Notes under the pieces: generated by a model | Seen by the model: only the letters and a program-made list of their open reading frames with translations | Told to the model about the DNA's origin: nothing | Database searches by the model: none | Translations under genes and position numbers: made by a program | Shown here: positions 1 to 9,552 of the stretch, one piece after another | How the letters are laid out: every line of letters starts with the position of its first letter | Numbering within the stretch: position 1 is the first letter of the stretch | Virus record (IMG/VR): IMGVR_UViG_3300014922_000029 | Strand: one strand, 5' to 3' | Source: a virus | Lineage: Duplodnaviria > Heunggongvirae > Uroviricota > Caudoviricetes | Length of the DNA: 9,552 nt

Positions 1-181
1 CATCGCGCTGGCGCACCTGCATATCAGTAATGGTGGCGTTTGCCAGCTCCAGCTCTCTGGCTTTTTTATCGCGCTGCGCTTTGTAGGTGATGGCGTTATC
101 GCGGTAATGGTCTGTTGCCAGCCACAGCGATCCACAACCAAGCAGCAGGGCAATAAGCACGCCATACAGCACACGATTCAT
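1..181 (-). CDS. Rz: Rz i-spanin, N-terminal 60 codons only (3' end runs off the window start)
   Basis: Reverse complement of 1-181 starts with ATG at 181..179 and reads [60 protein letters not shown] with no stop before the window edge. N-terminal transmembrane segment followed by the [15 protein letters not shown] motif matches lambda Rz as I remember it. Absent from the ORF track because it is incomplete. Confidence 0.8.
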
Positions 182-182
182 A

Positions 183-296
183 TCACCACCAACGGATTGC
201 CCAGACCAGAACAGCAATTGCCACAATACGAATGGCAAAAGCTGCCGCTCTTGTTAAATCCAGACTGGCTGGCGTCTCCACTTCAATGCCTTTCAT
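183..296 (-). CDS. Hypothetical 37-aa peptide with C-terminal hydrophobic segment ([37 protein letters not shown]), translationally coupled to Rz
   Basis: ATG at 296..294 preceded by GAGG about 9 nt upstream. Its TGA stop (185..183) is separated by a single nucleotide from the Rz ATG (TGA-T-ATG). Not in the ORF track because it is short. No family recognised. Confidence 0.35.
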
Positions 297-394
297 AATG
301 GACAACCTCAGAAAGAATCTTTTATACTTCCTCACAGGGAAAGCACCTCCCTCACCATAATTTCTCCCTTGCCTTACTCAAGGTCAGAAAACAC

Positions 395-428
395 AAAACC
401 CCGCTTGCTGCCAACAAACGGGGTTTTT
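395..428. terminator. Bidirectional intrinsic terminator downstream of the endolysin gene
   Basis: aaaaccccg (395-403) pairs with cggggtttt (419-427) around a 15-nt loop. T-runs follow on both strands (tttttacttttatt on plus, ttttgtgtttt on minus). Confidence 0.5.
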
Positions 429-517
429 ACTTTTATTCACTTAGGTTTTGCCAGTTCACAGGACTTCGTGTTATCCGCCCGCGTTGACCAACGGCATTTT
501 TCAGCAAAATATTCTGC

Positions 518-1057
518 TTATCTGTCGATTCCCCAGCACACCAGCGCGCTCTCCTGGTCACGACGGAATACCTGACCGTAGCAGTTATTTGAGCGAATAC
601 GGCAGTCTCTGCCACCGTCCTTAATCCACCAGCGAATCGCCTCACATGCTCCANNNNNNNNNNNNNNNNNNNNNNNNNNNNNNNNNNNNNNNNNNNNNNN
701 NNNNNNNNNNNNNNNNNNNNNNNNNNNNNNNNNNNNNNNNNNNNNNNNNNNNNNNNNNNNNNNNNTCAGCGGCACTCTGATGTTTTTCTCCACCCACGCC
801 AGCGCTTTATCACGCTCAATGGCGTTAACCCGGTCGCATTTTCCCTTCGACAGCTTCATGCCAGGAATAACAGGCTTACCATCCACCCGGGTGGCTCCAC
901 GGCAGATGGTCCAGATCCCCGCACCATCACGGTATGCCATGGTGTGGTTACCTTCTTTTTCGTCAAGAAACTGGTCGAGGATTTCAGGCGCAGACGCCCC
1001 TGCACCAATCAGCGCCAGAACGGCAGCCGACAGGCCGTATCTGATTTTTGCGTTCAT
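518..1057 (-). CDS. R: Phage endolysin, T4-lysozyme-like muramidase with N-terminal SAR (signal-anchor-release) domain; resembles the Qin prophage lysozyme RrrQ/YdfQ
   Basis: 179-aa ORF with ATG at 1057. N-terminus MNAKIRYGLSAAVLALIGAGASAP is a Gly/Ala-rich weakly hydrophobic SAR-type segment, followed by the lysozyme core (EGNHTMAYRDGAGIWTICRGAT). It lies directly after a pinholin. The ORF spans the N run 654-765 in frame, so the central part is unknown. Confidence 0.8.
   Translation of the reverse strand: MNAKIRYGLSAAVLALIGAGASAPEILDQFLDEKEGNHTMAYRDGAGIWTICRGATRVDGKPVIPGMKLSKGKCDRVNAIERDKALAWVEKNIRVPLXXXXXXXXXXXXXXXXXXXXXXXXXXXXXXXXXXXXXXGACEAIRWWIKDGGRDCRIRSNNCYGQVFRRDQESALVCWGIDR
654..765. 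other. Run of 112 N (assembly gap or masked sequence) inside the endolysin gene
   Basis: Literal n characters in the sequence. Confidence 1.
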
Positions 1058-1120
1058 GGATATTTATCAGGATTTATCGGTTTCTGCCCACGGACAGGTT
1101 TATCTGTTCCGGTCAGTGAA

Positions 1121-1471
1121 TTAAGGTTGTGATTCCGGTGGAGTCTTCAGAGAACCAGTAATTCTTCCCGGTAGATTTCCTTTGTAGGTTATCCATACAT
1201 TCTGCGCCTCTAAAATTACGGGGCGCTTTTCCGGCAACGGTTCGTTCCCTTCACATAACCCGGCAGCAACATCCATGAAAAACTGCTTCGCCTGCTTTTT
1301 CGCCTCAGCTTCGTAAAACTCCAGCGTGGCACCTTCAGTACGGTCAAGACTAATCGCCACATTTGGCAACAACAGTGACGGATACCCACCAATTTCCAGT
1401 GCCACAGTAACAGTAATCTTATCCGGGTAATGATTTATCCCTTTAACAACCAGTTCGTATTTTTTCTTCAT
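1121..1471 (-). CDS. Hypothetical protein between holin and endolysin, YdfR-like (DUF1327 family as I recall)
   Basis: 116-aa ORF with ATG at 1471, GGAGAG Shine-Dalgarno about 8 nt upstream, and start 4 nt after the holin stop (TAA-AGCG-ATG). Its position between the S-like and R-like genes matches the essQ-ydfR-rrrQ order of the K-12 Qin prophage. Family assignment is from memory. Confidence 0.6.
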   Translation of the reverse strand: MKKKYELVVKGINHYPDKITVTVALEIGGYPSLLLPNVAISLDRTEGATLEFYEAEAKKQAKQFFMDVAAGLCEGNEPLPEKRPVILEAQNVWITYKGNLPGRITGSLKTPPESQP

Positions 1472-1475
1472 CGCT

Positions 1476-1691
1476 TTACTCTCCCCGGGCCGCCTTACGC
1501 CGGTCTTCTTTAATTTTGAAATACAGGTTCGTCAGGTACGTCAGCAGACCAAACAGCAGACTCCCCAGCACGCCTATTGCCGCCCACTGAGACGGGGAAA
1601 CCCTGTCCAGCAACTGCAGGAACCAGTAGCCCGTTCCCACCGCTGACGTGGTGTATGACACACCTGTTGTGATTTTTTCCATCTGGTACAT
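1476..1691 (-). CDS. S: Class II holin (S21-like pinholin) with dual-start motif (Met1 and Met4)
   Basis: 71-aa [74 protein letters not shown] with two TM segments and a charged C-terminus, closely resembling phage 21 S21. GGGAGA Shine-Dalgarno 6-7 nt upstream. The two in-frame starts MYQM fit the antiholin/holin arrangement. Confidence 0.85.
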
Positions 1692-1766
1692 ACCCCGTCT
1701 CCCGTACTCGGAAGCTCACAACAACAAAAGGGCCACCAGCTCTTTACTGATGACCCTGACTCACCG

Positions 1767-2057
1767 TTACAGCATTGTGCCCGATTCTGGCTGTGTGTCT
1801 GTCATATCCGTCACCGGTGACTCCGGCTGAATATCACCATTTTCCGTGGTGACATCTTCCGCCTGTGGTTCCGGAAGCAGTTCCGGGGATGGTTCCGGCT
1901 GTGCACCAAGCAATTCATCCAGAATTGAATCCACTTCTGCATCAAGACGCGCCTCAAGGTTCTGCCGAAGTTGCTGTTTCAGTGCGCTCCGGACTTCTTC
2001 AGAGCGCAGGACTTCCTTCACTGCCTCAGCAGTGACCAGCGATTTTATTTCTGACAT
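1767..2057 (-). CDS. Hypothetical acidic protein, 96 aa (helical N-terminus, Pro/Glu/Asp-rich tail)
   Basis: Internal ATG at 2057..2055 of the track ORF 1767..2231; sequence MSEIKSLVTAEAVKEVLRSEEVRSALKQQL...TDMTDTQPESGTML. The longer N-terminal extension would overlap the upstream ORF and reads as low-complexity junk. Shine-Dalgarno is weak (GAGA). Confidence 0.45.
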   Translation of the reverse strand: MSEIKSLVTAEAVKEVLRSEEVRSALKQQLRQNLEARLDAEVDSILDELLGAQPEPSPELLPEPQAEDVTTENGDIQPESPVTDMTDTQPESGTML

Positions 2058-2082
2058 AGGATTTTCTCGTTGAAAGGGGTTA

Positions 2083-2277
2083 TTAAGAAGGTTGTTCCGG
2101 AATGAGTGGGGCTTCTGTTTTTGCTCCGGCTGACTGACTGGCGCTGATTTTCTCTGCGGCCCTTTTATCAATCTGCCTGCGCCAGAAATCGCGCACTGCC
2201 CTGTACCCACCCGAAAGAAGATACAGCACACAGACCGCCGTACAGAAGTACAGCATCACCTGATGAACAAATGTCAT
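2083..2277 (-). CDS. Hypothetical small membrane protein, 64 aa (one N-terminal TM helix, charged tail)
   Basis: ATG at 2277; MTFVHQVMLYFCTAVCVLYLLSGGY hydrophobic segment. Co-directional and closely spaced with the 96-aa ORF (25-nt gap). Confidence 0.4.
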   Translation of the reverse strand: MTFVHQVMLYFCTAVCVLYLLSGGYRAVRDFWRRQIDKRAAEKISASQSAGAKTEAPLIPEQPS

Positions 2278-2374
2278 AGTTTCTTACCGTTATGGTTGAC
2301 AATGAGAACTGTTTTCATTTAAAAAACCGATATACGAAAGCATCTTTTCTTTACATTCTCCATTGGGATTACCT

Positions 2375-2411
2375 CCGCCAGCTTCCGTTCCTGCCGCTGG
2401 CGGCTTTTTTT
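2375..2411 (+). terminator. Plus-strand intrinsic terminator in the intergenic region 3' of nanS-p
   Basis: ccgccagc (2375-2382) pairs with gctggcgg (2396-2403); alternatively a short gccg-ctgg-cggc hairpin. Followed by ttttttt at 2405-2411. On the minus strand the hairpin is preceded, not followed, by the T-run, so it is oriented for plus-strand transcription. Confidence 0.4.
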
Positions 2412-2416
2412 GCCGG

Positions 2417-4405
2417 TTATGATGATGCCCGGCTTTCGTTAACTTTGACTGTGACCGTATCAAGCAGTACAGGATACGTCGCTTTTGCCCCCGTGATATC
2501 TGTCAGCGTCAGCGTATCTGCTGTAAAGCCATCATTTGTCCACATCACAAGGTCAAACGCCGTCTGCTCTGTACCATCAATCACCGGAACGACTCTTTCG
2601 CTGTTATTTCCCGCAAAGCGGAAAACAACCGTATGCCAGTTATGGTCAAACGCACCAAATGTACCCAGTTGTGCATTCGACGTGCCCTTGTGGTGCATAA
2701 GATTCAGATTTGATGCATCCGTCTGAAGGAAGAATGATGCCAGCATACTGTTTGCTGCCGCGCCTGACGCCCACTGCGACACCGGCCAGTAGAGACCAAA
2801 GACAAACTGTCCGTTCACCAGTTCGCTTCCATCCGGAATTTTGAACCGTACGGCAATTTCACCCCCCTTGCTGAGAAGATTTTTTGCCTCCTCCACTGCA
2901 ACAGTACAGAACATTTTCCAGGACGTCAGTTTACCGGGCTGTTTTTCCAGTCGCAGCGCTTTCCGTCCACCGTCATCAGTCACAGTGCCTTTGCCACCGG
3001 CAGCCCCCCACTGCTGCTCTGTCCATACACCATTTCCACTGTTCGCATCATATTCAGCCACCGTCCTGGTACTGCTCACGGCCTCATCATGACCAGTACC
3101 AGCAACACCGCCATCCTGCGGTTTCTCAACACCCGGTACCCCCGGACTGACATCATCACCGGGAGTTGTACCACCCGACTGCGGTGCGCTCTGCCCGGTA
3201 AGGAACGATAATGTCCGCCCGGCGTACTGCAAAATGGCACCTGCCAGGCGGTCTGAAACAATGCCTCTTCGCGCCCATGAACTGAAGTGCGTTTTACGAT
3301 CGGCTGACGTCCAGTTACTGGCAGTGCGTGACGCAGCGCCATAGTATCCCGCCGGGATAATGTCCGGATCTTCTGACGGCTCGTTTGTCGGCACATTCAC
3401 ACCATGCTCATCCGTCATCAACGGCACAAAGTGAATATTCTGCGCAGCTTTGCCTTTATACCCACCGTAAACCGCCTCATACGGCGCTGCATACCTTTCC
3501 TTCCAGTAGTACGTGGTATCACCGCAAATCCACGGGACGCTGGCCGTTGTCCCGCCAGTACACTGCTCTGCCACATCTGCCAGTTCCGTACGGAACTGAT
3601 TTACCATGGCAAGGAAAAGCGCATTGTGTTCTGCATGTCTCCCCGAACTGACATCTTTTTCTCCCTGCATCCAAATCACTGATAACAGCACGTTCTTCGG
3701 ATTTTTCTTCAGGGCCGCACGGGTTCTGCTGACCAGGTCATAATACAGCGGTTTATCCGCCCCCCACAGGGACGAGCCTGCGGTCGCTCCCGACGCTGCG
3801 TTAAACGCCCCCTCGGCCCCCGCAGTAAATCCCGAATCGCCACGGCCACATGGAACAAGAAGGATACCCGCATTCGCAGGCATAAACGGCAGCAGCTTTT
3901 TGGCAACATGCAGAGCATGCCCCACACAACCGTACTGCCCTTTATTAAGGTCCGCTTCAGGATGATTCAGGTTACTCATATCCTGCACATCATGCAGACA
4001 GTGGTCTGCCGGAATGATGTCGTTATATTTACAGGCGGCACCACCCGGCGTCACCGTACTGCGACGCGCCAGCTGTTTAATACGCGGGTCCGGACGGTCA
4101 TATGTCTCCGGCAGCGGCAGCCCTTCCCCAAAAGACATTGAGTTTGACTGCCCCGCCAGAACAACAACAAAGTAATACTCCGGTTCGCTGGTGGTGCTGA
4201 TAACTGTGCCTTCTCCATCCGACGGCTTCACCACCACAGGTGTGGTGACATCACCTTCCGCCGCAATGGCCTGCATCAGGGTATAAGGCGTGATGGCGAC
4301 AGGGCTGCCAAATGGCTGCCACCCCTCCTTCAGTTTTTGTGTCAGTCGCTCCGCAAGGTCTGACGGCGACGCCGCCCTGACCACATCGTAGTGTTTAAAT
4401 GTCAT
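2417..4405 (-). CDS. nanS-p: Prophage-encoded sialate O-acetylesterase of the NanS-p type (N-terminal DUF1737-like region, SGNH/SASA esterase core, C-terminal probable carbohydrate-binding region)
   Basis: 662-aa ORF. N-terminus MTFKHYDVVRAASPSDLAERLTQKLKEGWQPFG and the esterase motif VVLAGQSNSMSFG match the NanS-p family found between stx and the lysis genes in Stx phages. Size and position between the moron locus and the lysis cassette fit. Confidence 0.85.
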   Translation of the reverse strand: MTFKHYDVVRAASPSDLAERLTQKLKEGWQPFGSPVAITPYTLMQAIAAEGDVTTPVVVKPSDGEGTVISTTSEPEYYFVVVLAGQSNSMSFGEGLPLPETYDRPDPRIKQLARRSTVTPGGAACKYNDIIPADHCLHDVQDMSNLNHPEADLNKGQYGCVGHALHVAKKLLPFMPANAGILLVPCGRGDSGFTAGAEGAFNAASGATAGSSLWGADKPLYYDLVSRTRAALKKNPKNVLLSVIWMQGEKDVSSGRHAEHNALFLAMVNQFRTELADVAEQCTGGTTASVPWICGDTTYYWKERYAAPYEAVYGGYKGKAAQNIHFVPLMTDEHGVNVPTNEPSEDPDIIPAGYYGAASRTASNWTSADRKTHFSSWARRGIVSDRLAGAILQYAGRTLSFLTGQSAPQSGGTTPGDDVSPGVPGVEKPQDGGVAGTGHDEAVSSTRTVAEYDANSGNGVWTEQQWGAAGGKGTVTDDGGRKALRLEKQPGKLTSWKMFCTVAVEEAKNLLSKGGEIAVRFKIPDGSELVNGQFVFGLYWPVSQWASGAAANSMLASFFLQTDASNLNLMHHKGTSNAQLGTFGAFDHNWHTVVFRFAGNNSERVVPVIDGTEQTAFDLVMWTNDGFTADTLTLTDITGAKATYPVLLDTVTVKVNESRASS

Positions 4406-4502
4406 GAATCCTCCCGGTCGGGATAATGTTGTGAGTCAGATGAGGGGCGGGCTGAAGTCCGGAAGTTACAGGACAATGGCAGGAGGAAGACTACAGCCCG
4501 CA

Positions 4503-4533
4503 ATACGAAAAAGGCCGCGCAGTTGCGCAGCCT
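4503..4533 (-). terminator. Intrinsic terminator (minus strand) between the lipoprotein moron and nanS-p
   Basis: Minus-strand RNA aggcugcgc-aacu-gcgcggccu forms a 9-bp stem including one U-G pair, followed by uuuuucguauu. Confidence 0.65.
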
Positions 4534-4586
4534 TATGAATTCTGGTTAAAATCCATTCGATTATAAAAATGTATATCTCATGCTGT

Positions 4587-4616
4587 NNNNNNNNNNNNNN
4601 NNNNNNNNNNNNNNNN
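4587..4616. other. Run of 30 N (gap or masked sequence) in the non-coding stretch
   Basis: Literal n characters in the sequence. Confidence 1.
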
Positions 4617-4885
4617 AGAAAGCCCCTCCGGAGAGGGGCTGGAGAGTGGCGCTATGTGCCATTGCATGGTGCCGGGTGCCTCCCGGTGAGTTCAGCCCGG
4701 TGACACTAAACCCGCATATTCTCGCTTACGATCATCAAAGAGATCATACCGTTCACCAGTCGCCCCTCCGCACAGGGGGATTCACCATGCGAAATTTTTT
4801 TAACAAATGCTCAGTCTGACAGGCAACTGTCAACTTACTGAATTGTGAGGAATTTAACACTTCACAGCACAATATCTTTCCAGCG

Positions 4886-4927
4886 CCCCAAAATCATCAG
4901 GACAGGAGAAAATCTTCTCCCCCTGTC
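4886..4927 (-). terminator. Possible terminator hairpin overlapping the lipoprotein stop codon
   Basis: gacaggagaa (4901-4910) pairs with ttctcc(ccc)tgtc (4915-4927) around loop aatc, with a 3-nt bulge. On the minus strand it is followed by an interrupted T-run (cugaugauuuugg). Weak. Confidence 0.3.
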
Positions 4928-5354
4928 AGAGTTTAAAATCCAGCACGCCATTTCTAAATGCTTTATATACTCCTGAAGACGGTGGTGATGGTATATCAGC
5001 ATTCTTTACTGCATTCATCGCTTCACGACATAAATCGGGATCACCGCTTTCTCTTTTAACCTGTAGCAGAAGACCATTCGGGGCCATATACATTCTCAGT
5101 GAACACTCTTTTCCTGAATACTTACTCGCATCCTTTAACTGTTCTTCTATGGCTTTCCTGACCTGAATGGCATACTGCCTGATTTCTTCACTGGCATCAG
5201 GGGTACGTTCCGATGAGCTCAAATTTTGCGACTTTATTAATTTATCTGAGTGATACAGAGAAGCATCATAATTATTTGTCGATACATCTTTTGTGCAGCC
5301 AGTTGTCAGACTGGCTAATATCAAAACAAGAACTGGTACAGCACGGCAATACAT
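4926..5354 (-). CDS. Lipoprotein with a TolA C-terminal (domain III)-like domain; predicted Lol-sorted outer-membrane lipoprotein
   Basis: 142-aa ORF; ATG at 5354 with GGAG Shine-Dalgarno about 9 nt upstream. Signal peptide MYCRAVPVLVLILASLTTGC with lipobox L-T-T-G-C and no Asp at +2. The C-terminal 85 residues (IRQYAIQVRKAIEEQLKDASKYSGKECSLRMYMAPNGLLLQVKRESGDPDLCREAMNAVKNADIPSPPSSGVYKAFRNGVLDFKL) align along their length with E. coli TolA domain III as I recall it (...YAGQIKSAIESKFYDASSYAGKTCTLRIKLAPDGMLLDIKPEGGDPALCQAALAAAKLAKIPKPPSQAVYEVFKNAPLDFKP). The gene and its upstream region are AT-rich relative to neighbours. Confidence 0.75.
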   Translation of the reverse strand: MYCRAVPVLVLILASLTTGCTKDVSTNNYDASLYHSDKLIKSQNLSSSERTPDASEEIRQYAIQVRKAIEEQLKDASKYSGKECSLRMYMAPNGLLLQVKRESGDPDLCREAMNAVKNADIPSPPSSGVYKAFRNGVLDFKL

Positions 5355-5632
5355 TTATCCATCTCCATATTAACAAGAACAATTATCTATAAAATATAGT
5401 AAATATGCGGGATCCGGGAGGACTTGTAACTATCATCTCCGGATCAGCATGTAGTTTTTATTTTTCCGGATGATATATGCCGCAATAATACCCCTGCATA
5501 CAGATGCCTGCAAATATCTACGAAGCATCCGGCGAGAATAAACAAGGAAGTCTGAGGCTATCTTATATGATAGCCTGTTGCTCAAAAGACAATGATTCAC
5601 TCATCAGAACCAACAACGCATAATGCAGATAA

Positions 5633-5709
5633 TGGACCGCCATCGAGGACTCGAACCCCGCGCAGCCAGCTTCGAAGGCTGGCGCTCTATCCCGATGAGC
5701 TAATGGCGG
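5633..5709 (-). tRNA. tRNA-Arg, anticodon UCG (reads CGA/CGG)
   Basis: Reverse complement folds as a cloverleaf by hand: acceptor ccgccat/atggcgg, D stem gctc/gagc, anticodon stem ccagc/gctgg with loop cuUCGaa, T arm cgggg-ttcgagt-cctcg, discriminator U, encoded CCA. Unusual C1:G72 first pair. Confidence 0.8.
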
Positions 5710-5718
5710 TATGTGATA

Positions 5719-5794
5719 TGGTGGCCCTTGCTGGATTTGAACCAGCGACCTGGCGATTATGAGTCGCTCGCTCTCACCACTGAGCTAAAGGGCC
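5719..5794 (-). tRNA. tRNA-Ile2 type (anticodon CAU, lysidine-modified in vivo; formally could be tRNA-Met)
   Basis: Reverse complement ggccctttagctcagtggtgagagcgagcgactCATaatcgccaggtcgctggttcaaatccagcaagggccacca folds as a canonical cloverleaf and is near-identical in layout to E. coli ileX-type tRNA as I remember it; encoded CCA. Stx-type phages carry an ileZ-arg tRNA cluster at this position. Confidence 0.85.
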
Positions 5795-5834
5795 GGGCAT
5801 AGGATAATAACGGTACGTAACTAATTCTGCAATA

Positions 5835-6893
5835 TCATCCGTTCTGACTGACTAAATTCTGAACTTCCCTGACCGTCTGCTCAAAACGCTCAGTCTCCAG
5901 CTCAACGCCAGTTGCACGACGTCCCAGCGCTATCGCTGCTTTGACTGTCGAACCTGACCCCATGAAGAAATCTGCAACCAGGTCACCCGGACGACTGCTC
6001 GCGCTGATTATCTGCTGCAGCATTTCTGCCGGTTTTTCGCACGGATGTTTCCCGGGATAGTACTGCACCGGTTTATGCGTCCACACATCGGTGTACGGCA
6101 CCTGCACCGTCACACCAAAATACCGCCGCAGATGCTTATATTCACTCTGCAGTTCCGTATACTGCCGGTTCAGTTCACTGTATGTGCTGACCAGTTGGTG
6201 ATGTGGCTTTTCCAGTTCTCCGCGCTGATGCTTATCTTCTGCCACCCGGGCAAACAGCGCCTGTAATTTCAGATAATCGCTTTCGTCCGGTAGCTGCCAC
6301 TGGCTGGCACTGAACCAGTGCGACACCATGTTTTTCTTTCCTGTGGCATCAGCAATCTGTTTTGCCGTTATCCCCAGGGCAGCACGCGCATCACGAAAGT
6401 AAGAAATCAGCGGGGCCATCACATGCTGTTTCAGTGCCCTGCCCTTCGCCTCATACCCGGCATCTTTCGGGCGATACGGCCCCTGATAATGTTCCGCGAA
6501 CAGAATGCGCTCTGTGGCGGGGAAATATGCCCTCAGGCTTTCCTTGTTGCACCCGTTCCAGCGTCCGGACGGCTTCGCCCAGATAATATGGTTCAGCACA
6601 TTGAAGCGTTCACGCATCATGATTTCAATGTCAGACGCCAGGCGATGGCCACAGAACAGGTAAAGACTTCCGGCAGGTTTCAGCACCCGCCAGAACTGCG
6701 CAAGACACTGGTCCAGCCACTTCAGGTAATCATCGTCGCCCTTCCACTGGTTATCCCAGCCCTCAGGCTTCACTTTAAAGTACGGCGGGTCCGTGACTAT
6801 CAGGTCAACAGAATTTTCGGGTAACGACCGGATAAATTCCAGGCAGTCGGCGTTGATTAACTCACAACTGGATATTTTTACAGTACTAAGCAT
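5835..6893 (-). CDS. DNA methyltransferase, beta-class amino-methyltransferase (DPPY catalytic motif near the N-terminus, FxGxG SAM-binding motif near the C-terminus); most likely N6-adenine
   Basis: 352-aa ORF with VTDPPYF at residues about 33-39 and DFFMGSGST near residue 310; this motif order defines the beta group. No restriction endonuclease gene nearby, so an orphan methyltransferase. Shine-Dalgarno at the ATG (6893) is weak. Confidence 0.85.
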   Translation of the reverse strand: MLSTVKISSCELINADCLEFIRSLPENSVDLIVTDPPYFKVKPEGWDNQWKGDDDYLKWLDQCLAQFWRVLKPAGSLYLFCGHRLASDIEIMMRERFNVLNHIIWAKPSGRWNGCNKESLRAYFPATERILFAEHYQGPYRPKDAGYEAKGRALKQHVMAPLISYFRDARAALGITAKQIADATGKKNMVSHWFSASQWQLPDESDYLKLQALFARVAEDKHQRGELEKPHHQLVSTYSELNRQYTELQSEYKHLRRYFGVTVQVPYTDVWTHKPVQYYPGKHPCEKPAEMLQQIISASSRPGDLVADFFMGSGSTVKAAIALGRRATGVELETERFEQTVREVQNLVSQNG

Positions 6894-7027
6894 GGATCAT
6901 TAAGCCTGTCTCTGATAGGCTCATTCTGCTTTTGCGCAAAGCAGTGGGCCTGAGGTTTGCTTGTGATCCGGACGCATGAGCAGATGGCTGGTGAGTGCCC
7001 CTAACACCCACCAGCCGCCCATTTACC

Positions 7028-7057
7028 ACAAATAAAAAAGCCTTCAGGACTGAAGGC
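7028..7057 (-). terminator. Intrinsic terminator (minus strand) overlapping the 3' end of the small ORF, upstream of the methyltransferase
   Basis: gccttca (7040-7046) pairs with tgaaggc (7051-7057) around loop ggac. The minus-strand RNA hairpin is followed by uuuuuuauuu (complement of 7028-7039). Confidence 0.55.
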
Positions 7058-7241
7058 GTCTGTAACAACCGAACTGATAGTCTGCCAGCCCCGCCATAAC
7101 AAGCTGGGTCAGTATTAACTGGCAGCGTTCACGTGAAAGGTAAGTATTCTGCGCAATCTCCCCGACTGTCGCCGGTTCGGTGGCACTTAATTCATTAAAC
7201 ACCACTCTGGCGGTTTCGGTCATATCCTGCTGTTTCAGCAT
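7044..7241 (-). CDS. Hypothetical 65-aa protein, possibly winged-helix-like, located in the late-operon leader between two terminators
   Basis: ATG at 7241 with good Shine-Dalgarno (aagggaaaaagacATG). Sequence MLKQQDMTETARVVFNELSATEPATVGEIAQNTYLSRERCQLILTQLVMAGLADYQFGCYRRLQS. The longer track ORF from 7328 begins at a GTG without a Shine-Dalgarno. Fold assignment is a guess from the helix-turn pattern. Confidence 0.45.
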   Translation of the reverse strand: MLKQQDMTETARVVFNELSATEPATVGEIAQNTYLSRERCQLILTQLVMAGLADYQFGCYRRLQS

Positions 7242-7363
7242 GTCTTTTTCCCTTTTCCGGTTAACGTGACACACCAATAACTCTTGTCGAAAAAGCCAGC
7301 AAGCTGAAAGACAGGTATTCACCGCCACCAGCGCGTTTACTGTACTGACGCGATTTCAGTCAT

Positions 7364-7385
7364 AAAAAACCCGCCAGGCGGCGGG
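7364..7385 (-). terminator. tR'-like intrinsic terminator about 65 nt downstream of the late promoter
   Basis: cccgcc (7370-7375) pairs with ggcggg (7380-7385) around loop aggc. The minus-strand RNA hairpin is followed by uuuuuu (complement of 7364-7369). Confidence 0.7.
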
Positions 7386-7417
7386 GTGTAAAAAATCTTC
7401 TAACGTCAGGCATAAAA

Positions 7418-7462
7418 CGCCCATCATTAGGGCAAATTTACCACAGATTCGGGAAAAATCAA
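7418..7462 (-). promoter_or_regulatory. Late promoter pR' with qut-like pause element (the Q engagement site)
   Basis: Minus-strand sequence just 3' of the Q stop: TTGATT (-35, 7462..7457), 16-bp spacer, TAAATT (-10, 7440..7435), then tgccctAATGATGGGCG. Lambda pR' has -10 TAAATT followed by tgactcaACGATGGGTT (from memory); the -10 hexamer and the downstream GATGGG core are shared. Predicted start near 7427. Confidence 0.6.
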
Positions 7463-7467
7463 CAAAG

Positions 7468-8289
7468 CTATCTGGTCACCTTTTTCAGTTGTTGTTCTGC
7501 CCATGCTTCTTCAATATCAAACTGCACCACCAGCGTATCGTAAAAACGTTTAACTGTTTTTTTCCATGTATCAAGAGATATGGCATCGGTTACATTACAT
7601 ATGGCATTAAATGCCTCCGTTGAAGGTAATCTTTCATAGCCACGCCCACCACAACGCTGACAGTTTCTGAAAACCGGCACACCCTGTTTTTCCGACTCTT
7701 CACGATGAATGGCAACACCGCGCCCACGACAATCTTTACAGGCAGTGGATACCTCTCCCTTCCCTCCACACTCCGGACAGGCAACTTTTACCACCTCCCT
7801 GACTTTTTTCCATTCCTCCCAGTAAGACGGATACACGCCTTTTGTGCACTTTGCCCACACTGGCGGCTTACCATCCGGATACTGGATCTTGTTTGTAAAA
7901 ACCTCGCTTTCAATAAATTTTTTTCCGTGACAGCAGGGGCACTGTTTTTTGCTCGCCGCGCTACGGGCATAATCTTCAAACGCATACGAAGCCATAATAC
8001 GCATCACTGCCGGTTTTATTTCTGCCGGGAGTTTTCTTAACGCCGCCACGCGATCACACCGACTGAGTGCATATTCTGTCAGCAATTCTGTTGCCCGCTC
8101 TCTGTCATTCATACTAATGCCCATTTTCCCAAGGAACGCAGAAAACCCCATCTCAGCCCGATTCTGTGTCATGCCCTGCGCGGCCATCACATCAGTGATA
8201 CTCAGCGCATCTTTCGACGTTGAGGCCGATGCATCAGTCAGGCCGGGGGATTTTGGGGAGTAGTATTTCGGTAAATCTTCCAGTTTCAT
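7468..8289 (-). CDS. Q: Late-gene antitermination protein Q (larger Q type with several CxxC zinc-binding motifs, QuuQ-like)
   Basis: 273-aa ORF. N-terminal MKLEDLPKYYSPKSP...ITDVMAAQGM resembles prophage Q antiterminators as I recall them. CxxC pairs CPCCHG, CPECGG, CKDCRG, CQRCGG. Sits immediately upstream of the pR'/qut-like promoter and tR'. Start overlaps the rusA stop (ATGA). Confidence 0.8.
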   Translation of the reverse strand: MKLEDLPKYYSPKSPGLTDASASTSKDALSITDVMAAQGMTQNRAEMGFSAFLGKMGISMNDRERATELLTEYALSRCDRVAALRKLPAEIKPAVMRIMASYAFEDYARSAASKKQCPCCHGKKFIESEVFTNKIQYPDGKPPVWAKCTKGVYPSYWEEWKKVREVVKVACPECGGKGEVSTACKDCRGRGVAIHREESEKQGVPVFRNCQRCGGRGYERLPSTEAFNAICNVTDAISLDTWKKTVKRFYDTLVVQFDIEEAWAEQQLKKVTR

Positions 8290-8666
8290 TTTTTGACCTG
8301 CCCTTCAAGCATTATGGGGTAAATCTTCACCCCCAGACGTCCACCAGATACTGGCTGGCCACGTACAATATTGATTTCATCAAACTGCTCATCGTCCATT
8401 AACAACCCCGCGTGCGTCAGCGCATCCAGCGGTGCTTTCAGAATATTGTCCAGGTCACGACGACGCTTATCCGGTGGCTCTGCAATAATCCTGATTACCA
8501 GCCTTCCGGACAGGCTTAATTTCAGCCGCTGCTGGCGAACAATAAGCGCCACAGCCCGGCGATAACGCTTTCCCTCCTCCGAGATAAAATATGTGCTGCC
8601 ACGGCGTCGCCAGTAAGTGTTCACCGTCGGCGGGTAAGGCAAAACAAATTCTATGCGTTCGGTCAT
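8286..8666 (-). CDS. rusA: RusA-family Holliday junction resolvase
   Basis: 126-aa ORF; the motif PPDKRRRDLDNILKAPLDALTHAGLLMDDEQ matches RusA (E. coli RusA has [23 protein letters not shown]). Sits in the ninG/rusA-to-Q position typical of lambdoid phages. Confidence 0.9.
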   Translation of the reverse strand: MTERIEFVLPYPPTVNTYWRRRGSTYFISEEGKRYRRAVALIVRQQRLKLSLSGRLVIRIIAEPPDKRRRDLDNILKAPLDALTHAGLLMDDEQFDEINIVRGQPVSGGRLGVKIYPIMLEGQVKK

Positions 8667-9552
8667 TTATGCTTTCCACTTCAGAACACCCGAATTTCTC
8701 GCGTGCATTAAAAAACGAATCAGCAACAACAGCTGACTGCCGTGTTTTTCTTCAAAATCTTTTACTCCGGCATGTAGTTTGTTATGGCATTTACGGCACA
8801 ACGGAATAACAAACAAATCGTCAGCCTTTGTTCCCATCCCTCCCAGTCCATGACCAATGATGTGATGCGGATCATCTGCCTGATTACCGCACGTCATGCA
8901 TTTCTGCGTTTTTACCCAGCGCGTGTATACAGGCATCTCTTCCCGTTGTGGTTTCTGGCGCTGGAGATACTGAGCCGGTGACTCCGGATCAACGGCAATG
9001 CTGACCACCGTCTTTTCCTGTGGCCGGATTTGTTGCTGGTGGGCGTGAAGTGGTAGCGCAATATTTTTTGTGCGCTGCTTCAGTATGCTGGTGGCTGTCT
9101 GCTCTCCCGGTATGATGTCGCTCTCGCGATAAAGCGAGCGGATTTTCTCCGCCGGTAATCCCAGTGAGCGGCGTAATACAGCCTCCGGTAGTGCGTCCGC
9201 TACCTGATTGCAGACCGCCCACCAAGATAATTCAGCCAGAGATAATTCACGCTCCTGCGTACCGCTTATTGCGTGACCGATGACGTCAATCATCCATGCT
9301 GACAGGTTTTGATGAGCAAGTTGCTCGAGTGATTCGGATGTCTGGTCACGCAGCTGGTTGTCGCAGTGCCAGCACAACACCATTGCGCCGGTACCATAAC
9401 GGTGAATGACGGTTTCGCTGTGATGATAATAGCCGTGTGGCCACTGGCAGGATTTAACATGGCGCAGTAACCAGTCAGACAATGCGCCAGCGCCACCAGC
9501 AGCACGAATCACTCGTTCGTCGCTGAAAAATGGCAGTAATGATTTATCCTCC
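8667..9552 (-). CDS. DUF968-like prophage protein (YdfU-like) with a C-terminal Cys/His-rich, HNH-like zinc-binding motif; N-terminus lies beyond the window end
   Basis: Reading frame is open from the window edge (9552) to the TAA at 8669..8667. The track start at 9512 is a GTG, and the frame continues upstream without a stop (EDKSLLPFFSDER-VIRAAGG...). C-terminal CMTCGNQADDPHHIIGHG...CRKCHNKLH. Stop abuts the rusA ATG (TAA-ATG). Family name is from memory. Confidence 0.55.
   Translation of the reverse strand, partial: EDKSLLPFFSDERVIRAAGGAGALSDWLLRHVKSCQWPHGYYHHSETVIHRYGTGAMVLCWHCDNQLRDQTSESLEQLAHQNLSAWMIDVIGHAISGTQERELSLAELSWWAVCNQVADALPEAVLRRSLGLPAEKIRSLYRESDIIPGEQTATSILKQRTKNIALPLHAHQQQIRPQEKTVVSIAVDPESPAQYLQRQKPQREEMPVYTRWVKTQKCMTCGNQADDPHHIIGHGLGGMGTKADDLFVIPLCRKCHNKLHAGVKDFEEKHGSQLLLLIRFLMHARNSGVLKWKA

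What the first reader, a model, noticed from the sequence alone, without database searches (positions are those of the whole stretch)
183..517. Endolysin and Rz are uncoupled by a terminator-containing spacer, and a 37-aa hydrophobic ORF is tightly coupled to Rz
In lambda and phage 21 the R and Rz genes abut. Here 337 bp separate them, containing a bidirectional terminator (395-428) and a 37-aa ORF with a C-terminal hydrophobic helix whose stop is one nucleotide from the Rz ATG (TGA-T-ATG), implying co-translation with the spanin. Candidates: an accessory lysis factor (spanin or holin modulator) or a toxic small membrane peptide.
Basis: seen in the sequence. Interest (0 to 1): 0.5.

Follow-up and report, generated by a model that had tools for sequence, protein, structure and literature searches.

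The report
Small membrane-protein gene before Rz
The gap between the prophage's cell-wall enzyme gene and its Rz lysis gene holds a real, widely conserved but unstudied gene for a tiny membrane protein, longer than first read (50 rather than 37 residues), which travels between phages together with an RNA hairpin placed just upstream of it.

Summary
On the minus strand, R (518-1057) and Rz (ATG 181) are 336 nt apart. The gap contains a 15-bp terminator hairpin (427-395) and a 37-aa ORF (296-183) whose TGA lies one base before the Rz ATG.

The ORF is a real gene. Its two main alleles differ at 23 of 114 nt, 19 of them at third codon positions (dN/dS about 0.03). It occurs in 1308 of 5426 complete E. 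coli genomes and is Sakai ECs1094, annotated "hypothetical". I found no paper on it.

The product is probably 50 aa, starting at GTG 335. The 13-codon extension is conserved as protein in divergent relatives. Its first codon is only ever GTG, ATG or TTG, and it has its own Shine-Dalgarno sequence.

The family (PHROG 4493, unknown function) extends to Salmonella, Klebsiella, Serratia, Pantoea and Achromobacter. A structurally conserved hairpin lay 33-67 nt upstream in all ten divergent loci examined. The gene sits before Rz, before a 60-aa lipoprotein, inside a myovirus baseplate operon, or after a tail fibre. That pattern fits a portable, moron-like cassette better than a dedicated spanin partner.

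"Uncoupling" of R and Rz is doubtful, because the operon lies downstream of an antiterminator Q gene. The function is unknown: most likely a late-expressed, tail-anchored inner-membrane accessory protein.

The parts
518..1057 (-). Endolysin R (SAR-type phage lysozyme; residues 98-135 masked by N at 654-765)
   Evidence: ORF. Pfam PF00959. Annotated 'lysozyme' in a 99.5% identical E. coli record.
429..517 (-). R 3' flank, conserved with R in more than 300 phage records. It contains the motif GGGCGGATAACACGAA (480-465), shared between E. coli and Salmonella loci.
   Evidence: query positions 1-200 (window 560-361) match at 89-95% identity in 320 phage records. Motif seen in the sequences.
395..427 (.). 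GC-rich hairpin with intrinsic-terminator form on both strands
   Evidence: A hairpin of -16 to -30 kcal/mol lies 33-67 nt before the start in all 10 divergent loci. 13 consensus pairs, 6 with compensatory changes.
336..394 (-). Leader: variable sequence followed by GGGAGG (351-346), the Shine-Dalgarno sequence for GTG 335. The SD is predicted to pair into a small hairpin (AGGGAGGUGCUUUCCCU).
   Evidence: Sequence, fold. A purine-rich SD lies 6-10 nt before the upstream start in all 10 loci (read).
183..335 (-). Small membrane-protein gene, 50 aa from GTG: [50 protein letters not shown]. It has a cationic amphipathic N-helix, an acidic linker with a near-invariant Pro (P22 is Ser in P0019; invariant in the alignments), and a C-terminal transmembrane helix ending in RWW.
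   Evidence: PHROG 4493, profile positions 14-54 of 56; helices 3-14 and 22-49.
183..296 (-). The 37-aa ORF as read by the first stage and as annotated in RefSeq (WP_000675931.1; Sakai ECs1094). It is a possible second translation start, with an internal SD GAGG at 309-306.
   Evidence: AGG is invariant in 10 divergent loci while neighbouring codons vary.
179..193 (-). Junction CGT TGG TGG TGA T ATG. The last codons of the small gene form an SD-like GGTGGTGA for Rz, with a 1-nt stop-start spacing.
   Evidence: TGA-N-ATG or TGA-N-GTG in all 78 of 81 unique contexts where a downstream ORF could be called.
1..181 (-). 5' part of Rz (i-spanin, lambda type). The embedded Rz1 lies beyond the window.
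   Evidence: Full-length 155-aa 'lysis protein' in L001. Rz1 annotated inside it in Sakai.
299..328 (+). Candidate antisense sigma-70 promoter (TGGACA, 18 nt, TATACT) pointing at the hairpin. It would give an antisense RNA of about 95 nt covering the SD and GTG start. Unproven.
   Evidence: 10 of 12 matches. The same positions score 8-10 of 12 with an 18-nt spacer in 10 divergent loci, by my reading. The bases are also constrained as codons.

Best explanation
The gap holds a portable cassette made of an RNA hairpin plus a gene for a small tail-anchored inner-membrane protein. The protein is 50 aa from GTG 335, with perhaps also a 37-aa form from ATG 296.

In this prophage the cassette lies at the R/Rz junction of a phage-21-type lysis cassette. 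The proposed working is as follows.
- The gene has no recognisable promoter of its own on its strand. It is therefore transcribed with the late operon by Q-modified polymerase, which ignores the hairpin (inferred).
- Ribosomes translate it and then terminate one base before the Rz ATG, over an SD-like GGTGGTGA made by its own Trp-Trp-stop codons. Rz translation is thus coupled to it (inferred from anatomy).
- The protein inserts with its cationic amphipathic N-helix on the cytoplasmic face and only RWW on the periplasmic side (predicted).

It is an accessory, non-essential late membrane protein of moron type, not a holin, an endolysin or a spanin. Its cellular target is unknown. My best guess is that it modulates an inner-membrane step of the late phase, either lysis timing or envelope disruption, or exclusion of incoming phage DNA.
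For: Real coding gene:
- 23 differences between alleles A and B, distributed 4/0/19 over codon positions. dN/dS is 0.03 and Fisher p is 9e-10.
- Divergent homologues at 45-60% identity have the same length and pattern.
- The sense frame is open in all 10 divergent loci. The antisense frame has stops in 3 of them.

50-aa form:
- The extension (K/N)Y(K/R)R(F/I)(F/L)LRL(S/T) is conserved with synonymous changes. pN/pS is 0.35, against 0.59 and 3.9 in the shifted frames.
- The first codon is GTG 33, ATG 5, TTG 2 and nothing else across 40 unique contexts.
- Each locus has an SD upstream of that codon.
- The PHROG 4493 profile includes the extension.

Cassette behaviour:
- The hairpin is conserved in structure with compensatory changes.
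- The family is found before Rz in E. coli and Salmonella, and in Pantoea before a 128-aa ORF with no Pfam hit that follows holin and a presumed endolysin.
- It is also found before a 60-aa lipoprotein, before a methylase and then Rz, between spike and gp25-like genes in four genera, and after a tail fibre.

Late-operon setting: Q lies upstream and all genes are co-linear. No sense-strand promoter-like site was found in the gap.

Coupling: a 1-nt junction in all 78 of 81 unique contexts where a downstream ORF could be called.

Fold: two helices, with the transmembrane helix at pLDDT about 88.
Against: - There are no expression data of any kind for either start codon.
- Selection on the extension is only moderate (pN/pS 0.35), from ten related sequences.
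- A classical moron has its own promoter upstream and a terminator downstream. Here the hairpin is upstream and no sense promoter is seen.
- A terminator inside a myovirus baseplate operon is awkward unless it is leaky or serves the other strand.
- The frequent position directly before Rz, or before an outer-membrane lipoprotein (77 of 81 unique RWW-type contexts), could still mean a specific link to outer-membrane disruption.
- Part of the C-terminal conservation (WW-stop) may reflect the downstream gene's ribosome-binding site rather than protein function.
Confidence: 0.5

Rival explanations
1. A dedicated lysis factor that works with the outer-membrane step. The small inner-membrane protein would regulate or assist the spanin. 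In phages that lack Rz/Rz1, it would partner the 60-aa lipoprotein as a minimal inner-membrane plus outer-membrane pair.
For: - It sits after the endolysin in at least four unrelated lysis-cassette types: S21 holin with lysozyme, HP1-type holin with lysozyme, 3TM holin with M15 peptidase, and lambda-S-type holin.
- 43 of 81 unique contexts are followed by Rz and 34 by the lipoprotein, always at 1-nt spacing.
- Stx-type prophages carry an unrelated 32-aa transmembrane ORF ending in IRWW at the same spot, intact in 18 of 19.
- The complete phage phiSTEC1575-Stx2k has no Rz homologue. It has only this ORF plus the lipoprotein after its endolysin.
Against: - The family also lies in baseplate operons of four genera and after a tail fibre.
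- Lambda, phage 21 and K-12 Qin lack it (and textbook knowledge).
- The shared RWW-stop may simply be a ribosome-binding site.
Confidence: 0.22
2. A type-I toxin-antitoxin-like or OOP-like antisense module. A sigma-70 promoter on the plus strand (299-328) would make an RNA of about 95 nt, ending at the bidirectional hairpin. That RNA would be perfectly complementary to the SD and GTG start of the small hydrophobic protein's mRNA. It would keep the peptide (and coupled Rz) silent, or trigger cleavage of the late transcript.
For: - The promoter-like site matches 10 of 12.
- Equivalent hexamers with an 18-nt spacer score 8-10 of 12 in all ten divergent loci, by my reading.
- The hairpin has as many or more U residues on the antisense side than on the sense side in most loci.
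- The hairpin always accompanies the gene at 33-67 nt. That leaves too little room for a sense promoter but fits an antisense terminator.
- The product is a small hydrophobic peptide.
Against: - The promoter bases are also codons 3-13 of the protein, and their conservation is explained by coding.
- The -35 element is weak (3-4 of 6) in the large LRLT subgroup.
- There is no Rfam match.
- No entry of the Hfq-CRAC sRNA table of Sakai matched this site's NC_002695.2 coordinates or flanking locus tags (PMC4104026). The table may use NC_002695.1 coordinates, so this absence is weak.
- No toxin promoter was found.
- Type I toxins usually have the transmembrane helix at the N-terminus.
Confidence: 0.13
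3. A prophage-expressed conversion gene, that is, a classical moron acting in the lysogen. An example would be a small membrane protein that blocks DNA entry of superinfecting phages.
For: - It has a moron-like distribution at different junctions.
- It is a small inner-membrane protein.
- The R/Rz junction carries other cargo in relatives: a methylase and a 696-nt ORF in PhiR5_1.
Against: - No sense-strand promoter was found in the gap. In several loci there are only 33-40 nt between the hairpin and the start.
- The hairpin would block read-in from upstream in a lysogen.
- There are no PADLOC hits.
Confidence: 0.1
4. Not functional as a protein. The ORF would be kept only because its 3' end supplies the Rz ribosome-binding site, or because the region is young.
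For: The WW-stop codons double as an SD-like sequence. Many copies are nearly identical.
Against: - dN/dS is 0.03 over the whole ORF at dS of about 1.7.
- Homologues at 45-60% identity in other genera keep the same architecture.
- The ALKS-type relatives do not overlap the downstream ribosome-binding site, yet are conserved.
Confidence: 0.04

Closest known systems
Morons of lambdoid and HK97-like phages (Juhala et al. 2000; for example HK97 gp15, lambda bor and lom)
   Same: An extra gene placed between two late genes that abut in relatives. It is associated with an intrinsic terminator, found at different junctions in different phages, and often encodes a small membrane protein.
   Different: No promoter of its own was recognised. 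The terminator is upstream rather than downstream. The gene is co-oriented with and stop-start coupled to the next late gene, so expression is probably late rather than lysogenic.
Dual-start holin/antiholin genes (lambda S105/S107, phage 21 S68/S71)
   Same: A small lysis-cassette membrane protein with two conserved in-frame starts, each with its own SD. The longer form carries extra N-terminal positive charge.
   Different: The extension is 13 residues with +5 charge, not 2-3 residues. There is a single C-terminal transmembrane helix. There is no similarity to any holin family (Pfam and PHROG). A separate S21-type holin is already present at 1476-1691. Use of both starts is not shown.
Two-component spanins Rz/Rz1 (Kongari et al. 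2018, PMC6139136)
   Same: The gene occupies the slot after the endolysin. It encodes an inner-membrane protein and is followed by a gene encoding an outer-membrane lipoprotein (embedded Rz1 here; a separate 60-aa lipoprotein elsewhere).
   Different: i-spanins are type II proteins with an N-terminal transmembrane helix and a coiled-coil periplasmic domain of about 100 residues. This protein has a C-terminal transmembrane helix and essentially no periplasmic part.
Type I toxin-antitoxin loci (hok/sok, ldr/rdl, tisB/istR) and lambda OOP antisense RNA
   Same: A small hydrophobic peptide, with a candidate short antisense RNA that starts near the peptide's start codon and ends at a bidirectional terminator.
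   Different: There is no evidence that the antisense RNA exists. No toxin promoter was found. The peptide architecture differs (N-terminal cationic helix, C-terminal transmembrane helix). There is no Pfam or Rfam match.

Membership tests
PHROG 4493 (phage protein family of unknown function) | Significant profile match over the whole protein | tested here: met
   E 5.5e-16, residues 1-37 aligned to profile positions 14-54 of 56. The unmatched first 13 profile positions correspond to the GTG extension.
Holins (Pfam and PHROG holin families) | Sequence match to a holin family | tested here: not met
   No Pfam or NCBIfam hit at E up to 1. The PHROG hits are all 'unknown function'.
Holins (Pfam and PHROG holin families) | Forms lethal membrane lesions that release or activate the endolysin | not testable with these tools
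   Needs expression and lysis assays. A bona fide S21-type holin (PF04971, E 7e-33) is already present at 1476-1691.
i-spanin (Rz-like) | N-terminal transmembrane helix followed by a periplasmic, largely helical or coiled-coil domain long enough to meet the o-spanin | tested here: not met
   The transmembrane helix is residues 22-49 of 50, and only RWW follows the hydrophobic core. There is no PF03245 or PHROG spanin hit for this ORF.
Moron (Juhala/Hendrix definition) | Extra gene between two genes that are adjacent in related phages | tested here: met
   rrrQ and rzpQ overlap by 4 nt in K-12 Qin. The family is found at four or more different junction types.
Moron (Juhala/Hendrix definition) | Own sigma-70 promoter upstream and factor-independent terminator downstream of the gene | tested here: not met
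   No sense-strand promoter-like site in 182-517. The hairpin is upstream, and the gene runs straight into the next gene.
Moron (Juhala/Hendrix definition) | Expressed from the repressed prophage | not testable with these tools
   Needs RNA or protein data from lysogens.
Type I toxin-antitoxin | Small hydrophobic toxic peptide | tested here: inconclusive
   The peptide is hydrophobic, with one transmembrane helix. Toxicity was not tested. No Pfam toxin family hit.
Type I toxin-antitoxin | Antisense or divergent sRNA complementary to the toxin mRNA translation-initiation region | tested here: inconclusive
   A promoter-like site at 299-328 (+) and a bidirectional hairpin fit this. However, there is no Rfam hit, no match to this site in the Sakai Hfq-CRAC sRNA table (coordinate version uncertain), and the same bases are coding.
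Intrinsic (rho-independent) terminator | GC-rich stem-loop followed by a U-run | tested here: met
   15-bp stem, -20 kcal/mol, with U-rich tails on both strands. Compensatory changes across loci. Termination efficiency was not measured.

The most novel reading that the evidence does not exclude
The ORF would belong to an unrecognised class of phage late membrane proteins made in two forms from conserved tandem starts: a +5-charged 50-aa form and a 37-aa form. A cis-antisense RNA ending at the hairpin would control it, and it would act at the last step of lysis. It would tune or license outer-membrane disruption by Rz/Rz1. In Rz-less phages such as phiSTEC1575-Stx2k, it would form with the 60-aa lipoprotein a minimal, non-spanin route through the outer membrane.
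Probability: 0.12. Interest if true: 0.8.

Novelty: new variant of a known kind. Interest (0 to 1): 0.5.

Why it matters
Phage lysis of Gram-negative cells is usually described as a three-part system of holin, endolysin and spanin. This gene would be a fourth. It is conserved, under strong purifying selection and unstudied. It is wired stop-to-start into the spanin gene and is present in about a quarter of complete E. coli genomes, including O157:H7 Sakai and other Shiga-toxin strains.

If it affects lysis timing or envelope rupture, it bears on toxin and phage release from STEC. If it is a mobile membrane-protein cassette with its own antisense control, it is a compact new example of how phages move accessory genes between late operons.

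In practical terms, current annotation starts the gene 13 codons too late in thousands of genomes.

Tried and rejected
- **Antisense ORF 232-360 (+), 42 aa.** It looks conserved between alleles A and B (pN/pS 0.15) only because its third codon positions coincide with those of the sense frame. It has stops in 3 of 10 divergent loci and no conserved start. Rejected.
- **K-12 Qin identity.** Qin has a different Rz type (DUF2514) and no spacer. The window is a Qin-like or Stx-like lambdoid prophage, not Qin.
- **Known prophage sRNAs.** AgvB and AsxR lie 3' of PR' (PMC4104026). PasA and PasC lie between the esterase and holin genes, and PasD is related to STnc100 (bioRxiv 10.64898/2026.05.13.724894). 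None is at the R/Rz gap. Rfam gave nothing credible there.
- **Literature searches.** Searches by accession, locus tag and peptide strings found no paper.
- **Profile and structure libraries.** PDB sequence search, PADLOC, Pfam and NCBIfam gave no hits.
- **Searches that found nothing.**
  - The 37-aa query was too short for two tools.
  - An alignment was too divergent for the search for related loci.
  - A degenerate DNA pattern found nothing in genome contigs.
  - A KWW-specific pattern found nothing in viral or metagenome contigs.
- **Sense-strand promoter between hairpin and start.** Only matches of 8 of 12 or weaker were seen, none conserved between loci. Several loci leave only 33-40 nt.

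Full report
**Anatomy**

The lysis genes are on the minus strand.
- An S21-type holin lies at 1476-1691 (PF04971).
- A YdfR/DUF1327 gene lies at 1121-1471.
- The lysozyme R lies at 518-1057 (PF00959). It is partly masked by N at 654-765.
- Rz has its ATG at 181 and leaves the window (PHROG 13 'Rz-like spanin', E 4.9e-22).

The R-Rz gap is 336 nt. It contains the strongest terminator-like hairpin in the first 1.8 kb. This hairpin sits at 427-395, has 15 pairs, and carries U-rich tails on both strands. The gap also holds the 37-aa ORF at 296-183. Its TGA is followed by one T and then the Rz ATG.

**Is the ORF a gene?**

A 99.5% identical E. coli record annotates it as a hypothetical protein, WP_000675931.1. 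Phage GER2 and O157:H7 Sakai prophage Sp4 (ECs1094) do the same. DNA matching the ORF is present in 1308 of 5426 complete E. coli genomes, and 799 of these hold it at full length.

In IMG/VR loci two main alleles exist. They differ at 23 of 114 nt. Nineteen differences are at third codon positions and none at second positions. The four amino-acid changes are all I/L/V swaps. Nei-Gojobori dN/dS is 0.03 at dS of about 1.7, and Fisher p is 9e-10.

The antisense frame that shares third positions also looks conserved (pN/pS 0.15). However, it acquires stop codons in 3 of 10 divergent relatives, while the sense frame is open in all ten.

Exhaustive HMMER and word-indexed searches find relatives at 45-60% identity in Salmonella, Klebsiella, Serratia, Pantoea, Cronobacter, Enterobacter, Yersinia, Citrobacter and Achromobacter. 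All have the same layout. The family is PHROG 4493, of unknown function. It has no Pfam, NCBIfam, PADLOC or PDB match. I found no paper that mentions it by accession, locus tag or sequence.

**The start codon**

In every divergent locus the frame is open for 11-13 further codons. These read (K/N)Y(K/R)R(F/I)(F/L)LRL(S/T)(I/V). The changes between loci are typical of coding sequence: AGA/CGA, CTG/TTG, TTG/TTA/CTG and TCC/TCG/TCT. pN/pS is 0.35, against 0.59 and 3.9 in the two shifted frames.

The codon that heads this extension is GTG in 33, ATG in 5 and TTG in 2 of 40 unique contexts, and never anything else. GTG-to-ATG and GTG-to-TTG switches occur even within closely related alleles. A purine-rich Shine-Dalgarno sequence lies 6-10 nt upstream of it in each locus. 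In the window this is GGGAGG at 351-346, predicted to sit in a small hairpin.

Gene callers already use this start for the 56-60-aa relatives. The window's product is therefore most likely the 50-aa protein from GTG 335.

The annotated ATG 296 keeps its own GAGG. This is an invariant, rare AGG codon in all ten divergent loci, placed 6-9 nt upstream. A second, shorter product is therefore possible but unproven.

AlphaFold2 predicts two helices, at residues 3-14 and 22-49, joined by a low-confidence acidic linker. The first helix is cationic and amphipathic. The second is a transmembrane-length hydrophobic helix. By the positive-inside rule the N-terminus should be cytoplasmic, with only RWW outside. 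This is a prediction, not a result.

**A travelling cassette**

In all ten divergent loci a GC-rich hairpin (-16 to -30 kcal/mol) lies 33-67 nt before the start. Its sequence differs between loci but its structure is kept. It has 13 consensus pairs, 6 of them with compensatory changes.

What follows the gene varies.
- Among 81 unique RWW-type contexts, 43 run into Rz and 34 into a 60-aa lipoprotein (PHROG 7528, unknown function). The spacing is one base in all 78 contexts where a downstream ORF could be called.
- Relatives also precede a DNA methylase that is itself followed by Rz.
- They lie between the gp138-like spike and the gp25-like sheath initiator in myovirus-type prophages of Klebsiella, Serratia, Enterobacter and Achromobacter.
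- One follows an S74 tail-fibre gene in Cronobacter.
- Tandem copies of two subtypes occur.

This is the distribution expected of a moron-like mobile gene, not of a dedicated partner of one protein. Against that, the slot just before Rz seems to attract such genes. Stx-type prophages carry an unrelated 32-aa transmembrane ORF there, also ending in IRWW-stop-N-ATG and intact in 18 of 19 copies. The complete phage phiSTEC1575-Stx2k has no Rz homologue at all. After its endolysin it has only this ORF plus the lipoprotein.

**The terminator and 'uncoupling'**

The R 3' flank and hairpin are conserved with R in 320 phage records. The window carries a Q antiterminator gene (PF03589, 7468-8289), and everything downstream of it is co-linear. 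Established lambda biology says that Q-modified RNA polymerase reads through intrinsic terminators across the late operon. I therefore infer that R, the small gene and Rz are still co-transcribed in lytic growth.

No sense-strand promoter-like site exists in the gap. In several relatives there is not enough room for one. In a lysogen the hairpin would insulate the small gene and Rz from stray upstream transcription.

**An alternative role for the hairpin**

The scan finds a plus-strand promoter-like site at 299-328 (TGGACA, 18 nt, TATACT; 10 of 12 matches). It points at the hairpin. By my reading of the sequences, the equivalent positions score 8-10 of 12 with the same 18-nt spacer in all ten divergent loci. 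The hairpin's antisense U-tail is usually at least as good as the sense one.

This would give an antisense RNA of about 95 nt covering the SD and GTG start, an arrangement like hok/sok or lambda OOP. Four points count against it.
- The same bases are codons 3-13 of the protein, so their conservation has another explanation.
- The -35 element is weak in the largest subgroup.
- Rfam has nothing there.
- No entry of the Sakai Hfq-CRAC sRNA table matched this site's NC_002695.2 coordinates or flanking locus tags. The table may use the earlier record version, so this absence is weak.

I keep this as a minority hypothesis.

**Comparison with known systems**

The protein fails the defining features of holins, having no family match while a true holin is present. 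It also fails those of i-spanins, because its transmembrane helix is at the wrong end and it has no periplasmic domain. It meets the positional definition of a moron but not the promoter and terminator layout. It resembles dual-start holin genes only in having two conserved starts. It resembles type I toxins only in being small and hydrophobic.

**Verdict**

The finding is real and the gene is uncharacterised. It is not an unannotated discovery, since it has been listed as a hypothetical ORF since the Sakai genome. Its tie to the spanin is not exclusive. The added value here is:
- the corrected 50-aa product;
- the breadth of the family;
- the conserved hairpin-plus-gene cassette;
- the conserved stop-start junction, whose Trp-Trp-stop codons double as the next gene's ribosome-binding site;
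- two testable ideas, a dual start and an antisense RNA.

Confidence that it encodes a protein is about 0.9. Confidence in the accessory, portable late membrane-protein reading is about 0.5. The function remains open.

Noticed in passing
window 4610-4819 (-), 5636-5794 (-): A full-length STnc100 sRNA (167.7 bits) and two tRNA genes lie between the Q gene and the sialate esterase gene. A 2026 preprint relates STnc100 to the prophage sRNA PasD.
   Followed up: partly
window 465-480 (-): The motif GGGCGGATAACACGAA in the R 3' flank is conserved between E. coli and Salmonella loci whose lysozyme genes differ. Its core resembles a lac-operator half-site, probably by chance. Its function is unknown.
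   Followed up: no
L224 2740-2841; L225-L242: Stx-type prophages carry a different 32-aa ORF, MAEKLSTWKFILIWLVFVIMVSGYFIGQIRWW. It lies directly before Rz with the same TGA-N-ATG junction. It is intact in 18 of 19 copies and has an amber codon in phage Stx2_14040. It is not annotated.
   Followed up: partly
L243 (phiSTEC1575-Stx2k) 20829-22647; L059 3149-3331: This complete Stx2k phage has no Rz homologue (tblastn with three Rz types). After its M15 endolysin come the small transmembrane ORF and a 60-aa lipoprotein with an LVGC lipobox (PHROG 7528, unknown function). These could be its route through the outer membrane.
   Followed up: partly
L085 1860-2090; L088 2300-2560; L220 3501-3829: Two subtypes of the family, ending in ALKS and in RWW, occur in tandem before Rz. 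The 28-aa 'MSAELIRAM...' proteins in databases are the truncated second copy.
   Followed up: partly
L091, L222, L244, L246 around 3000: In myovirus-type prophages of four genera, the family with its hairpin sits between the gp138-like spike gene and the gp25-like sheath-initiator gene. This places a terminator-like hairpin inside a baseplate operon.
   Followed up: partly
window 654-765: A run of N masks the middle of the lysozyme gene, so R cannot be fully checked in the window. A 99.5% identical record shows an intact 177-aa lysozyme.
   Followed up: yes
window 4926-5354 (-) and 5835-6893 (-): A TolA/TonB C-terminal-domain protein and an N6/N4 DNA methylase lie in the region between Q and the esterase gene, that is, in the moron insertion zone downstream of Q.
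   Followed up: no
L087 2593-3117 (Sakai ECs_1092): The Sakai annotation starts Rz 57 nt too early, overlapping the small ORF. PGAP records start it one base after the small ORF's stop.
   Followed up: yes
window 484-513 (+): A second plus-strand promoter-like site (TTGACC, 18 nt, AATATT; 9 of 12 matches) points antisense into the 3' end of R.
   Followed up: no

Follow-up and report, generated by a model that had tools for sequence, protein, structure and literature searches.

Several groups of small phage proteins that act at the host membrane have been described. The T4 proteins RI and RIII and the phage 21 antiholin S21-71 adjust the timing of the holin, are dispensable for lysis itself and are encoded in or near the lysis genes. 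The HK97 gp15-type exclusion factors and the D3 Iap-type inhibitor peptides are small, single-pass, prophage-expressed proteins targeting host membrane proteins, and related cargo ("moron") activities include the blocking of DNA entry by small prophage proteins and the inhibition of O-antigen polymerase by small peptides. Anti-restriction proteins, by comparison, are normally early products.

The window analysed here, a 9,552-nucleotide stretch of tailed-phage DNA, carries a pair of small genes directly ahead of a holin gene, and the elements of this locus are as follows.

4405..2417, minus strand: nanS-p-type sialate O-acetylesterase, 662 aa (Pfam DUF1737, SASA and DUF6645)
2296..2411, plus strand: PasA/PasC-type sRNA gene inside the nanS-p/DUF1378 spacer, convergent with nanS-p and divergent from the DUF1378 gene
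2277..2083, minus strand: DUF1378 gene, 64 aa, ATG start (open reading frame list, Pfam PF07125)
2082..2058, minus strand: DUF1378/DUF826 spacer, 25 nt
2057..1767, minus strand: DUF826 gene, 96 aa, ATG start (open reading frame list, Pfam PF05696)
1905..2057, minus strand: conserved N-terminal domain of DUF826, residues 1-51 (Pfam PF05696, AlphaFold2)
1767..1904, minus strand: disordered acidic tail of DUF826, residues 52-96, with the stop codon (AlphaFold2, composition)
1719..1757, minus strand: terminator-like hairpin (1757..1729) with T-rich run, 12-bp stem and 5-nt loop
1691..1476, minus strand: S21-type pinholin, 71 aa (PF04971, E 7e-33; phrog_20 / phrog_9876 holin)

The nanS-p gene is the upstream neighbour of the DUF1378 gene and the upstream member of the cassette described below, while the S21-type pinholin, with dual starts at M1 and M4, is the downstream neighbour of the pair. 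A sequence-only reading of this DNA had proposed two co-directional genes spaced 25 nt apart between nanS-p and the holin, encoding a 64-aa membrane protein and a 96-aa protein with a helical N-terminus and a probably disordered, acidic, Pro/Glu-rich tail. All of this holds, down to the exact coordinates, and the two genes lie in the late transcript directly ahead of the holin. Its term "uncharacterised" applies to function only, since both families are already catalogued (Pfam, PHROG 494 and PHROG 311) and named by PGAP in RefSeq; what was already known is thus two catalogued families, DUF1378 and DUF826, which that reading described accurately. A literature search with family names and locus tags found no functional or experimental study of the pair. 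The only paper found to name the two families mentions both in passing (PMC10462455), and an in silico study from 2015 predicts that the 24B_1 sRNA binds upstream of the phi24B DUF1378 gene, vb_24B_23 (PMC4426718).

Both open reading frames are genuine protein genes, a conclusion well supported, far beyond chance, by profile HMM matches and by purifying selection. The 64-aa protein matches Pfam PF07125 with 120.1 bits (E 4.5e-35; curated cutoff 25 bits), residues 1-59 aligning with positions 1-59 of the 59 in the model, and phrog_494 with E 4.8e-37; the 96-aa protein matches PF05696 over residues 1-57 with 98.8 bits (E 1.9e-28; curated cutoff likewise 25 bits) and phrog_311 with E 7e-37. Median dN/dS is 0.15 across 57 distinct DUF1378 alleles and 0.25 across 39 distinct DUF826 alleles, and pN/pS is 1.5-2.8 when the DUF1378 gene is read in its two alternative frames. 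The 25-nt spacer holds a weak ribosome-binding site, GAGAA, located 7-11 nt upstream of the DUF826 ATG, and spacer length ranges from 19 to 40 nt among 131 loci.

Analysis of the 64-aa protein reveals a single hydrophobic stretch at residues 3-21 (Kyte-Doolittle 1.91), preceded by an uncharged flank of four residues and followed by six Lys/Arg within 15 residues. AlphaFold2 models one long helix over residues 2-50, with pLDDT of 83-92 for residues 1-30. Together, the hydrophobicity, the charge distribution and the modelled helix bear out the membrane assignment and predict a single-pass inner-membrane protein with its N-terminus outside and a transmembrane helix spanning approximately residues 3-25, followed by a predicted basic juxtamembrane helix at residues 26-45 and a short, predicted disordered Pro/Glu tail. 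For the family as a whole, it is well supported that its members are bitopic inner-membrane proteins of about 60 aa with 4-6 periplasmic residues. The transmembrane helix is highly conserved, following the pattern LLYFCTxVCxLYLxSGGY, and the basic cytoplasmic helix is conserved as RxxxRRxIDxxAAEK. DUF1378 has no holin match in Pfam or PHROG, unlike the neighbouring S21 gene.

The DUF826 family is tiny: a set of 1.84 billion proteins contains 34 clusters of it at 50% identity. The 96-aa member has a pI of 4.05 and a net charge of -15, and AlphaFold2 assigns it a short helix at residues 10-17 and a long amphipathic helix at residues 20-49 (pLDDT above 90 for residues 21-50), in which hydrophobic residues recur at every fourth position. 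The tail, residues 52-96, contains no Lys or Arg and eight Pro, adopts no secondary structure in the model (pLDDT below 50 for residues 57-94) and terminates in a hydrophobic tip, GTML. Across alleles, tails vary in length and sequence while keeping their composition (17% Pro, 23% Asp plus Glu, 0.5% Lys plus Arg), and the tip reads xTML, MML, MMM, TMM, TLL or TTL in 51 of 52 full-length variants; some members, for example at locus L124, lack the tail entirely. Collectively, these features give good support to a cytoplasmic protein that joins an amphipathic helix to a variable, Pro-rich, acidic and disordered tail with a near-constant hydrophobic tip. Neither protein has a relative in a PDB sequence search, and an NCBIfam search gave no match. 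Foldseek searches of viral models yielded nothing above noise, which is unsurprising for a single helix, and the Pfam, PHROG, PDB and Foldseek viral-model searches revealed no sequence or fold likeness to a known holin, antiholin or spanin.

The two genes form the 3′ end of a larger unit. It is well supported that this cassette consists of the esterase, a convergent PasA-type sRNA, DUF1378, DUF826 and a terminator hairpin, and that in lambdoid phages it lies inside the Q-dependent late operon directly ahead of the lysis genes. In the window, the hairpin begins 10 nt past the DUF826 stop, closing the cassette, with a folding energy of -19.3 kcal/mol (z = -4.2). Of 44 distinct sequences that follow DUF826, in lambdoid as well as Mu-like contexts, 42 have a hairpin of at least 7 bp, with 22 different 5′ arms among them, and 29 also carry at least five T in the next 10 nt.

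The RNA gene in the nanS-p/DUF1378 spacer comprises a -35 box TTGACA at 2296-2301, an RNA of approximately 2331-2411, a terminator stem ending at 2403 and a T-run at 2405-2411, a layout that 56 of 63 distinct spacers preserve. The only Rfam hit is a weak match to Esr41 over 2337-2411, which at 20.5 bits falls short of the gathering threshold. The spacer RNA resembles the PasA/PasC sRNAs (PMC8550237; bioRxiv 10.64898/2026.05.13.724894) in its position directly after the esterase and on the opposite strand, in its length of about 80-85 nt, in its TTGACA -35 box and in its terminator hairpin with T-run, so that size, strand, place and intrinsic terminator all agree with that class. PasA of E2348/69, listed in Table S6 of PMC8550237 and located at NC_011601 743499..743415 (minus strand), occupies the equivalent place, although the window RNA is only partly alignable with it in sequence. 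The idea of a new RNA was dropped on account of this published locus. A further RNA, of PasD/STnc100 type, lies upstream of the esterase.

The segment occurs in about 19% of complete E. coli genomes, in up to seven copies, and in most Shiga-toxin phages the pair separates the lysis genes from the toxin/esterase cargo. A scan of genome contigs confirmed one locus, 50-aa queries seldom passing tblastn confirmation. The synteny survey covers 188 DUF1378 loci. DUF1378 lies beside lysis genes in 127 of these, 110 next to an S21-type holin and 17 directly after Rz; it lies away from lysis genes in 41, and in the other 20 the flanks are too short to judge. In 105 loci the genes keep one order without exception, esterase-DUF1378-DUF826-S21 holin, while identity of the esterase spans 48-100%. 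The esterase stands directly upstream of DUF1378 in 162 loci, including Mu-like prophages, and 24 loci, in Rz-linked and tail-fibre-linked contexts, have DUF1378 without any esterase. In the Mu-like prophages (34 loci), esterase-DUF1378-DUF826 is flanked by gin/tail-fibre genes on one side and by com/mom on the other and lies at a distance from any holin, and in seven further loci DUF1378 follows a tail-fibre assembly gene, either without DUF826 or with it in reversed order.

These contexts exclude two obligate partnerships. Whether the pair always travels with S21-type holins had been raised as a check, and the survey answers that it does not: the 34 Mu-like loci are holin-free, 434 phage records carry an S21-type holin against 309 with DUF1378 (about 125 holin records lack the pair), and the E2348/69 PP2 prophage reads esterase-PasA-holin with the pair absent. 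An obligate partnership with the esterase is likewise excluded by the Rz-linked and tail-fibre-linked contexts. The pair does follow the esterase more closely than it follows the S21 holin, with 351 phage records carrying the esterase and about 40 of them lacking the pair. In the same loci the esterase falls to 48% identity while DUF1378 holds 87-100%, indicating recombination between the two rather than co-evolution. DUF1378 and DUF826 subfamilies broadly co-diverge, and the cassette moves as a block between lambdoid and Mu-like phages, with shared spacer types. The pair is movable cargo of phage late operons and not a fixed part of the holin module, and it is well supported that DUF1378 forms its portable core, to which DUF826 is an optional addition.

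A second, more distant group of homologues ties DUF1378 to lysis operons by another route. BUCT709-like phages (17 loci) encode, in order, an S21-type holin, a SAR lysozyme, Rz/Rz1 and DUF1378, whereas a Lonsdalea prophage encodes a lambda-S-type holin, a soluble lysozyme, Rz/Rz1, DUF1378, a 50-aa acidic helical open reading frame and a terminator. In both settings DUF1378, here on its own as a distant homologue, closes the lysis operon or stands one gene before its end, and it overlaps the Rz stop by 4 nt (ATGA), an arrangement suggesting translational coupling; the Rz proteins of the two have no detectable similarity. A crude consensus scan matched no sigma-70-like promoter ahead of the pair on the gene strand of the window, and none was found within Rz of the BUCT709-like and Lonsdalea phages, a pattern that fits late-only expression.

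Taken together, these results lead us to favour, tentatively and at somewhat less than even confidence, a pair that acts as a late-expressed membrane anchor and cytoplasmic adaptor modulating the membrane step of lysis. Antitermination of transcripts from pR′ would carry transcription late through the pair, along with the lysis genes. DUF1378 would enter the inner membrane, where its conserved transmembrane helix may touch a partner in the membrane, whether one of the lysis proteins or a conserved protein of the host, and its basic juxtamembrane helix could dock the acidic DUF826, whose flexible tail and hydrophobic tip might reach a third partner or serve as a degradation signal. The net outcome would be a tuned membrane step of lysis, for example in its timing or in holin triggering, to which the pair would be accessory and non-essential. 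Of these steps, the docking of DUF826 onto DUF1378, the choice of membrane partner and the influence on lysis are ones that we infer only. Family membership, selection, topology, the invariant order, the Rz link, the fit to late-only expression, co-divergence and the terminator count for this candidate role in lysis. Against it count the dispensability of the pair for S21-type lysis cassettes, evident from the 434 and 309 records and from E2348/69 PP2, the Mu-like and tail-fibre positions, which are classic cargo slots, and the lack of likeness to known holins, antiholins or spanins in the searches above. The earlier suggestion of lysis-timing regulators gains some ground for DUF1378, whose distant homologues end lysis operons and share ATGA with two unrelated Rz genes; a contact specific to one holin is unlikely, given the three different holin/endolysin set-ups found alongside DUF1378.

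The same cargo slots argue for a function at the host envelope rather than in lysis, with DUF1378 inhibiting or excluding through a conserved inner-membrane host protein and DUF826 as its cytoplasmic helper, to the benefit of superinfection exclusion, of surface remodelling with the esterase or of progeny protection. We consider this explanation, the main rival, rather unlikely. The intervals occupied (pR′/tR′ to S, after Rz, after tail-fibre assembly genes, beside gin/com/mom) are typical of cargo; the cassette ends in its own terminator directly downstream (22 different stem sequences; z = -4.2 in the window); it moves as a block between lambdoid and Mu-like phages with shared spacer types; it adjoins receptor-active proteins, namely the esterase, tail fibres and the BUCT709 tailspike; and it is set among prophage-expressed sRNAs, PasA in the spacer and the PasD/STnc100-type RNA (bioRxiv 10.64898/2026.05.13.724894). 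Conservation of the transmembrane helix across hosts and holin types likewise indicates a conserved host partner. Against it stand the lack of a detected promoter of its own, the ATGA overlap with Rz in two phages, which binds expression to the late lysis transcript, and the PADLOC-DB defence HMMs, none of which matched either protein at E up to 1. An undescribed two-part lysis/envelope modulator would span both explanations: a portable single-helix anchor added by phages to the ends of late and lysis operons, and a cytoplasmic adaptor whose disordered acidic tail has a conserved hydrophobic docking or degron tip (xTML or MMM), which together might set lysis timing in Stx and related prophages, and with it the release of Stx and NanS-p, or block a conserved host inner-membrane enzyme. 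This, too, seems on the unlikely side. The constancy of the upstream neighbour, in turn, raises the question of whether the pair aids release, membrane targeting or activity of the esterase, which lacks a signal peptide. The esterase does stand just before DUF1378 in 162 of 188 loci, holin-free Mu-like prophages included, and its record count of 351 is close to the 309 for DUF1378, but the 24 DUF1378 loci without esterase, the roughly 40 esterase-bearing phage records and E2348/69 PP2 without the pair, and the recombination indicated by an esterase of down to 48% identity beside a DUF1378 of 87-100% render such helpers improbable.

Two further explanations fare worse. A DNA-mimic or anti-defence function of DUF826, with DUF1378 unrelated or serving as an anchor, was offered by the sequence-only reading and finds no support here. 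The net charge of -15 and pI of 4.05, the small size of this phage-encoded gene and the variable tail, as an arms race would predict, are compatible with it, yet the acidic segment is predicted to be disordered, with pLDDT below 50 and 17% Pro, and does not match the folded, rigid acidic surface and carboxylate array of known Ocr/ArdA-like mimics. Moreover, the gene belongs to a late operon, the tail is missing altogether from some members, such as that of L124, and searches of PDB, PADLOC and folds gave no match, so that we regard a DNA mimic as distinctly improbable. Scarcely credible is the expression of a single protein, whether by +1 frameshifting at GAT-AAA-AGG or through the longer open reading frame of 134-154 aa often annotated by PGAP. 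In many lambdoid alleles the frame ahead of the DUF826 ATG runs for 45-70 codons without a stop, and singleton proteins in databases (P0152, P0190, P0153), as well as phrog_8301, have the appearance of fusions, but the fusion proteins are one-contig singletons explained by a 1-nt deletion in an A4 run. The extension frame has a non-coding-like pN/pS of 1.5-1.7, against 0.24-0.32 in the DUF1378 frame; the frame relation differs by subfamily, being +1 in 58 alleles and +2 in 13; one allele has a stop five codons upstream; and the AAA-AGG site is missing from several subfamilies. The inconsistent frame, the absence of a conserved slippery site and the non-coding-like substitutions effectively refute both forms of this proposal.

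What the analysis adds to the two catalogued families is a synteny picture, that of a mobile cassette whose core element, DUF1378, is repeatedly linked with lysis-operon ends. If the pair tunes lysis timing, it would influence the amounts of toxin and esterase released by a lysogen population; if it is exclusion or envelope cargo, the consequences would fall on the host range of phages and on competition among prophages in pathogenic E. coli. Approximately one in five complete E. coli genomes carries the pair, often in multiple copies.

Set beside the described systems, the pair resembles T4 RI and RIII and the S21-71 antiholins in consisting of small late proteins, one of them anchored in the membrane and the other helical and cytoplasmic. 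It differs from them in showing no sequence or fold likeness and in the company of DUF1378, which occurs with three holin types or with none nearby. DUF1378 is also similar to the HK97 gp15-type exclusion factors and the D3 Iap-type inhibitor peptides in its size, its single transmembrane helix, its cargo slots beside tail and lysis modules and its conserved intramembrane sequence. Those proteins, however, are prophage-expressed, whereas the pair has no promoter match and two DUF1378 homologues overlap the Rz stop through ATGA. Within its own family, PF07125 / PHROG 494, the 64-aa protein is a typical member that shares the length class and the conserved transmembrane motif without any difference, and within PF05696 / PHROG 311 the tail allele of the window, 45 residues with a GTML end, represents one among several interchangeable tail types.

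Both ORFs of the pair are genuine, selected genes of two known families, DUF1378 and DUF826. The 64-aa protein matches DUF1378 along its full length (Pfam, 120 bits, E 4.5e-35; phrog_494), residues 1–57 of the 96-aa protein match DUF826 (Pfam, 99 bits, E 1.9e-28; phrog_311), and RefSeq already labels them 'DUF1378 family protein' and 'DUF826 domain-containing protein'. Across related loci, median dN/dS is 0.15 for DUF1378 (57 distinct DNA alleles) and 0.25 for the DUF826 N-terminal domain (39 alleles), and across the DUF1378 gene the coding frame has a pN/pS of 0.24–0.32, against 1.5–2.8 for the two alternative frames. The sequence-only reading was right on the pair's coordinates, lengths, spacing and composition. 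The window itself is a non-Stx E. coli lambdoid prophage in which the segment is 99.9% identical to several chromosomes and every gene from esterase to lysozyme lies on the minus strand.

Features of the esterase-to-lysozyme region
4405..2417, minus: nanS-p-type esterase, 662 aa (DUF1737 + SASA + DUF6645)
139 nt: spacer between the esterase and the 64-aa ORF
2296-2411, plus (opposite the late genes): small-RNA gene within this spacer
2277..2083, minus: 64-aa ORF (DUF1378)
25 nt: gap between the 64-aa and 96-aa ORFs
2057..1767, minus: 96-aa ORF (DUF826)
1757..1719, minus: hairpin with T-run
1691..1476, minus: S21-type pinholin
3' of the pinholin, minus: DUF1327 ORF, then phage lysozyme

The DUF1327 ORF (116 aa, 1121-1471, minus), which separates holin from lysozyme in the lysis cassette, is present in some related loci only. 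Immediately 5' of the holin start lies a small stem-loop, CUUCCG-AGUA-CGGGAG (1699-1714, minus), in which the GGAG of the probable ribosome-binding site is base-paired and which nearly all lambdoid loci retain; it may control the choice between the holin's two start codons (M1/M4).

Of 5426 complete E. coli genomes, 1006 carry the segment (median 2 copies, maximum 7), as do about 308 of 50,697 phage records; these records are almost all E. coli/Shigella lambdoid phages, Stx-converting or other, including 933W, VT2-Sakai, phi24B (vb_24B_23 and vb_24B_24) and TL-2011c. DUF826 is a very small family, with only 34 clusters at 50% identity among 1.84 billion proteins. Occasional disrupted copies also occur, with DUF826 truncated after residue 27 in three surveyed loci (L009, L017, L020) and followed, when truncated in L130, L134 and L177, by a duplicated esterase fragment; the pair can thus decay in some prophages.

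The true start of DUF826 is the ATG at 2057. PGAP often calls a 134-aa protein that begins within DUF1378; database entries (P0122 and P0126, both 134 aa; PV340545.1) frequently carry a spurious 38-residue N-terminal extension overlapping DUF1378. A DUF1378–DUF826 fusion is suggested by a few database proteins and phrog_8301, with GAT-AAA-AGG at the junction as a plausible +1 slippery site. This candidate was rejected: the frame relation varies by subfamily (+1 in 58 alleles, +2 in 13), in one allele a stop codon lies 5 codons ahead of the DUF826 ATG, the GAT-AAA-AGG site is absent from several subfamilies, and the extension shows non-coding-like evolution. The fusion proteins are singletons from one contig each, explained by a 1-nt deletion. 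Among the rare chimeras P0152, P0190, P0153 and P0218, three are such fusions, with the deletion in an A4 run, and the fourth joins a holin N-terminus to a DUF826 C-terminus (2 member sequences, 4 contigs); the chimeric database proteins are probably mutations or assembly errors. Several 2025 phage records label DUF826 a 'head completion protein', a label that nothing here backs.

Structurally, the evidence supports an inner-membrane single-pass protein and a cytoplasmic helix-plus-acidic-tail protein. The DUF1378 N-terminus carries four uncharged residues followed by a single hydrophobic helix (Kyte-Doolittle 1.91, residues 3–21) and then six K/R in the next 15 residues, a charge distribution that by the positive-inside rule predicts a single-pass, N-out/C-in topology. 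AlphaFold2 predicts one unbroken helix over residues 2–50 with a disordered end. Conservation of the transmembrane segment is unusually high (L9 Y10 F11, V15, L18 Y19 L20, G23 G24 Y25), holding at 36–60% homologue identity, and the cytoplasmic motif D37..A41.K43 is likewise conserved. For DUF826, AlphaFold2 predicts a short helix (residues 10–17), a 30-residue amphipathic helix (20–49, pLDDT above 90) and a disordered tail (51–96), in agreement with the helical N-terminus and disordered acidic tail first proposed for it. The tail is constant in composition (17% Pro, 23% Asp+Glu, 0.5% Lys+Arg) and variable in length and sequence among 52 full-length variants, 51 of which have a hydrophobic C-terminal tip (GTML, VMML, EMMM or STMM, for instance). 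Searches found no solved structure for any relative of either family, no match for either protein in fold or defence-model searches, and no functional study of the pair in the literature.

Downstream, a 12-bp hairpin starts 10 nt after the DUF826 stop and is followed by TTTGTTGTTG (-19.3 kcal/mol, z = -4.2). A hairpin of at least 7 bp occupies the same place in 42 of 44 distinct sequences downstream of DUF826, lambdoid and Mu-like, with 22 different 5' arms and at least five T in the next 10 nt in 29 of the 44. Judged by these features, it bears the signature of a conserved terminator, which in the lambdoid setting only Q-modified polymerase would be able to pass. These data support placing the pair at the 3' end of a mobile cassette that is bounded by a terminator and lies within late operons.

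A synteny survey classified 188 loci from IMG/VR, metagenomes, GTDB genomes, assemblies and GenBank phages by context; because searches targeted diversity, the counts below are not population frequencies.

Contexts of DUF1378 and DUF826 in the survey
Esterase, DUF1378, DUF826, S21 holin: 105 loci
Esterase, DUF1378, DUF826, no holin in reach: 34 loci
Esterase, DUF1378, DUF826, downstream flank too short to judge: 18 loci
DUF1378 immediately after an Rz spanin gene, without esterase or DUF826: 17 loci
DUF1378 after a tail-fibre assembly gene: 7 loci
Esterase, DUF1378, S21 holin, without DUF826: 3 loci

Gene order is invariant in the 105 holin-bearing loci, where esterase identity spans 48 to 100%. 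The 34 holin-less loci are Mu-like prophages in which the trio is flanked by tail-fibre/gin genes and com/mom. Three of the seven tail-fibre-linked loci have reversed gene order, with a DUF826 that lacks the tail (Pfam model score 96 bits) lying upstream of DUF1378. Phage-collection records number 434 for S21-type holin, 351 for esterase, 309 for DUF1378 and 307 for DUF826, and in the EPEC E2348/69 prophage PP2 the holin follows the esterase with DUF1378 and DUF826 absent between them. The expectation of a constant association between the pair and S21 holins is therefore false: the Mu-like loci, the 434 versus 309 records and PP2 rule out an obligate holin partnership, just as the Rz-linked and tail-fibre-linked loci rule out an obligate esterase partnership. 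DUF1378 is the core element and DUF826 an add-on.

The best functional clue is provided by two Rz-linked contexts of DUF1378. In the temperate phage vB_SmeS_BUCT709 and its relatives, the order is S21-type holin ORF, SAR-type lysozyme, Rz-like spanin with embedded lipoprotein ORF, DUF1378 and tailspike gene, with an ATGA overlap between DUF1378 and the Rz stop. The GenBank record of BUCT709 (OM816835.1, locus L083) misses the holin, since the 71-aa S21-type pinholin ORF (2721-2936), just 5' of the annotated lysozyme, is unannotated, as is the embedded Rz1-like lipoprotein ORF (3697-3891). The BUCT709 holin begins MKM, whereas the window's S21 holin has an N-terminal extension, MYQ, without positive charge. 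In a Lonsdalea britannica prophage (L100, NZ_LUTN01000014.1), the order after a pR'-like promoter and tR'-like terminators is lambda-S-type holin (PF05106), soluble lysozyme, Rz/Rz1 and DUF1378, which again has an ATGA overlap with Rz. A 50-aa acidic helical ORF without a Pfam match and a strong terminator follow (6209-6402); this layout parallels DUF1378-DUF826-terminator in E. coli, and by analogy the ORF may be a functional counterpart of DUF826. The two Rz proteins have no detectable similarity, yet the two DUF1378 proteins are 61% identical, indicating that one and the same small gene became attached to the ends of distinct lysis operons. In none of the window, BUCT709-like and Lonsdalea settings was a sigma-70-like promoter found ahead of DUF1378.

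An accessory role for the pair at the membrane step of lysis is tentatively favoured, on four grounds: transcription together with the late genes, no promoter of its own detected, ATGA overlaps that recur with spanin genes unrelated to each other, and the matching pair-plus-terminator layout in Lonsdalea. The lysis-regulator idea of the sequence-only reading is leading but unproven. In the mechanism inferred here, DUF1378 would serve as a membrane anchor: its conserved transmembrane helix would contact a partner in the membrane, and the basic juxtamembrane helix would recruit the acidic DUF826. The main rival, somewhat unlikely, is that the pair is cargo directed at a conserved membrane protein of the host, serving exclusion or envelope remodelling; it draws on the cargo-slot positions, the independence of holin type, the Mu-like context and the neighbouring prophage-expressed sRNAs. 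Ranked below both, a helper function for the esterase is improbable. The DNA mimic also proposed from the acidic tail is very improbable, the acidic region being Pro-rich, disordered and missing from some members, and late genes not being the usual place for anti-restriction proteins. The pair is of value for being widespread and for adjoining toxin and lysis genes in Stx phages, rather than as a new kind of element.

Upstream of the esterase, a full-length STnc100 match (Rfam, 168 bits; 4610-4819, minus; terminator 4534..4511) is a PasD/STnc100-type RNA that, by analogy with the Lonsdalea pR'/tR' layout, would be the short leader RNA of the late promoter. Runs of N (X in translation) at about 4580-4610, just downstream of this match, and at about 650-780, in the lysozyme gene, leave the window partly masked. 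Between this putative late leader RNA and two tRNA genes (5633-5794, minus; Arg, anticodon TCG, and Met/Ile-type, anticodon CAT) lies a 142-aa ORF (4926-5354, minus) whose N-terminus resembles that of a lipoprotein (LTTGC) and which carries a TolA C-terminal domain (PF06519, E 6e-23), possibly a cargo gene imitating TolA. The tRNA genes themselves are downstream of a DNA methylase (5835-6893) and the Q antiterminator (7468-8289).

The spacer small-RNA gene comprises TTGACA (-35) at 2296-2301, a weak -10, an RNA of about 80 nt, a GC hairpin whose end is at 2403 and a run of seven T (2405-2411). Although the spacers fall into four or five unrelated sequence types, 56 of 63 distinct ones retain this architecture; Rfam returned a below-threshold Esr41 match and nothing else. 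Neither of the two sRNA papers (PMC8550237; bioRxiv 10.64898/2026.05.13.724894) mentions the DUF1378 or DUF826 protein genes, and the 2026 preprint gives the arrangement as 'esterase-PasA-holin-lysozyme'. PasA of E2348/69 (NC_011601 743499..743415, minus strand, 85 nt) sits between the esterase and the next gene in the orientation '> < >', with EHEC homologues EcOnc51/52 (PMC8550237 Table S6). The spacer small RNA corresponds to it in position, strand and size, and matches the published PasA/PasC locus of EPEC/EHEC prophages.

What the first reader, a model, noticed from the sequence alone, without database searches (positions are those of the whole stretch)
2291..2416. Orphan plus-strand promoter-terminator pair: candidate ~85-nt small RNA opposing the late operon
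Every gene in the window is on the minus strand, yet the intergenic region between nanS-p and the small ORFs carries a perfect TTGACA -35 (2296-2301), an A/T-rich weak -10 (TTAAAA/TAAAAA at 2319-2325) and, about 85 nt downstream, a GC hairpin followed by T7 oriented for plus-strand termination. The hairpin has no T-run on the minus side, so it is not the nanS-p terminator. The predicted RNA would be antisense to the 5' leader of the 64-aa membrane-protein mRNA, in the manner of lambda antisense RNAs such as OOP.
Basis: seen in the sequence. Interest (0 to 1): 0.45.

Follow-up and report, generated by a model that had tools for sequence, protein, structure and literature searches.

The report
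Unannotated prophage small RNA gene
The promoter-plus-terminator pair is real and conserved, and it sits on the same strand at the same prophage position where small regulatory RNAs (PasA, PasC, EcOnc52) have already been detected in pathogenic E. coli, so it is most likely an undescribed sequence variant of that known kind of RNA gene.

Summary
On the + strand there is a perfect TTGACA (2296-2301), an A-rich weak -10 (2319-2325), and an 8-bp GC hairpin (2375-2382/2396-2403, 13-nt loop) followed by C+T7 (2405-2411). This is the only such hairpin+T-run in the window, and none appeared in 300 shuffles.

The unit lies between the nanS-p-type esterase gene and a DUF1378 gene, both on the - strand. 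In 51 distinct homologous spacers, collected with an anchor inside the DUF1378 gene, 50 keep the -35 and all keep the hairpin and T-run. The RNA body falls into six sequence subtypes.

PasA and PasC (EPEC, Northern-validated, Hfq-dependent) and EcOnc52 (EHEC Hfq-CRAC) lie at the same locus, antisense to the late genes. Their mapped 5' ends fall 30±1 nt after a TTGACA, which predicts an ~81-nt RNA here (2331-2411).

Covariance models built in both directions do not link the window's RNA body to PasA/PasC. They share only the terminator core GCCAGC/GCTGGC. I therefore call it a new member of a known kind, not PasA itself.

There is no expression evidence for this subtype. The OOP-like cis-antisense mechanism remains untested. 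This subtype group is present in 975 of 5,426 complete E. coli genomes and in many Stx2 phages, and is annotated as an RNA gene in none of the records I inspected.

The parts
2296..2301 (+). -35 hexamer TTGACA of the small-RNA promoter
   Evidence: Read. TTGACA in 47, TTGACT in 3 and TTGAAA in 1 of 51 distinct homologous spacers. PasA and PasC 5' ends and the EcOnc52 CRAC peak edge lie 30±1 nt after the last base of the equivalent hexamer.
2319..2325 (+). Weak A-rich -10 region (TTAAAA with a 17-nt spacer, or TAAAAA with an 18-nt spacer)
   Evidence: Read. Most W subtypes keep T-A-n-A-A-A at this position (TAAAAA, TAGAAA, TACAAA). It lacks the final T, so the generic promoter scan does not call it. 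Function is inferred.
2331..2411 (+). Predicted primary transcript, about 81 nt (5' end ±2 nt; 3' end within the U run)
   Evidence: 5' end inferred from the geometry of the PasA, PasC and EcOnc52 ends. The fold gives a 44-nt largely unpaired 5' part, an 8-bp hairpin and U7, with MFE -18.1 kcal/mol and z -1.8. The model built from this subtype group scores 104.7 bits on exactly 2331-2411, although the window sequence was in that model.
2356..2363 (+). Octamer UUCUCCAU in the unpaired region, a candidate seed; on the - strand it reads ATGGAGAA
   Evidence: Identical in the consensus sequences of subtypes W1, W2, W3 and W5 while the flanking sequence differs. A few individual variants deviate. 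Absent from W4 and W6.
2366..2376 (+). GGAUUACCUCC, which resembles the 16S rRNA 3' end GGAUCACCUCC; on the - strand it is a strong Shine-Dalgarno sequence (GGAGGT) 8 nt before ATG 2363-2361
   Evidence: Sequence read. The 16S comparison is from my own knowledge of the E. coli 16S 3' end.
2375..2403 (+). Terminator hairpin: arms 2375-2382 and 2396-2403, loop 2383-2395
   Evidence: The core GCCAG/CTGGC is invariant across all subtypes and in PasA, PasC and EcOnc52. Flanking pairs covary (C-G to U-A, with U·G intermediates). 93.4% of cells are paired, and the covariation score is 0.176 against 0.086 in shuffles, reached by 0 of 500.
2405..2411 (+). U7 tail of the intrinsic terminator, a likely Hfq-binding 3' end
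   Evidence: A T-run of 5-9 is present in all 51 distinct homologous spacers.
2417..4405 (-). Flanking gene: nanS-p-type sialate O-acetylesterase; its stop codon lies 5 nt from the T-run
   Evidence: DUF1737 + SASA + DUF6645. ORF.
2083..2277 (-). Flanking gene: DUF1378 small membrane protein (64 aa); its start lies 19 nt from the -35 hexamer
   Evidence: Pfam DUF1378, E 4.5e-35. ORF.

Best explanation
Window 2296-2411 (+) is a small-RNA gene of a lambdoid prophage, transcribed against the direction of the late operon.

Proposed mechanism:
- A sigma-70 promoter (perfect -35, weak A-rich -10) starts transcription near 2331.
- The GC hairpin plus U7 ends it at about 2405-2411, giving an RNA of about 81 nt.
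- In a lysogen the late operon is stopped at tR' upstream, so this promoter is free to fire.
- The RNA has the build of an Hfq-dependent trans-acting RNA: a long unpaired, U/C-rich 5' part and a terminator hairpin with a U tail.
- It most likely pairs with ribosome-binding regions of host or prophage mRNAs. The pairing would use the conserved UUCUCCAU / ACCUCC stretch and/or the GCCAGC 5' arm of the terminator, which is where the PasA seed was placed.
- It is the counterpart, in prophages that carry the DUF1378 module (including the Stx2 phage Sp5 and the O104:H4 Stx2a phage), of PasA/PasC of EPEC and EcOnc51/52 of EHEC.

What is shown: the sequence elements, their conservation, the shared locus, strand and geometry, and helix covariation.

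What is inferred: transcription, the exact RNA ends, Hfq binding, and the seed and targets.
For: (1) The elements are present and are not chance.

(2) I collected 51 distinct spacers using a 16-mer inside the DUF1378 gene, so the sampling did not depend on the element itself. 50 of 51 keep TTGAC[A/T] at the same place. All keep the hairpin plus T5-9. The body falls into six subtypes.

(3) The terminator helix has three pairs with changes on both sides and U·G intermediates. U·G pairs only work on the + strand RNA, because they would be A·C on the other strand. 0 of 500 shuffles reach the observed covariation score.

(4) RNAs at the same locus and strand have been measured:
- PasA: NC_011601 complement 743499-743415, 85 nt.
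- PasC: 1290909-1290832, 79 nt.
- Both are Northern-validated and Hfq-dependent, and lie between the SASA esterase gene and the lysis genes in '> < >' orientation.
- EcOnc52: an Hfq-CRAC peak directly after the esterase stop codon in Sp4.

(5) All three mapped 5' ends lie 30±1 nt after a TTGACA. This puts the window's start at about 2331.

(6) The spacing between pasA and pasD2 across the esterase gene is about 2,170 bp in the literature. Here the distance from 2411 to the STnc100/PasD-like RNA at 4610 is about 2,200 bp.

(7) The fold shows an unpaired 5' region plus a terminator.

(8) Spread: 975 of 5,426 complete E. coli genomes, median 2 copies, and 306 phage records, mostly Stx phages.
Against: - No transcript data exist for this subtype.
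- The Sp5 copy is not among the 63 Hfq-bound candidates of Tree 2014. That list was filtered for reproducible peaks, so this is weak negative evidence.
- The -10 is poor (no T at the last position), and the generic promoter scan does not call the site.
- The 13-nt loop is long for an intrinsic terminator.
- A covariance model of PasA/PasC/EcOnc51/52 scores the window at only 8.6 bits (E 4.2, terminator only). The reverse model scores PasA/PasC at 12 bits or less. Homology of the RNA body is therefore not shown.
- The -35 lies 19-24 nt upstream of the DUF1378 start codon. Part of its conservation could serve translation of that gene on the other strand.
- The outer seven pairs of the stem do not vary within this subtype group.
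Confidence: 0.65

Rival explanations
1. The RNA is made but works mainly in cis, in the manner of lambda OOP or a type I antitoxin. It would pair perfectly with the late transcript between nanS-p and DUF1378, covering the strong Shine-Dalgarno sequence and ATG at 2376-2361 (-). That would trigger cleavage or block ribosome entry, damping leaky expression of the downstream small membrane protein and lysis genes in lysogens.
For: - The RNA is fully complementary to the late-transcript spacer.
- The conserved block of the RNA mirrors a ribosome-binding-site-like sequence on the late strand: GGAGGT, 8 nt, then ATGGAGAA.
- PasA forms RIL-seq chimeras with the 3' end of its neighbouring esterase mRNA, and has a 236-nt read-through form antisense to that region.
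- The downstream gene encodes a small membrane protein, DUF1378.
Against: - The RNA overlaps no annotated coding sequence and not the DUF1378 ribosome-binding site.
- The mini-ORF behind the mirrored start site is 4-25 aa, frameshifted among near-identical variants, and absent in subtypes W4 and W6.
- Most recorded PasA partners are trans targets.
- Late transcription is off in lysogens and massively on after induction, when an 81-nt RNA from a weak promoter would be outnumbered.
Confidence: 0.15
2. No stable RNA of its own is made. In this reading the conserved blocks serve the - strand: the DUF1378 5' leader and ribosome-binding site, and a translated mini-ORF start. Alternatively the hairpin plus T-run is only a safety terminator that stops stray antisense transcription from entering nanS-p.
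For: - The -35 lies inside the 25 nt upstream of the DUF1378 start, and that whole stretch is conserved.
- SD-like sequences of differing sequence but similar spacing precede ATGGAGAA in four subtypes.
- The -10 is weak.
- There is no CRAC peak reported for the Sp5 copy.
Against: - TTGACA recurs at the same distance from mapped RNA 5' ends in PasA, PasC and EcOnc52 units, where no gene start lies next to it.
- The distance from promoter to terminator stays in a narrow range (body roughly 70-97 nt) although the body sequence is replaced between subtypes.
- U·G pairs in the stem fit only the + strand RNA.
- No + strand promoter that would need such a safety terminator is evident upstream.
Confidence: 0.15
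3. The + strand ORF 2292-2726 (144 aa) or the - strand ORF 2290-2463 (57 aa) is a real gene, and the 'promoter' and 'terminator' are coincidental features of coding sequence.
For: Both ORFs are open in this window.
Against: - Close variants differ by single-base length changes in the A-run (5, 6 or 7 A) and the T-run (5-9 T). These would shift the frame.
- The ATG at 2292 is ATT in the Sp5 subtype, followed by a stop codon.
- The 144-aa ORF runs antisense through nanS-p.
- No annotated record calls either ORF.
Confidence: 0.02

Closest known systems
PasA / PasC small RNAs of EPEC E2348/69 (Pearl Mizrahi et al. 2021, PMC8550237; Zhu, Shabalina & Storz 2026, bioRxiv 10.64898/2026.05.13.724894), with the EHEC counterparts EcOnc51/EcOnc52 (Tree et al. 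2014, PMC4104026)
   Same: - Same locus, directly 3' of the phage SASA/nanS-p esterase gene and before the lysis genes.
- Same antisense orientation.
- A TTGACA -35 lying 30 nt before the RNA start.
- Length of 79-85 nt.
- Terminator stem built on GCCAGC...GCTGGC plus U6-7. The PasA seed was mapped to that GCCAGC arm.
- About 2.2 kb from a PasD/STnc100-type RNA on the other side of the esterase gene.
   Different: - The RNA body is unrelated in sequence. Reciprocal covariance models fail.
- The -10 differs (TAAAAA, against TGT-CAGAAA or TGT-GAAAAA).
- The neighbouring gene on the promoter side is DUF1378 rather than a long spacer before the holin gene.
- There are no expression or Hfq data for this subtype.
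- The published BLAST/cmscan census found PasA in only 25 phage genomes, whereas this subtype group is in 306 phage records. It was therefore evidently not counted as PasA.
AsxR / AgvB anti-sRNAs of EHEC prophages (Tree et al. 2014)
   Same: - Prophage late-region RNAs transcribed antisense to the late operon.
- Hfq-bound and intrinsically terminated.
- A family with a conserved 3' part and exchangeable 5' parts.
   Different: - They lie upstream of the esterase gene (AsxR is 282 bp 3' of stx2AB) and are 51-60 nt long.
- Their Rfam families (AgvB and AsxR, cited) give no match in the window at E ≤ 1.
- Their mechanism is to sponge core sRNAs (FnrS, GcvB). That was not tested here.
Lambda OOP RNA
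   Same: A short (77 nt) RNA with its own promoter and an intrinsic terminator, transcribed against a phage operon.
   Different: OOP overlaps the 3' end of the cII coding sequence and acts in cis through RNase III (my own knowledge; cited as ref. 21 in PMC7547250). The RNA here overlaps no coding sequence and lies in the late region, not the early region.
STnc100 / PasD / StxS-type RNAs (short PR'-tR' transcripts)
   Same: Prophage late-region Hfq-associated RNAs. One copy lies in this window at 4610-4819 (-).
   Different: These are sense to the late operon and arise from early termination of the late transcript. They are 170-260 nt long and have a different fold.

Membership tests
PasA/PasC/EcOnc51-52 prophage sRNAs | Gene lies between the phage SASA (nanS-p-type) esterase gene and the lysis cassette | tested here: met
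   The esterase gene is at 2417-4405 (-). DUF1378, DUF826 and the holin gene follow. PasA and PasC context is shown.
PasA/PasC/EcOnc51-52 prophage sRNAs | Transcribed antisense to the flanking late genes ('> < >') | tested here: met
   The promoter and terminator are oriented on the + strand and the flanking genes are on the - strand. Table S6 gives the orientation for PasA.
PasA/PasC/EcOnc51-52 prophage sRNAs | TTGACA -35 placed 30 nt before the RNA 5' end; RNA of about 80-85 nt | tested here: inconclusive
   The hexamer and the distance to the terminator fit, predicting 81 nt. The 5' end of this RNA has not been mapped.
PasA/PasC/EcOnc51-52 prophage sRNAs | Intrinsic terminator whose stem carries GCCAGC...GCTGGC, followed by at least 6 U | tested here: met
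PasA/PasC/EcOnc51-52 prophage sRNAs | Sequence and structure similarity of the whole RNA (covariance model built from 14 PasA/PasC/EcOnc51/52 variants) | tested here: not met
   The window scores 8.6 bits, E 4.2, covering model positions 41-83 only. The Sp5 and BP-4795 copies of the sister subtype score 21.6 bits, E 0.011. The reverse model gives 12 bits or less on PasA/PasC.
PasA/PasC/EcOnc51-52 prophage sRNAs | Detected transcript whose abundance depends on Hfq | not testable with these tools
   No transcript data are available here. The Sp5 copy is not in the Hfq-CRAC candidate list.
Lambda OOP-type cis-antisense RNA | Overlaps the coding sequence or ribosome-binding site of the gene it controls on the opposite strand | tested here: not met
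   The RNA (2331-2411) lies wholly in the spacer. The nanS-p stop is at 2417-2419 and the DUF1378 start is at 2277. It covers only a non-conserved mini-ORF start.
Lambda OOP-type cis-antisense RNA | RNase III-dependent cleavage of the target message | not testable with these tools
   Needs experiment.
Any Rfam 15 family (including AsxR, AgvB, STnc100) | Match to the family's covariance model | tested here: not met
   No match at 2291-2416 at E ≤ 1. PasA itself also has no Rfam family, as shown by a control scan of its locus.

The most novel reading that the evidence does not exclude
The conserved unpaired block of this RNA (UUCUCCAU ... GGAUUACCUCC) is an 'anti-start-site' module. It resembles the 16S rRNA 3' end plus an anti-AUG. 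It is also the exact complement of a conserved Shine-Dalgarno-plus-ATG on the late transcript, just upstream of the DUF1378 small membrane protein and the holin gene. On this reading the RNA would act as a lysogeny-phase brake, like a type I antitoxin. It would act on ribosome loading or processing of leaky late transcripts, from its own prophage and from the other copies in the same cell (median 2, up to 7 per genome). It would not act as, or not only as, a PasA-like trans regulator.
Probability: 0.12. Interest if true: 0.6.

Novelty: new member of a known kind. Interest (0 to 1): 0.35.

Why it matters
If the RNA is expressed, then the main Stx2 phages carry a PasA-position regulatory RNA that current annotation does not see. 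That includes the Sakai Sp5 phage and the O104:H4 outbreak phage, along with about one in six complete E. coli genomes. Neither Rfam nor the recent Pas census detects it. These RNAs are made in lysogens and can rewire host gene expression, as AsxR, AgvB, StxS and HnrS do. A missing family member with a different seed therefore means missing targets in EHEC/STEC regulatory maps. The locus also illustrates how these genes evolve. The promoter, the terminator core and the position stay fixed, while the target-recognition body is swapped by recombination. Hybrids such as W4 body + W1 terminator, and PasA 5' + PasC 3', were seen. For a specialist this is an expected extension, not a surprise.

Tried and rejected
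- **Rfam scan of the whole window at E ≤ 1.** Nothing at the site. A control scan showed that PasA also has no Rfam family.
- **Pattern scan of one genome per species** (TTGACA...CGCCAG...CTGGCG..TTTTT). It returned 110 stretches from unrelated phyla, and none carried any family motif. These are chance matches. The scan was too loose and says only that species-representative genomes do not carry the element in that exact form.
- **Literature search by locus tags** (ECs1210, Z1467, L0106). Only irrelevant papers.
- **Literature search for the hairpin sequence as a text string**, both strands, DNA and RNA letters. No paper.
- **Other sources checked.** The StxS paper, an OMV small-RNA paper and a 2025 review of phage sRNAs do not mention this locus. 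HnrS (EcOnc10-12) is a different locus.
- **Duplex prediction** of the unpaired part of the RNA against the start regions of 12 genes in the window. The best z-score was -2.25 (DUF1327), which is not significant after 12 tests. A genome-wide target search was not possible with these tools.
- **E2348/69 prophage PP4**, checked for a copy of this subtype that the RIL-seq data might have covered. It has no esterase gene and no copy.
- **Protein-coding readings** of the + strand 144-aa and - strand 57-aa ORFs. Rejected because of frameshifting length variants and loss of the start codon in relatives.
- **A conserved peptide from the - strand mini-ORF.** Rejected: 4-25 aa, frameshifted among variants, absent in two subtypes.
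- **An AsxR/AgvB-type RNA between STnc100 and nanS-p (4405-4610).** No + strand terminator is there, only a second - strand terminator at 4534-4511.

Full report
**What is in the sequence.**
The window is the late region of a lambdoid prophage read on its - strand. In transcription order it carries:
- two tRNA genes (5633-5794);
- a TolA-C-terminal-domain protein gene;
- an STnc100/PasD-type RNA (4610-4819, 167.7 bits);
- a 662-aa nanS-p-type esterase gene (DUF1737+SASA+DUF6645, 2417-4405);
- DUF1378 (2083-2277), DUF826, a P21-type holin, DUF1327 and a lysozyme gene.

The 139-bp spacer between the esterase gene and DUF1378 carries the following on the + strand:
- TTGACA (2296-2301);
- 17 nt, then TTAAAA (2319-2324), or 18 nt, then TAAAAA;
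- about 45 nt of U/C-rich sequence;
- the hairpin CCGCCAGC-13 nt-GCTGGCGG (2375-2403);
- C, then T7 (2405-2411), 5 nt before the esterase stop codon.

On the - strand the hairpin has an A-run before it and no T-run after it. A perfect GC-rich stem of at least 7 bp followed by at least 6 T occurs nowhere else in the window on either strand, and in none of 300 dinucleotide shuffles. TTGACA occurs only twice in the window. The other copy sits just upstream of the STnc100-type RNA. The -10 is weak, and the generic promoter scan does not call it.

**Conservation.**
The spacer has homologues in 975 of 5,426 complete E. coli genomes (2,193 places, median 2 per genome). It also has homologues in 306 phage records, mostly Stx-converting phages, at 72-100% identity. 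No RNA feature is listed under any of the matches shown. A PGAP-annotated genome with an identical spacer has no ncRNA there.

To sample relatives without selecting on the element itself, I anchored on a 16-mer inside the DUF1378 gene and read the downstream sequence. This gave 51 distinct spacers. Their features are:
- TTGACA in 47, TTGACT in 3 and TTGAAA in 1, always at the same place.
- A hairpin with the core GCCAG/CTGGC followed by 5-9 T in all of them.
- A body between promoter and terminator that falls into six subtypes:
  - W1, the window's own, with 27 variants;
  - W2, in Sakai Sp5 and BP-4795;
  - W3, in the O104:H4 Stx2a phage phiON-2011;
  - W4, W5 and W6.
- Across the subtype consensus sequences, the conserved blocks are the DUF1378 leader, the -35, a T-A-n-A-A-A motif at the -10, the octamer TTCTCCAT (2356-2363), the stem arms and the T-run.

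**RNA-level signal.**
Within this subtype group the outer seven stem pairs never vary. The pairs next to them do:
- C-G is replaced by U-A in two different body backgrounds.
- U·G intermediates occur in three others. These pair only in the + strand RNA.

On an alignment of 21 terminators from all subtypes plus PasA, PasC and EcOnc52:
- 93.4% of cells pair.
- Three of nine pairs change on both sides.
- The covariation score is 0.176 against 0.086 in shuffles (0 of 500 reach it).
- Slid registers collapse.

The predicted 81-nt RNA folds into a 44-nt mostly unpaired 5' part plus the hairpin and U7. The MFE is -18.1 kcal/mol with z -1.8, which is unremarkable on its own.

**What is known at this locus.**
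- Pearl Mizrahi et al. (2021) found PasA and PasC by RIL-seq in EPEC E2348/69 and confirmed them by Northern blot. Their stability depends on Hfq.
- Their Table S6 places PasA at NC_011601 complement 743499-743415 (85 nt; a minor 236-nt form ends at 743264). It lies between the esterase gene E2348C_0688 and E2348C_0689 in '> < >' orientation. PasC is at complement 1290909-1290832. EcOnc51/52 of EHEC are named as homologues.
- Zhu, Shabalina and Storz (2026) describe pasA and pasD2 as flanking the phage esterase gene about 2,170 bp apart, next to the holin/lysozyme genes. In the window, the distance from 2411 to the STnc100-type RNA at 4610 is about 2,200 bp.
- I read these loci directly. Each unit has a TTGACA, an A-rich -10, a 60-85-nt body, a stem AGCCAGC(A/G)...(C/U)GCUGGCU and U6-7, immediately 3' of the esterase stop or one unit further.
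- The PasA and PasC 5' ends lie exactly 30 nt after the last base of the TTGACA. The 5' edge of the EcOnc52 Hfq-CRAC peak lies 31 nt after it.
- Applying the same geometry to the window puts the start at 2331.

**Is it PasA?**
- A covariance model of 14 PasA/PasC/EcOnc51/52 RNAs finds its own members at 50-98 bits. It finds the Sp5 and BP-4795 copies of subtype W2 at 21.6 bits (E 0.011). It finds the window at only 8.6 bits (E 4.2), over the terminator alone.
- A model of the window's subtype group finds the window (104.7 bits) and Sp5 (95.2 bits), but PasA/PasC only at 12 bits or less.
- The published census found PasA in 25 of 36,687 phage genomes, mostly stx1 phages. That is far fewer than the 306 phage records that hold this subtype group.
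- The variants 'PasA-2' and 'PasA-3' described there match the EcOnc51-type and a terminator-less PasA, not this sequence.

So the element shares position, strand, promoter geometry and terminator core with the Pas family, but not the body. I file it as a new member of that known kind of gene, and not as PasA. Hybrids show that bodies and terminators recombine at the conserved core. Examples are W4 body with W1 terminator, and PasA 5' part with PasC 3' part.

**Mechanism.**
The most likely mechanism (0.65) is a primary transcript made in lysogens, bound by Hfq through its U tail and U-rich body, and acting in trans on mRNA start regions. The candidate seeds are the conserved unpaired UUCUCCAU/ACCUCC stretch, or the GCCAGC arm where the PasA seed was mapped. 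Transcription, Hfq binding and targets are all inferred.

- The RNA overlaps no annotated coding sequence and not the DUF1378 ribosome-binding site.
- It does cover a ribosome-binding-site-like sequence on the late strand (GGAGGT, 8 nt, ATGGAGAA).
- The mini-ORF behind that site is 4-25 aa, frameshifted among variants, and missing in two subtypes.
- I could not decide whether that mirror image reflects a seed that targets start sites, or a translated leader on the late mRNA.

**Limits.**
- There is no expression evidence for this subtype. The Sp5 copy is not in the 2014 Hfq-CRAC list.
- Part of the -35 conservation may serve the DUF1378 leader on the other strand.
- Target prediction was possible only inside the window and gave nothing significant.

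Noticed in passing
window 2319-2376, - strand: The late-strand spacer carries a strong Shine-Dalgarno sequence (GGAGGT, 2376-2371), then 8 nt, then ATGGAGAA (2363-2356). This opens a 14-aa mini-ORF (MENVKKRCFRISVF) that ends at 2319. The start-site-like sequence is kept in four of six subtypes, but the peptide is not: it is 4-25 aa and frameshifted among variants. On the + strand the same bases read GGAUUACCUCC, close to the 16S rRNA 3' end. It is unclear which strand is under selection.
   Followed up: partly
window 4610-4819 (-), with TTGACA at 4828-4833 (-): A full-length STnc100 match (167.7 bits, E 1e-38) lies on the late strand, preceded by the only other TTGACA in the window. It is the PasD/StxS-type short PR'-tR' transcript of this prophage. 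A second - strand terminator follows at 4534-4511.
   Followed up: partly
window 4588-4616: A run of 29 N masks the 3' end of the STnc100-type RNA (its terminator tail) and the sequence just downstream. That part cannot be read.
   Followed up: no
window 4926-5354 (-): A 142-aa protein with a TolA C-terminal domain (E 5.7e-23) and a weaker TonB_2 match is encoded between the tRNA genes and the late promoter. It may be a phage cargo gene. It was not examined further.
   Followed up: no
window 5633-5794 (-): Two tRNA genes lie here: anticodon CAT (called Met by ARAGORN; the equivalent Sakai gene is annotated ileZ, tRNA-Ile) and Arg-TCG. This is the usual Stx-phage tRNA cluster, minus argO, in a prophage that has no stx genes in this window.
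   Followed up: no
L002 2766-3036 (- strand; E2348/69 PP2) and L006 1917-2184 (Sakai Sp12): PasA-type loci hold two tandem small-RNA units, each with its own TTGACA and terminator. The second unit is EcOnc52-type and scores 50.7 bits with the Pas model. The published 'minor 236-nt' 3' end of PasA (743264) falls at the second unit's terminator. The minor form therefore looks like read-through of the first terminator, and the second unit may be an unreported RNA in EPEC.
   Followed up: partly
L002 3134-3163 (+), L005 2545-2574 (+), L006 1788-1817 (-): In PasA/PasC-type loci a late-direction hairpin, GCCGTCAGTGGGTGACACTGGCGGC followed by T6, lies between the Pas promoter and the holin gene. It shares the CTGGCGG arm with the window's terminator. 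This gives a convergent terminator pair around the Pas gene.
   Followed up: no
whole window: Terminator-like sites are more frequent than expected: 24 found against 8.6±3.0 in shuffles. Most are on the late (-) strand between genes, for example 7385-7370, 7057-7040, 1757-1729 and 427-395.
   Followed up: no

What the first reader, a model, noticed from the sequence alone, without database searches (positions are those of the whole stretch)
4406..4925. 520-bp structured non-coding stretch between the moron and nanS-p
No credible ORF on either strand. It contains a strong minus-strand terminator (4503-4533), a perfect TATAAT on the minus strand about 30 nt upstream of that terminator (complement of about 4557-4562; its -35 would fall in the N run), two GC hairpins of the form cccct-N-agggg (4620-4637 and about 4766-4781), and CCGGTGA-like direct repeats (about 4672-4703). 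A promoter followed shortly by a terminator mirrors the pR'/tR' layout and could be a second antitermination checkpoint or a small-RNA gene ahead of nanS-p. It could also be a decayed gene.
Basis: seen in the sequence. Interest (0 to 1): 0.45.

Follow-up and report, generated by a model that had tools for sequence, protein, structure and literature searches.

The report
Known prophage pair of small RNAs
The 520-bp "non-coding" stretch is the already described pair of convergent small regulatory RNA genes (an STnc100/EcOnc27-type sRNA and an AsxR-type "anti-sRNA") that lambdoid prophages carry between their moron gene and nanS-p, so it is real and functional-looking but ordinary.

Summary
Rfam places a full-length STnc100 sRNA (RF02076, 167.7 bits, E 1e-38) on the minus strand at 4819-4610. 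The "CCGGTGA repeats" are the arms and loop of two adjacent helices.

The 30-N run hides the terminator of a second, plus-strand gene. In E. coli EC2, identical over all visible bases, this position holds an AsxR-family anti-sRNA (RF02703, 63.0 bits, exactly the gathering score) starting at window 4558. It has no -35 and is not conserved.

The minus-strand terminator (4534-4504) is real and nearly invariant. It overlaps the anti-sRNA promoter, and a conserved hairpin in the nanS-p leader follows it.

The block from about 4868 to the nanS-p start is homologous to the stx2B-nanS-p spacer of Sakai Sp5. There the same convergent pair (EcOnc27 and AsxR) was shown to bind Hfq (Tree et al. 2014).

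The only new point is that the anti-sRNA here is an unnamed 5' allele. It lacks AsxR's pairing to FnrS, and its target is unknown.

The parts
4869..4925 (-). Moron-specific 3' flank with a small hairpin (GGAGAA-gatt-TTCTCC, 4905-4920). It is not part of the conserved cassette.
   Evidence: Read directly from the sequence. In 35 distinct cassettes the sequence upstream of the conserved block differs entirely and often ends in its own terminator.
4820..4868 (-). Conserved 5' extension of the STnc100-type gene. It holds a candidate extended -10 (TGTTAAATT, 4859-4851), the invariant TCACAATTCAG (4848-4838), and the palindrome TTGACAG-TTGC-CTGTCAG. The probable 5' end of the RNA is near 4844 (inferred).
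   Evidence: Conservation starts here across unrelated upstream contexts. T and A of TGnTA are invariant. A start near 4844 gives an RNA of about 225-230 nt, against published Northern sizes of about 222 and 235/247 nt for Sakai homologues. The consensus promoter scan does not call it.
4610..4819 (-). STnc100-family (EcOnc27 / sRNA103 type) Hfq-class sRNA. Closing helix 4790-4783 with 4671-4664. Stem-loop 4713-4706 with 4695-4688.
   Evidence: Rfam RF02076 at 167.7 bits (gathering score 47), E 1e-38, model positions 1-206 of 206; 179.1 bits in unmasked EC2. In 18 distinct homologues 99.6% of cells are paired, against 35-51% in slid controls, and 4 pairs show compensatory changes. Fold z-score -3.75.
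4587..4616 (.). Run of 30 N. In the closest genome it corresponds to 35 nt (plus strand TGCCCGAACCCACTCGGGCTTTTTTTTTGCCCACA). That stretch is the terminator hairpin and T9 tract of the anti-sRNA, plus the last bases of the STnc100 terminator tail.
   Evidence: EC2 is 100% identical over the visible bases of 4380-4960, and all 18 hits listed at 99% identity or more span 586 nt against the query's 581. The length mismatch (30 against 35) is unexplained.
4558..4616 (+). AsxR/AgvB-family anti-sRNA gene of about 57 nt, convergent with STnc100. Visible part 4558-4586 (CGAUUAUAAAAAUGUAUAUCUCAUGCUGU). The 3' terminator is masked. This is an unnamed 5' allele.
   Evidence: In EC2, RF02703 AsxR scores 63.0 bits (gathering score 63), E 2.5e-08, model 1-53 of 53; AgvB scores 43.4, below its gathering score of 56. 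It is not detectable in the masked window even at E<=5. The 5' end is set by homology to the RACE-mapped AsxR of Sakai. The allele occurs in 33 of the 95 matches, and is the commonest exact variant. About 180 of 5426 complete E. coli genomes carry it, unannotated in the 12 rows listed.
4523..4552 (+). Inferred promoter of the anti-sRNA: -35 TTGCGC (4523-4528), 18-nt spacer, -10 TAAAAT (4547-4552). The -35 lies inside the opposite-strand terminator hairpin.
   Evidence: The -10 and flanking bases (GGTTAAAAT) are invariant in 35 distinct cassettes, and the position fits the mapped AsxR start. The scan does not call it because the -35 matches only 3 of 6.
4504..4534 (-). Strong intrinsic terminator (AAGGCUGCGC-AACU-GCGCGGCCUU + UUUUCG), downstream of the dyad and upstream of nanS-p.
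   Evidence: Scan result: 10 pairs, 7 of them G-C. It is nearly invariant among cassettes. Five sequences change G-C to G-U, which pairs only in the minus-strand RNA, and one has a break.
4447..4501 (-). Conserved long hairpin in the nanS-p 5' leader (GCGGGCUG-U-AGUC ... GACU-U-CAGCCCGC). Function unknown.
   Evidence: It appears in the minimum-energy and centroid folds; z-score -3.78 for 4396-4540. 98.6% of cells are paired, against 26-50% in slid controls for the terminator and hairpin together. One pair changes AU to GC, and six pairs vary on one side only, all keeping a standard pair. No Rfam match.
4403..4415 (-). nanS-p ribosome-binding site GGGAGG (4415-4410) and start codon (4405-4403).
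   Evidence: ORF 2417-4405 encodes 662 aa with DUF1737, SASA esterase and DUF6645 domains. Sequence read.

Best explanation
The stretch is the conserved "sRNA dyad" cassette of lambdoid prophages. It sits between the moron inserted downstream of the Q-dependent late promoter and nanS-p with the lysis genes.

Two genes face each other:
- On the late (minus) strand, a roughly 205-230-nt STnc100/EcOnc27-family sRNA ends at its own GC hairpin (4640-4621).
- On the plus strand, a roughly 57-nt AsxR/AgvB-family anti-sRNA starts at about 4558. In the closest genomes its terminator is GCCCGAACCCACUCGGGC followed by a U tract, and the N run hides it.

By homology with the Sakai Sp5 copies, both are made in the lysogen and bind Hfq. 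The long RNA base-pairs with mRNAs. The short RNA uses its variable 5' 14-18 nt to sponge a core-genome sRNA.

The allele here differs from AsxR at 6 positions and loses the pairing with the FnrS terminator loop. Its target is therefore probably another, unknown RNA.

Downstream lies a strong, nearly invariant minus-strand terminator (4534-4504), which overlaps the anti-sRNA promoter. It most likely stops Q-independent transcription (moron, STnc100 read-through) before nanS-p and the lysis genes, while Q-modified polymerase reads through it. A conserved leader hairpin (4501-4447) follows.

Shown here: family membership, structure conservation, homology and synteny.
Inferred: expression, Hfq dependence, promoter positions, the insulating role of the terminator, and the content of the N run.
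For: - Rfam: STnc100 at 167.7 bits, full length.
- In EC2, identical over all visible bases, STnc100 scores 179.1 bits and AsxR 63.0 bits on the opposite strand, with 3' ends 5 nt apart.
- Alignment with the Sakai Sp5 stx2B-ECs1207 spacer gives 88% mean column identity, from about 45 nt upstream of Rfam position 1 to the nanS-p start.
- Structures are kept across 18 distinct homologues: 99.6% and 99.0% of cells paired, against 26-51% in slid controls, with compensatory pairs.
- Neighbours confirm the late-region setting: Q antiterminator, DNA methylase, two tRNAs, moron, SASA esterase, holin.
- Literature. Convergent sRNAs lie between the moron CDS and the conserved ORF 3' of PR' in at least eight Sakai prophages. 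EcOnc27 is about 235/247 nt, and the 247-nt form is destabilised without Hfq. AsxR is 54 nt, has a RACE-mapped 5' end, and sponges FnrS (PMC4104026; review PMC7873438). STnc100 lies 75 nt downstream of stx2 (PMC12370729). STnc100 overlaps EcOnc27, which is sRNA103 in EDL933 (PMC12711010).
- Seed difference: pairing with the FnrS terminator loop is -5.0 kcal/mol for this allele and -8.5 for AsxR, and the U8>A change breaks the helix.
Against: - The anti-sRNA cannot be scored in the window itself because its 3' two-thirds are Ns. Its presence rests on EC2 (sequence read), on 17 further genomes at 99% identity or more with the same 586-nt span, and on 33 matches (EC2 plus viral contigs) with the same 5' half.
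- The N run is 30 nt and the homologous stretch is 35 nt.
- AsxR scores exactly at, not above, the gathering threshold.
- Neither inferred promoter is called by the consensus scan.
- The published EcOnc27 sizes (235/247 nt) would put its 5' end at the edge of the conserved block. The long RNA may therefore be processed from the upstream transcript rather than started at its own promoter.
- No expression data exist for this prophage.
- The sequences used for covariation are related, so the independent events are few.
Confidence: 0.88

Rival explanations
1. A minus-strand promoter (TATAAT at 4565-4560, with its -35 in the N run) drives a very short transcript that ends at the terminator 4534-4504. 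This would be a second pR'/tR'-like antitermination checkpoint, or a roughly 30-50-nt sRNA ahead of nanS-p.
For: A perfect TATAAT is present on the minus strand, and a strong terminator lies about 25-55 nt downstream.
Against: - In the unmasked homologue the -35 position reads CAACAG (0 of 6), there is no TG extension, and the scan calls no minus-strand promoter.
- The hexamer is specific to this allele. AsxR-type cassettes read AATAAT and EcOnc03-type cassettes read TTTTAT at the same place.
- The bases belong to a plus-strand gene whose own -10 (TAAAAT) is invariant and whose start was mapped by RACE in Sakai.
Confidence: 0.04
2. The long minus-strand RNA is not an independent gene. It is the structured 3' UTR of the moron mRNA or late transcript, released by RNase E processing, or acting only in cis to stabilise or terminate the upstream message.
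For: - No consensus promoter is found upstream.
- The published sizes of EcOnc27 (235/247 nt) place its 5' end only about 28-40 nt after the stx2B stop codon, at the edge of the conserved block.
- In this window the moron has no clear terminator of its own.
Against: - In several cassettes the upstream gene ends in a good terminator that abuts the conserved block directly (for example L004, where GCGGGC plus T8 runs into TTAAAT). The RNA there needs its own start.
- The TGnTA motif upstream is conserved.
- ChIP-exo in Salmonella LT2 is reported to show binding patterns of the sigma factors RpoD and RpoN at STnc100 promoter regions (PMC10794520).
- This rival concerns biogenesis only and is compatible with a trans-acting role.
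Confidence: 0.25
3. The region is a decayed protein-coding gene (pseudogene, or a remnant of stx or another moron).
For: Some phage records annotate short "hypothetical proteins" under the homologous region. ORFs of 43-79 aa exist.
Against: - About 4447-4868 is accounted for by RNA elements with pairing-preserving substitutions.
- Indels among homologues are of mixed length (1, 3, 4, 5, 8 and about 15-17 nt).
- Homology to the Stx2 phage begins after stx2B ends, not inside it.
- RefSeq annotates no CDS here in EC2 or Sakai.
Confidence: 0.02

Closest known systems
STnc100 (Rfam RF02076), which overlaps EcOnc27 of Sakai Sp5 (= sRNA103 of EDL933)
   Same: Full-length match far above threshold, with the same helices and terminator. 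Same position downstream of the moron or stx genes and upstream of nanS-p. Directly alignable with the Sp5 copy.
   Different: It follows a TolA-C-terminal-domain lipoprotein moron instead of stx2AB. The central variable segment (about 4760-4715) and the segment before the terminator differ from the Sp5 copy. Targets are unknown; published data cover only overexpression effects on fimZ and espA for the EDL933 copy.
AsxR (EcOnc02, Rfam RF02703), the anti-sRNA of Stx2 phage Sp5 that sponges FnrS
   Same: Same convergent position, same -10, same first 7 nt (CGAUUAU), and the same UAUCUCAUGC core. In EC2 the terminator hairpin is identical.
   Different: Six substitutions fall in nt 8-28 (U8A, C13U, A15U, G16A, AA27-28UG). 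Predicted pairing with the FnrS terminator loop drops from -8.5 to -5.0 kcal/mol, no better than shuffles. It is therefore an allele of the family, not AsxR in the strict sense. In this window the 3' part is masked.
AgvB (EcOnc01, RF02702) and EcOnc03
   Same: Same family design: a variable 5' 14-18 nt on a conserved 3' part of about 42 nt. Same dyad position.
   Different: It lacks AgvB's CACAACA GcvB-target motif and AgvB's terminator variant (CCCAUUCGGGCA), and scores 43.4 against a gathering score of 56. EcOnc03 carries a 5-nt-longer, unrelated 5' region.
PasD1/PasD2 of EPEC E2348/69 (Pearl Mizrahi 2021; Zhu, Shabalina & Storz 2026 preprint)
   Same: [quoted passage not shown] It is reported to be structurally related to STnc100.
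   Different: The PasD-type region of phage 2B8 scores only 38.3 bits on the STnc100 model (gathering score 47), has no AsxR-type partner, and lacks the second terminator and leader hairpin. The window RNA is STnc100 proper.
   Same: A minus-strand intrinsic terminator sits in the late operon, and Q-modified polymerase would have to read through it (inference).
   Different: There is no promoter immediately upstream, no Q-binding or pause context was tested or seen, and the upstream bases encode an opposite-strand sRNA.

Membership tests
STnc100 (RF02076) | Covariance-model score at or above the gathering score over the full model | tested here: met
   167.7 bits against a gathering score of 47, model positions 1-206 of 206, E 1e-38. 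179.1 bits in unmasked EC2.
STnc100 (RF02076) | Conserved multi-helix secondary structure kept by compensatory changes | tested here: met
   29 pairs in 5 helices. 99.6% of cells paired, against 35-51% when slid. 4 pairs with changes on both sides.
STnc100 (RF02076) | 3' Rho-independent terminator | tested here: met
   The stem 4640-4621 is visible and the tail starts UUUCU before running into the Ns. The full tail UUUCUUGUG is seen in EC2 and called by the scan. The U tract is poor.
STnc100 (RF02076) | Location in the late region of a lambdoid prophage, downstream of the moron or stx genes | tested here: met
   Order on the minus strand: Q, methylase, tRNAs, moron, sRNA, nanS-p, holin. Homologous to the Sp5 spacer.
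STnc100 (RF02076) | Expressed, Hfq-associated transcript | not testable with these tools
   Known only for homologues (PMC4104026; PMC5331693).
AsxR/AgvB anti-sRNA family (RF02703 / RF02702) | Covariance-model score at or above the gathering score | tested here: inconclusive
   There is no hit in the window even at E<=5, because 30 Ns cover the 3' part. In EC2, identical over the visible bases, AsxR scores 63.0 bits, equal to its gathering score of 63.
AsxR/AgvB anti-sRNA family (RF02703 / RF02702) | Conserved 3' region of about 42 nt (UAUCUCAUGC...GCCCGAACCCACUCGGGC plus U tract) behind a variable 5' 14-18 nt | tested here: inconclusive
   The visible part holds UAUCUCAUGCUGU (4574-4586) and the rest is masked. 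The same 5' half is followed by the exact terminator in all 33 matches (EC2 plus viral contigs), and about 150 E. coli records match the whole 87-nt gene at 99% identity or more.
AsxR/AgvB anti-sRNA family (RF02703 / RF02702) | Convergent with an STnc100-type sRNA between the moron and the conserved ORF 3' of PR' | tested here: met
   Opposite-strand genes whose 3' ends lie a few nt apart. The arrangement is as described in PMC4104026.
AsxR in the strict sense (FnrS sponge) | 5' end complementary to the loop of the FnrS terminator | tested here: not met
   AsxR nt 1-11 pair with UUUGAUGAGUCG of FnrS at -8.5 kcal/mol. This allele gives -5.0, and 39% of shuffles do as well. The U8>A change creates an A-G mismatch. 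The prediction is energy-based only.
AgvB (GcvB sponge) | CACAACA motif in the 5' variable region | tested here: not met
   The motif is absent from CGAUUAUAAAAAUGUAUAUC. AgvB model score is 43.4, below its gathering score of 56.
   No minus-strand promoter is called in the window or in EC2. The -35 equivalent is CAACAG. The TATAAT is not conserved.

The most novel reading that the evidence does not exclude
The plus-strand anti-sRNA here is a fourth, so far unnamed seed allele of the AsxR/AgvB/EcOnc03 family (5'-CGAUUAUAAAAAUGUAUAUC...). It is the commonest exact variant among 95 matches, nearly all in viral contigs. About 180 of 5426 complete E. coli genomes carry it, many of them non-STEC. 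It may sponge a core-genome sRNA other than FnrS or GcvB, which would rewire a different host regulon in strains such as urinary isolates. In addition, the invariant terminator and the conserved leader hairpin upstream of nanS-p may form an undescribed cis-control point for nanS-p and lysis-gene expression.
Probability: 0.4. Interest if true: 0.35.

Novelty: new member of a known kind. Interest (0 to 1): 0.2.

Why it matters
The result mainly corrects an annotation. A stretch that RefSeq leaves blank, and that some phage records fill with "hypothetical proteins", is a pair of known regulatory RNA genes. Standard Rfam scanning finds one of them at once, and finds the other only when the masked bases are restored.

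The dyad is one route by which prophages reprogram host sRNA networks. AgvB improves growth in bovine rectal mucus, AsxR de-represses haem use, and sequence variants in the STnc100/EcOnc27 region were recently linked to HUS risk.

An unnamed seed allele that is widespread outside Stx phages is therefore a reasonable target for interactome work. It would be an incremental step within an established framework.

Tried and rejected
1. The minus-strand TATAAT as a promoter. It has no -35, is not called by the scan and is not conserved.

2. The pseudogene reading. Conserved RNA structures explain the region, and homology to Sp5 starts after stx2B.

3. The idea that the anti-sRNA 5' region pairs with its own convergent partner. 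Cognate pairs do no better than shuffles: window allele with EC2 STnc100 -16.4 against a shuffle mean of -13.6 (fraction 0.15); AsxR with Sp5 -13.9 against -14.0.

4. Two scans of the one-genome-per-species collection, for the allele and for its visible 5' half plus promoter, both found nothing. The species range of the allele could therefore not be established. It is documented only in E. coli complete genomes and IMG/VR contigs.

5. A full-text search for the allele's sequence found no paper.

6. TTGACA at 4833-4828 as the -35 of STnc100. The sequence 17 nt downstream is GCATTT (1 of 6), and the predicted RNA lengths (about 175-180 nt) do not fit the published 222-247 nt. A downstream extended -10 (TGTTAAAAA, 4804-4796) remains a weaker alternative start.

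7. PasA/PasC between nanS-p and the holin gene. In EC2 that interval is annotated as coding (DUF1378 and DUF826), and Rfam finds nothing there.

8. Weak sub-threshold Rfam hits (Leu_leader, OmrA-B, SorY) at 4505-4583 are only terminator-hairpin matches.
Full report
**Setting.** All genes in the window run on the minus strand and form the late region of a lambdoid prophage:
- Q antiterminator, 7468-8289 (PF03589);
- DNA methylase, 5835-6893;
- two tRNAs, 5794-5719 and 5709-5633;
- a 142-aa moron, 4926-5354;
- the 520-bp stretch;
- nanS-p, 2417-4405 (DUF1737, SASA esterase, DUF6645);
- a DUF826 protein, holin and lysis genes.

E. coli EC2, a urinary isolate (NZ_CP058571.1), is 100% identical over every visible base of 4380-4960. 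RefSeq annotates nothing between its "tolA" moron and the esterase gene.

**Checking the observation.**
- The minus-strand terminator has its stem at 4534-4511 and a T tract to about 4504. It is the only terminator-like site the scan finds in the masked window.
- The hairpins are at 4621-4640 and 4763-4779.
- The three CCGG(G)TG(A) copies are at 4672-4703.
- ATTATA (TATAAT on the minus strand) is at 4560-4565.
- The N run is 4587-4616.

The promoter reading of the TATAAT does not hold up. The scan calls no promoter in the window and none on the minus strand in the unmasked homologue. The would-be -35 in EC2 reads CAACAG. The hexamer is absent from the other alleles of the same cassette.

**What the long element is.** An Rfam gathering-threshold scan gives a full-length STnc100 match (RF02076) at 4819-4610 on the minus strand. 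It scores 167.7 bits against a threshold of 47, E 1e-38 (repeated).

- The hairpin at about 4766-4781 is the first internal stem-loop (4778-4763).
- The hairpin at 4620-4637 is the terminator stem (4640-4621).
- The "direct repeats" are the arms and loop of two adjacent stem-loops (4713-4706 with 4695-4688, and 4686-4682 with 4676-4672). A closing helix, 4790-4783 with 4671-4664, encloses them.

I collected 93 IMG/VR contigs that carry the dyad, reduced them together with EC2 and Sakai Sp5 to 35 distinct cassettes, and counted pairs on 18 distinct sequences.
- 99.6% of cells form standard pairs, against 35-51% when the 3' partners are slid by 1-3 columns.
- Four pairs show changes on both sides.
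- The sequences are related, so this represents a handful of independent events. They agree with the Rfam model.
- The fold z-score is -3.75.

**What the N run hides.** In EC2 the 30 Ns correspond to 35 nt, on the plus strand TGCCCGAACCCACTCGGGCTTTTTTTTTGCCCACA.

With those bases present, Rfam also reports AsxR (RF02703) on the plus strand. It scores 63.0 bits, exactly the gathering score, over model positions 1-53 of 53. The match starts at the base equivalent to window 4558 and ends 5 nt from the 3' end of the STnc100 match. AgvB scores 43.4, below its threshold. In the masked window AsxR is undetectable even at E<=5.

The gene's -10 (TAAAAT, 4547-4552) is invariant in all 35 cassettes. A weak -35 (TTGCGC, 4523-4528) lies inside the opposite-strand terminator hairpin. 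The start position is set by homology with AsxR, whose 5' end was mapped by RLM-RACE (PMC4104026). The difference between 30 and 35 nt cannot be explained from the data. All 18 hits listed at 99% identity or more span 586 nt against the query's 581.

**Comparison with the literature.** The block from about 4868 to the nanS-p start aligns with the stx2B-ECs1207 spacer of Sakai prophage Sp5 at 88% mean column identity. Homology begins after stx2B.

Tree et al. [quoted passage not shown]
- In Sp5 the pair is EcOnc27 and EcOnc02/AsxR. EcOnc27 is about 235/247 nt, and the 247-nt form is destabilised in an hfq deletion. AsxR is 54 nt and sponges FnrS.
- The anti-sRNAs share about 42 conserved 3' nt and differ in a 14-18-nt 5' region.

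[quoted passage not shown] Later papers add the following:
- STnc100 partly overlaps EcOnc27, which is sRNA103 in EDL933.
- STnc100 lies 75 nt downstream of stx2.
- STnc100 is structurally related to PasD, which lies directly upstream of the esterase gene.

The PasD-type region of phage 2B8 scores only 38.3 bits on the STnc100 model and has no AsxR-type partner. The window RNA is therefore STnc100 proper. The kind of element, its position and its partner are all already known.

**What is specific to this copy.** The anti-sRNA 5' half here is CGAUUAUAAAAAUGUAUAUCUCAUGCUGU. It matches none of the four sequences printed by Tree et al., and a full-text sequence search found no paper containing it.
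- It is the commonest exact variant among the 95 matches (33 of them). The EcOnc03 and AsxR types split into sub-variants totalling 38 and 21.
- It occurs at 95% identity or more in about 181 of 5426 complete E. coli genomes, with no feature annotated under the match in the 12 rows listed.
- AsxR nt 1-11 can pair with the FnrS terminator loop and 3' stem (UUUGAUGAGUCG) at -8.5 kcal/mol. This allele carries U8>A in the middle of that helix and reaches only -5.0, which 39% of shuffles equal.
- It also lacks AgvB's CACAACA motif.

Its target, if it has one, is therefore probably different. I could not search the whole sRNA complement.

The dyad is mosaic: this allele is combined with several STnc100 variants. 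I found no sign that an anti-sRNA pairs with its own partner.

**The remaining 150 bp.** The terminator at 4534-4504 is nearly invariant. Its few substitutions are G-C to G-U, which pairs only in the minus-strand RNA, plus one break. This places its function on the late strand.

My reading is inference. The STnc100 terminator has a poor U tract (UUUCUUGUG), and the moron has no clear terminator of its own. The second terminator would then stop Q-independent transcription before nanS-p and the lysis genes, while Q-modified polymerase reads through.

- It is kept in all cassettes, with 98.6% of cells paired.
- One pair changes AU to GC, and six pairs vary on one side only, all keeping a standard pair.
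- It appears in the minimum-energy and centroid folds, with z-score -3.78 for 4396-4540.
- It has no Rfam match, and its role is unknown.

**The open question is biogenesis.** Conservation begins about 45 nt upstream of Rfam position 1, at TGTTAAATT...TCACAATTCAG (4859-4838).

Evidence for an own start:
- In some cassettes a good upstream terminator abuts this block.
- TGnTA fits an extended -10, and a start near 4844 would give about 225-230 nt. Published sizes are about 222 and 235/247 nt.

Evidence against:
- The scan does not call the promoter.
- The larger published sizes would put the 5' end at the edge of the block, so processing from the upstream transcript remains possible (rival confidence 0.25).

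**Verdict.** The element is a new instance of a known prophage sRNA dyad, with an unnamed seed allele in the short RNA. Interest is low.

Noticed in passing
window 4447-4501 (minus strand): A conserved 55-nt hairpin lies in the nanS-p 5' leader, directly after the second terminator. It is kept in 18 distinct cassettes, with wobble changes and one compensatory change that fit only the minus-strand RNA. It has no Rfam family and I found no description of it.
   Followed up: partly
window 4926-5354 (minus strand): The "moron" is a 142-aa predicted lipoprotein (lipobox LTTGC) with a TolA C-terminal domain (PF06519, 81.4 bits). RefSeq labels it "tolA" in EC2. It occupies the slot that stx2AB fills in Sp5. 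A role in exclusion or colicin and phage resistance is conceivable but was not examined.
   Followed up: partly
window 654-765: A second run of Ns (112 nt) lies near the lysis-gene end of the window. What it hides was not examined.
   Followed up: no
window 5633-5794 (minus strand): Two tRNA genes are present. ARAGORN calls them Met-CAT and Arg-TCG, and RefSeq annotates the first as tRNA-Ile (ileZ-like). Sakai Sp5 has a third one (argO, TCT) at the same place.
   Followed up: partly
window 4587-4616 and loci L003-L095: The T/A tract between the two convergent terminators varies from 6 to 9 nt among cassettes. The N run (30) is 5 nt shorter than the stretch it replaces in all the closest genomes (35).
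   Followed up: partly
window 4795-4806 (minus strand): The invariant A/U-rich stretch UUGUUAAAAAAA in the 5' part of STnc100 corresponds to the place where a 2025 machine-learning study put HUS-associated variants. Those were a SNP at +90 and a T deletion at +103 after stx2B, my mapping onto L002 6438 and 6451 (PMC12711010). It could be an Hfq site, a seed, or an alternative extended -10.
   Followed up: no
loci L001-L095 (alignment): The dyad is mosaic. The same anti-sRNA allele is joined to several different STnc100 central and 3' variants. One example is L015, with an EC2-like 5' half and an EcOnc03-type 3' half. This implies recombination breakpoints inside the sRNA gene.
   Followed up: partly
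window 6894-7467 (minus strand): The interval downstream of Q should hold pR', tR' and possibly an StxS-like short RNA. Rfam reports nothing there, and RefSeq annotates a 65-aa hypothetical protein in EC2. It was not examined.
   Followed up: no

What the first reader, a model, noticed from the sequence alone, without database searches (positions are those of the whole stretch)
4926..5632. Moron at the stx-equivalent locus encodes an outer-membrane lipoprotein that mimics TolA domain III
Between the tRNA cluster and nanS-p, where Stx phages carry stxAB, this prophage has an AT-rich cassette with its own upstream AT-rich region, strong Shine-Dalgarno and a hairpin at the stop codon. It encodes a 142-aa lipoprotein (lipobox LTTGC, no Asp at +2, so predicted outer-membrane anchoring) whose C-terminal ~85 residues align along their length with TolA domain III. 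TolA domain III is the periplasmic hub bound by TolB and Pal, by group-A colicin translocation domains, and by the g3p N1 domain of Ff filamentous phages. A secreted, membrane-anchored copy could act as a decoy: superinfection exclusion against filamentous phages, colicin tolerance, or modulation of Tol-Pal (envelope integrity, vesiculation, lysis timing). I do not recall a characterised prophage protein of this design.
Basis: partly seen in the sequence, partly recalled or inferred. Interest (0 to 1): 0.8.

Follow-up and report, generated by a model that had tools for sequence, protein, structure and literature searches.

The report
Prophage lipoprotein copying TolA's binding domain
A lambda-like prophage of E. 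coli carries, where Shiga-toxin phages carry the toxin genes, a small outer-membrane lipoprotein that copies the tip of the host protein TolA; no study of it turned up, and its most likely job, still untested, is to soak up colicins and filamentous phages that need TolA to enter.

Summary
Window 4926-5354 (minus strand) encodes a 142-aa protein with three parts: a lipoprotein signal peptide (lipobox LTTGC, Thr at +2), a roughly 33-residue disordered linker, and an 88-residue domain. That domain is 52% identical to E. coli TolA domain III (Pfam E=6e-23, PDB E=1e-25, Foldseek probability 1.0). It lacks TolA domains I and II, so RefSeq's name "TolA" is a misnomer.

The gene sits in a roughly 730-bp AT-rich cassette that replaces argO and stxAB of Stx phages.

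- **Selection:** it occurs in 897 of 5426 complete E. coli genomes as three allele types. All 84 close copies inspected are intact, and domain dN/dS is 0.23-0.29.
- **Binding edge:** the beta3 strand (LDFK), through which TolA binds TolB, colicin N and phage g3p, is invariant.
- **Wider family:** relatives are short TolAIII lipoproteins across Enterobacterales, and none of 46 has Asp at +2. They occur in a lambdoid nin region, in a P2-like element, and as chromosomal orphans.
- **TonB link:** some are fused to a TonB C-terminal domain, and this prophage also encodes a separate TonB-C lipoprotein.

The decoy function is plausible and circumstantially strengthened, but untested. I found no paper that characterises the protein. 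The claimed own promoter and stop-codon hairpin are not supported.

The parts
4926..5354 (-). CDS of the 142-aa TolAIII-mimic lipoprotein (stop codon TGA at 4926-4928)
   Evidence: ORF list. Pfam, NCBIfam, PHROG and PDB hits. RefSeq WP_000271631.1 at the identical locus in E. coli G1/2.
5295..5354 (-). Lipoprotein signal peptide (residues 1-19) plus the lipidated Cys20. The lipobox is LTTGC, followed by Thr21 at +2.
   Evidence: Direct reading. Cys20 and Thr21 are invariant in 11 family members despite divergent signal peptides. None of 46 diverged relatives has Asp at +2.
5196..5294 (-). Flexible tether, residues 21-53
   Evidence: AF2 pLDDT below 50. dN/dS 0.36-0.87, relaxed relative to the domain. 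No homology to TolA.
4929..5195 (-). TolA domain III-like globular domain, residues 54-142. It includes the disulfide pair C84/C109 (TolA C363/C388) and the beta3 strand L138-D139-F140-K141 (TolA 417-420).
   Evidence: dN/dS 0.23-0.29.
5363..5366 (-). Shine-Dalgarno GGAG, 8 nt before the ATG
   Evidence: Sequence. SD-like motifs are also present in type B (L026) and type C (L003).
4882..5611 (-). AT-rich cassette absent from Stx phages. It occupies the place of argO and stxAB.
   Evidence: The limits of megablast matches to Stx phages are query 813 of 4800-5700 and query 582 of 4300-5000. GC 37-42%. 933W gene order.
4901..4927 (-). Imperfect hairpin starting at the stop codon (GACAGGGGGA / UUCUCCUGUC). 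It is not a canonical terminator.
   Evidence: Fold z=-0.94 against shuffles. Not reported by the terminator scan.
5633..5794 (-). Upstream context: tRNA-Ile2/Met(CAT) at 5719-5794 and tRNA-Arg(TCG) at 5633-5709. These are the ileZ and argN equivalents.
   Evidence: ARAGORN, Rfam, RefSeq annotation.
4610..4819 (-). Downstream context: STnc100-family sRNA-like element shared with Stx phages
   Evidence: Rfam RF02076, 167.7 bits against a gathering score of 47, E=1.8e-39. The region matches Stx phages.
4511..4534 (-). Intrinsic-terminator-like hairpin with a T-run, between the cassette and nanS-p
   Evidence: Terminator scan: 10 pairs, 7 of them GC.

Best explanation
The gene makes a periplasmic protein that is lipid-anchored to the inner face of the outer membrane by a roughly 33-residue flexible tether. 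Its head is a faithful copy of the C-terminal domain of the host energy transducer TolA.

It lacks TolA's membrane anchor and periplasm-spanning helix, so it cannot couple to TolQR or the proton-motive force. It does keep the exposed beta-sheet edge (beta3, LDFK), which binds the TolB N-terminus, colicin N and the N1 domain of filamentous-phage g3p by strand addition.

It sits just under the outer membrane, on the side where invading colicin translocation domains and g3p first appear. There it most likely captures them, and TolB N-termini activated by E-type colicins, in a dead-end complex. The lysogen would then be tolerant to Tol-dependent (group A) colicins and to Ff-type phages, at the possible price of some weakening of Tol-Pal.

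Shown: the architecture, the homology, the selection and the distribution. Inferred: outer-membrane localisation, ligand binding and the protective phenotype.
For: 1. TolAIII homology and fold.
2. No domain I or II: the NCBIfam TolA equivalogs align only to their last 90 residues, and NF007065 scores 103 against a cut-off of 213.
3. The lipobox and a non-Asp +2 residue are conserved in every allele and in 46 of 46 diverged relatives.
4. Beta3 L-D-F-K is invariant in all E. coli alleles and identical to TolA 417-420. It stays the best-kept surface strand across 46 relatives (L 32, D 34, F 43, K/R 37 of 46). TolA D418P and K420P abolish binding of TolB, ColN and g3p (PMC4339652).
5. Affinities favour invaders. 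TolA-TolB is about 40 uM and ColN is 1 uM, so a moderate dose of decoy could trap invaders without shutting down Tol-Pal (inference).
6. Purifying selection: domain dN/dS 0.23-0.29, and 84 of 84 close copies intact.
7. The commonest allele class is present in 764 genomes at 80-90% DNA identity. The one genomic copy of it that I inspected is intact and sits in a Rac-like prophage (trkG, ynaK, pinR nearby; L003). This is suggestive of benefit to the host rather than to a lytic programme, but it rests on a single locus.
8. Relatives sit at unrelated phage positions. A TonB_C-TolA_C fusion lipoprotein lies in the nin region of a Citrobacter lambdoid prophage. Another relative lies beside the tail-fibre genes and an O-acetyltransferase in a P2-like contig. 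This argues for an autonomous conversion gene.
9. Parallel mimicry of the other transducer. This prophage also encodes a 108-aa lipoprotein with a TonB_C domain, and natural fusions of the two domains exist.
10. Laboratory precedent, from my own knowledge because the paper is not held: Levengood-Freyermuth, Click and Webster 1993, J Bacteriol 175:222. Excess free TolAIII in the periplasm gave tolerance to colicins E1, E2, E3 and A but not to the TonB-dependent colicin D. It also gave deoxycholate sensitivity and periplasmic leakage.
Against: - No experiment on this protein was found.
- Expression in the lysogen is not shown. The upstream promoter scan is at chance level, and the gene lies in the Q-dependent late operon, so it may be made only after induction.
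- The colicin A contact site is only partly kept: K368 becomes Y or H, P380 becomes R, and D377 becomes Q or E, while K379 and K396 are kept.
- The TolA Tyr implicated in TolB binding (Y352 in Walburger numbering, which is Y353 here) is K, R or G.
- Only 1 of 50,697 sequenced phage isolates carries the gene.
- Several distant relatives are chromosomal orphans with no phage context, so the family's role need not be phage-specific.
- A dominant-negative effect on Tol-Pal could be the selected function rather than a side effect.
Confidence: 0.45

Rival explanations
1. Lysis or egress accessory. The protein is made from the late operon after induction. The tethered TolAIII titrates TolB N-termini, switches off Tol-Pal, and so weakens the outer membrane to speed lysis, blebbing or release of phage and periplasmic cargo.
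For: The gene lies between Q and the holin on the late-operon strand. No convincing promoter of its own was found. The TolB-binding beta3 strand is kept. Free periplasmic TolAIII causes leakiness (Levengood-Freyermuth 1993, from my own knowledge). TolA beta3 proline mutants give a full tol phenotype.
Against: An intact copy sits in a Rac-like prophage with Rac markers. That copy has a 10/12 promoter match 30 nt upstream, although such matches were not above chance. Relatives lie in the early nin region and next to tail-fibre genes, and others are chromosomal orphans. Pairing or fusion with a TonB_C domain makes no sense for lysis. TolA-TolB affinity is weak, about 40 uM.
Confidence: 0.2
2. Envelope or virulence modulator in the lysogen. 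Low-level expression tunes Tol-Pal activity, and so vesiculation, bile or detergent tolerance, or surface properties. The benefit is unrelated to colicins or phages.
For: The gene is widespread in commensal and pathogenic E. coli (897 of 5426 genomes). Chromosomal orphans occur in Serratia, Gibbsiella and Kosakonia. Tol-Pal defects cause hypervesiculation (review PMC7391070).
Against: Nothing specific supports it. Weakening Tol-Pal is normally costly. It does not explain the TonB_C partner or the fusions.
Confidence: 0.12
3. A functionless captured fragment of a host tolA gene that hitch-hikes in the hypervariable stx-equivalent slot.
For: The slot is a known hot spot for gene exchange. RefSeq flags some copies as partial or pseudogenes, and frameshifted variants exist.
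Against: A dedicated lipoprotein signal peptide and tether have been added. Domain dN/dS is 0.23-0.29 at dS of about 0.45. All 84 close copies are intact. The disulfide pair and beta3 are invariant. The broad family has the same architecture.
Confidence: 0.04
4. A true TolA paralogue that works as TolA, as the RefSeq name 'cell envelope integrity protein TolA' implies.
For: The PGAP name. TIGR02794 scores 75.9, above its cut-off of 59.45.
Against: Only the last 90 residues or so of the TolA models are matched. NF007065 scores 103 against a cut-off of 213. The protein is 142 aa and has a cleaved lipoprotein signal in place of the TolQR-coupling transmembrane helix and domain II. It is not in a tolQRAB-pal operon. 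Free TolAIII does not complement a tolA null (Levengood-Freyermuth 1993, from my own knowledge).
Confidence: 0.01

Closest known systems
E. coli TolA domain III (residues about 333-421; PDB 1S62, 3QDP, 1TOL, 3QDR)
   Same: 52% identical over 88 residues with no gaps. Same fold order, same disulfide (C363/C388) and an identical beta3 strand LDFK.
   Different: It lacks TolA domain I (the TolQR-coupled anchor) and domain II. It is tethered to the outer membrane by an N-terminal lipid instead of to the inner membrane. It is encoded in a prophage and not in the tol-pal operon. Residues at the colicin A site and at Tyr353 differ.
Laboratory construct: free TolAIII exported to the periplasm (Levengood-Freyermuth et al. 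1993, J Bacteriol 175:222; from my own knowledge, paper not held)
   Same: An uncoupled TolAIII in the periplasm. Its reported effects are the phenotypes predicted here: tolerance to group A colicins but not to a TonB-dependent colicin, plus leakiness.
   Different: The construct is artificial, soluble and overproduced. The protein here is natural, lipid-anchored, under purifying selection, and of unknown dose.
Prophage and phage outer-membrane lipoproteins that block entry routes: Cor (phi80, N15, mEp167; acts on FhuA), Llp (T5; acts on FhuA), TraT (F plasmid). From my own knowledge.
   Same: All are small outer-membrane lipoproteins, encoded by a mobile element, that protect the carrier cell against incoming phages or DNA. 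They work in the same compartment by the same exclusion logic.
   Different: Those bind and inactivate an outer-membrane receptor and are not copies of a host protein. This one would compete with the periplasmic energy transducer for the invader. I tested no sequence relationship to them.
g3p-mediated immunity of Ff-infected cells (g3p N1 occupies TolAIII). From my own knowledge; interaction data in PMC4339652.
   Same: It targets the same TolAIII beta3 / g3p-N1 / colicin interface to block superinfection and colicin entry.
   Different: It is the mirror image. There the phage makes the ligand and saturates host TolA. Here the phage makes a copy of the receptor domain.
TonB C-terminal-domain lipoprotein of lambdoid phages (phage 21, Stx1a phages, JLK-2012; WP_000828068.1)
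   Same: Same design: a lipoprotein signal (LVMGC) followed by the C-terminal domain of an energy transducer. It is in the same prophage, and natural TonB_C-TolA_C fusions exist.
   Different: The domain is a different one (PF03544) and the gene lies downstream of the lysis genes. I found no study of it either. PHROGs calls it 'Rz-like spanin'.
stxAB of Stx-converting phages
   Same: Same genomic slot, between the tRNA genes and nanS-p in the Q-dependent late operon.
   Different: The product and function are unrelated. The cassette also replaces tRNA argO.

Membership tests
TolA C-terminal domain (Pfam PF06519) | Profile score above the gathering threshold over most of the model | tested here: met
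   81.4 bits against a cut-off of 25, E=5.7e-23, model positions 7-96 of 96.
TolA C-terminal domain (Pfam PF06519) | TolAIII fold: three-stranded sheet packed against helices | tested here: met
   The AF2 model has the order H-(H)-E-E-H-H-E at pLDDT 70-89. Foldseek top 5 hits are E. coli TolAIII, probability 1.0, rmsd 2.0-2.8 A for the crystal structures.
TolA C-terminal domain (Pfam PF06519) | Conserved disulfide pair and C-terminal beta3 strand used for strand addition | tested here: met
   C84/C109 correspond to C363/C388 and L138-K141 to L417-K420. Both are invariant in all alleles.
TolA C-terminal domain (Pfam PF06519) | Actual binding of TolB N-terminus, colicin T-domains or g3p N1 | not testable with these tools
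   Needs ITC, SPR or pull-down, or multimer structure prediction.
Full-length TolA (NCBIfam NF007065 / TIGR02794 equivalogs) | Score above the equivalog cut-off with end-to-end alignment | tested here: not met
   NF007065 scores 103 against 213. TIGR02794 scores 75.9 against 59.45, but only model positions 266-361 of 362 are aligned.
Full-length TolA (NCBIfam NF007065 / TIGR02794 equivalogs) | N-terminal inner-membrane anchor (domain I) and long Ala/Lys/Glu-rich helical domain II | tested here: not met
   The protein is 142 aa. Residues 1-20 are a cleavable lipoprotein signal and residues 21-53 are a disordered linker.
Full-length TolA (NCBIfam NF007065 / TIGR02794 equivalogs) | Encoded in the tolQ-tolR-tolA-tolB-pal operon | tested here: not met
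   The gene lies between tRNA-Arg and nanS-p in a lambdoid prophage. Compare the true operon in L091.
Bacterial outer-membrane lipoprotein (Lgt/LspA/Lnt, Lol pathway) | Signal peptide ending in a lipobox with an invariant Cys | tested here: met
   MYCRAVPVLVLILASLTTGC fits the pattern. The Cys is invariant in three allele types with divergent signal peptides. Of 77 short representatives, 50 have a lipobox. No dedicated predictor such as SignalP or LipoP was available.
Bacterial outer-membrane lipoprotein (Lgt/LspA/Lnt, Lol pathway) | No Lol-avoidance Asp at +2, which predicts outer-membrane sorting | tested here: met
   Thr at +2. None of 46 relatives has Asp at +2.
Bacterial outer-membrane lipoprotein (Lgt/LspA/Lnt, Lol pathway) | Lipidation and outer-membrane localisation demonstrated | not testable with these tools
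   Needs globomycin or palmitate labelling and membrane fractionation.
Phage moron (autonomous accessory cassette) | Insertion relative to related phages, with deviant base composition | tested here: met
   The cassette at about 4882-5611 is absent from Stx phages. GC is 37-42% against about 52% in the flanks.
Phage moron (autonomous accessory cassette) | Own promoter and own terminator | tested here: inconclusive
   Promoter-like sites are at chance level, 2 found against 3.0 expected. The stop-codon hairpin is not significant. Type C has a 10/12 match 30 nt upstream. No transcript data are available.
Known anti-phage defence systems (PADLOC-DB 2.0) | Match to any catalogued defence protein model | tested here: not met
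   No hit at E<=0.01.
Superinfection-exclusion / colicin-tolerance proteins | Reduced plating of Tol-dependent phages or reduced colicin killing when expressed | not testable with these tools
   An experiment is required.

The most novel reading that the evidence does not exclude
Prophages and chromosomes of Enterobacterales deploy a family of outer-membrane-tethered copies of the C-terminal domains of both envelope energy transducers, TolA and TonB. The copies occur singly, in tandem or fused in one lipoprotein. They would act as broad-spectrum decoys that intercept bacteriocins and phages which parasitise the Tol and Ton systems. This would be a class of envelope-level defence by mimicry of host import machinery that has not been described.
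Probability: 0.3. Interest if true: 0.8.

Novelty: new variant of a known kind. Interest (0 to 1): 0.6.

Why it matters
Group A colicins and filamentous phages all funnel through TolA domain III. Known protection comes from cognate immunity proteins, receptor loss, or receptor-blocking lipoproteins such as Cor and Llp.

A natural, mobile, lipid-anchored copy of the TolA tip would be a generic tolerance device that works by molecular mimicry of the host's own import hub. It is carried by about one in six sequenced E. coli, in exactly the slot where other phages carry Shiga toxin.

If the same logic holds for the TonB-domain lipoprotein next door and for the natural fusions, it would define a new layer of bacteriocin and phage defence. 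It would also show how far Tol-Pal can be titrated without killing the cell. In addition, it would correct a systematic misannotation: hundreds of RefSeq genomes call this gene 'tolA'.

The hypothesis can be tested directly with standard colicin spot tests and M13 plating.

Tried and rejected
1. Lead from PMC11125564 that 'EDL933_2012 (TolA type)' is induced 32-fold by ciprofloxacin. The supplement shows it is a tail-fibre gene, so it is irrelevant.

2. Own promoter. The consensus scan is at chance level for the window. The conserved AT-rich stretch just upstream in types A and B has no good -35 element.

3. Stop-codon hairpin as a terminator. It is not significant against shuffles and has no U-tract.

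4. The search for related loci with the broad alignment failed for lack of conserved stretches. Single-protein scans with P0104 and P0049 found nothing in viral contigs.

5. The Tatumella 'short TolA' is the frameshifted true tolA in its operon, not an orphan.

6. Eight literature searches for a characterised prophage TolA-like or TonB-like lipoprotein found nothing relevant. The library covers open-access papers only.

7. The key 1993 paper could not be read. Its findings are cited from memory.

9. PADLOC gave no hit.

10. No transcriptome evidence for expression was found.
Full report
**1. What is in the window**

The 9.5-kb window is the late region of a lambdoid prophage, read on the minus strand. 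The gene order is:
- antiterminator Q (7468-8289)
- a DNA methyltransferase (5835-6893)
- tRNA-Ile2/Met(CAT) (5719-5794)
- tRNA-Arg(TCG) (5633-5709)
- a 142-codon ORF (4926-5354)
- the nanS-p esterase (2417-4405)
- two small DUF genes, the holin (1476-1691) and the lysozyme (518-1057)

An identical stretch is annotated in E. coli G1/2 and more than 100 other complete genomes.

Phage 933W has the order Q, ileZ, argN, argO, stxA2, stxB2, L0105 (nanS-p), S, R. Megablast matches to Stx phages end at about 5612 and resume at about 4881. A cassette of roughly 730 bp therefore replaces argO plus stxAB. Its GC content is 37-42%, against about 52% in the flanks.

**2. The protein**

The N-terminus is MYCRAVPVLVLILASLTTGC|TKD. 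It has one basic residue, a hydrophobic core, a lipobox and Thr at +2. GGAG lies 8 nt before the ATG.

Residues 54-141 align without a gap to E. coli TolA residues 333-420:
- PDB 1s62, 3qdp, 2x9a and 1tol, E about 1e-25, with 52% identity.
- Pfam TolA_C: E=5.7e-23, 81 bits against a cut-off of 25.

An AlphaFold2 model built on 11 family members gives pLDDT 70-89 for residues 54-142, with helix-helix-strand-strand-helix-helix-strand order. Residues 13-52 score below 50. Foldseek returns E. coli TolAIII structures as the top five hits, with probability 1.0 and TM(target) up to 0.80.

The TolA 'equivalog' models match only with their last 90 positions or so, and NF007065 is far below its cut-off at 103 against 213. 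The RefSeq name 'tolA, cell envelope integrity protein TolA' is therefore an over-annotation. The protein has TolA domain III only. PHROGs files it as family 5772, function unknown.

**3. Residue-level comparison**

Window residue n corresponds to TolA residue n+279.
- **Disulfide.** The pair C363/C388 is C84/C109, invariant in the family.
- **Beta3 strand.** L417-D418-F419-K420 is identical (L138-K141) in all E. coli alleles. In TolA, the D418P and K420P substitutions abolish binding of TolB, colicin N and g3p-N1 and give a full tol phenotype (PMC4339652).
- **Colicin A site.** This site is beta2 residues L375-P380 plus K368, K379 and K396 (PMC3365938). It is only partly kept: L96 L97 Q98 V99 K100 R101, with K368 changed to Y or H and K396 kept.
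- **Tyr linked to TolB binding.** It is Y352 in the older numbering and is K, R or G here.

The TolB/ColN/g3p edge is thus preserved, and the colicin A edge less so.

**4. Population data**

A blastn search with the ORF finds it in 897 of 5426 complete E. coli genomes. 122 of these are near-identical and 764 are at 80-90% DNA identity.

There are three allele types with different signal peptides (MYCRAV..., MYCRGL..., MGFRSA...). All keep Cys20 and Thr21.

In 85 hits within the fetched loci, all 84 close copies are intact 142-codon ORFs.

Nei-Gojobori dN/dS between allele types is 0.23-0.29 for the domain (dS about 0.45) and 0.36-0.87 for the linker. The gene is maintained by selection.

The type C copy I inspected in a genome (L003) sits in a Rac-like prophage, beside trkG, ynaK and pinR. 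It is followed by a second, more divergent paralogue that is also a lipoprotein with a TolA_C domain. The same pair is in phage mEp460_ev081, the only one of 50,697 sequenced phage records that carries the gene. IMG/VR holds 145 viral contigs with it.

**5. The wider family**

An exhaustive phmmer search of 1.84 billion cluster representatives gives 303 hits. Of the best 150, 77 are 100-210 aa long and 50 of those start with a lipobox. A few others have an ordinary signal peptide.

Named members come from Serratia, Klebsiella, Kosakonia, Citrobacter and Gibbsiella. All are labelled 'TolA' by their sources.

Among 46 diverged lipoproteins (27-72% identical to the window protein):
- The beta3 pattern L-D-F-K/R is kept in 32, 34, 43 and 37 sequences respectively.
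- The beta2 edge is variable.
- None has Asp at +2.
- The tether is 7-40 residues long, median 25.

Their contexts differ:
- A P2-like viral contig, next to tail-fibre genes and an O-acetyltransferase.
- The nin region of a Citrobacter freundii lambdoid prophage.
- Isolated chromosomal genes in Serratia fonticola, Gibbsiella, an unnamed Enterobacteriaceae strain and Kosakonia.
- One hit (Tatumella) is simply a frameshifted true tolA.

**6. The TonB parallel**

The same prophage, outside the window (L002:5242-5568), encodes a 108-aa lipoprotein, MKRNLPLIILLSSLVMGC.... It has a TonB C-terminal domain (PF03544, E=1e-14). It is also present in phage 21 and in Stx1a phages.

Two representatives (P0104 from C. 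freundii, and P0147) are single lipoproteins with a TonB_C domain followed by a TolA_C domain. P0104 is the nin-region gene mentioned above.

Tethered copies of the tips of both energy transducers therefore occur side by side and fused. This points to a shared purpose directed at the two import routes that colicins and several phages exploit.

**7. Mechanism**

*Best explanation (confidence about 0.45).* The protein is a dead-end decoy. It is anchored under the outer membrane, so it meets invading colicin translocation domains and g3p before the inner-membrane-anchored TolA does. It binds them by beta3 strand addition and cannot energise import because it lacks domains I and II.

Published affinities are about 40 uM for TolA-TolB and 1 uM for ColN. 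They suggest that invaders would be trapped preferentially.

The laboratory precedent is that excess periplasmic TolAIII gives tolerance to colicins E1, E2, E3 and A, but not to colicin D, together with leakiness. This is Levengood-Freyermuth et al. 1993, cited from memory because the paper was not available.

*Main rival (0.2).* A late-expressed inhibitor of Tol-Pal that helps lysis or release. The late-operon position and the lack of a detectable promoter favour it. The intact copy in a Rac-like prophage, the nin-region, tail-fibre-adjacent and chromosomal relatives, and the TonB pairing count against it.

*Other rivals.* A lysogen envelope modulator (0.12), a functionless fragment (0.04, contradicted by the selection data) and a true TolA paralogue (0.01) rank lower.

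**8. What did not hold**

- The 'own promoter' is not supported: promoter-like sites are at chance level.
- The stop-codon hairpin is a 10-bp imperfect stem without a U-tract and with z=-0.94.
- The first canonical terminator-like hairpin lies about 390 nt further on, at 4511-4534, beyond an STnc100-family sRNA-like element.
- Pal is no longer regarded as a direct TolAIII partner (PMC7391070).

**9. Novelty and score**

The domain family is known and the gene is annotated, though wrongly named, in hundreds of genomes. What appears undescribed is the design and its implied function: a mobile, lipid-tethered mimic of a host import hub. Eight literature searches, PHROGs and PADLOC gave no characterisation.

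I class it as a new variant of a known kind, namely prophage outer-membrane lipoproteins that protect the lysogen. Interest is 0.6. The idea is specific, cheaply testable and would interest the colicin, Tol-Pal and phage-defence fields, but the function remains inferred.

Noticed in passing
window 4610-4819 (-): Strong match to the Rfam sRNA family STnc100 (RF02076; 167.7 bits against a gathering score of 47, full-length model). It lies between the TolA-like gene and nanS-p. The stretch is shared with Stx phages, where it would lie just downstream of stxB. Its 3' end abuts a masked run of N.
   Followed up: partly
L002:5242-5568 (-) (same prophage in E. coli G1/2, outside the window); also L004:14589-14915: A 108-aa lipoprotein (MKRNLPLIILLSSLVMGC...) with a TonB C-terminal domain (PF03544, E=1e-14), downstream of the lysis genes. 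It is present in phage 21, Stx1a phages and JLK-2012 (15 phage records). PHROGs labels its family 'Rz-like spanin', which is probably a misannotation. I found no study of it.
   Followed up: partly
L093:8001-8630 (Citrobacter freundii lambdoid prophage, nin region); also P0147: A single 209-aa lipoprotein that fuses a TonB_C domain to a TolA_C domain (WP_213354707.1). It lies between the replication genes O and P and NinG and Q.
   Followed up: partly
L003:8526-8921 (+), and L001:4359-4754 (-) in phage mEp460_ev081: A second, more divergent TolA_C lipoprotein paralogue (VAGC lipobox; C-terminal strand GFDMR instead of LDFK) lies directly downstream of the type C allele. It forms a tandem pair upstream of the holin in a Rac-like prophage. 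The L001 ORF is inferred to be the same paralogue from its position, its size and the two tblastn places in that record; I did not translate it.
   Followed up: partly
L003:7948-8376: RefSeq marks the type C copy in strain Combat13F7 as a partial pseudogene (8115-8375), but the full 142-codon ORF with signal peptide and Shine-Dalgarno reads intact. A 10/12 sigma-70-like match (TTGAGC-18-TATAAT) ends 30 nt before its ATG.
   Followed up: partly
window 5633-5794: Only two tRNA genes are present (the ileZ and argN equivalents). The third tRNA of Stx phages, argO (AGA/AGG), is missing. It was lost together with stxAB at the cassette boundary.
   Followed up: yes
window 5555-5576 (-): A perfect 8-bp inverted repeat, AGGCTATC-ATATAA-GATAGCCT, at the upstream end of the cassette, about 60 nt after tRNA-Arg. 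Its function is unknown. It was not reported by the terminator scan because it has no T-run.
   Followed up: no
window 4587-4616 and about 650-770: Runs of N (masked bases). One lies in the intergenic region next to the STnc100-like element and one lies inside the lysozyme ORF. Features there cannot be read.
   Followed up: no
L086/L087:7001-7411, L089:7001-7405, L090:7001-7420: Short TolA_C proteins from the same wider family occur as isolated chromosomal genes with no phage genes within 7 kb, in Serratia fonticola (after a fimbrial usher operon), Gibbsiella quercinecans and an Enterobacteriaceae isolate. The family is therefore not exclusively phage-borne. I confirmed the lipobox only for the Gibbsiella protein.
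   Followed up: partly

Follow-up and report, generated by a model that had tools for sequence, protein, structure and literature searches.

A lipoprotein gene with a TolA domain III at the stx position in the late region of a lambdoid Escherichia coli prophage

The 9,552-nucleotide stretch of viral DNA analysed here (IMG/VR record IMGVR_UViG_3300014922_000029; the window in what follows) raises the question of what a prophage carries, and how it would express it, when its late region is arranged as in Shiga toxin-converting (Stx) phages and the toxin genes are missing. All late-region genes lie on the minus strand, on which every feature given below is read, in the order DUF968, RusA, Q, a pR'-like promoter, a tR' terminator, a 65-aa ORF, a DNA methyltransferase, tRNA-Ile2(CAT), tRNA-Arg(TCG), a 142-aa lipoprotein with TolA domain III, an STnc100-like sRNA, nanS-p, DUF1378, DUF826, the holin, YdfR, the lysozyme and the start of Rz. 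The strand check, the Pfam-assigned genes and the ARAGORN tRNAs agree with the gene order of the original prediction; the span given there, 4926-9552, is limited to the Q-to-cargo half, and the nanS-p and lysis genes that it described are located at 1-4405. Two stretches are N-masked (654-765 and 4587-4616), each too short to conceal stx. In the nearest genome the prophage adjoins ompW, after which one of the phage matches, Stx2_12E129_PPompW, is named. The explanation that we consider probable as a whole is that the window would represent the Q-controlled leader of the late operon of a lambdoid E. coli prophage in which the stx slot has received a different payload.

The first genes in this order are closely related to those of the Stx2a phage Stx2_EH1910 (LC567834), the closest phage record. 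Gene 8667-9552 encodes a DUF968/HNH-like protein of the ydfU type (Pfam PF06147, E 5e-64) whose 5' end is lost at the window edge; the homologue in strain EC2 has 352 aa and the corresponding start would fall beyond 9552. It is followed by the gene for the Holliday-junction resolvase RusA (8286-8666; Pfam PF05866, E 1e-16), with 91% aa identity to the rusA product of Stx2_EH1910, and by that for the late antiterminator Q (7468-8289), a quuQ-type protein of 273 aa with CXXC zinc-finger motifs (Pfam PF03589, E 5e-52; phrog_127, E 2e-113) and 97.4% aa identity to its Stx2_EH1910 counterpart. A candidate pR' was read from the sequence itself at 7435-7462 (TTGATT, a 16-nt spacer and TGg-TAAATT), and from this we infer that late transcription may start here. 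The element is missing from the output of the promoter scan because it matches the consensus at only 8 of 12 positions; the scan reported three promoter-like sites where 4.2 are expected from shuffled sequence, hence no excess. Some 50-60 nt downstream of the candidate pR' the terminator scan found a tR'-like intrinsic terminator (7362-7385; CCCGCC-GCCT-GGCGGG followed by a T run), the fold of 7362-7440 having -25.1 kcal/mol and z -2.7, and the pR'/tR' stretch is almost identical in Stx2_EH1910. A 65-aa ORF of phrog_331 (7044-7241; E 2e-37; 98.5% aa identity to Stx2_EH1910) comes next, with a second intrinsic terminator after it at 7040-7057 (terminator scan; fold z -3.8), and then an orphan N6/N4 DNA methyltransferase of 352 aa (5835-6893; Pfam PF01555, E 1e-43; PADLOC MTase_II, E 4e-163) that is 94.6% identical in amino acids to that of Stx2_EH1910.

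Between the methylase and the cargo lies a tRNA cluster preceded by a pT-like promoter at 5804-5832 (TTGCAG, a 17-nt spacer and TATTAT), one base off an element that the record of phage 933W labels "pT; putative tRNA promoter" and that is putative there too. The first tRNA (5719-5794; ARAGORN; Rfam tRNA, 72.5 bits) has the anticodon CAT and is of the ileZ type (tRNA-Ile2); it is called Met by ARAGORN and Ile (ileZ) by PGAP and the 933W annotation. The second (5633-5709; ARAGORN; Rfam 55.1 bits) is an argN-type tRNA-Arg with the anticodon TCG that aligns with argN of 933W. Of argO, the third tRNA of Stx phages, alignment with 933W and Stx2_EH1910 revealed a decayed 5' half at about 5574-5619, in which ARAGORN made no tRNA call.

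The upstream junction of the cargo cassette lies inside this decayed argO. The cassette, at 4879-5573 by the breakpoints of the alignment with Stx phages, comprises about 700 bp of low GC (0.41 for 4863-5611 against 0.50-0.53 in the flanks) and substitutes for the argO 3' half and stx2AB of related Stx phages, its downstream junction falling some 25-45 nt past the position of the stxB stop. The interval from argN to the sRNA measures 782 bp and is the same in three IMG/VR contigs. When Stx2A and Stx2B were compared with the whole window by tblastn, the best E-value was 0.2 and no Stx-like frame emerged, in agreement with the original claim that no such frame is present, and blastn of the stx operon against the window matched only the non-coding stretch downstream of stxB, so that no stx remnant was detected. 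Together with the match of the backbone to a true Stx2a phage, in which the gene order is the same and stx2AB sits where the cassette is found here, this sustains the view of an Stx-phage backbone carrying another payload.

The accessory-gene ('moron') slot after ileZ-argN-argO serves, however, for exchange in general, with at least six types of payload, among which stx is one. Our survey comprised 64 IMG/VR contigs whose methylase shows 94% identity or more; they come from the 80 best among at least 600 contigs that matched. Within this sample the slot was without protein cargo in 38 contigs, held stx2 in 6 and the lipoprotein of the window in 3, and contained TerB, DUF3927 or methylase genes in the remainder; the intervals fell into seven discrete classes, six with a protein payload and an empty class of 134-137 bp. 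The same alternatives were seen in a spread of E. coli genomes, and the flanks of the slot are present in 3663 of 5426 complete ones. The proposed Stx-phage architecture thus stands in so far as this late module occurs in phages with stx, but the module is not specific to them, as the share of stx2 in the sample indicates. The best phage matches are Stx2a phages and most of the 398 matching phage records are Stx-converting, but Stx phages are strongly over-represented in the phage collection, so that a best match to one of them overstates the link with toxin phages.

These intervals also bear on whether the window derives from a former Stx phage that lost stx by deletion, the lipoprotein gene being incidental neighbouring DNA, which we regard as unlikely. 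The argO remnant does show that an ancestor had three tRNAs clustered as is typical for Stx phages, and Stx prophages have documented relatives without stx (PMC8046923). Deletion would nevertheless leave the two flanks abutting, which is the state of the empty class, whereas here they enclose unrelated low-GC DNA with an intact conserved ORF; moreover, most relatives of the module never show stx, so that no stx-bearing ancestor needs to be assumed. Replacement in the exchange slot is the reading that we retain, and since cargo swapping there is common the architecture of the late region is ordinary. The point of some interest is the lipoprotein cargo, with its predicted function, and not the layout.

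The cargo gene (4926-5354) encodes a TolA_C lipoprotein of 142 aa (Pfam PF06519, E 6e-23) that consists of a signal peptide, the lipobox LTTG-C20 with Thr at +2, a disordered, flexible linker of about 30 aa and a copy of TolA domain III (residues 54-141). The latter aligns without gaps with residues 333-420 of E. coli TolA, with 45 of 88 residues identical (51%) and both cysteines kept, and its AF2 model superposes on the TolAIII structures 2X9A and 3QDR with TM 0.80-0.87. PADLOC does not contain the lipoprotein, and a literature search found no paper on it. One could suppose that the ORF is a piece of host tolA that was captured and has no function, hence annotation noise in a slot that is effectively empty. 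The PGAP label tolA does come only from the C-terminal match to TIGR02794, and frameshifted or truncated variants exist. This reading is nonetheless highly improbable given the moderate identity to host TolA and the acquired lipoprotein signal peptide. Homologues of the gene, under the mistaken label "tolA", were counted in 897 of the 5426 complete E. coli genomes, and among the matches listed from these nearly all are annotated as intact tolA CDS, in two alleles. Moreover, dN/dS is 0.29 over the TolA domain, which indicates purifying selection, the lipobox is conserved across homologues, and the protein falls in an existing phage family, phrog_5772. Diverse short lipobox-bearing TolA_C proteins with 32-46% identity were also found in a library of 1.8 billion proteins.

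Downstream of the cargo, an STnc100/PasD-like prophage sRNA was identified at 4610-4819 (Rfam RF02076, 167.7 bits, E 1e-38), with its 3' end partly N-masked; Stx2_EH1910 has this sRNA in the corresponding place, after stxB. Gene 2417-4405 encodes a nanS-p type prophage sialate O-acetylesterase of 662 aa with the domains DUF1737, SASA and DUF6645, which is the NanS-p architecture (PMC10462455). It is followed by small ORFs of the families DUF1378 (2083-2277; Pfam E 5e-35) and DUF826 (1767-2057; Pfam E 6e-28), both reported between nanS-p and S in Stx2a phages (PMC10462455). The lysis cassette (1-1691) contains the P21-type class II holin S (1476-1691; Pfam PF04971, E 7e-33; 100% aa identity to Stx2_EH1910), a YdfR-family ORF between S and R (1121-1471), the lysozyme R (518-1057, with N-masking at 654-765), an ORF of 37 aa (183-296) and, cut by the window start, the initial 60 codons of the spanin Rz (1-181); its assignment is based on how the near-identical EC2 prophage is annotated and on the translations. 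After Rz, the sister prophage has in addition a gene for a TonB_C-domain lipoprotein. The nanS-p and lysis half of the window is closer to the non-Stx phage PhiR5_1 (97.7% DNA identity, also for nanS-p itself, which has only 58.5% aa identity to the Stx2_EH1910 copy) than to Stx phages, which makes the window a mosaic of more than one lineage.

With regard to expression, the layout implies that Q would drive read-through into the cargo on induction. Q would load onto RNA polymerase at pR' (about 7462-7435), and the polymerase would then read through three terminators, tR' (7385-7370) and those at 7057-7040 and 4534-4511, so that one late transcript would span the methylase, tRNAs, cargo, sRNA, nanS-p and lysis genes. 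The last of these terminators (4511-4534), between the sRNA and nanS-p, is a strong intrinsic one (terminator scan; fold -18.3 kcal/mol, z -3.3), while a hairpin right after the cargo stop codon (4895-4923) has a poor T tract and is at best a weak terminator, the fold of 4878-4930 (-16.4 kcal/mol, z -1.1) not being significant. In lysogens, the pT-like promoter could give a low-level, Q-independent transcript of the tRNAs, cargo and sRNA up to the terminator at 4534-4511. Some basal expression of the cargo is possible there because pT is conserved and the terminator that follows argO in 933W is missing; the terminator scan found none between argN and the cargo ORF.

The same features suit a different account, which is quite possible, in which the cargo is mainly a lysogenic-conversion gene transcribed from pT or from a promoter of its own in the AT-rich 220-nt leader, and Q provides only a late boost; the slot would then be a convenient recombination site and Q control incidental to the job of the protein. 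Other lipoproteins that prophages place in the envelope, Bor, Cor and Llp among them, act on the cell that carries them, and the 933W record describes Bor as "expressed in lysogenic state". A near-consensus promoter (TTGAGC-18-TATAAT), moreover, precedes the start codon of the mEp460-type allele of the gene by about 25 nt. However, the sequences in front of the mEp460-type and window alleles are unrelated, and the scan found no promoter above chance level upstream of the latter. Overproduced in the periplasm, TolA domain III makes cells leaky, and expressing the cargo strongly and constitutively should therefore be costly. We prefer the reading in which Q would drive read-through after induction and pT might add a low-level transcript in lysogens; expression mainly from pR', as originally predicted, is suggested by the layout.

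As to what the protein would do, the original prediction that it is released with lysis appears doubtful, as a product with a conserved lipobox and Thr at +2 should remain membrane-anchored and not be freely released. From Thr at +2 we infer sorting to the outer membrane. The cargo is not a secreted toxin; its putative action is within the envelope, where it would imitate the TolA tip or serve as its decoy. Agents that must bind TolA, such as group A colicins and the g3p of filamentous phages, could be captured by it, or it could compete for TolB or Pal and so loosen the outer membrane at a late stage of infection. The decoy role is proposed by analogy. Resistance to colicin A and phage is reported when TolA is sequestered by periplasmic g3p-N1 (PMC10424213).

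Compared with known phages, the window shares with Stx2_EH1910 the whole order from ydfU through Q, methylase, tRNAs, sRNA and nanS-p to Rz, with 93% DNA identity over 5612-8927 (Q, methylase, tRNAs) and, nanS-p excepted, aa identities from 91% (RusA) to 100% (holin). The slot distinguishes them, with argO, stx2A and stx2B in that phage and the decayed argO 5' half and the lipoprotein cassette here; the window also differs from Stx2a phages in the YdfR ORF that separates S from R and in the lack of an antirepressor between R and Rz. Phage 933W (NC_000924) has the tRNAs, sRNA region, nanS-p and lysis genes in common with the window at 71-93%, but its Q belongs to another family and it lacks an intact methylase. 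Both flanks of the slot are also found in stx-negative lambdoid prophages (such as phages TL-2011a and phi296 and the prophages of UTI89, ST131 and O157), where the slot contains nothing beyond argO, or else DUF3927, TerB or methylase genes, and no TolA-domain lipoprotein, and nanS-p too is reported in non-Stx prophages (PMC10462455). The TolA_C genes of the mEp460 type (mEp460_ev081, Rac-like prophages) belong to the same lipoprotein family, with 66% aa and 80% DNA identity over the domain, and also lie between Q/tRNAs and the lysis genes; they differ in forming a tandem pair downstream of the STnc100-like sRNA, where the window has nanS-p, and in their better promoter match.

The lipoprotein differs from TolA of the Tol-Pal system in having neither the inner-membrane anchor (domain I) nor the long helical domain II, in whose stead it has the lipoprotein signal peptide and the short linker. 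Its gene lies outside the tol-pal cluster, in a prophage late operon. As the protein cannot couple to TolQR, it is no energy transducer. With Bor, Cor and Llp of phage T5 it has a functional analogy, all being small lipoproteins encoded by accessory genes in phage late regions, without any relationship of sequence or fold. Bor, Cor and Llp confer serum resistance, or block or modify a receptor in the outer membrane; the lipoprotein described here instead copies a periplasmic domain of an energy-transducing protein of the host.

Every real gene of the window is placed on the minus strand and transcription runs from high to low coordinates, as mapped over the whole window from the ORF listing, Pfam, NCBIfam, PHROG, ARAGORN and Rfam. 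A DUF968/HNH-like gene (8667-9552), the 5' end of which is lost at the window edge, is followed by RusA (8286-8666), the antiterminator Q (273 aa, 7468-8289), an ORF of 65 aa (7044-7241), an N6/N4 DNA methyltransferase (5835-6893), a tRNA with anticodon CAT of the ileZ-type Ile2 (5719-5794) and a tRNA-Arg with anticodon TCG (5633-5709). These are succeeded by the cargo, a 142-aa ORF with a TolA_C domain (4926-5354), an STnc100-like sRNA (4610-4819), nanS-p (2417-4405), DUF1378 (2083-2277), DUF826 (1767-2057), a P21-type holin (1476-1691), a lysozyme (518-1057) and the first 60 codons of Rz (1-181). A YdfR-family ORF of 116 aa (1121-1471) is found between the holin and the lysozyme and a 37-aa ORF (183-296) between the lysozyme and Rz; both positions are variable among related phages. 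The gene order claimed in the original prediction was correct, and the region assigned to it (4926-9552) covers the half from Q to the cargo but omits the nanS-p and lysis half that was also described. Two runs of the window are N-masked, 654-765 in the lysozyme gene and 4587-4616 at the 3' end of the sRNA, and the near-identical locus of the sister prophage in E. coli strain EC2 has ordinary sequence at both places.

Q is predicted to be an antiterminator of the PF03589 family, given its full-length profile match (PF03589, E-value 5e-52; phrog_127, E-value 2e-113 over residues 1-273) and its position directly after RusA, between the nin region and the late operon. The product of 2417-4405 shows the domains DUF1737 (E-value 1e-15), SASA (4e-10) and DUF6645 (7e-33) in Pfam, an architecture which agrees with that described for nanS-p (PMC10462455), and by these domains and its location upstream of S it can be designated nanS-p. 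No nuclease gene adjoining the methylase was found in the window, and the methylase is thus a probable orphan enzyme of type II.

The absence of any StxA- or StxB-like reading frame, as had been claimed, was borne out, since tblastn searches of the complete window with Stx2A and Stx2B reached an E-value of 0.2 at best and blastn of the stx2 operon matched only the non-coding DNA that lies downstream of stxB. Judged by its gene content, the window would not be part of an Stx-converting phage. A stx remnant hidden in the masked run 4587-4616 was considered and rejected, this run being only 30 nt long and inside the sRNA. Alignment with the Stx2a phages 933W (NC_000924) and Stx2_EH1910 (LC567834) places the upstream junction of the cargo cassette inside argO, a decayed 5' half of which is kept at about 5574-5619 (minus strand) and receives no call from ARAGORN. 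Downstream, homology returns at about 4850-4878, some 25-45 nt past the position of the stxB stop codon. About 700 bp lie between the junctions; their GC content, taken over 4863-5611, is 0.41, and that of the flanks 0.50-0.53. The change is a replacement by foreign DNA, stx not having been lost by deletion. Recombination within the tRNA gene may have produced the junction. In the argO remnant the anticodon position has changed from TCT to TTT, and a perfect 7-bp hairpin (GGCTATC-ATATAA-GATAGCC) follows the remnant right at the cassette junction (5556-5619).

The position after the tRNAs, which holds stx2AB in Stx phages, was surveyed in the best 80 of at least 600 matching IMG/VR contigs, all with a methylase at least 94% identical. 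Both anchors were found in 64 of the 80, and the interval from argN to the sRNA anchor was measured. No protein cargo was present in 38 contigs (argO with or without small remnants, 57-233 bp), and stx2AB occupied the slot in six (1466 bp), plus one partial case outside the 64. The other payloads were a TerB-family protein with DUF3927 (887 bp, eight contigs), an uncharacterised 118-aa ORF plus DUF3927 (757-812 bp, six), the TolA_C lipoprotein (782 bp, three), two small ORFs with TerB and DUF3927 (1482 bp, two) and an N6-methylase-like gene (1181 bp, one). The interval in the window is also exactly 782 bp. Examples of payloads after argN are seen in the IMG/VR contigs L010, L011, L019 and L072; the DUF3927 partner of TerB is a membrane peptide, and the two small ORFs are of 74 and 69 aa. 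The same alternative payloads occur in a spread sample of complete E. coli genomes.

The slot serves generally for the exchange of payloads, of which stx is a minority. The reuse of this position for a non-toxin payload, proposed from the window alone, is supported. Such reuse is nevertheless widespread in lambdoid late regions and has been recognised before: stx-negative relatives of Stx prophages are on record (PMC8046923) and nanS-p is known from non-Stx prophages (PMC10462455). The flanks exist in 3663 of 5426 complete E. coli genomes and this cargo with these flanks in only 122; the arrangement of the window is present and annotated in more than 100 complete genomes.

Right after the stop codon of Q there is a candidate pR' (TTGATT, a 16-nt spacer and TGg-TAAATT, 7462-7435), and downstream of it a tR'-like terminator formed by a GC-rich hairpin and a T run (7385-7370). 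The stretch 7462-7370 fits the expected pR'/tR' layout, and from this layout we infer the promoter, which has only 8 of the 12 consensus positions and did not come up in the promoter scan; the stretch is near-identical in Stx2_EH1910. Scanning and folding identified two further strong intrinsic terminators, at 7057-7040 and 4534-4511. At 5832-5804 lies a pT-like element, a single base different from the one that the 933W record gives as a putative tRNA promoter. The terminator that follows argO in 933W is absent from the window, having been lost with the replacement, and the terminator scan found none between argN and the cargo ORF.

A promoter of the cargo's own was sought with a consensus scan, which gave one 9/12 site 130 nt upstream, no better than in shuffled sequence, and by aligning the regions upstream of the two cargo alleles, the window type and the mEp460 type, which showed no conservation. 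A terminator after the cargo was also rejected, as the hairpin there is not significantly stabler than shuffles (fold, z -1.1). The moron features that the cassette does display are its presence/absence polymorphism between conserved flanks and its low GC. In the leader of the cargo, at 5433-5600, an ORF of 55 aa without any family match was treated as spurious.

After induction, Q would enable RNA polymerase that starts at pR' to read through tR' and the other two terminators, and a single late transcript would then cover methylase, tRNAs, cargo, sRNA, nanS-p and lysis genes. Such Q-driven late transcription is established for stx in Stx phages (PMC8065619). A second route is plausible: since the pT-like element is conserved, the terminator after argO is missing and none exists between argN and the ORF, a Q-independent transcript could run from the tRNAs through cargo and sRNA and end at 4534-4511.

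The match of the sRNA to STnc100 (Rfam RF02076) is full-length, with 167.7 bits, and is placed between the cargo and nanS-p. The strong terminator at 4534-4511 comes after this sRNA (4610-4819), the 3' end of which is partly masked. A related prophage, of E. coli O22:H8 RM10809-3, with the same TolA_C cassette (L005 2989-5940) has five STnc100-like copies, one beside the cassette and four as a tandem array within 1.8 kb that lack annotation, upstream of nanS-p.

The cargo begins with a signal peptide, MYCRAVPVLVLILASLTTG-C20-TKD, whose lipobox is LTTG-C20 with Thr at +2. Among 16 sequences, conservation is 90% or more at Gly19, Cys20 and Thr21, and distant homologues keep L-x-[GA]-C, features by which the product is predicted to be a bacterial lipoprotein. 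Sorting of lipoproteins is set by the residue at +2, Asp leading to retention in the inner membrane; the Thr of the cargo would direct it to the outer membrane. The lipobox leads into a linker of some 30 residues for which disorder is predicted. Residues 54-141 align without gaps to residues 333-420 of E. coli TolA, with 45 of 88 identical and both cysteines kept (Cys84 and Cys109 of the cargo), and the match to PF06519 scores 81.4 bits (cutoff 25). The AlphaFold model of the domain superposes on the TolA domain III structures 2X9A and 3QDR with a target-normalised TM of 0.80-0.87, and Foldseek matched 3QDR, 2X9A, 3QDP and 1TOL with E-values of 4e-10 to 1e-9. Profile, cysteine pair and modelled alpha/beta fold together indicate the TolA C-terminal domain (PF06519). 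The C-terminal edge strand LDFK and the motif IP.PPS..VY..F.N are conserved between cargo and E. coli TolA, which would permit binding of the TolB N-terminus, g3p N1 or the translocation domains of group A colicins.

The cargo is named "tolA: cell envelope integrity protein TolA" by RefSeq/PGAP in hundreds of genomes. That it is TolA was rejected, as only the last ~90 residues match and the N-terminus is a lipoprotein signal peptide. TolA has three domains, an inner-membrane helix coupled to TolQR, the long helical domain II and domain III, and the cargo is without the anchor and domain II. It matches only positions 266-361 of the 362 of TIGR02794 and 297-386 of the 387 of NF007065, in the latter with a score of 103, below the cutoff of 213; the PGAP name is an over-annotation caused by the C-terminal match to TIGR02794.

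The cargo falls in phrog_5772, a family without assigned function. Homologues exist in 897 of the 5426 complete E. coli genomes (~16%), in two allele classes. Only one of 50,697 phage records (mEp460_ev081) has the protein, so that phage genomes offered little for comparison and the analysis turned to E. coli genomes and IMG/VR contigs. Over the domain the two alleles have a dN/dS of 0.29, indicating purifying selection. A search of 1.8 billion representative proteins returned many short lipobox-bearing TolA_C proteins (32-46% identity), and the stand-alone lipoprotein form of the domain therefore constitutes a broad family. In the mEp460-type prophages the gene and a second TolA_C gene both lie downstream of the sRNA, at the position of nanS-p in the window; what TolA_C genes share is no single fixed site but a location somewhere from pR' to the lysis genes. 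The EC2 prophage encodes, just after Rz (L002 14406-14732, beyond window position 1), a lipoprotein of 108 aa whose lipobox is LVMG-C and which carries a TonB C-terminal domain. One prophage thus holds lipoprotein copies of the C-terminal domains of both TolA and TonB. The cargo is rich in AUA (2.8 per 100) and AGA/AGG codons (3.5 per 100, or 5 of 142 codons). The tRNA that reads AGA/AGG is argO, yet argO is the one destroyed by the replacement. No paper on a prophage TolA-domain lipoprotein was found in the literature searched, and PADLOC returned no match for the TolA_C or TonB_C lipoproteins. The cargo appears unstudied; it is an uncharacterised and widespread lipoprotein, and the one element of the window that is of moderate interest.

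Toxin-like release of the cargo upon lysis, as had been suggested, is unlikely, because a lipoprotein remains in the envelope. Mimicry of the TolA tip would be the most economical mechanism. In one version the cargo could act as a decoy for agents that need to bind TolA; sequestration of TolA by periplasmic g3p-N1 is reported to result in resistance to colicin A and phage (PMC10424213). In another, it would compete for TolB/Pal and, at high expression towards the end of infection, loosen the outer membrane. Work of the 1990s reportedly found that overproducing TolA domain III in the periplasm causes tolerance to colicins and Ff as well as leakiness, which would fit both versions. More tentatively, and with the balance in our judgement somewhat against it, we suggest that lambdoid prophages of E. 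coli may carry outer-membrane-tethered copies of the C-terminal domains of TolA and TonB, the two envelope energy transducers. As decoys, these could either intercept Tol- and TonB-dependent colicins and phages just under the outer membrane or, through strong late expression from pR', titrate TolB/Pal and so weaken the outer membrane, favouring lysis and vesicle release. If true, interception would amount to a novel form of superinfection or bacteriocin exclusion. A TolA mimic would also be a simple case of a phage copying a host envelope domain, its effect being the manipulation of colicin and phage entry or of outer-membrane integrity.

The Stx-phage architecture attributed to the backbone holds when the window is compared with known phages. 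Its best matches among the 50,697 phage records are Stx2a-converting phages; neither stx remnants nor a best match to a lineage that never carries stx was encountered. By its gene order the window can be assigned to the Stx-phage-type late module (lambdoid, Q82/quuQ type), with argO only as a remnant. The nearest complete genomes (99.3-99.6% identity) show the region within a complete prophage; the one examined, that of EC2, adjoins ompW, and one Stx2a phage among the matches is named for ompW. The window is also a mosaic, its nanS-p and lysis half being 97.7% identical to the non-Stx phage PhiR5_1, and the label "Stx-phage-type" is owed in part to phage databases being biased towards Stx phages. 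This corrects a tempting over-reading, in that what looks like an "Stx-phage late region" is a widely occurring, modular lambdoid backbone exchanging many payloads, and it bears on how stx-negative relatives of Stx phages are read and on how easily toxin genes could move into such backbones.

The closest of these phages, Stx2_EH1910, has the same order, with ydfU, rusA, quuQ, the 65-aa ORF, the methylase and the three tRNAs, then stx2A and stx2B in the slot, and continuing with iraM (on the opposite strand), yjhS/nanS-p, two small ORFs, holin, endolysin and Rz. The two share 93% DNA identity over window 5612-8927, which takes in Q to the tRNAs, and their proteins are 97.4% (Q), 94.6% (methylase), 98.5% (65-aa ORF) and 100% (holin) identical, whereas the nanS-p of the window is a divergent allele (58.5%). 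Phage 933W has the tRNAs, the region downstream of stxB, nanS-p and the lysis genes in common with the window, but differs in having a Q of another family and the methylase only as a remnant.

What the first reader, a model, noticed from the sequence alone, without database searches (positions are those of the whole stretch)
7028..7467. Lambda-like pR'/qut and short tR' leader, followed by a translated small ORF bracketed by two terminators
Directly 3' of Q is a sigma70 promoter (TTGATT, 16 bp, TAAATT) followed by AATGATGGGCG, which resembles the lambda pR' pause-inducing qut element. An intrinsic terminator sits about 65 nt downstream, so without Q the promoter would make a short 6S-like RNA. 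Unlike lambda, the next unit is a well-initiated 65-aa ORF that ends inside a second terminator hairpin (7028-7057) before the methyltransferase. A protein-coding gene nested between tR' and a second terminator suggests either a Q-dependent regulator or a double-lock on late transcription.
Basis: partly seen in the sequence, partly recalled or inferred. Interest (0 to 1): 0.55.

Follow-up and report, generated by a model that had tools for sequence, protein, structure and literature searches.

The report
Lambda-type late switch plus methylase cassette
This is the late-gene on/off switch of a lambda-like E. coli prophage (promoter, pause site and terminator read through only with Q), followed by a widespread cassette of a small DNA-binding-type protein, a folded RNA leader and a DNA methylase; the switch is ordinary, the folded leader is not in Rfam 15.

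Summary

**The switch.** Q (8289-7468) is a full-length homologue of lambda Q. It is followed by TTGATT-16 bp-TAAATT, then AATGATGGG at the predicted +1 (7428), then a strong intrinsic terminator (7385-7364). Without Q this should give an RNA of about 63 nt. The promoter/pause layout occurs in 57 of 65 related loci with a lambda-type Q. The pause motif occurs in only 3 of 117 loci with other Q types.

**The small ORF.** The 65-aa ORF (7241-7044) is a real gene (dN/dS about 0.15). It has a winged-helix fold and belongs to phrog_331, function unknown.

The upstream terminator, the ORF and the methylase travel together as one cassette behind three unrelated Q families. The "second terminator" has a T-tract in only about 40% of loci.

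**What is conserved instead.** A roughly 145-nt RNA leader (7029-6885) shows covariation, is not in Rfam 15, and pairs the methylase start codon.

**Verdict.** The switch is a new member of a known kind. The leader RNA, and a possible Com/mom-like control of the methylase, are the only novel angle.

The parts
7468..8289 (-). Q antiterminator, 273 aa. Lambda-Q family, with a roughly 68-aa insertion (residues 114-181) that carries extra CxxC pairs.
   Evidence: Pfam PF03589, E 5e-52. Matches PDB 7ubm (lambda Q) over residues 1-113 and 182-273, E 1e-41. phrog_127.
7435..7462 (-). pR' promoter: -35 TTGATT (7462-7457), 16-bp spacer, -10 TAAATT (7440-7435).
   Evidence: Same -10 as lambda pR'. The same layout is found in 57 of 65 loci with a lambda-type Q. 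Activity is inferred, not shown.
7420..7428 (-). AATGATGGG, a -10-like sigma70-dependent pause-inducing element (qut core). Predicted transcription start at 7428.
   Evidence: Lambda has AACGATGGG at the same distance from the -10. The pattern is unique in the window, 0.01 expected. It is absent from 114 of 117 loci with non-lambda Q.
7364..7428 (-). Predicted short leader RNA of about 63 nt, made when Q is absent: a 5' stem-loop, an A/U-rich linker, then the terminator hairpin.
   Evidence: Fold -20.1 kcal/mol, z -2.4. No Rfam family. The 116-nt segment is present in 1659 of 5426 complete E. coli genomes and is unannotated.
7364..7385 (-). tR' intrinsic terminator: 6 G-C pairs, 4-nt loop, U6.
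   Evidence: A terminator starts 104-150 nt upstream of the small-ORF ATG in 221 of 241 related loci, with 67 different hairpin sequences. It marks the left edge of the shared cassette.
7266..7303 (-). Conserved leader motif CTTGCTG-N10-CAAGAGTTATTGGTGTGTCAC. Candidate internal promoter or operator; role unknown.
   Evidence: Nearly invariant from E. coli to Proteus while the flanks vary. The RNA of 7363-7236 is not unusually structured, z -0.6. As a sigma70 promoter it scores poorly: TTGCTG-17-TATTGG has G at -7.
7044..7241 (-). 65-aa winged-helix protein gene (phrog_331). NCBI names it 'TrmB family transcriptional regulator'.
   Evidence: phrog_331, E 2e-37. Pfam TrmB is below its cut-off, 19.1 against 25.6 bits. 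AF2 model pLDDT 77, H-H-H-E-E. Foldseek hits are MarR, Rrf2 and IclR DNA-binding domains. dN/dS about 0.15. The start at MLKQQDM is conserved.
7034..7057 (-). Hairpin overlapping the stop codon, plus T6: a terminator-like 't2'.
   Evidence: A hairpin with the stop codon inside it is kept through compensatory changes in many genera. The T-tract is present in only 96 of 242 loci, and the hairpin is absent from the Proteus-type group.
6885..7029 (-). Conserved structured leader RNA of the methylase gene. Domain 1: helix P1a (7022-7017 with 6981-6976) and hairpin P2 (7016-6986). Domain 2: closing helix 6968-6959 with 6906-6894, which runs up to the AUG at 6893.
   Evidence: RNAalifold. Pair counts: 95.5% paired against 27-44% when partners are slid. 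On the CM alignment of 84 distinct sequences: 94.6% paired, 17 of 37 pairs changed on both sides, 0 of 500 shuffles as high. Window MFE -62.3 kcal/mol, z -4.7, AUG paired. Not in Rfam 15.
5835..6893 (-). DNA methyltransferase (N6_N4_Mtase, DPPY motif). Its start has no Shine-Dalgarno sequence.
   Evidence: Pfam PF01555, E 1e-43. PADLOC MTase_II. It follows the small ORF at a fixed 143-154 nt in 19 of 21 species-level loci.

Best explanation
The region is the late-gene switch of a lambdoid prophage, followed by the first late cassette.

**1. The switch.** RNA polymerase starts at pR' (7462-7435, +1 near 7428). Sigma70 re-binds the -10-like AATGAT(GGG) in the initial transcribed region and pauses, as at lambda pR'. 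If Q has not been made, the polymerase terminates at tR' (7385-7364), leaving an RNA of about 63 nt. If Q, a lambda-Q homologue, has been made, it loads onto the paused complex. The polymerase then reads through tR' and every later terminator.

**2. The cassette.** The first late unit is a cassette that moves between phages as one piece:
- its own upstream terminator;
- a conserved leader motif;
- a 65-aa winged-helix protein;
- a hairpin around that protein's stop codon, which in this E. coli version also carries a U-tract and can act as a second terminator;
- a roughly 145-nt folded leader RNA that buries the start codon of a DNA methyltransferase.

**What is shown.** Homology of Q; the sequence layout and its specific association with lambda-type Q; conservation of a terminator at that place; purifying selection on the ORF; covariation in the leader RNA.

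**What is inferred.** Promoter activity, pausing, Q-dependent read-through, and that the leader RNA restrains methylase translation until something opens it.
For: **Q**
- Pfam PF03589.
- Matches lambda Q (PDB 7ubm) over its full length.

**Promoter and pause core**
- Window TAAATTTGCCCTAATGATGGG against lambda TAAATTTGACTCAACGATGGG.
- The pattern is expected 0.01 times in the window.
- Seven lambda-type-Q loci from different genera keep TTGnnn-N16-17-TAnnnT-N6-7-AAYGnTGGG while the flanks differ.
- Across 243 loci, 57 of 65 with lambda-type Q have this layout. Only 3 of 117 with other Q types have the pause motif.

**Terminators**
- Found by the scan and stable on folding.
- 221 of 241 loci have a terminator 104-150 nt upstream of the small ORF, with 67 distinct hairpins.

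**Cassette**
- Mosaic boundary at the tR' hairpin.
- Three Pfam Q families are found upstream.
- The methylase lies at a fixed 143-154 nt spacing in 19 of 21 loci.

**ORF**
- dN/dS about 0.15.
- phrog_331.
- Winged-helix model.

**Leader RNA**
-.
Against: - There is no transcript, pause or read-through data for this locus.
- The generic promoter scan does not list pR', which scores 8 of 12.
- The spacer between -35 and -10, where lambda Q binds DNA, differs from lambda's. Q has a 68-aa insertion. Recognition therefore cannot be assumed identical.
- Much of the RNA covariation separates two clades (E. coli-type against Proteus-type). The number of independent events is smaller than the cell counts suggest.
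- The CM alignment is fitted to the structure.
- An alternative helix, P3 (A6 columns 115-123 with 137-145), also covaries and is incompatible with part of the consensus fold.
- Nothing links the small protein to the RNA or to the methylase except conserved adjacency. Some E. coli phages carry the small ORF without the methylase.
Confidence: 0.78

Rival explanations
1. The small ORF is an autonomous 'moron'. Its own weak promoter, the conserved TTGCTG-17-TATTGG motif at 7302-7274, would drive it in the lysogen independently of Q. The two flanking terminators would insulate it from the late operon.
For: - It has the classic moron layout: terminator, gene, terminator.
- The mosaic edges sit at the terminators.
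- A roughly 40-nt motif with an invariant TTG, then 19-20 nt, then an invariant TA is conserved from E. coli to Proteus, 40-75 nt before the ATG.
- The leader RNA is not structured, z -0.6. The motif is therefore more likely read as DNA.
Against: - The -10-like hexamer always ends in G instead of T (TATTGG, TATCTG, TACATG). It scores 6 of 12 or less and is not found by the scan.
- No transcript data exist.
- This reading does not exclude Q-dependent expression as well.
Confidence: 0.3
2. The short pR'-tR' transcript is itself a trans-acting small RNA. This would parallel StxS, which is made from the prematurely terminated pR' transcript of Stx phages.
For: - Precedent: PMC7547250.
- The predicted RNA has an sRNA-like build: a 5' stem-loop, an A/U-rich linker, then a terminator with a U-tail.
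- The segment is kept at 95% identity or more in about 1350 complete E. coli genomes.
Against: - No sequence similarity to any Rfam sRNA.
- StxS goes with the 144-aa Q family, not this one.
- The leader sequence differs between lambda-type-Q loci of different genera. Only the pause core is kept.
- No Hfq or target data exist.
- HnrS, a 66-nt multicopy prophage sRNA (PMC13502914), could not be compared because its sequence is not in the text held here. Its distribution, 99% EHEC/EPEC, differs from this leader's.
Confidence: 0.2
3. The two terminators form a 'double lock'. Polymerases that leak through tR' without Q are stopped at 7057-7034, before the methylase, tRNA and lysis genes.
For: - In this window the second hairpin has a 7-bp stem and U6, and is more stable than all 200 shuffles.
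- The same arrangement is found in 96 of 242 related loci.
Against: - The U-tract is degenerate (UUUCUGCUG) or missing in most genera. The hairpin is absent from the Proteus-type group.
- The stop codon lies inside the hairpin, so a terminating ribosome would melt it.
- The stem has only 4 G-C pairs.
Confidence: 0.35
4. The pattern is a chance resemblance and the ORF is not a gene.
For: The generic promoter scan found nothing. The Pfam hit of the ORF is below its cut-off.
Against: - Pattern expectation is 0.01.
- The pattern is specifically associated with lambda-type Q.
- dN/dS is about 0.15.
- The ORF family has 341 protein clusters at 90% identity.
Confidence: 0.02

Closest known systems
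Phage lambda late switch: Q, pR', qut, tR' and 6S RNA
   Same: - Q is homologous over its whole length.
- Identical -10, TAAATT.
- A -10-like pause element followed by GGG at +1 to +9.
- An intrinsic terminator downstream that gives a short constitutive RNA.
   Different: - -35 is TTGATT with a 16-bp spacer, against TTGACT with 17 bp.
- The spacer, which is the Q-binding DNA in lambda, differs in sequence.
- The leader is about 63 nt against 194 nt.
- Q carries a 68-aa zinc-ribbon-like insertion.
- A gene cassette follows tR' at this locus. Lambda has no such cassette between tR' and the lysis gene S, only a relic of domain 1 of the leader RNA.
StxS small RNA of Stx1/Stx2a phages (Sy, Lan and Tree 2020, PMC7547250)
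   Same: A constitutive pR' transcript, ended at tR' during lysogeny, leaves a short RNA.
   Different: - StxS comes from a 258-nt transcript processed to 74 nt.
- It belongs to the 144-aa Q family.
- There is no sequence similarity.
- No function has been shown for the RNA here.
Phage Mu com-mom (established knowledge, recalled from memory, not tested here)
   Same: A small protein gene lies directly upstream of a late DNA-modification gene. That gene's translation start is buried in an mRNA hairpin.
   Different: - Com is a zinc-finger RNA-binding protein whose gene overlaps mom.
- Here the protein is a winged helix, 150 nt away.
- No RNA binding is shown.
- The enzyme is a methyltransferase, not Mom.
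Controller (C) proteins of restriction-modification systems (established knowledge)
   Same: A small helix-turn-helix protein is encoded next to a DNA-modification gene, with a conserved DNA motif upstream of its own gene.
   Different: - C proteins are Xre-type HTH dimers that bind palindromic C-boxes and time the endonuclease.
- Here there is no endonuclease.
- The motif is not palindromic.
- The fold is a winged helix.
Morons of lambdoid late operons (Hendrix and colleagues; established knowledge)
   Same: A small gene bracketed by transcription signals, inserted between Q and the lysis genes, with sharp mosaic edges.
   Different: A convincing promoter of its own is not evident. The upstream terminator doubles as tR'.

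Membership tests
Lambda-type Q/qut late antitermination switch | A Q protein of the lambda family (PF03589) is encoded immediately upstream. | tested here: met
Lambda-type Q/qut late antitermination switch | A sigma70 promoter directly after Q. | tested here: inconclusive
   The sequence matches lambda's -10 exactly and the layout is conserved in 57 of 65 loci. It scores 8 of 12, below the scan's cut-off. Activity was not measured.
Lambda-type Q/qut late antitermination switch | A -10-like pause-inducing element in the initial transcribed region, followed by GGG. | tested here: met
   AATGATGGG lies at +1 to +9. It is specific to lambda-type-Q loci: 57 of 65 against 3 of 117.
Lambda-type Q/qut late antitermination switch | A Q-binding DNA element between -35 and -10. 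| not testable with these tools
   The spacers differ from lambda's. Only a loose AAW..TGG similarity is visible.
Lambda-type Q/qut late antitermination switch | An intrinsic terminator downstream that Q-modified polymerase reads through. | tested here: inconclusive
   The terminator is present and its position is conserved. Read-through cannot be tested here.
Intrinsic terminator (second hairpin, 7057-7034) | A G+C-rich hairpin followed by a U-tract, conserved as such. | tested here: inconclusive
   Met in this window. The U-tract is kept in only 96 of 242 loci.
TrmB / winged-helix transcription regulators | A Pfam TrmB score above the curated cut-off. | tested here: not met
   19.1 bits against a cut-off of 25.6. 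No NCBIfam model matches.
TrmB / winged-helix transcription regulators | A winged helix-turn-helix fold. | tested here: met
   AF2 model H-H-H-E-E, pLDDT 77. Foldseek TM 0.7-0.77 to OhrR, CymR and IclR DNA-binding domains, E about 5e-3.
Cis-regulatory structured RNA leader (for 7029-6885) | Helices kept through compensatory changes. | tested here: met
   17 of 37 pairs changed on both sides, 0 of 500 shuffles as high, 28-44% paired when partners are slid. There are 36 distinct P2 hairpins and all fold alike.
Cis-regulatory structured RNA leader (for 7029-6885) | An effect on expression of the downstream gene, or a ligand or protein partner. | not testable with these tools
   Only the pairing of the start region is seen.
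Moron | A promoter of its own. | tested here: inconclusive
   The conserved TTG...TA motif is at the right distance, but its -10 is poor.
StxS-like Hfq-binding sRNA | Sequence or family similarity to StxS or another known sRNA. | tested here: not met
   No Rfam hit near threshold. StxS is tied to a different Q family.

The most novel reading that the evidence does not exclude
The cassette behind tR' is a self-contained post-transcriptional timer for DNA methylation. The roughly 145-nt covarying leader RNA, a family absent from Rfam 15, locks the methylase start codon. The 65-aa winged-helix protein encoded just upstream, or the ribosome that translates it, opens the RNA. This would be analogous to Com acting on mom in phage Mu. 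Phage DNA would then be methylated only late in lytic growth. A relic of the RNA's first domain survives in lambda itself.
Probability: 0.2. Interest if true: 0.65.

Novelty: new member of a known kind. Interest (0 to 1): 0.4.

Why it matters
**The switch.** It controls whatever lies downstream. In sister phages with the same cassette (phiP27, several Stx2a, Stx2d and Stx2k phages) that includes Shiga toxin genes. Knowing which Q/qut type and which terminators precede stx helps explain differences in toxin output between strains.

**The cassette.** It is very common. Part of the 621-nt region occurs in 2348 of 5426 complete E. coli genomes. It is annotated only as 'hypothetical protein' plus 'methyltransferase'.

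**The leader RNA.** A conserved, covarying RNA that buries the methylase start is a concrete, testable case of translational control of a phage DNA-modification enzyme. It is also a candidate new RNA family.

Tried and rejected
- **Rfam.** Searched at gathering and at permissive thresholds. Nothing matched the leader RNA or the methylase leader.
- **Function of the small protein.** NCBIfam, PADLOC and PDB sequence searches gave no functional assignment. Foldseek gave only generic winged-helix matches. A whole-library HMMER search showed a narrow family of 66 clusters at 50% identity, with no characterised relative.
- **HnrS.** I tried to identify this 66-nt multicopy prophage sRNA with the leader RNA. 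Its sequence is not in the text held and no supplements are held. Its distribution differs, so I treat it as probably a different RNA.
- **TSS and Term-seq tables.** The tables of Sy et al. are not held.
- **Leader motif 7303-7266 as an RNA structure.** Rejected; the fold is no better than shuffles.
- **The motif as a promoter on the opposite strand, or a palindromic operator.** I read it by eye and found neither.
- **A coding reading of the methylase leader.** Rejected by eye. The 60-aa ORF 7068-6886 and a 33-aa ORF from the AUG in AAAUGGG are not kept in other genera. There is a stop after 7 codons, and 1-2-nt indels occur.
- **Helix UGGGC/GCCCA (P1b).** It never varies, so it is neither supported nor refuted.
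Full report
**Setting.** All genes in the window lie on the minus strand. In transcription order they are:
- a DUF968/HNH protein, RusA and Q (8289-7468);
- the region in question;
- a DNA methyltransferase (6893-5835);
- two tRNAs, a TolA-C-domain lipoprotein and an STnc100 sRNA;
- a NanS-p-type esterase, a holin and a lysozyme.

This is the Q-to-lysis segment of a lambdoid prophage. The closest record is a urinary E. coli chromosome at 99.8% identity. Sister phages with the same segment include phiP27 and several Stx2a, Stx2d and Stx2k phages. In these, stx follows the tRNAs.

**Observation.**
- -35 TTGATT at 7462-7457, a 16-bp spacer, and -10 TAAATT at 7440-7435.
- AATGATGGGCG at 7428-7418.
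- A 6-G-C-pair hairpin with U6 at 7385-7364.
- A 65-codon ORF at 7241-7044, with AAGGG ending 8 nt before the ATG.
- A 7-bp hairpin with U6 at 7057-7034 that contains the stop codon.

The terminator scan found five sites in 1 kb against 1.1 expected. The two minus-strand sites are these two, and both fold well. The generic promoter scan missed the promoter because it scores 8 of 12. The joint pattern TAAATT-N6-AAYGATGGG is expected only 0.01 times in the window.

**Is it a lambda-type pR'/qut?** Four results bear on this.
- Q matches Pfam PF03589. It also matches the solved lambda Q over residues 1-113 and 182-273. It is therefore lambda Q plus a 68-aa cysteine-rich insertion.
- From the -10 to +9 the DNA reads TAAATTTGCCCTAATGATGGG, against TAAATTTGACTCAACGATGGG in lambda.
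- Seven lambda-type-Q loci from Escherichia, Pseudocitrobacter, Scandinavium, Phytobacter and Enterobacter, plus lambda itself, all keep TTGnnn, 16-17 bp, TAnnnT, 6-7 nt, AAYGnTGGG. Their flanks differ.
- I collected 243 loci through the small ORF. Of 65 with a lambda-type Q upstream, 57 have this layout. Of 117 with another Q type, only 3 have AAYGHTGGG anywhere between Q and the ORF.

This specific co-occurrence is the strongest evidence available without experiments that the motif is the pause/qut core used by this Q family. That sigma70 pauses there and that Q loads there follow from the established lambda mechanism. They are inferred, not shown.

**tR' and the short RNA.** From +1 at 7428 to the U-tract is about 63 nt. 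The RNA folds into a 5' stem-loop, an A/U-rich linker and the terminator hairpin. No Rfam family matches it. The 116-nt promoter-leader-terminator segment occurs in 1659 of 5426 complete E. coli genomes, with no annotated RNA. The precedent for such a by-product RNA gaining a function is StxS. StxS belongs to the 144-aa Q family and is unrelated in sequence. A 66-nt multicopy prophage sRNA, HnrS, has been described. I could not obtain its sequence. Its near-exclusive EHEC/EPEC distribution differs from this leader's, so I treat it as probably different.

**The small ORF.**
- It is a real gene. Among four phage copies, nearly all differences are synonymous.
- Nei-Gojobori ratios are 0.13-0.22 against close copies. 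The median is 0.15 (pN 0.10, pS 0.61) among 12 copies from different genera.
- The start MLKQQDM is conserved.
- It belongs to phrog_331, function unknown.
- The family has 341 clusters at 90% identity but only 66 at 50%. All are enterobacterial or from Morganellaceae.
- NCBI's name 'TrmB family' rests on a sub-threshold match.
- The AF2 model is a three-helix, two-strand winged helix. It resembles MarR, Rrf2 and IclR DNA-binding domains only generically.

**It is part of a cassette, not of the Q switch.**
- BLAST hits to other phages begin exactly at the tR' hairpin (window 7385). Upstream of that point the sequence depends on the Q allele.
- One genome per species gave 21 loci from about a dozen genera. 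Nearly all have a terminator 105-150 nt before the ATG, with unrelated hairpin sequences.
- In 19 of those 21 loci the same methyltransferase follows at 143-154 nt.
- Over 241 loci, 221 have the upstream terminator, with 67 distinct hairpins.
- The gene upstream is a Q of any of three unrelated Pfam families: PF06530 in 89 loci, PF03589 in 65, PF06323 in 28.

The terminator therefore travels with the cassette and serves as tR' for whichever Q/qut module lies in front. This makes sense because Q specificity resides in the promoter region, not in the terminator.

**The 'second terminator' and what is really conserved.**
- A hairpin enclosing the stop codon is kept through compensatory changes in many genera. 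Examples are GCCTTC..GAAGGC, GCCTCC..GGGGGC and CTCCGC..GCGGAG.
- A T-tract follows it in only 96 of 242 loci, and the Proteus-type group has no hairpin at all.
- Because the stop codon lies inside the hairpin, a terminating ribosome would melt it (inference).

What is conserved everywhere is the stretch from about 7029 to the methylase AUG at 6893. At the nucleotide level it is more conserved than the flanking genes. nhmmer finds it in 232 hits across 247 loci (87 distinct sequences). This includes loci behind small-ORF relatives of only 34% identity.

**Structure of the conserved leader RNA.** RNAalifold gives two domains.
- Domain 1 is helix P1a (AUGGGC with GCUCAU) closing a 12-bp hairpin, P2.
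- Domain 2 is closed by GGAUCA.AAGC pairing with GCUU..UGAUCC, which runs up to the AUG. It encloses two inner helices.

On an unfitted MAFFT alignment of 32 sequences below 94% identity:
- 95.5% of cells are paired, against 27-44% when partners are slid;
- 8 pairs change on both sides;
- no shuffle in 500 reaches the covariation score.

On a covariance-model alignment of 84 distinct sequences, which is fitted to the structure:
- 94.6% of cells are paired;
- 17 of 37 pairs change on both sides;
- 0 of 500 shuffles reach the observed value on any of the five measures.

The 36 distinct P2 sequences all fold into the same hairpin. The window's own sequence folds into the consensus at -62.3 kcal/mol (z -4.7), with the AUG paired. 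The methylase start has no Shine-Dalgarno sequence. No ORF is conserved in this stretch.

An alternative helix, P3, also covaries: column pair 117/143 shows C-G, U-A, A-U and U-G. It is incompatible with P1a and the closing helix. This hints at a switch but does not establish one. Much of the variation separates two clades, so independent events are fewer than the cell counts suggest.

**A relic in lambda.** The model also hits lambda itself at 45018-45135, upstream of S. Domain 1 is recognisable there with a fully compensated 10-bp hairpin (31 bits, E about 5e-7 in 1.5 kb). The Stx2k phage, which lacks the methylase, likewise keeps only domain 1.

**Leader of the small ORF.** CTTGCTG (7303-7297) and CAAGAGTTATTGGTGTGTCAC (7286-7266) form a motif that is almost invariant from E. 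coli to Proteus. The sequence between and around them varies. The RNA here is no more structured than shuffles, so the motif is probably read as DNA. Its geometry fits a promoter: TTG, 17-bp spacer, TA...G, then 25-30 nt to the ATG. The -10 always ends in G, which is poor for sigma70. It may instead be an operator, perhaps for the winged-helix protein itself. This is open.

**Mechanism and verdict.** The best-supported account is:
- a lambda-type late switch (constitutive pR', sigma-dependent pause, Q loading, tR');
- whose first downstream unit is a widespread mobile cassette;
- in which a small winged-helix protein precedes a methyltransferase whose translation start is locked in a conserved RNA fold.

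Its 'double lock' is possible for this E. coli version but is not the conserved feature. 'Q-dependent regulator' remains a guess. The switch itself is an ordinary new member of a well-known kind. The leader RNA and its possible Com/mom-like relation to the small protein are the part worth an experiment.

Noticed in passing
window 6885-7029 (-): A roughly 145-nt conserved, covarying RNA leader lies between the small ORF and the methylase. It pairs the methylase start codon and is not in Rfam 15. It was found in 232 nhmmer hits across 247 related loci.
   Followed up: yes
L001 1219-1336 (phage lambda 45018-45135, + strand, upstream of S): Lambda carries a relic of domain 1 of that RNA (CM 31 bits). 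Its P2 hairpin is fully compensated over 10 bp (GGCAGGAGGT..ACCTCCTGCC), although lambda has neither the small ORF nor the methylase.
   Followed up: partly
window 7266-7303 (-): The motif CTTGCTG-N10-12-CAGAGTTAYNTGTRTG(T)CA is nearly invariant from E. coli to Proteus. It lies 40-75 nt before the small-ORF ATG and is not an RNA structure. It may be a weak internal promoter or an operator.
   Followed up: partly
window 7385 (left edge) and about 7004-6995: Mosaic junctions. Homology to phages with other Q alleles starts exactly at the tR' hairpin. In phages without the methylase (PhiR5_1, the Stx2k phage) it ends just after the second hairpin or after RNA domain 1.
   Followed up: partly
window 7747-7950 (-), Q residues 114-181: Relative to lambda Q, this Q has a 68-aa insertion with additional CxxC...CxxC pairs (DnaJ-CXXCXGXG-like). 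The long form is common; phrog_127 has a 253-position profile.
   Followed up: partly
window 4610-4819 (-): A full-length match to the Rfam sRNA STnc100 (168 bits) lies upstream of the NanS-p esterase gene. Its 3' end runs into a run of N.
   Followed up: no
window 654-765 and 4587-4616: Two runs of N (112 and 30 bases). The first interrupts the lysozyme gene. The second lies at the 3' end of STnc100.
   Followed up: no
window 5633-5794 and 4926-5354 (-): A tRNA pair is present: CAT anticodon, which RefSeq calls tRNA-Ile, and Arg-TCG. It is followed by a TolA-C-terminal-domain lipoprotein gene, at the place where stxAB sits in sister Stx phages.
   Followed up: no
L003 1200-2429 (phage phiP27): In phiP27 a GIY-YIG nuclease gene lies between the 82-type Q gene and the cassette's terminator. 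The last 40 nt or so before the terminator still match the Q-proximal leader of PhiR5_1. This looks like a homing-endonuclease insertion into the late leader.
   Followed up: no
literature: PMC13502914: HnrS is a 66-nt Hfq-binding sRNA with three identical copies in the late regions of Sakai prophages Sp9, Sp10 and Sp12. It has the same size and build as the predicted pR'-tR' RNA here.
   Followed up: partly
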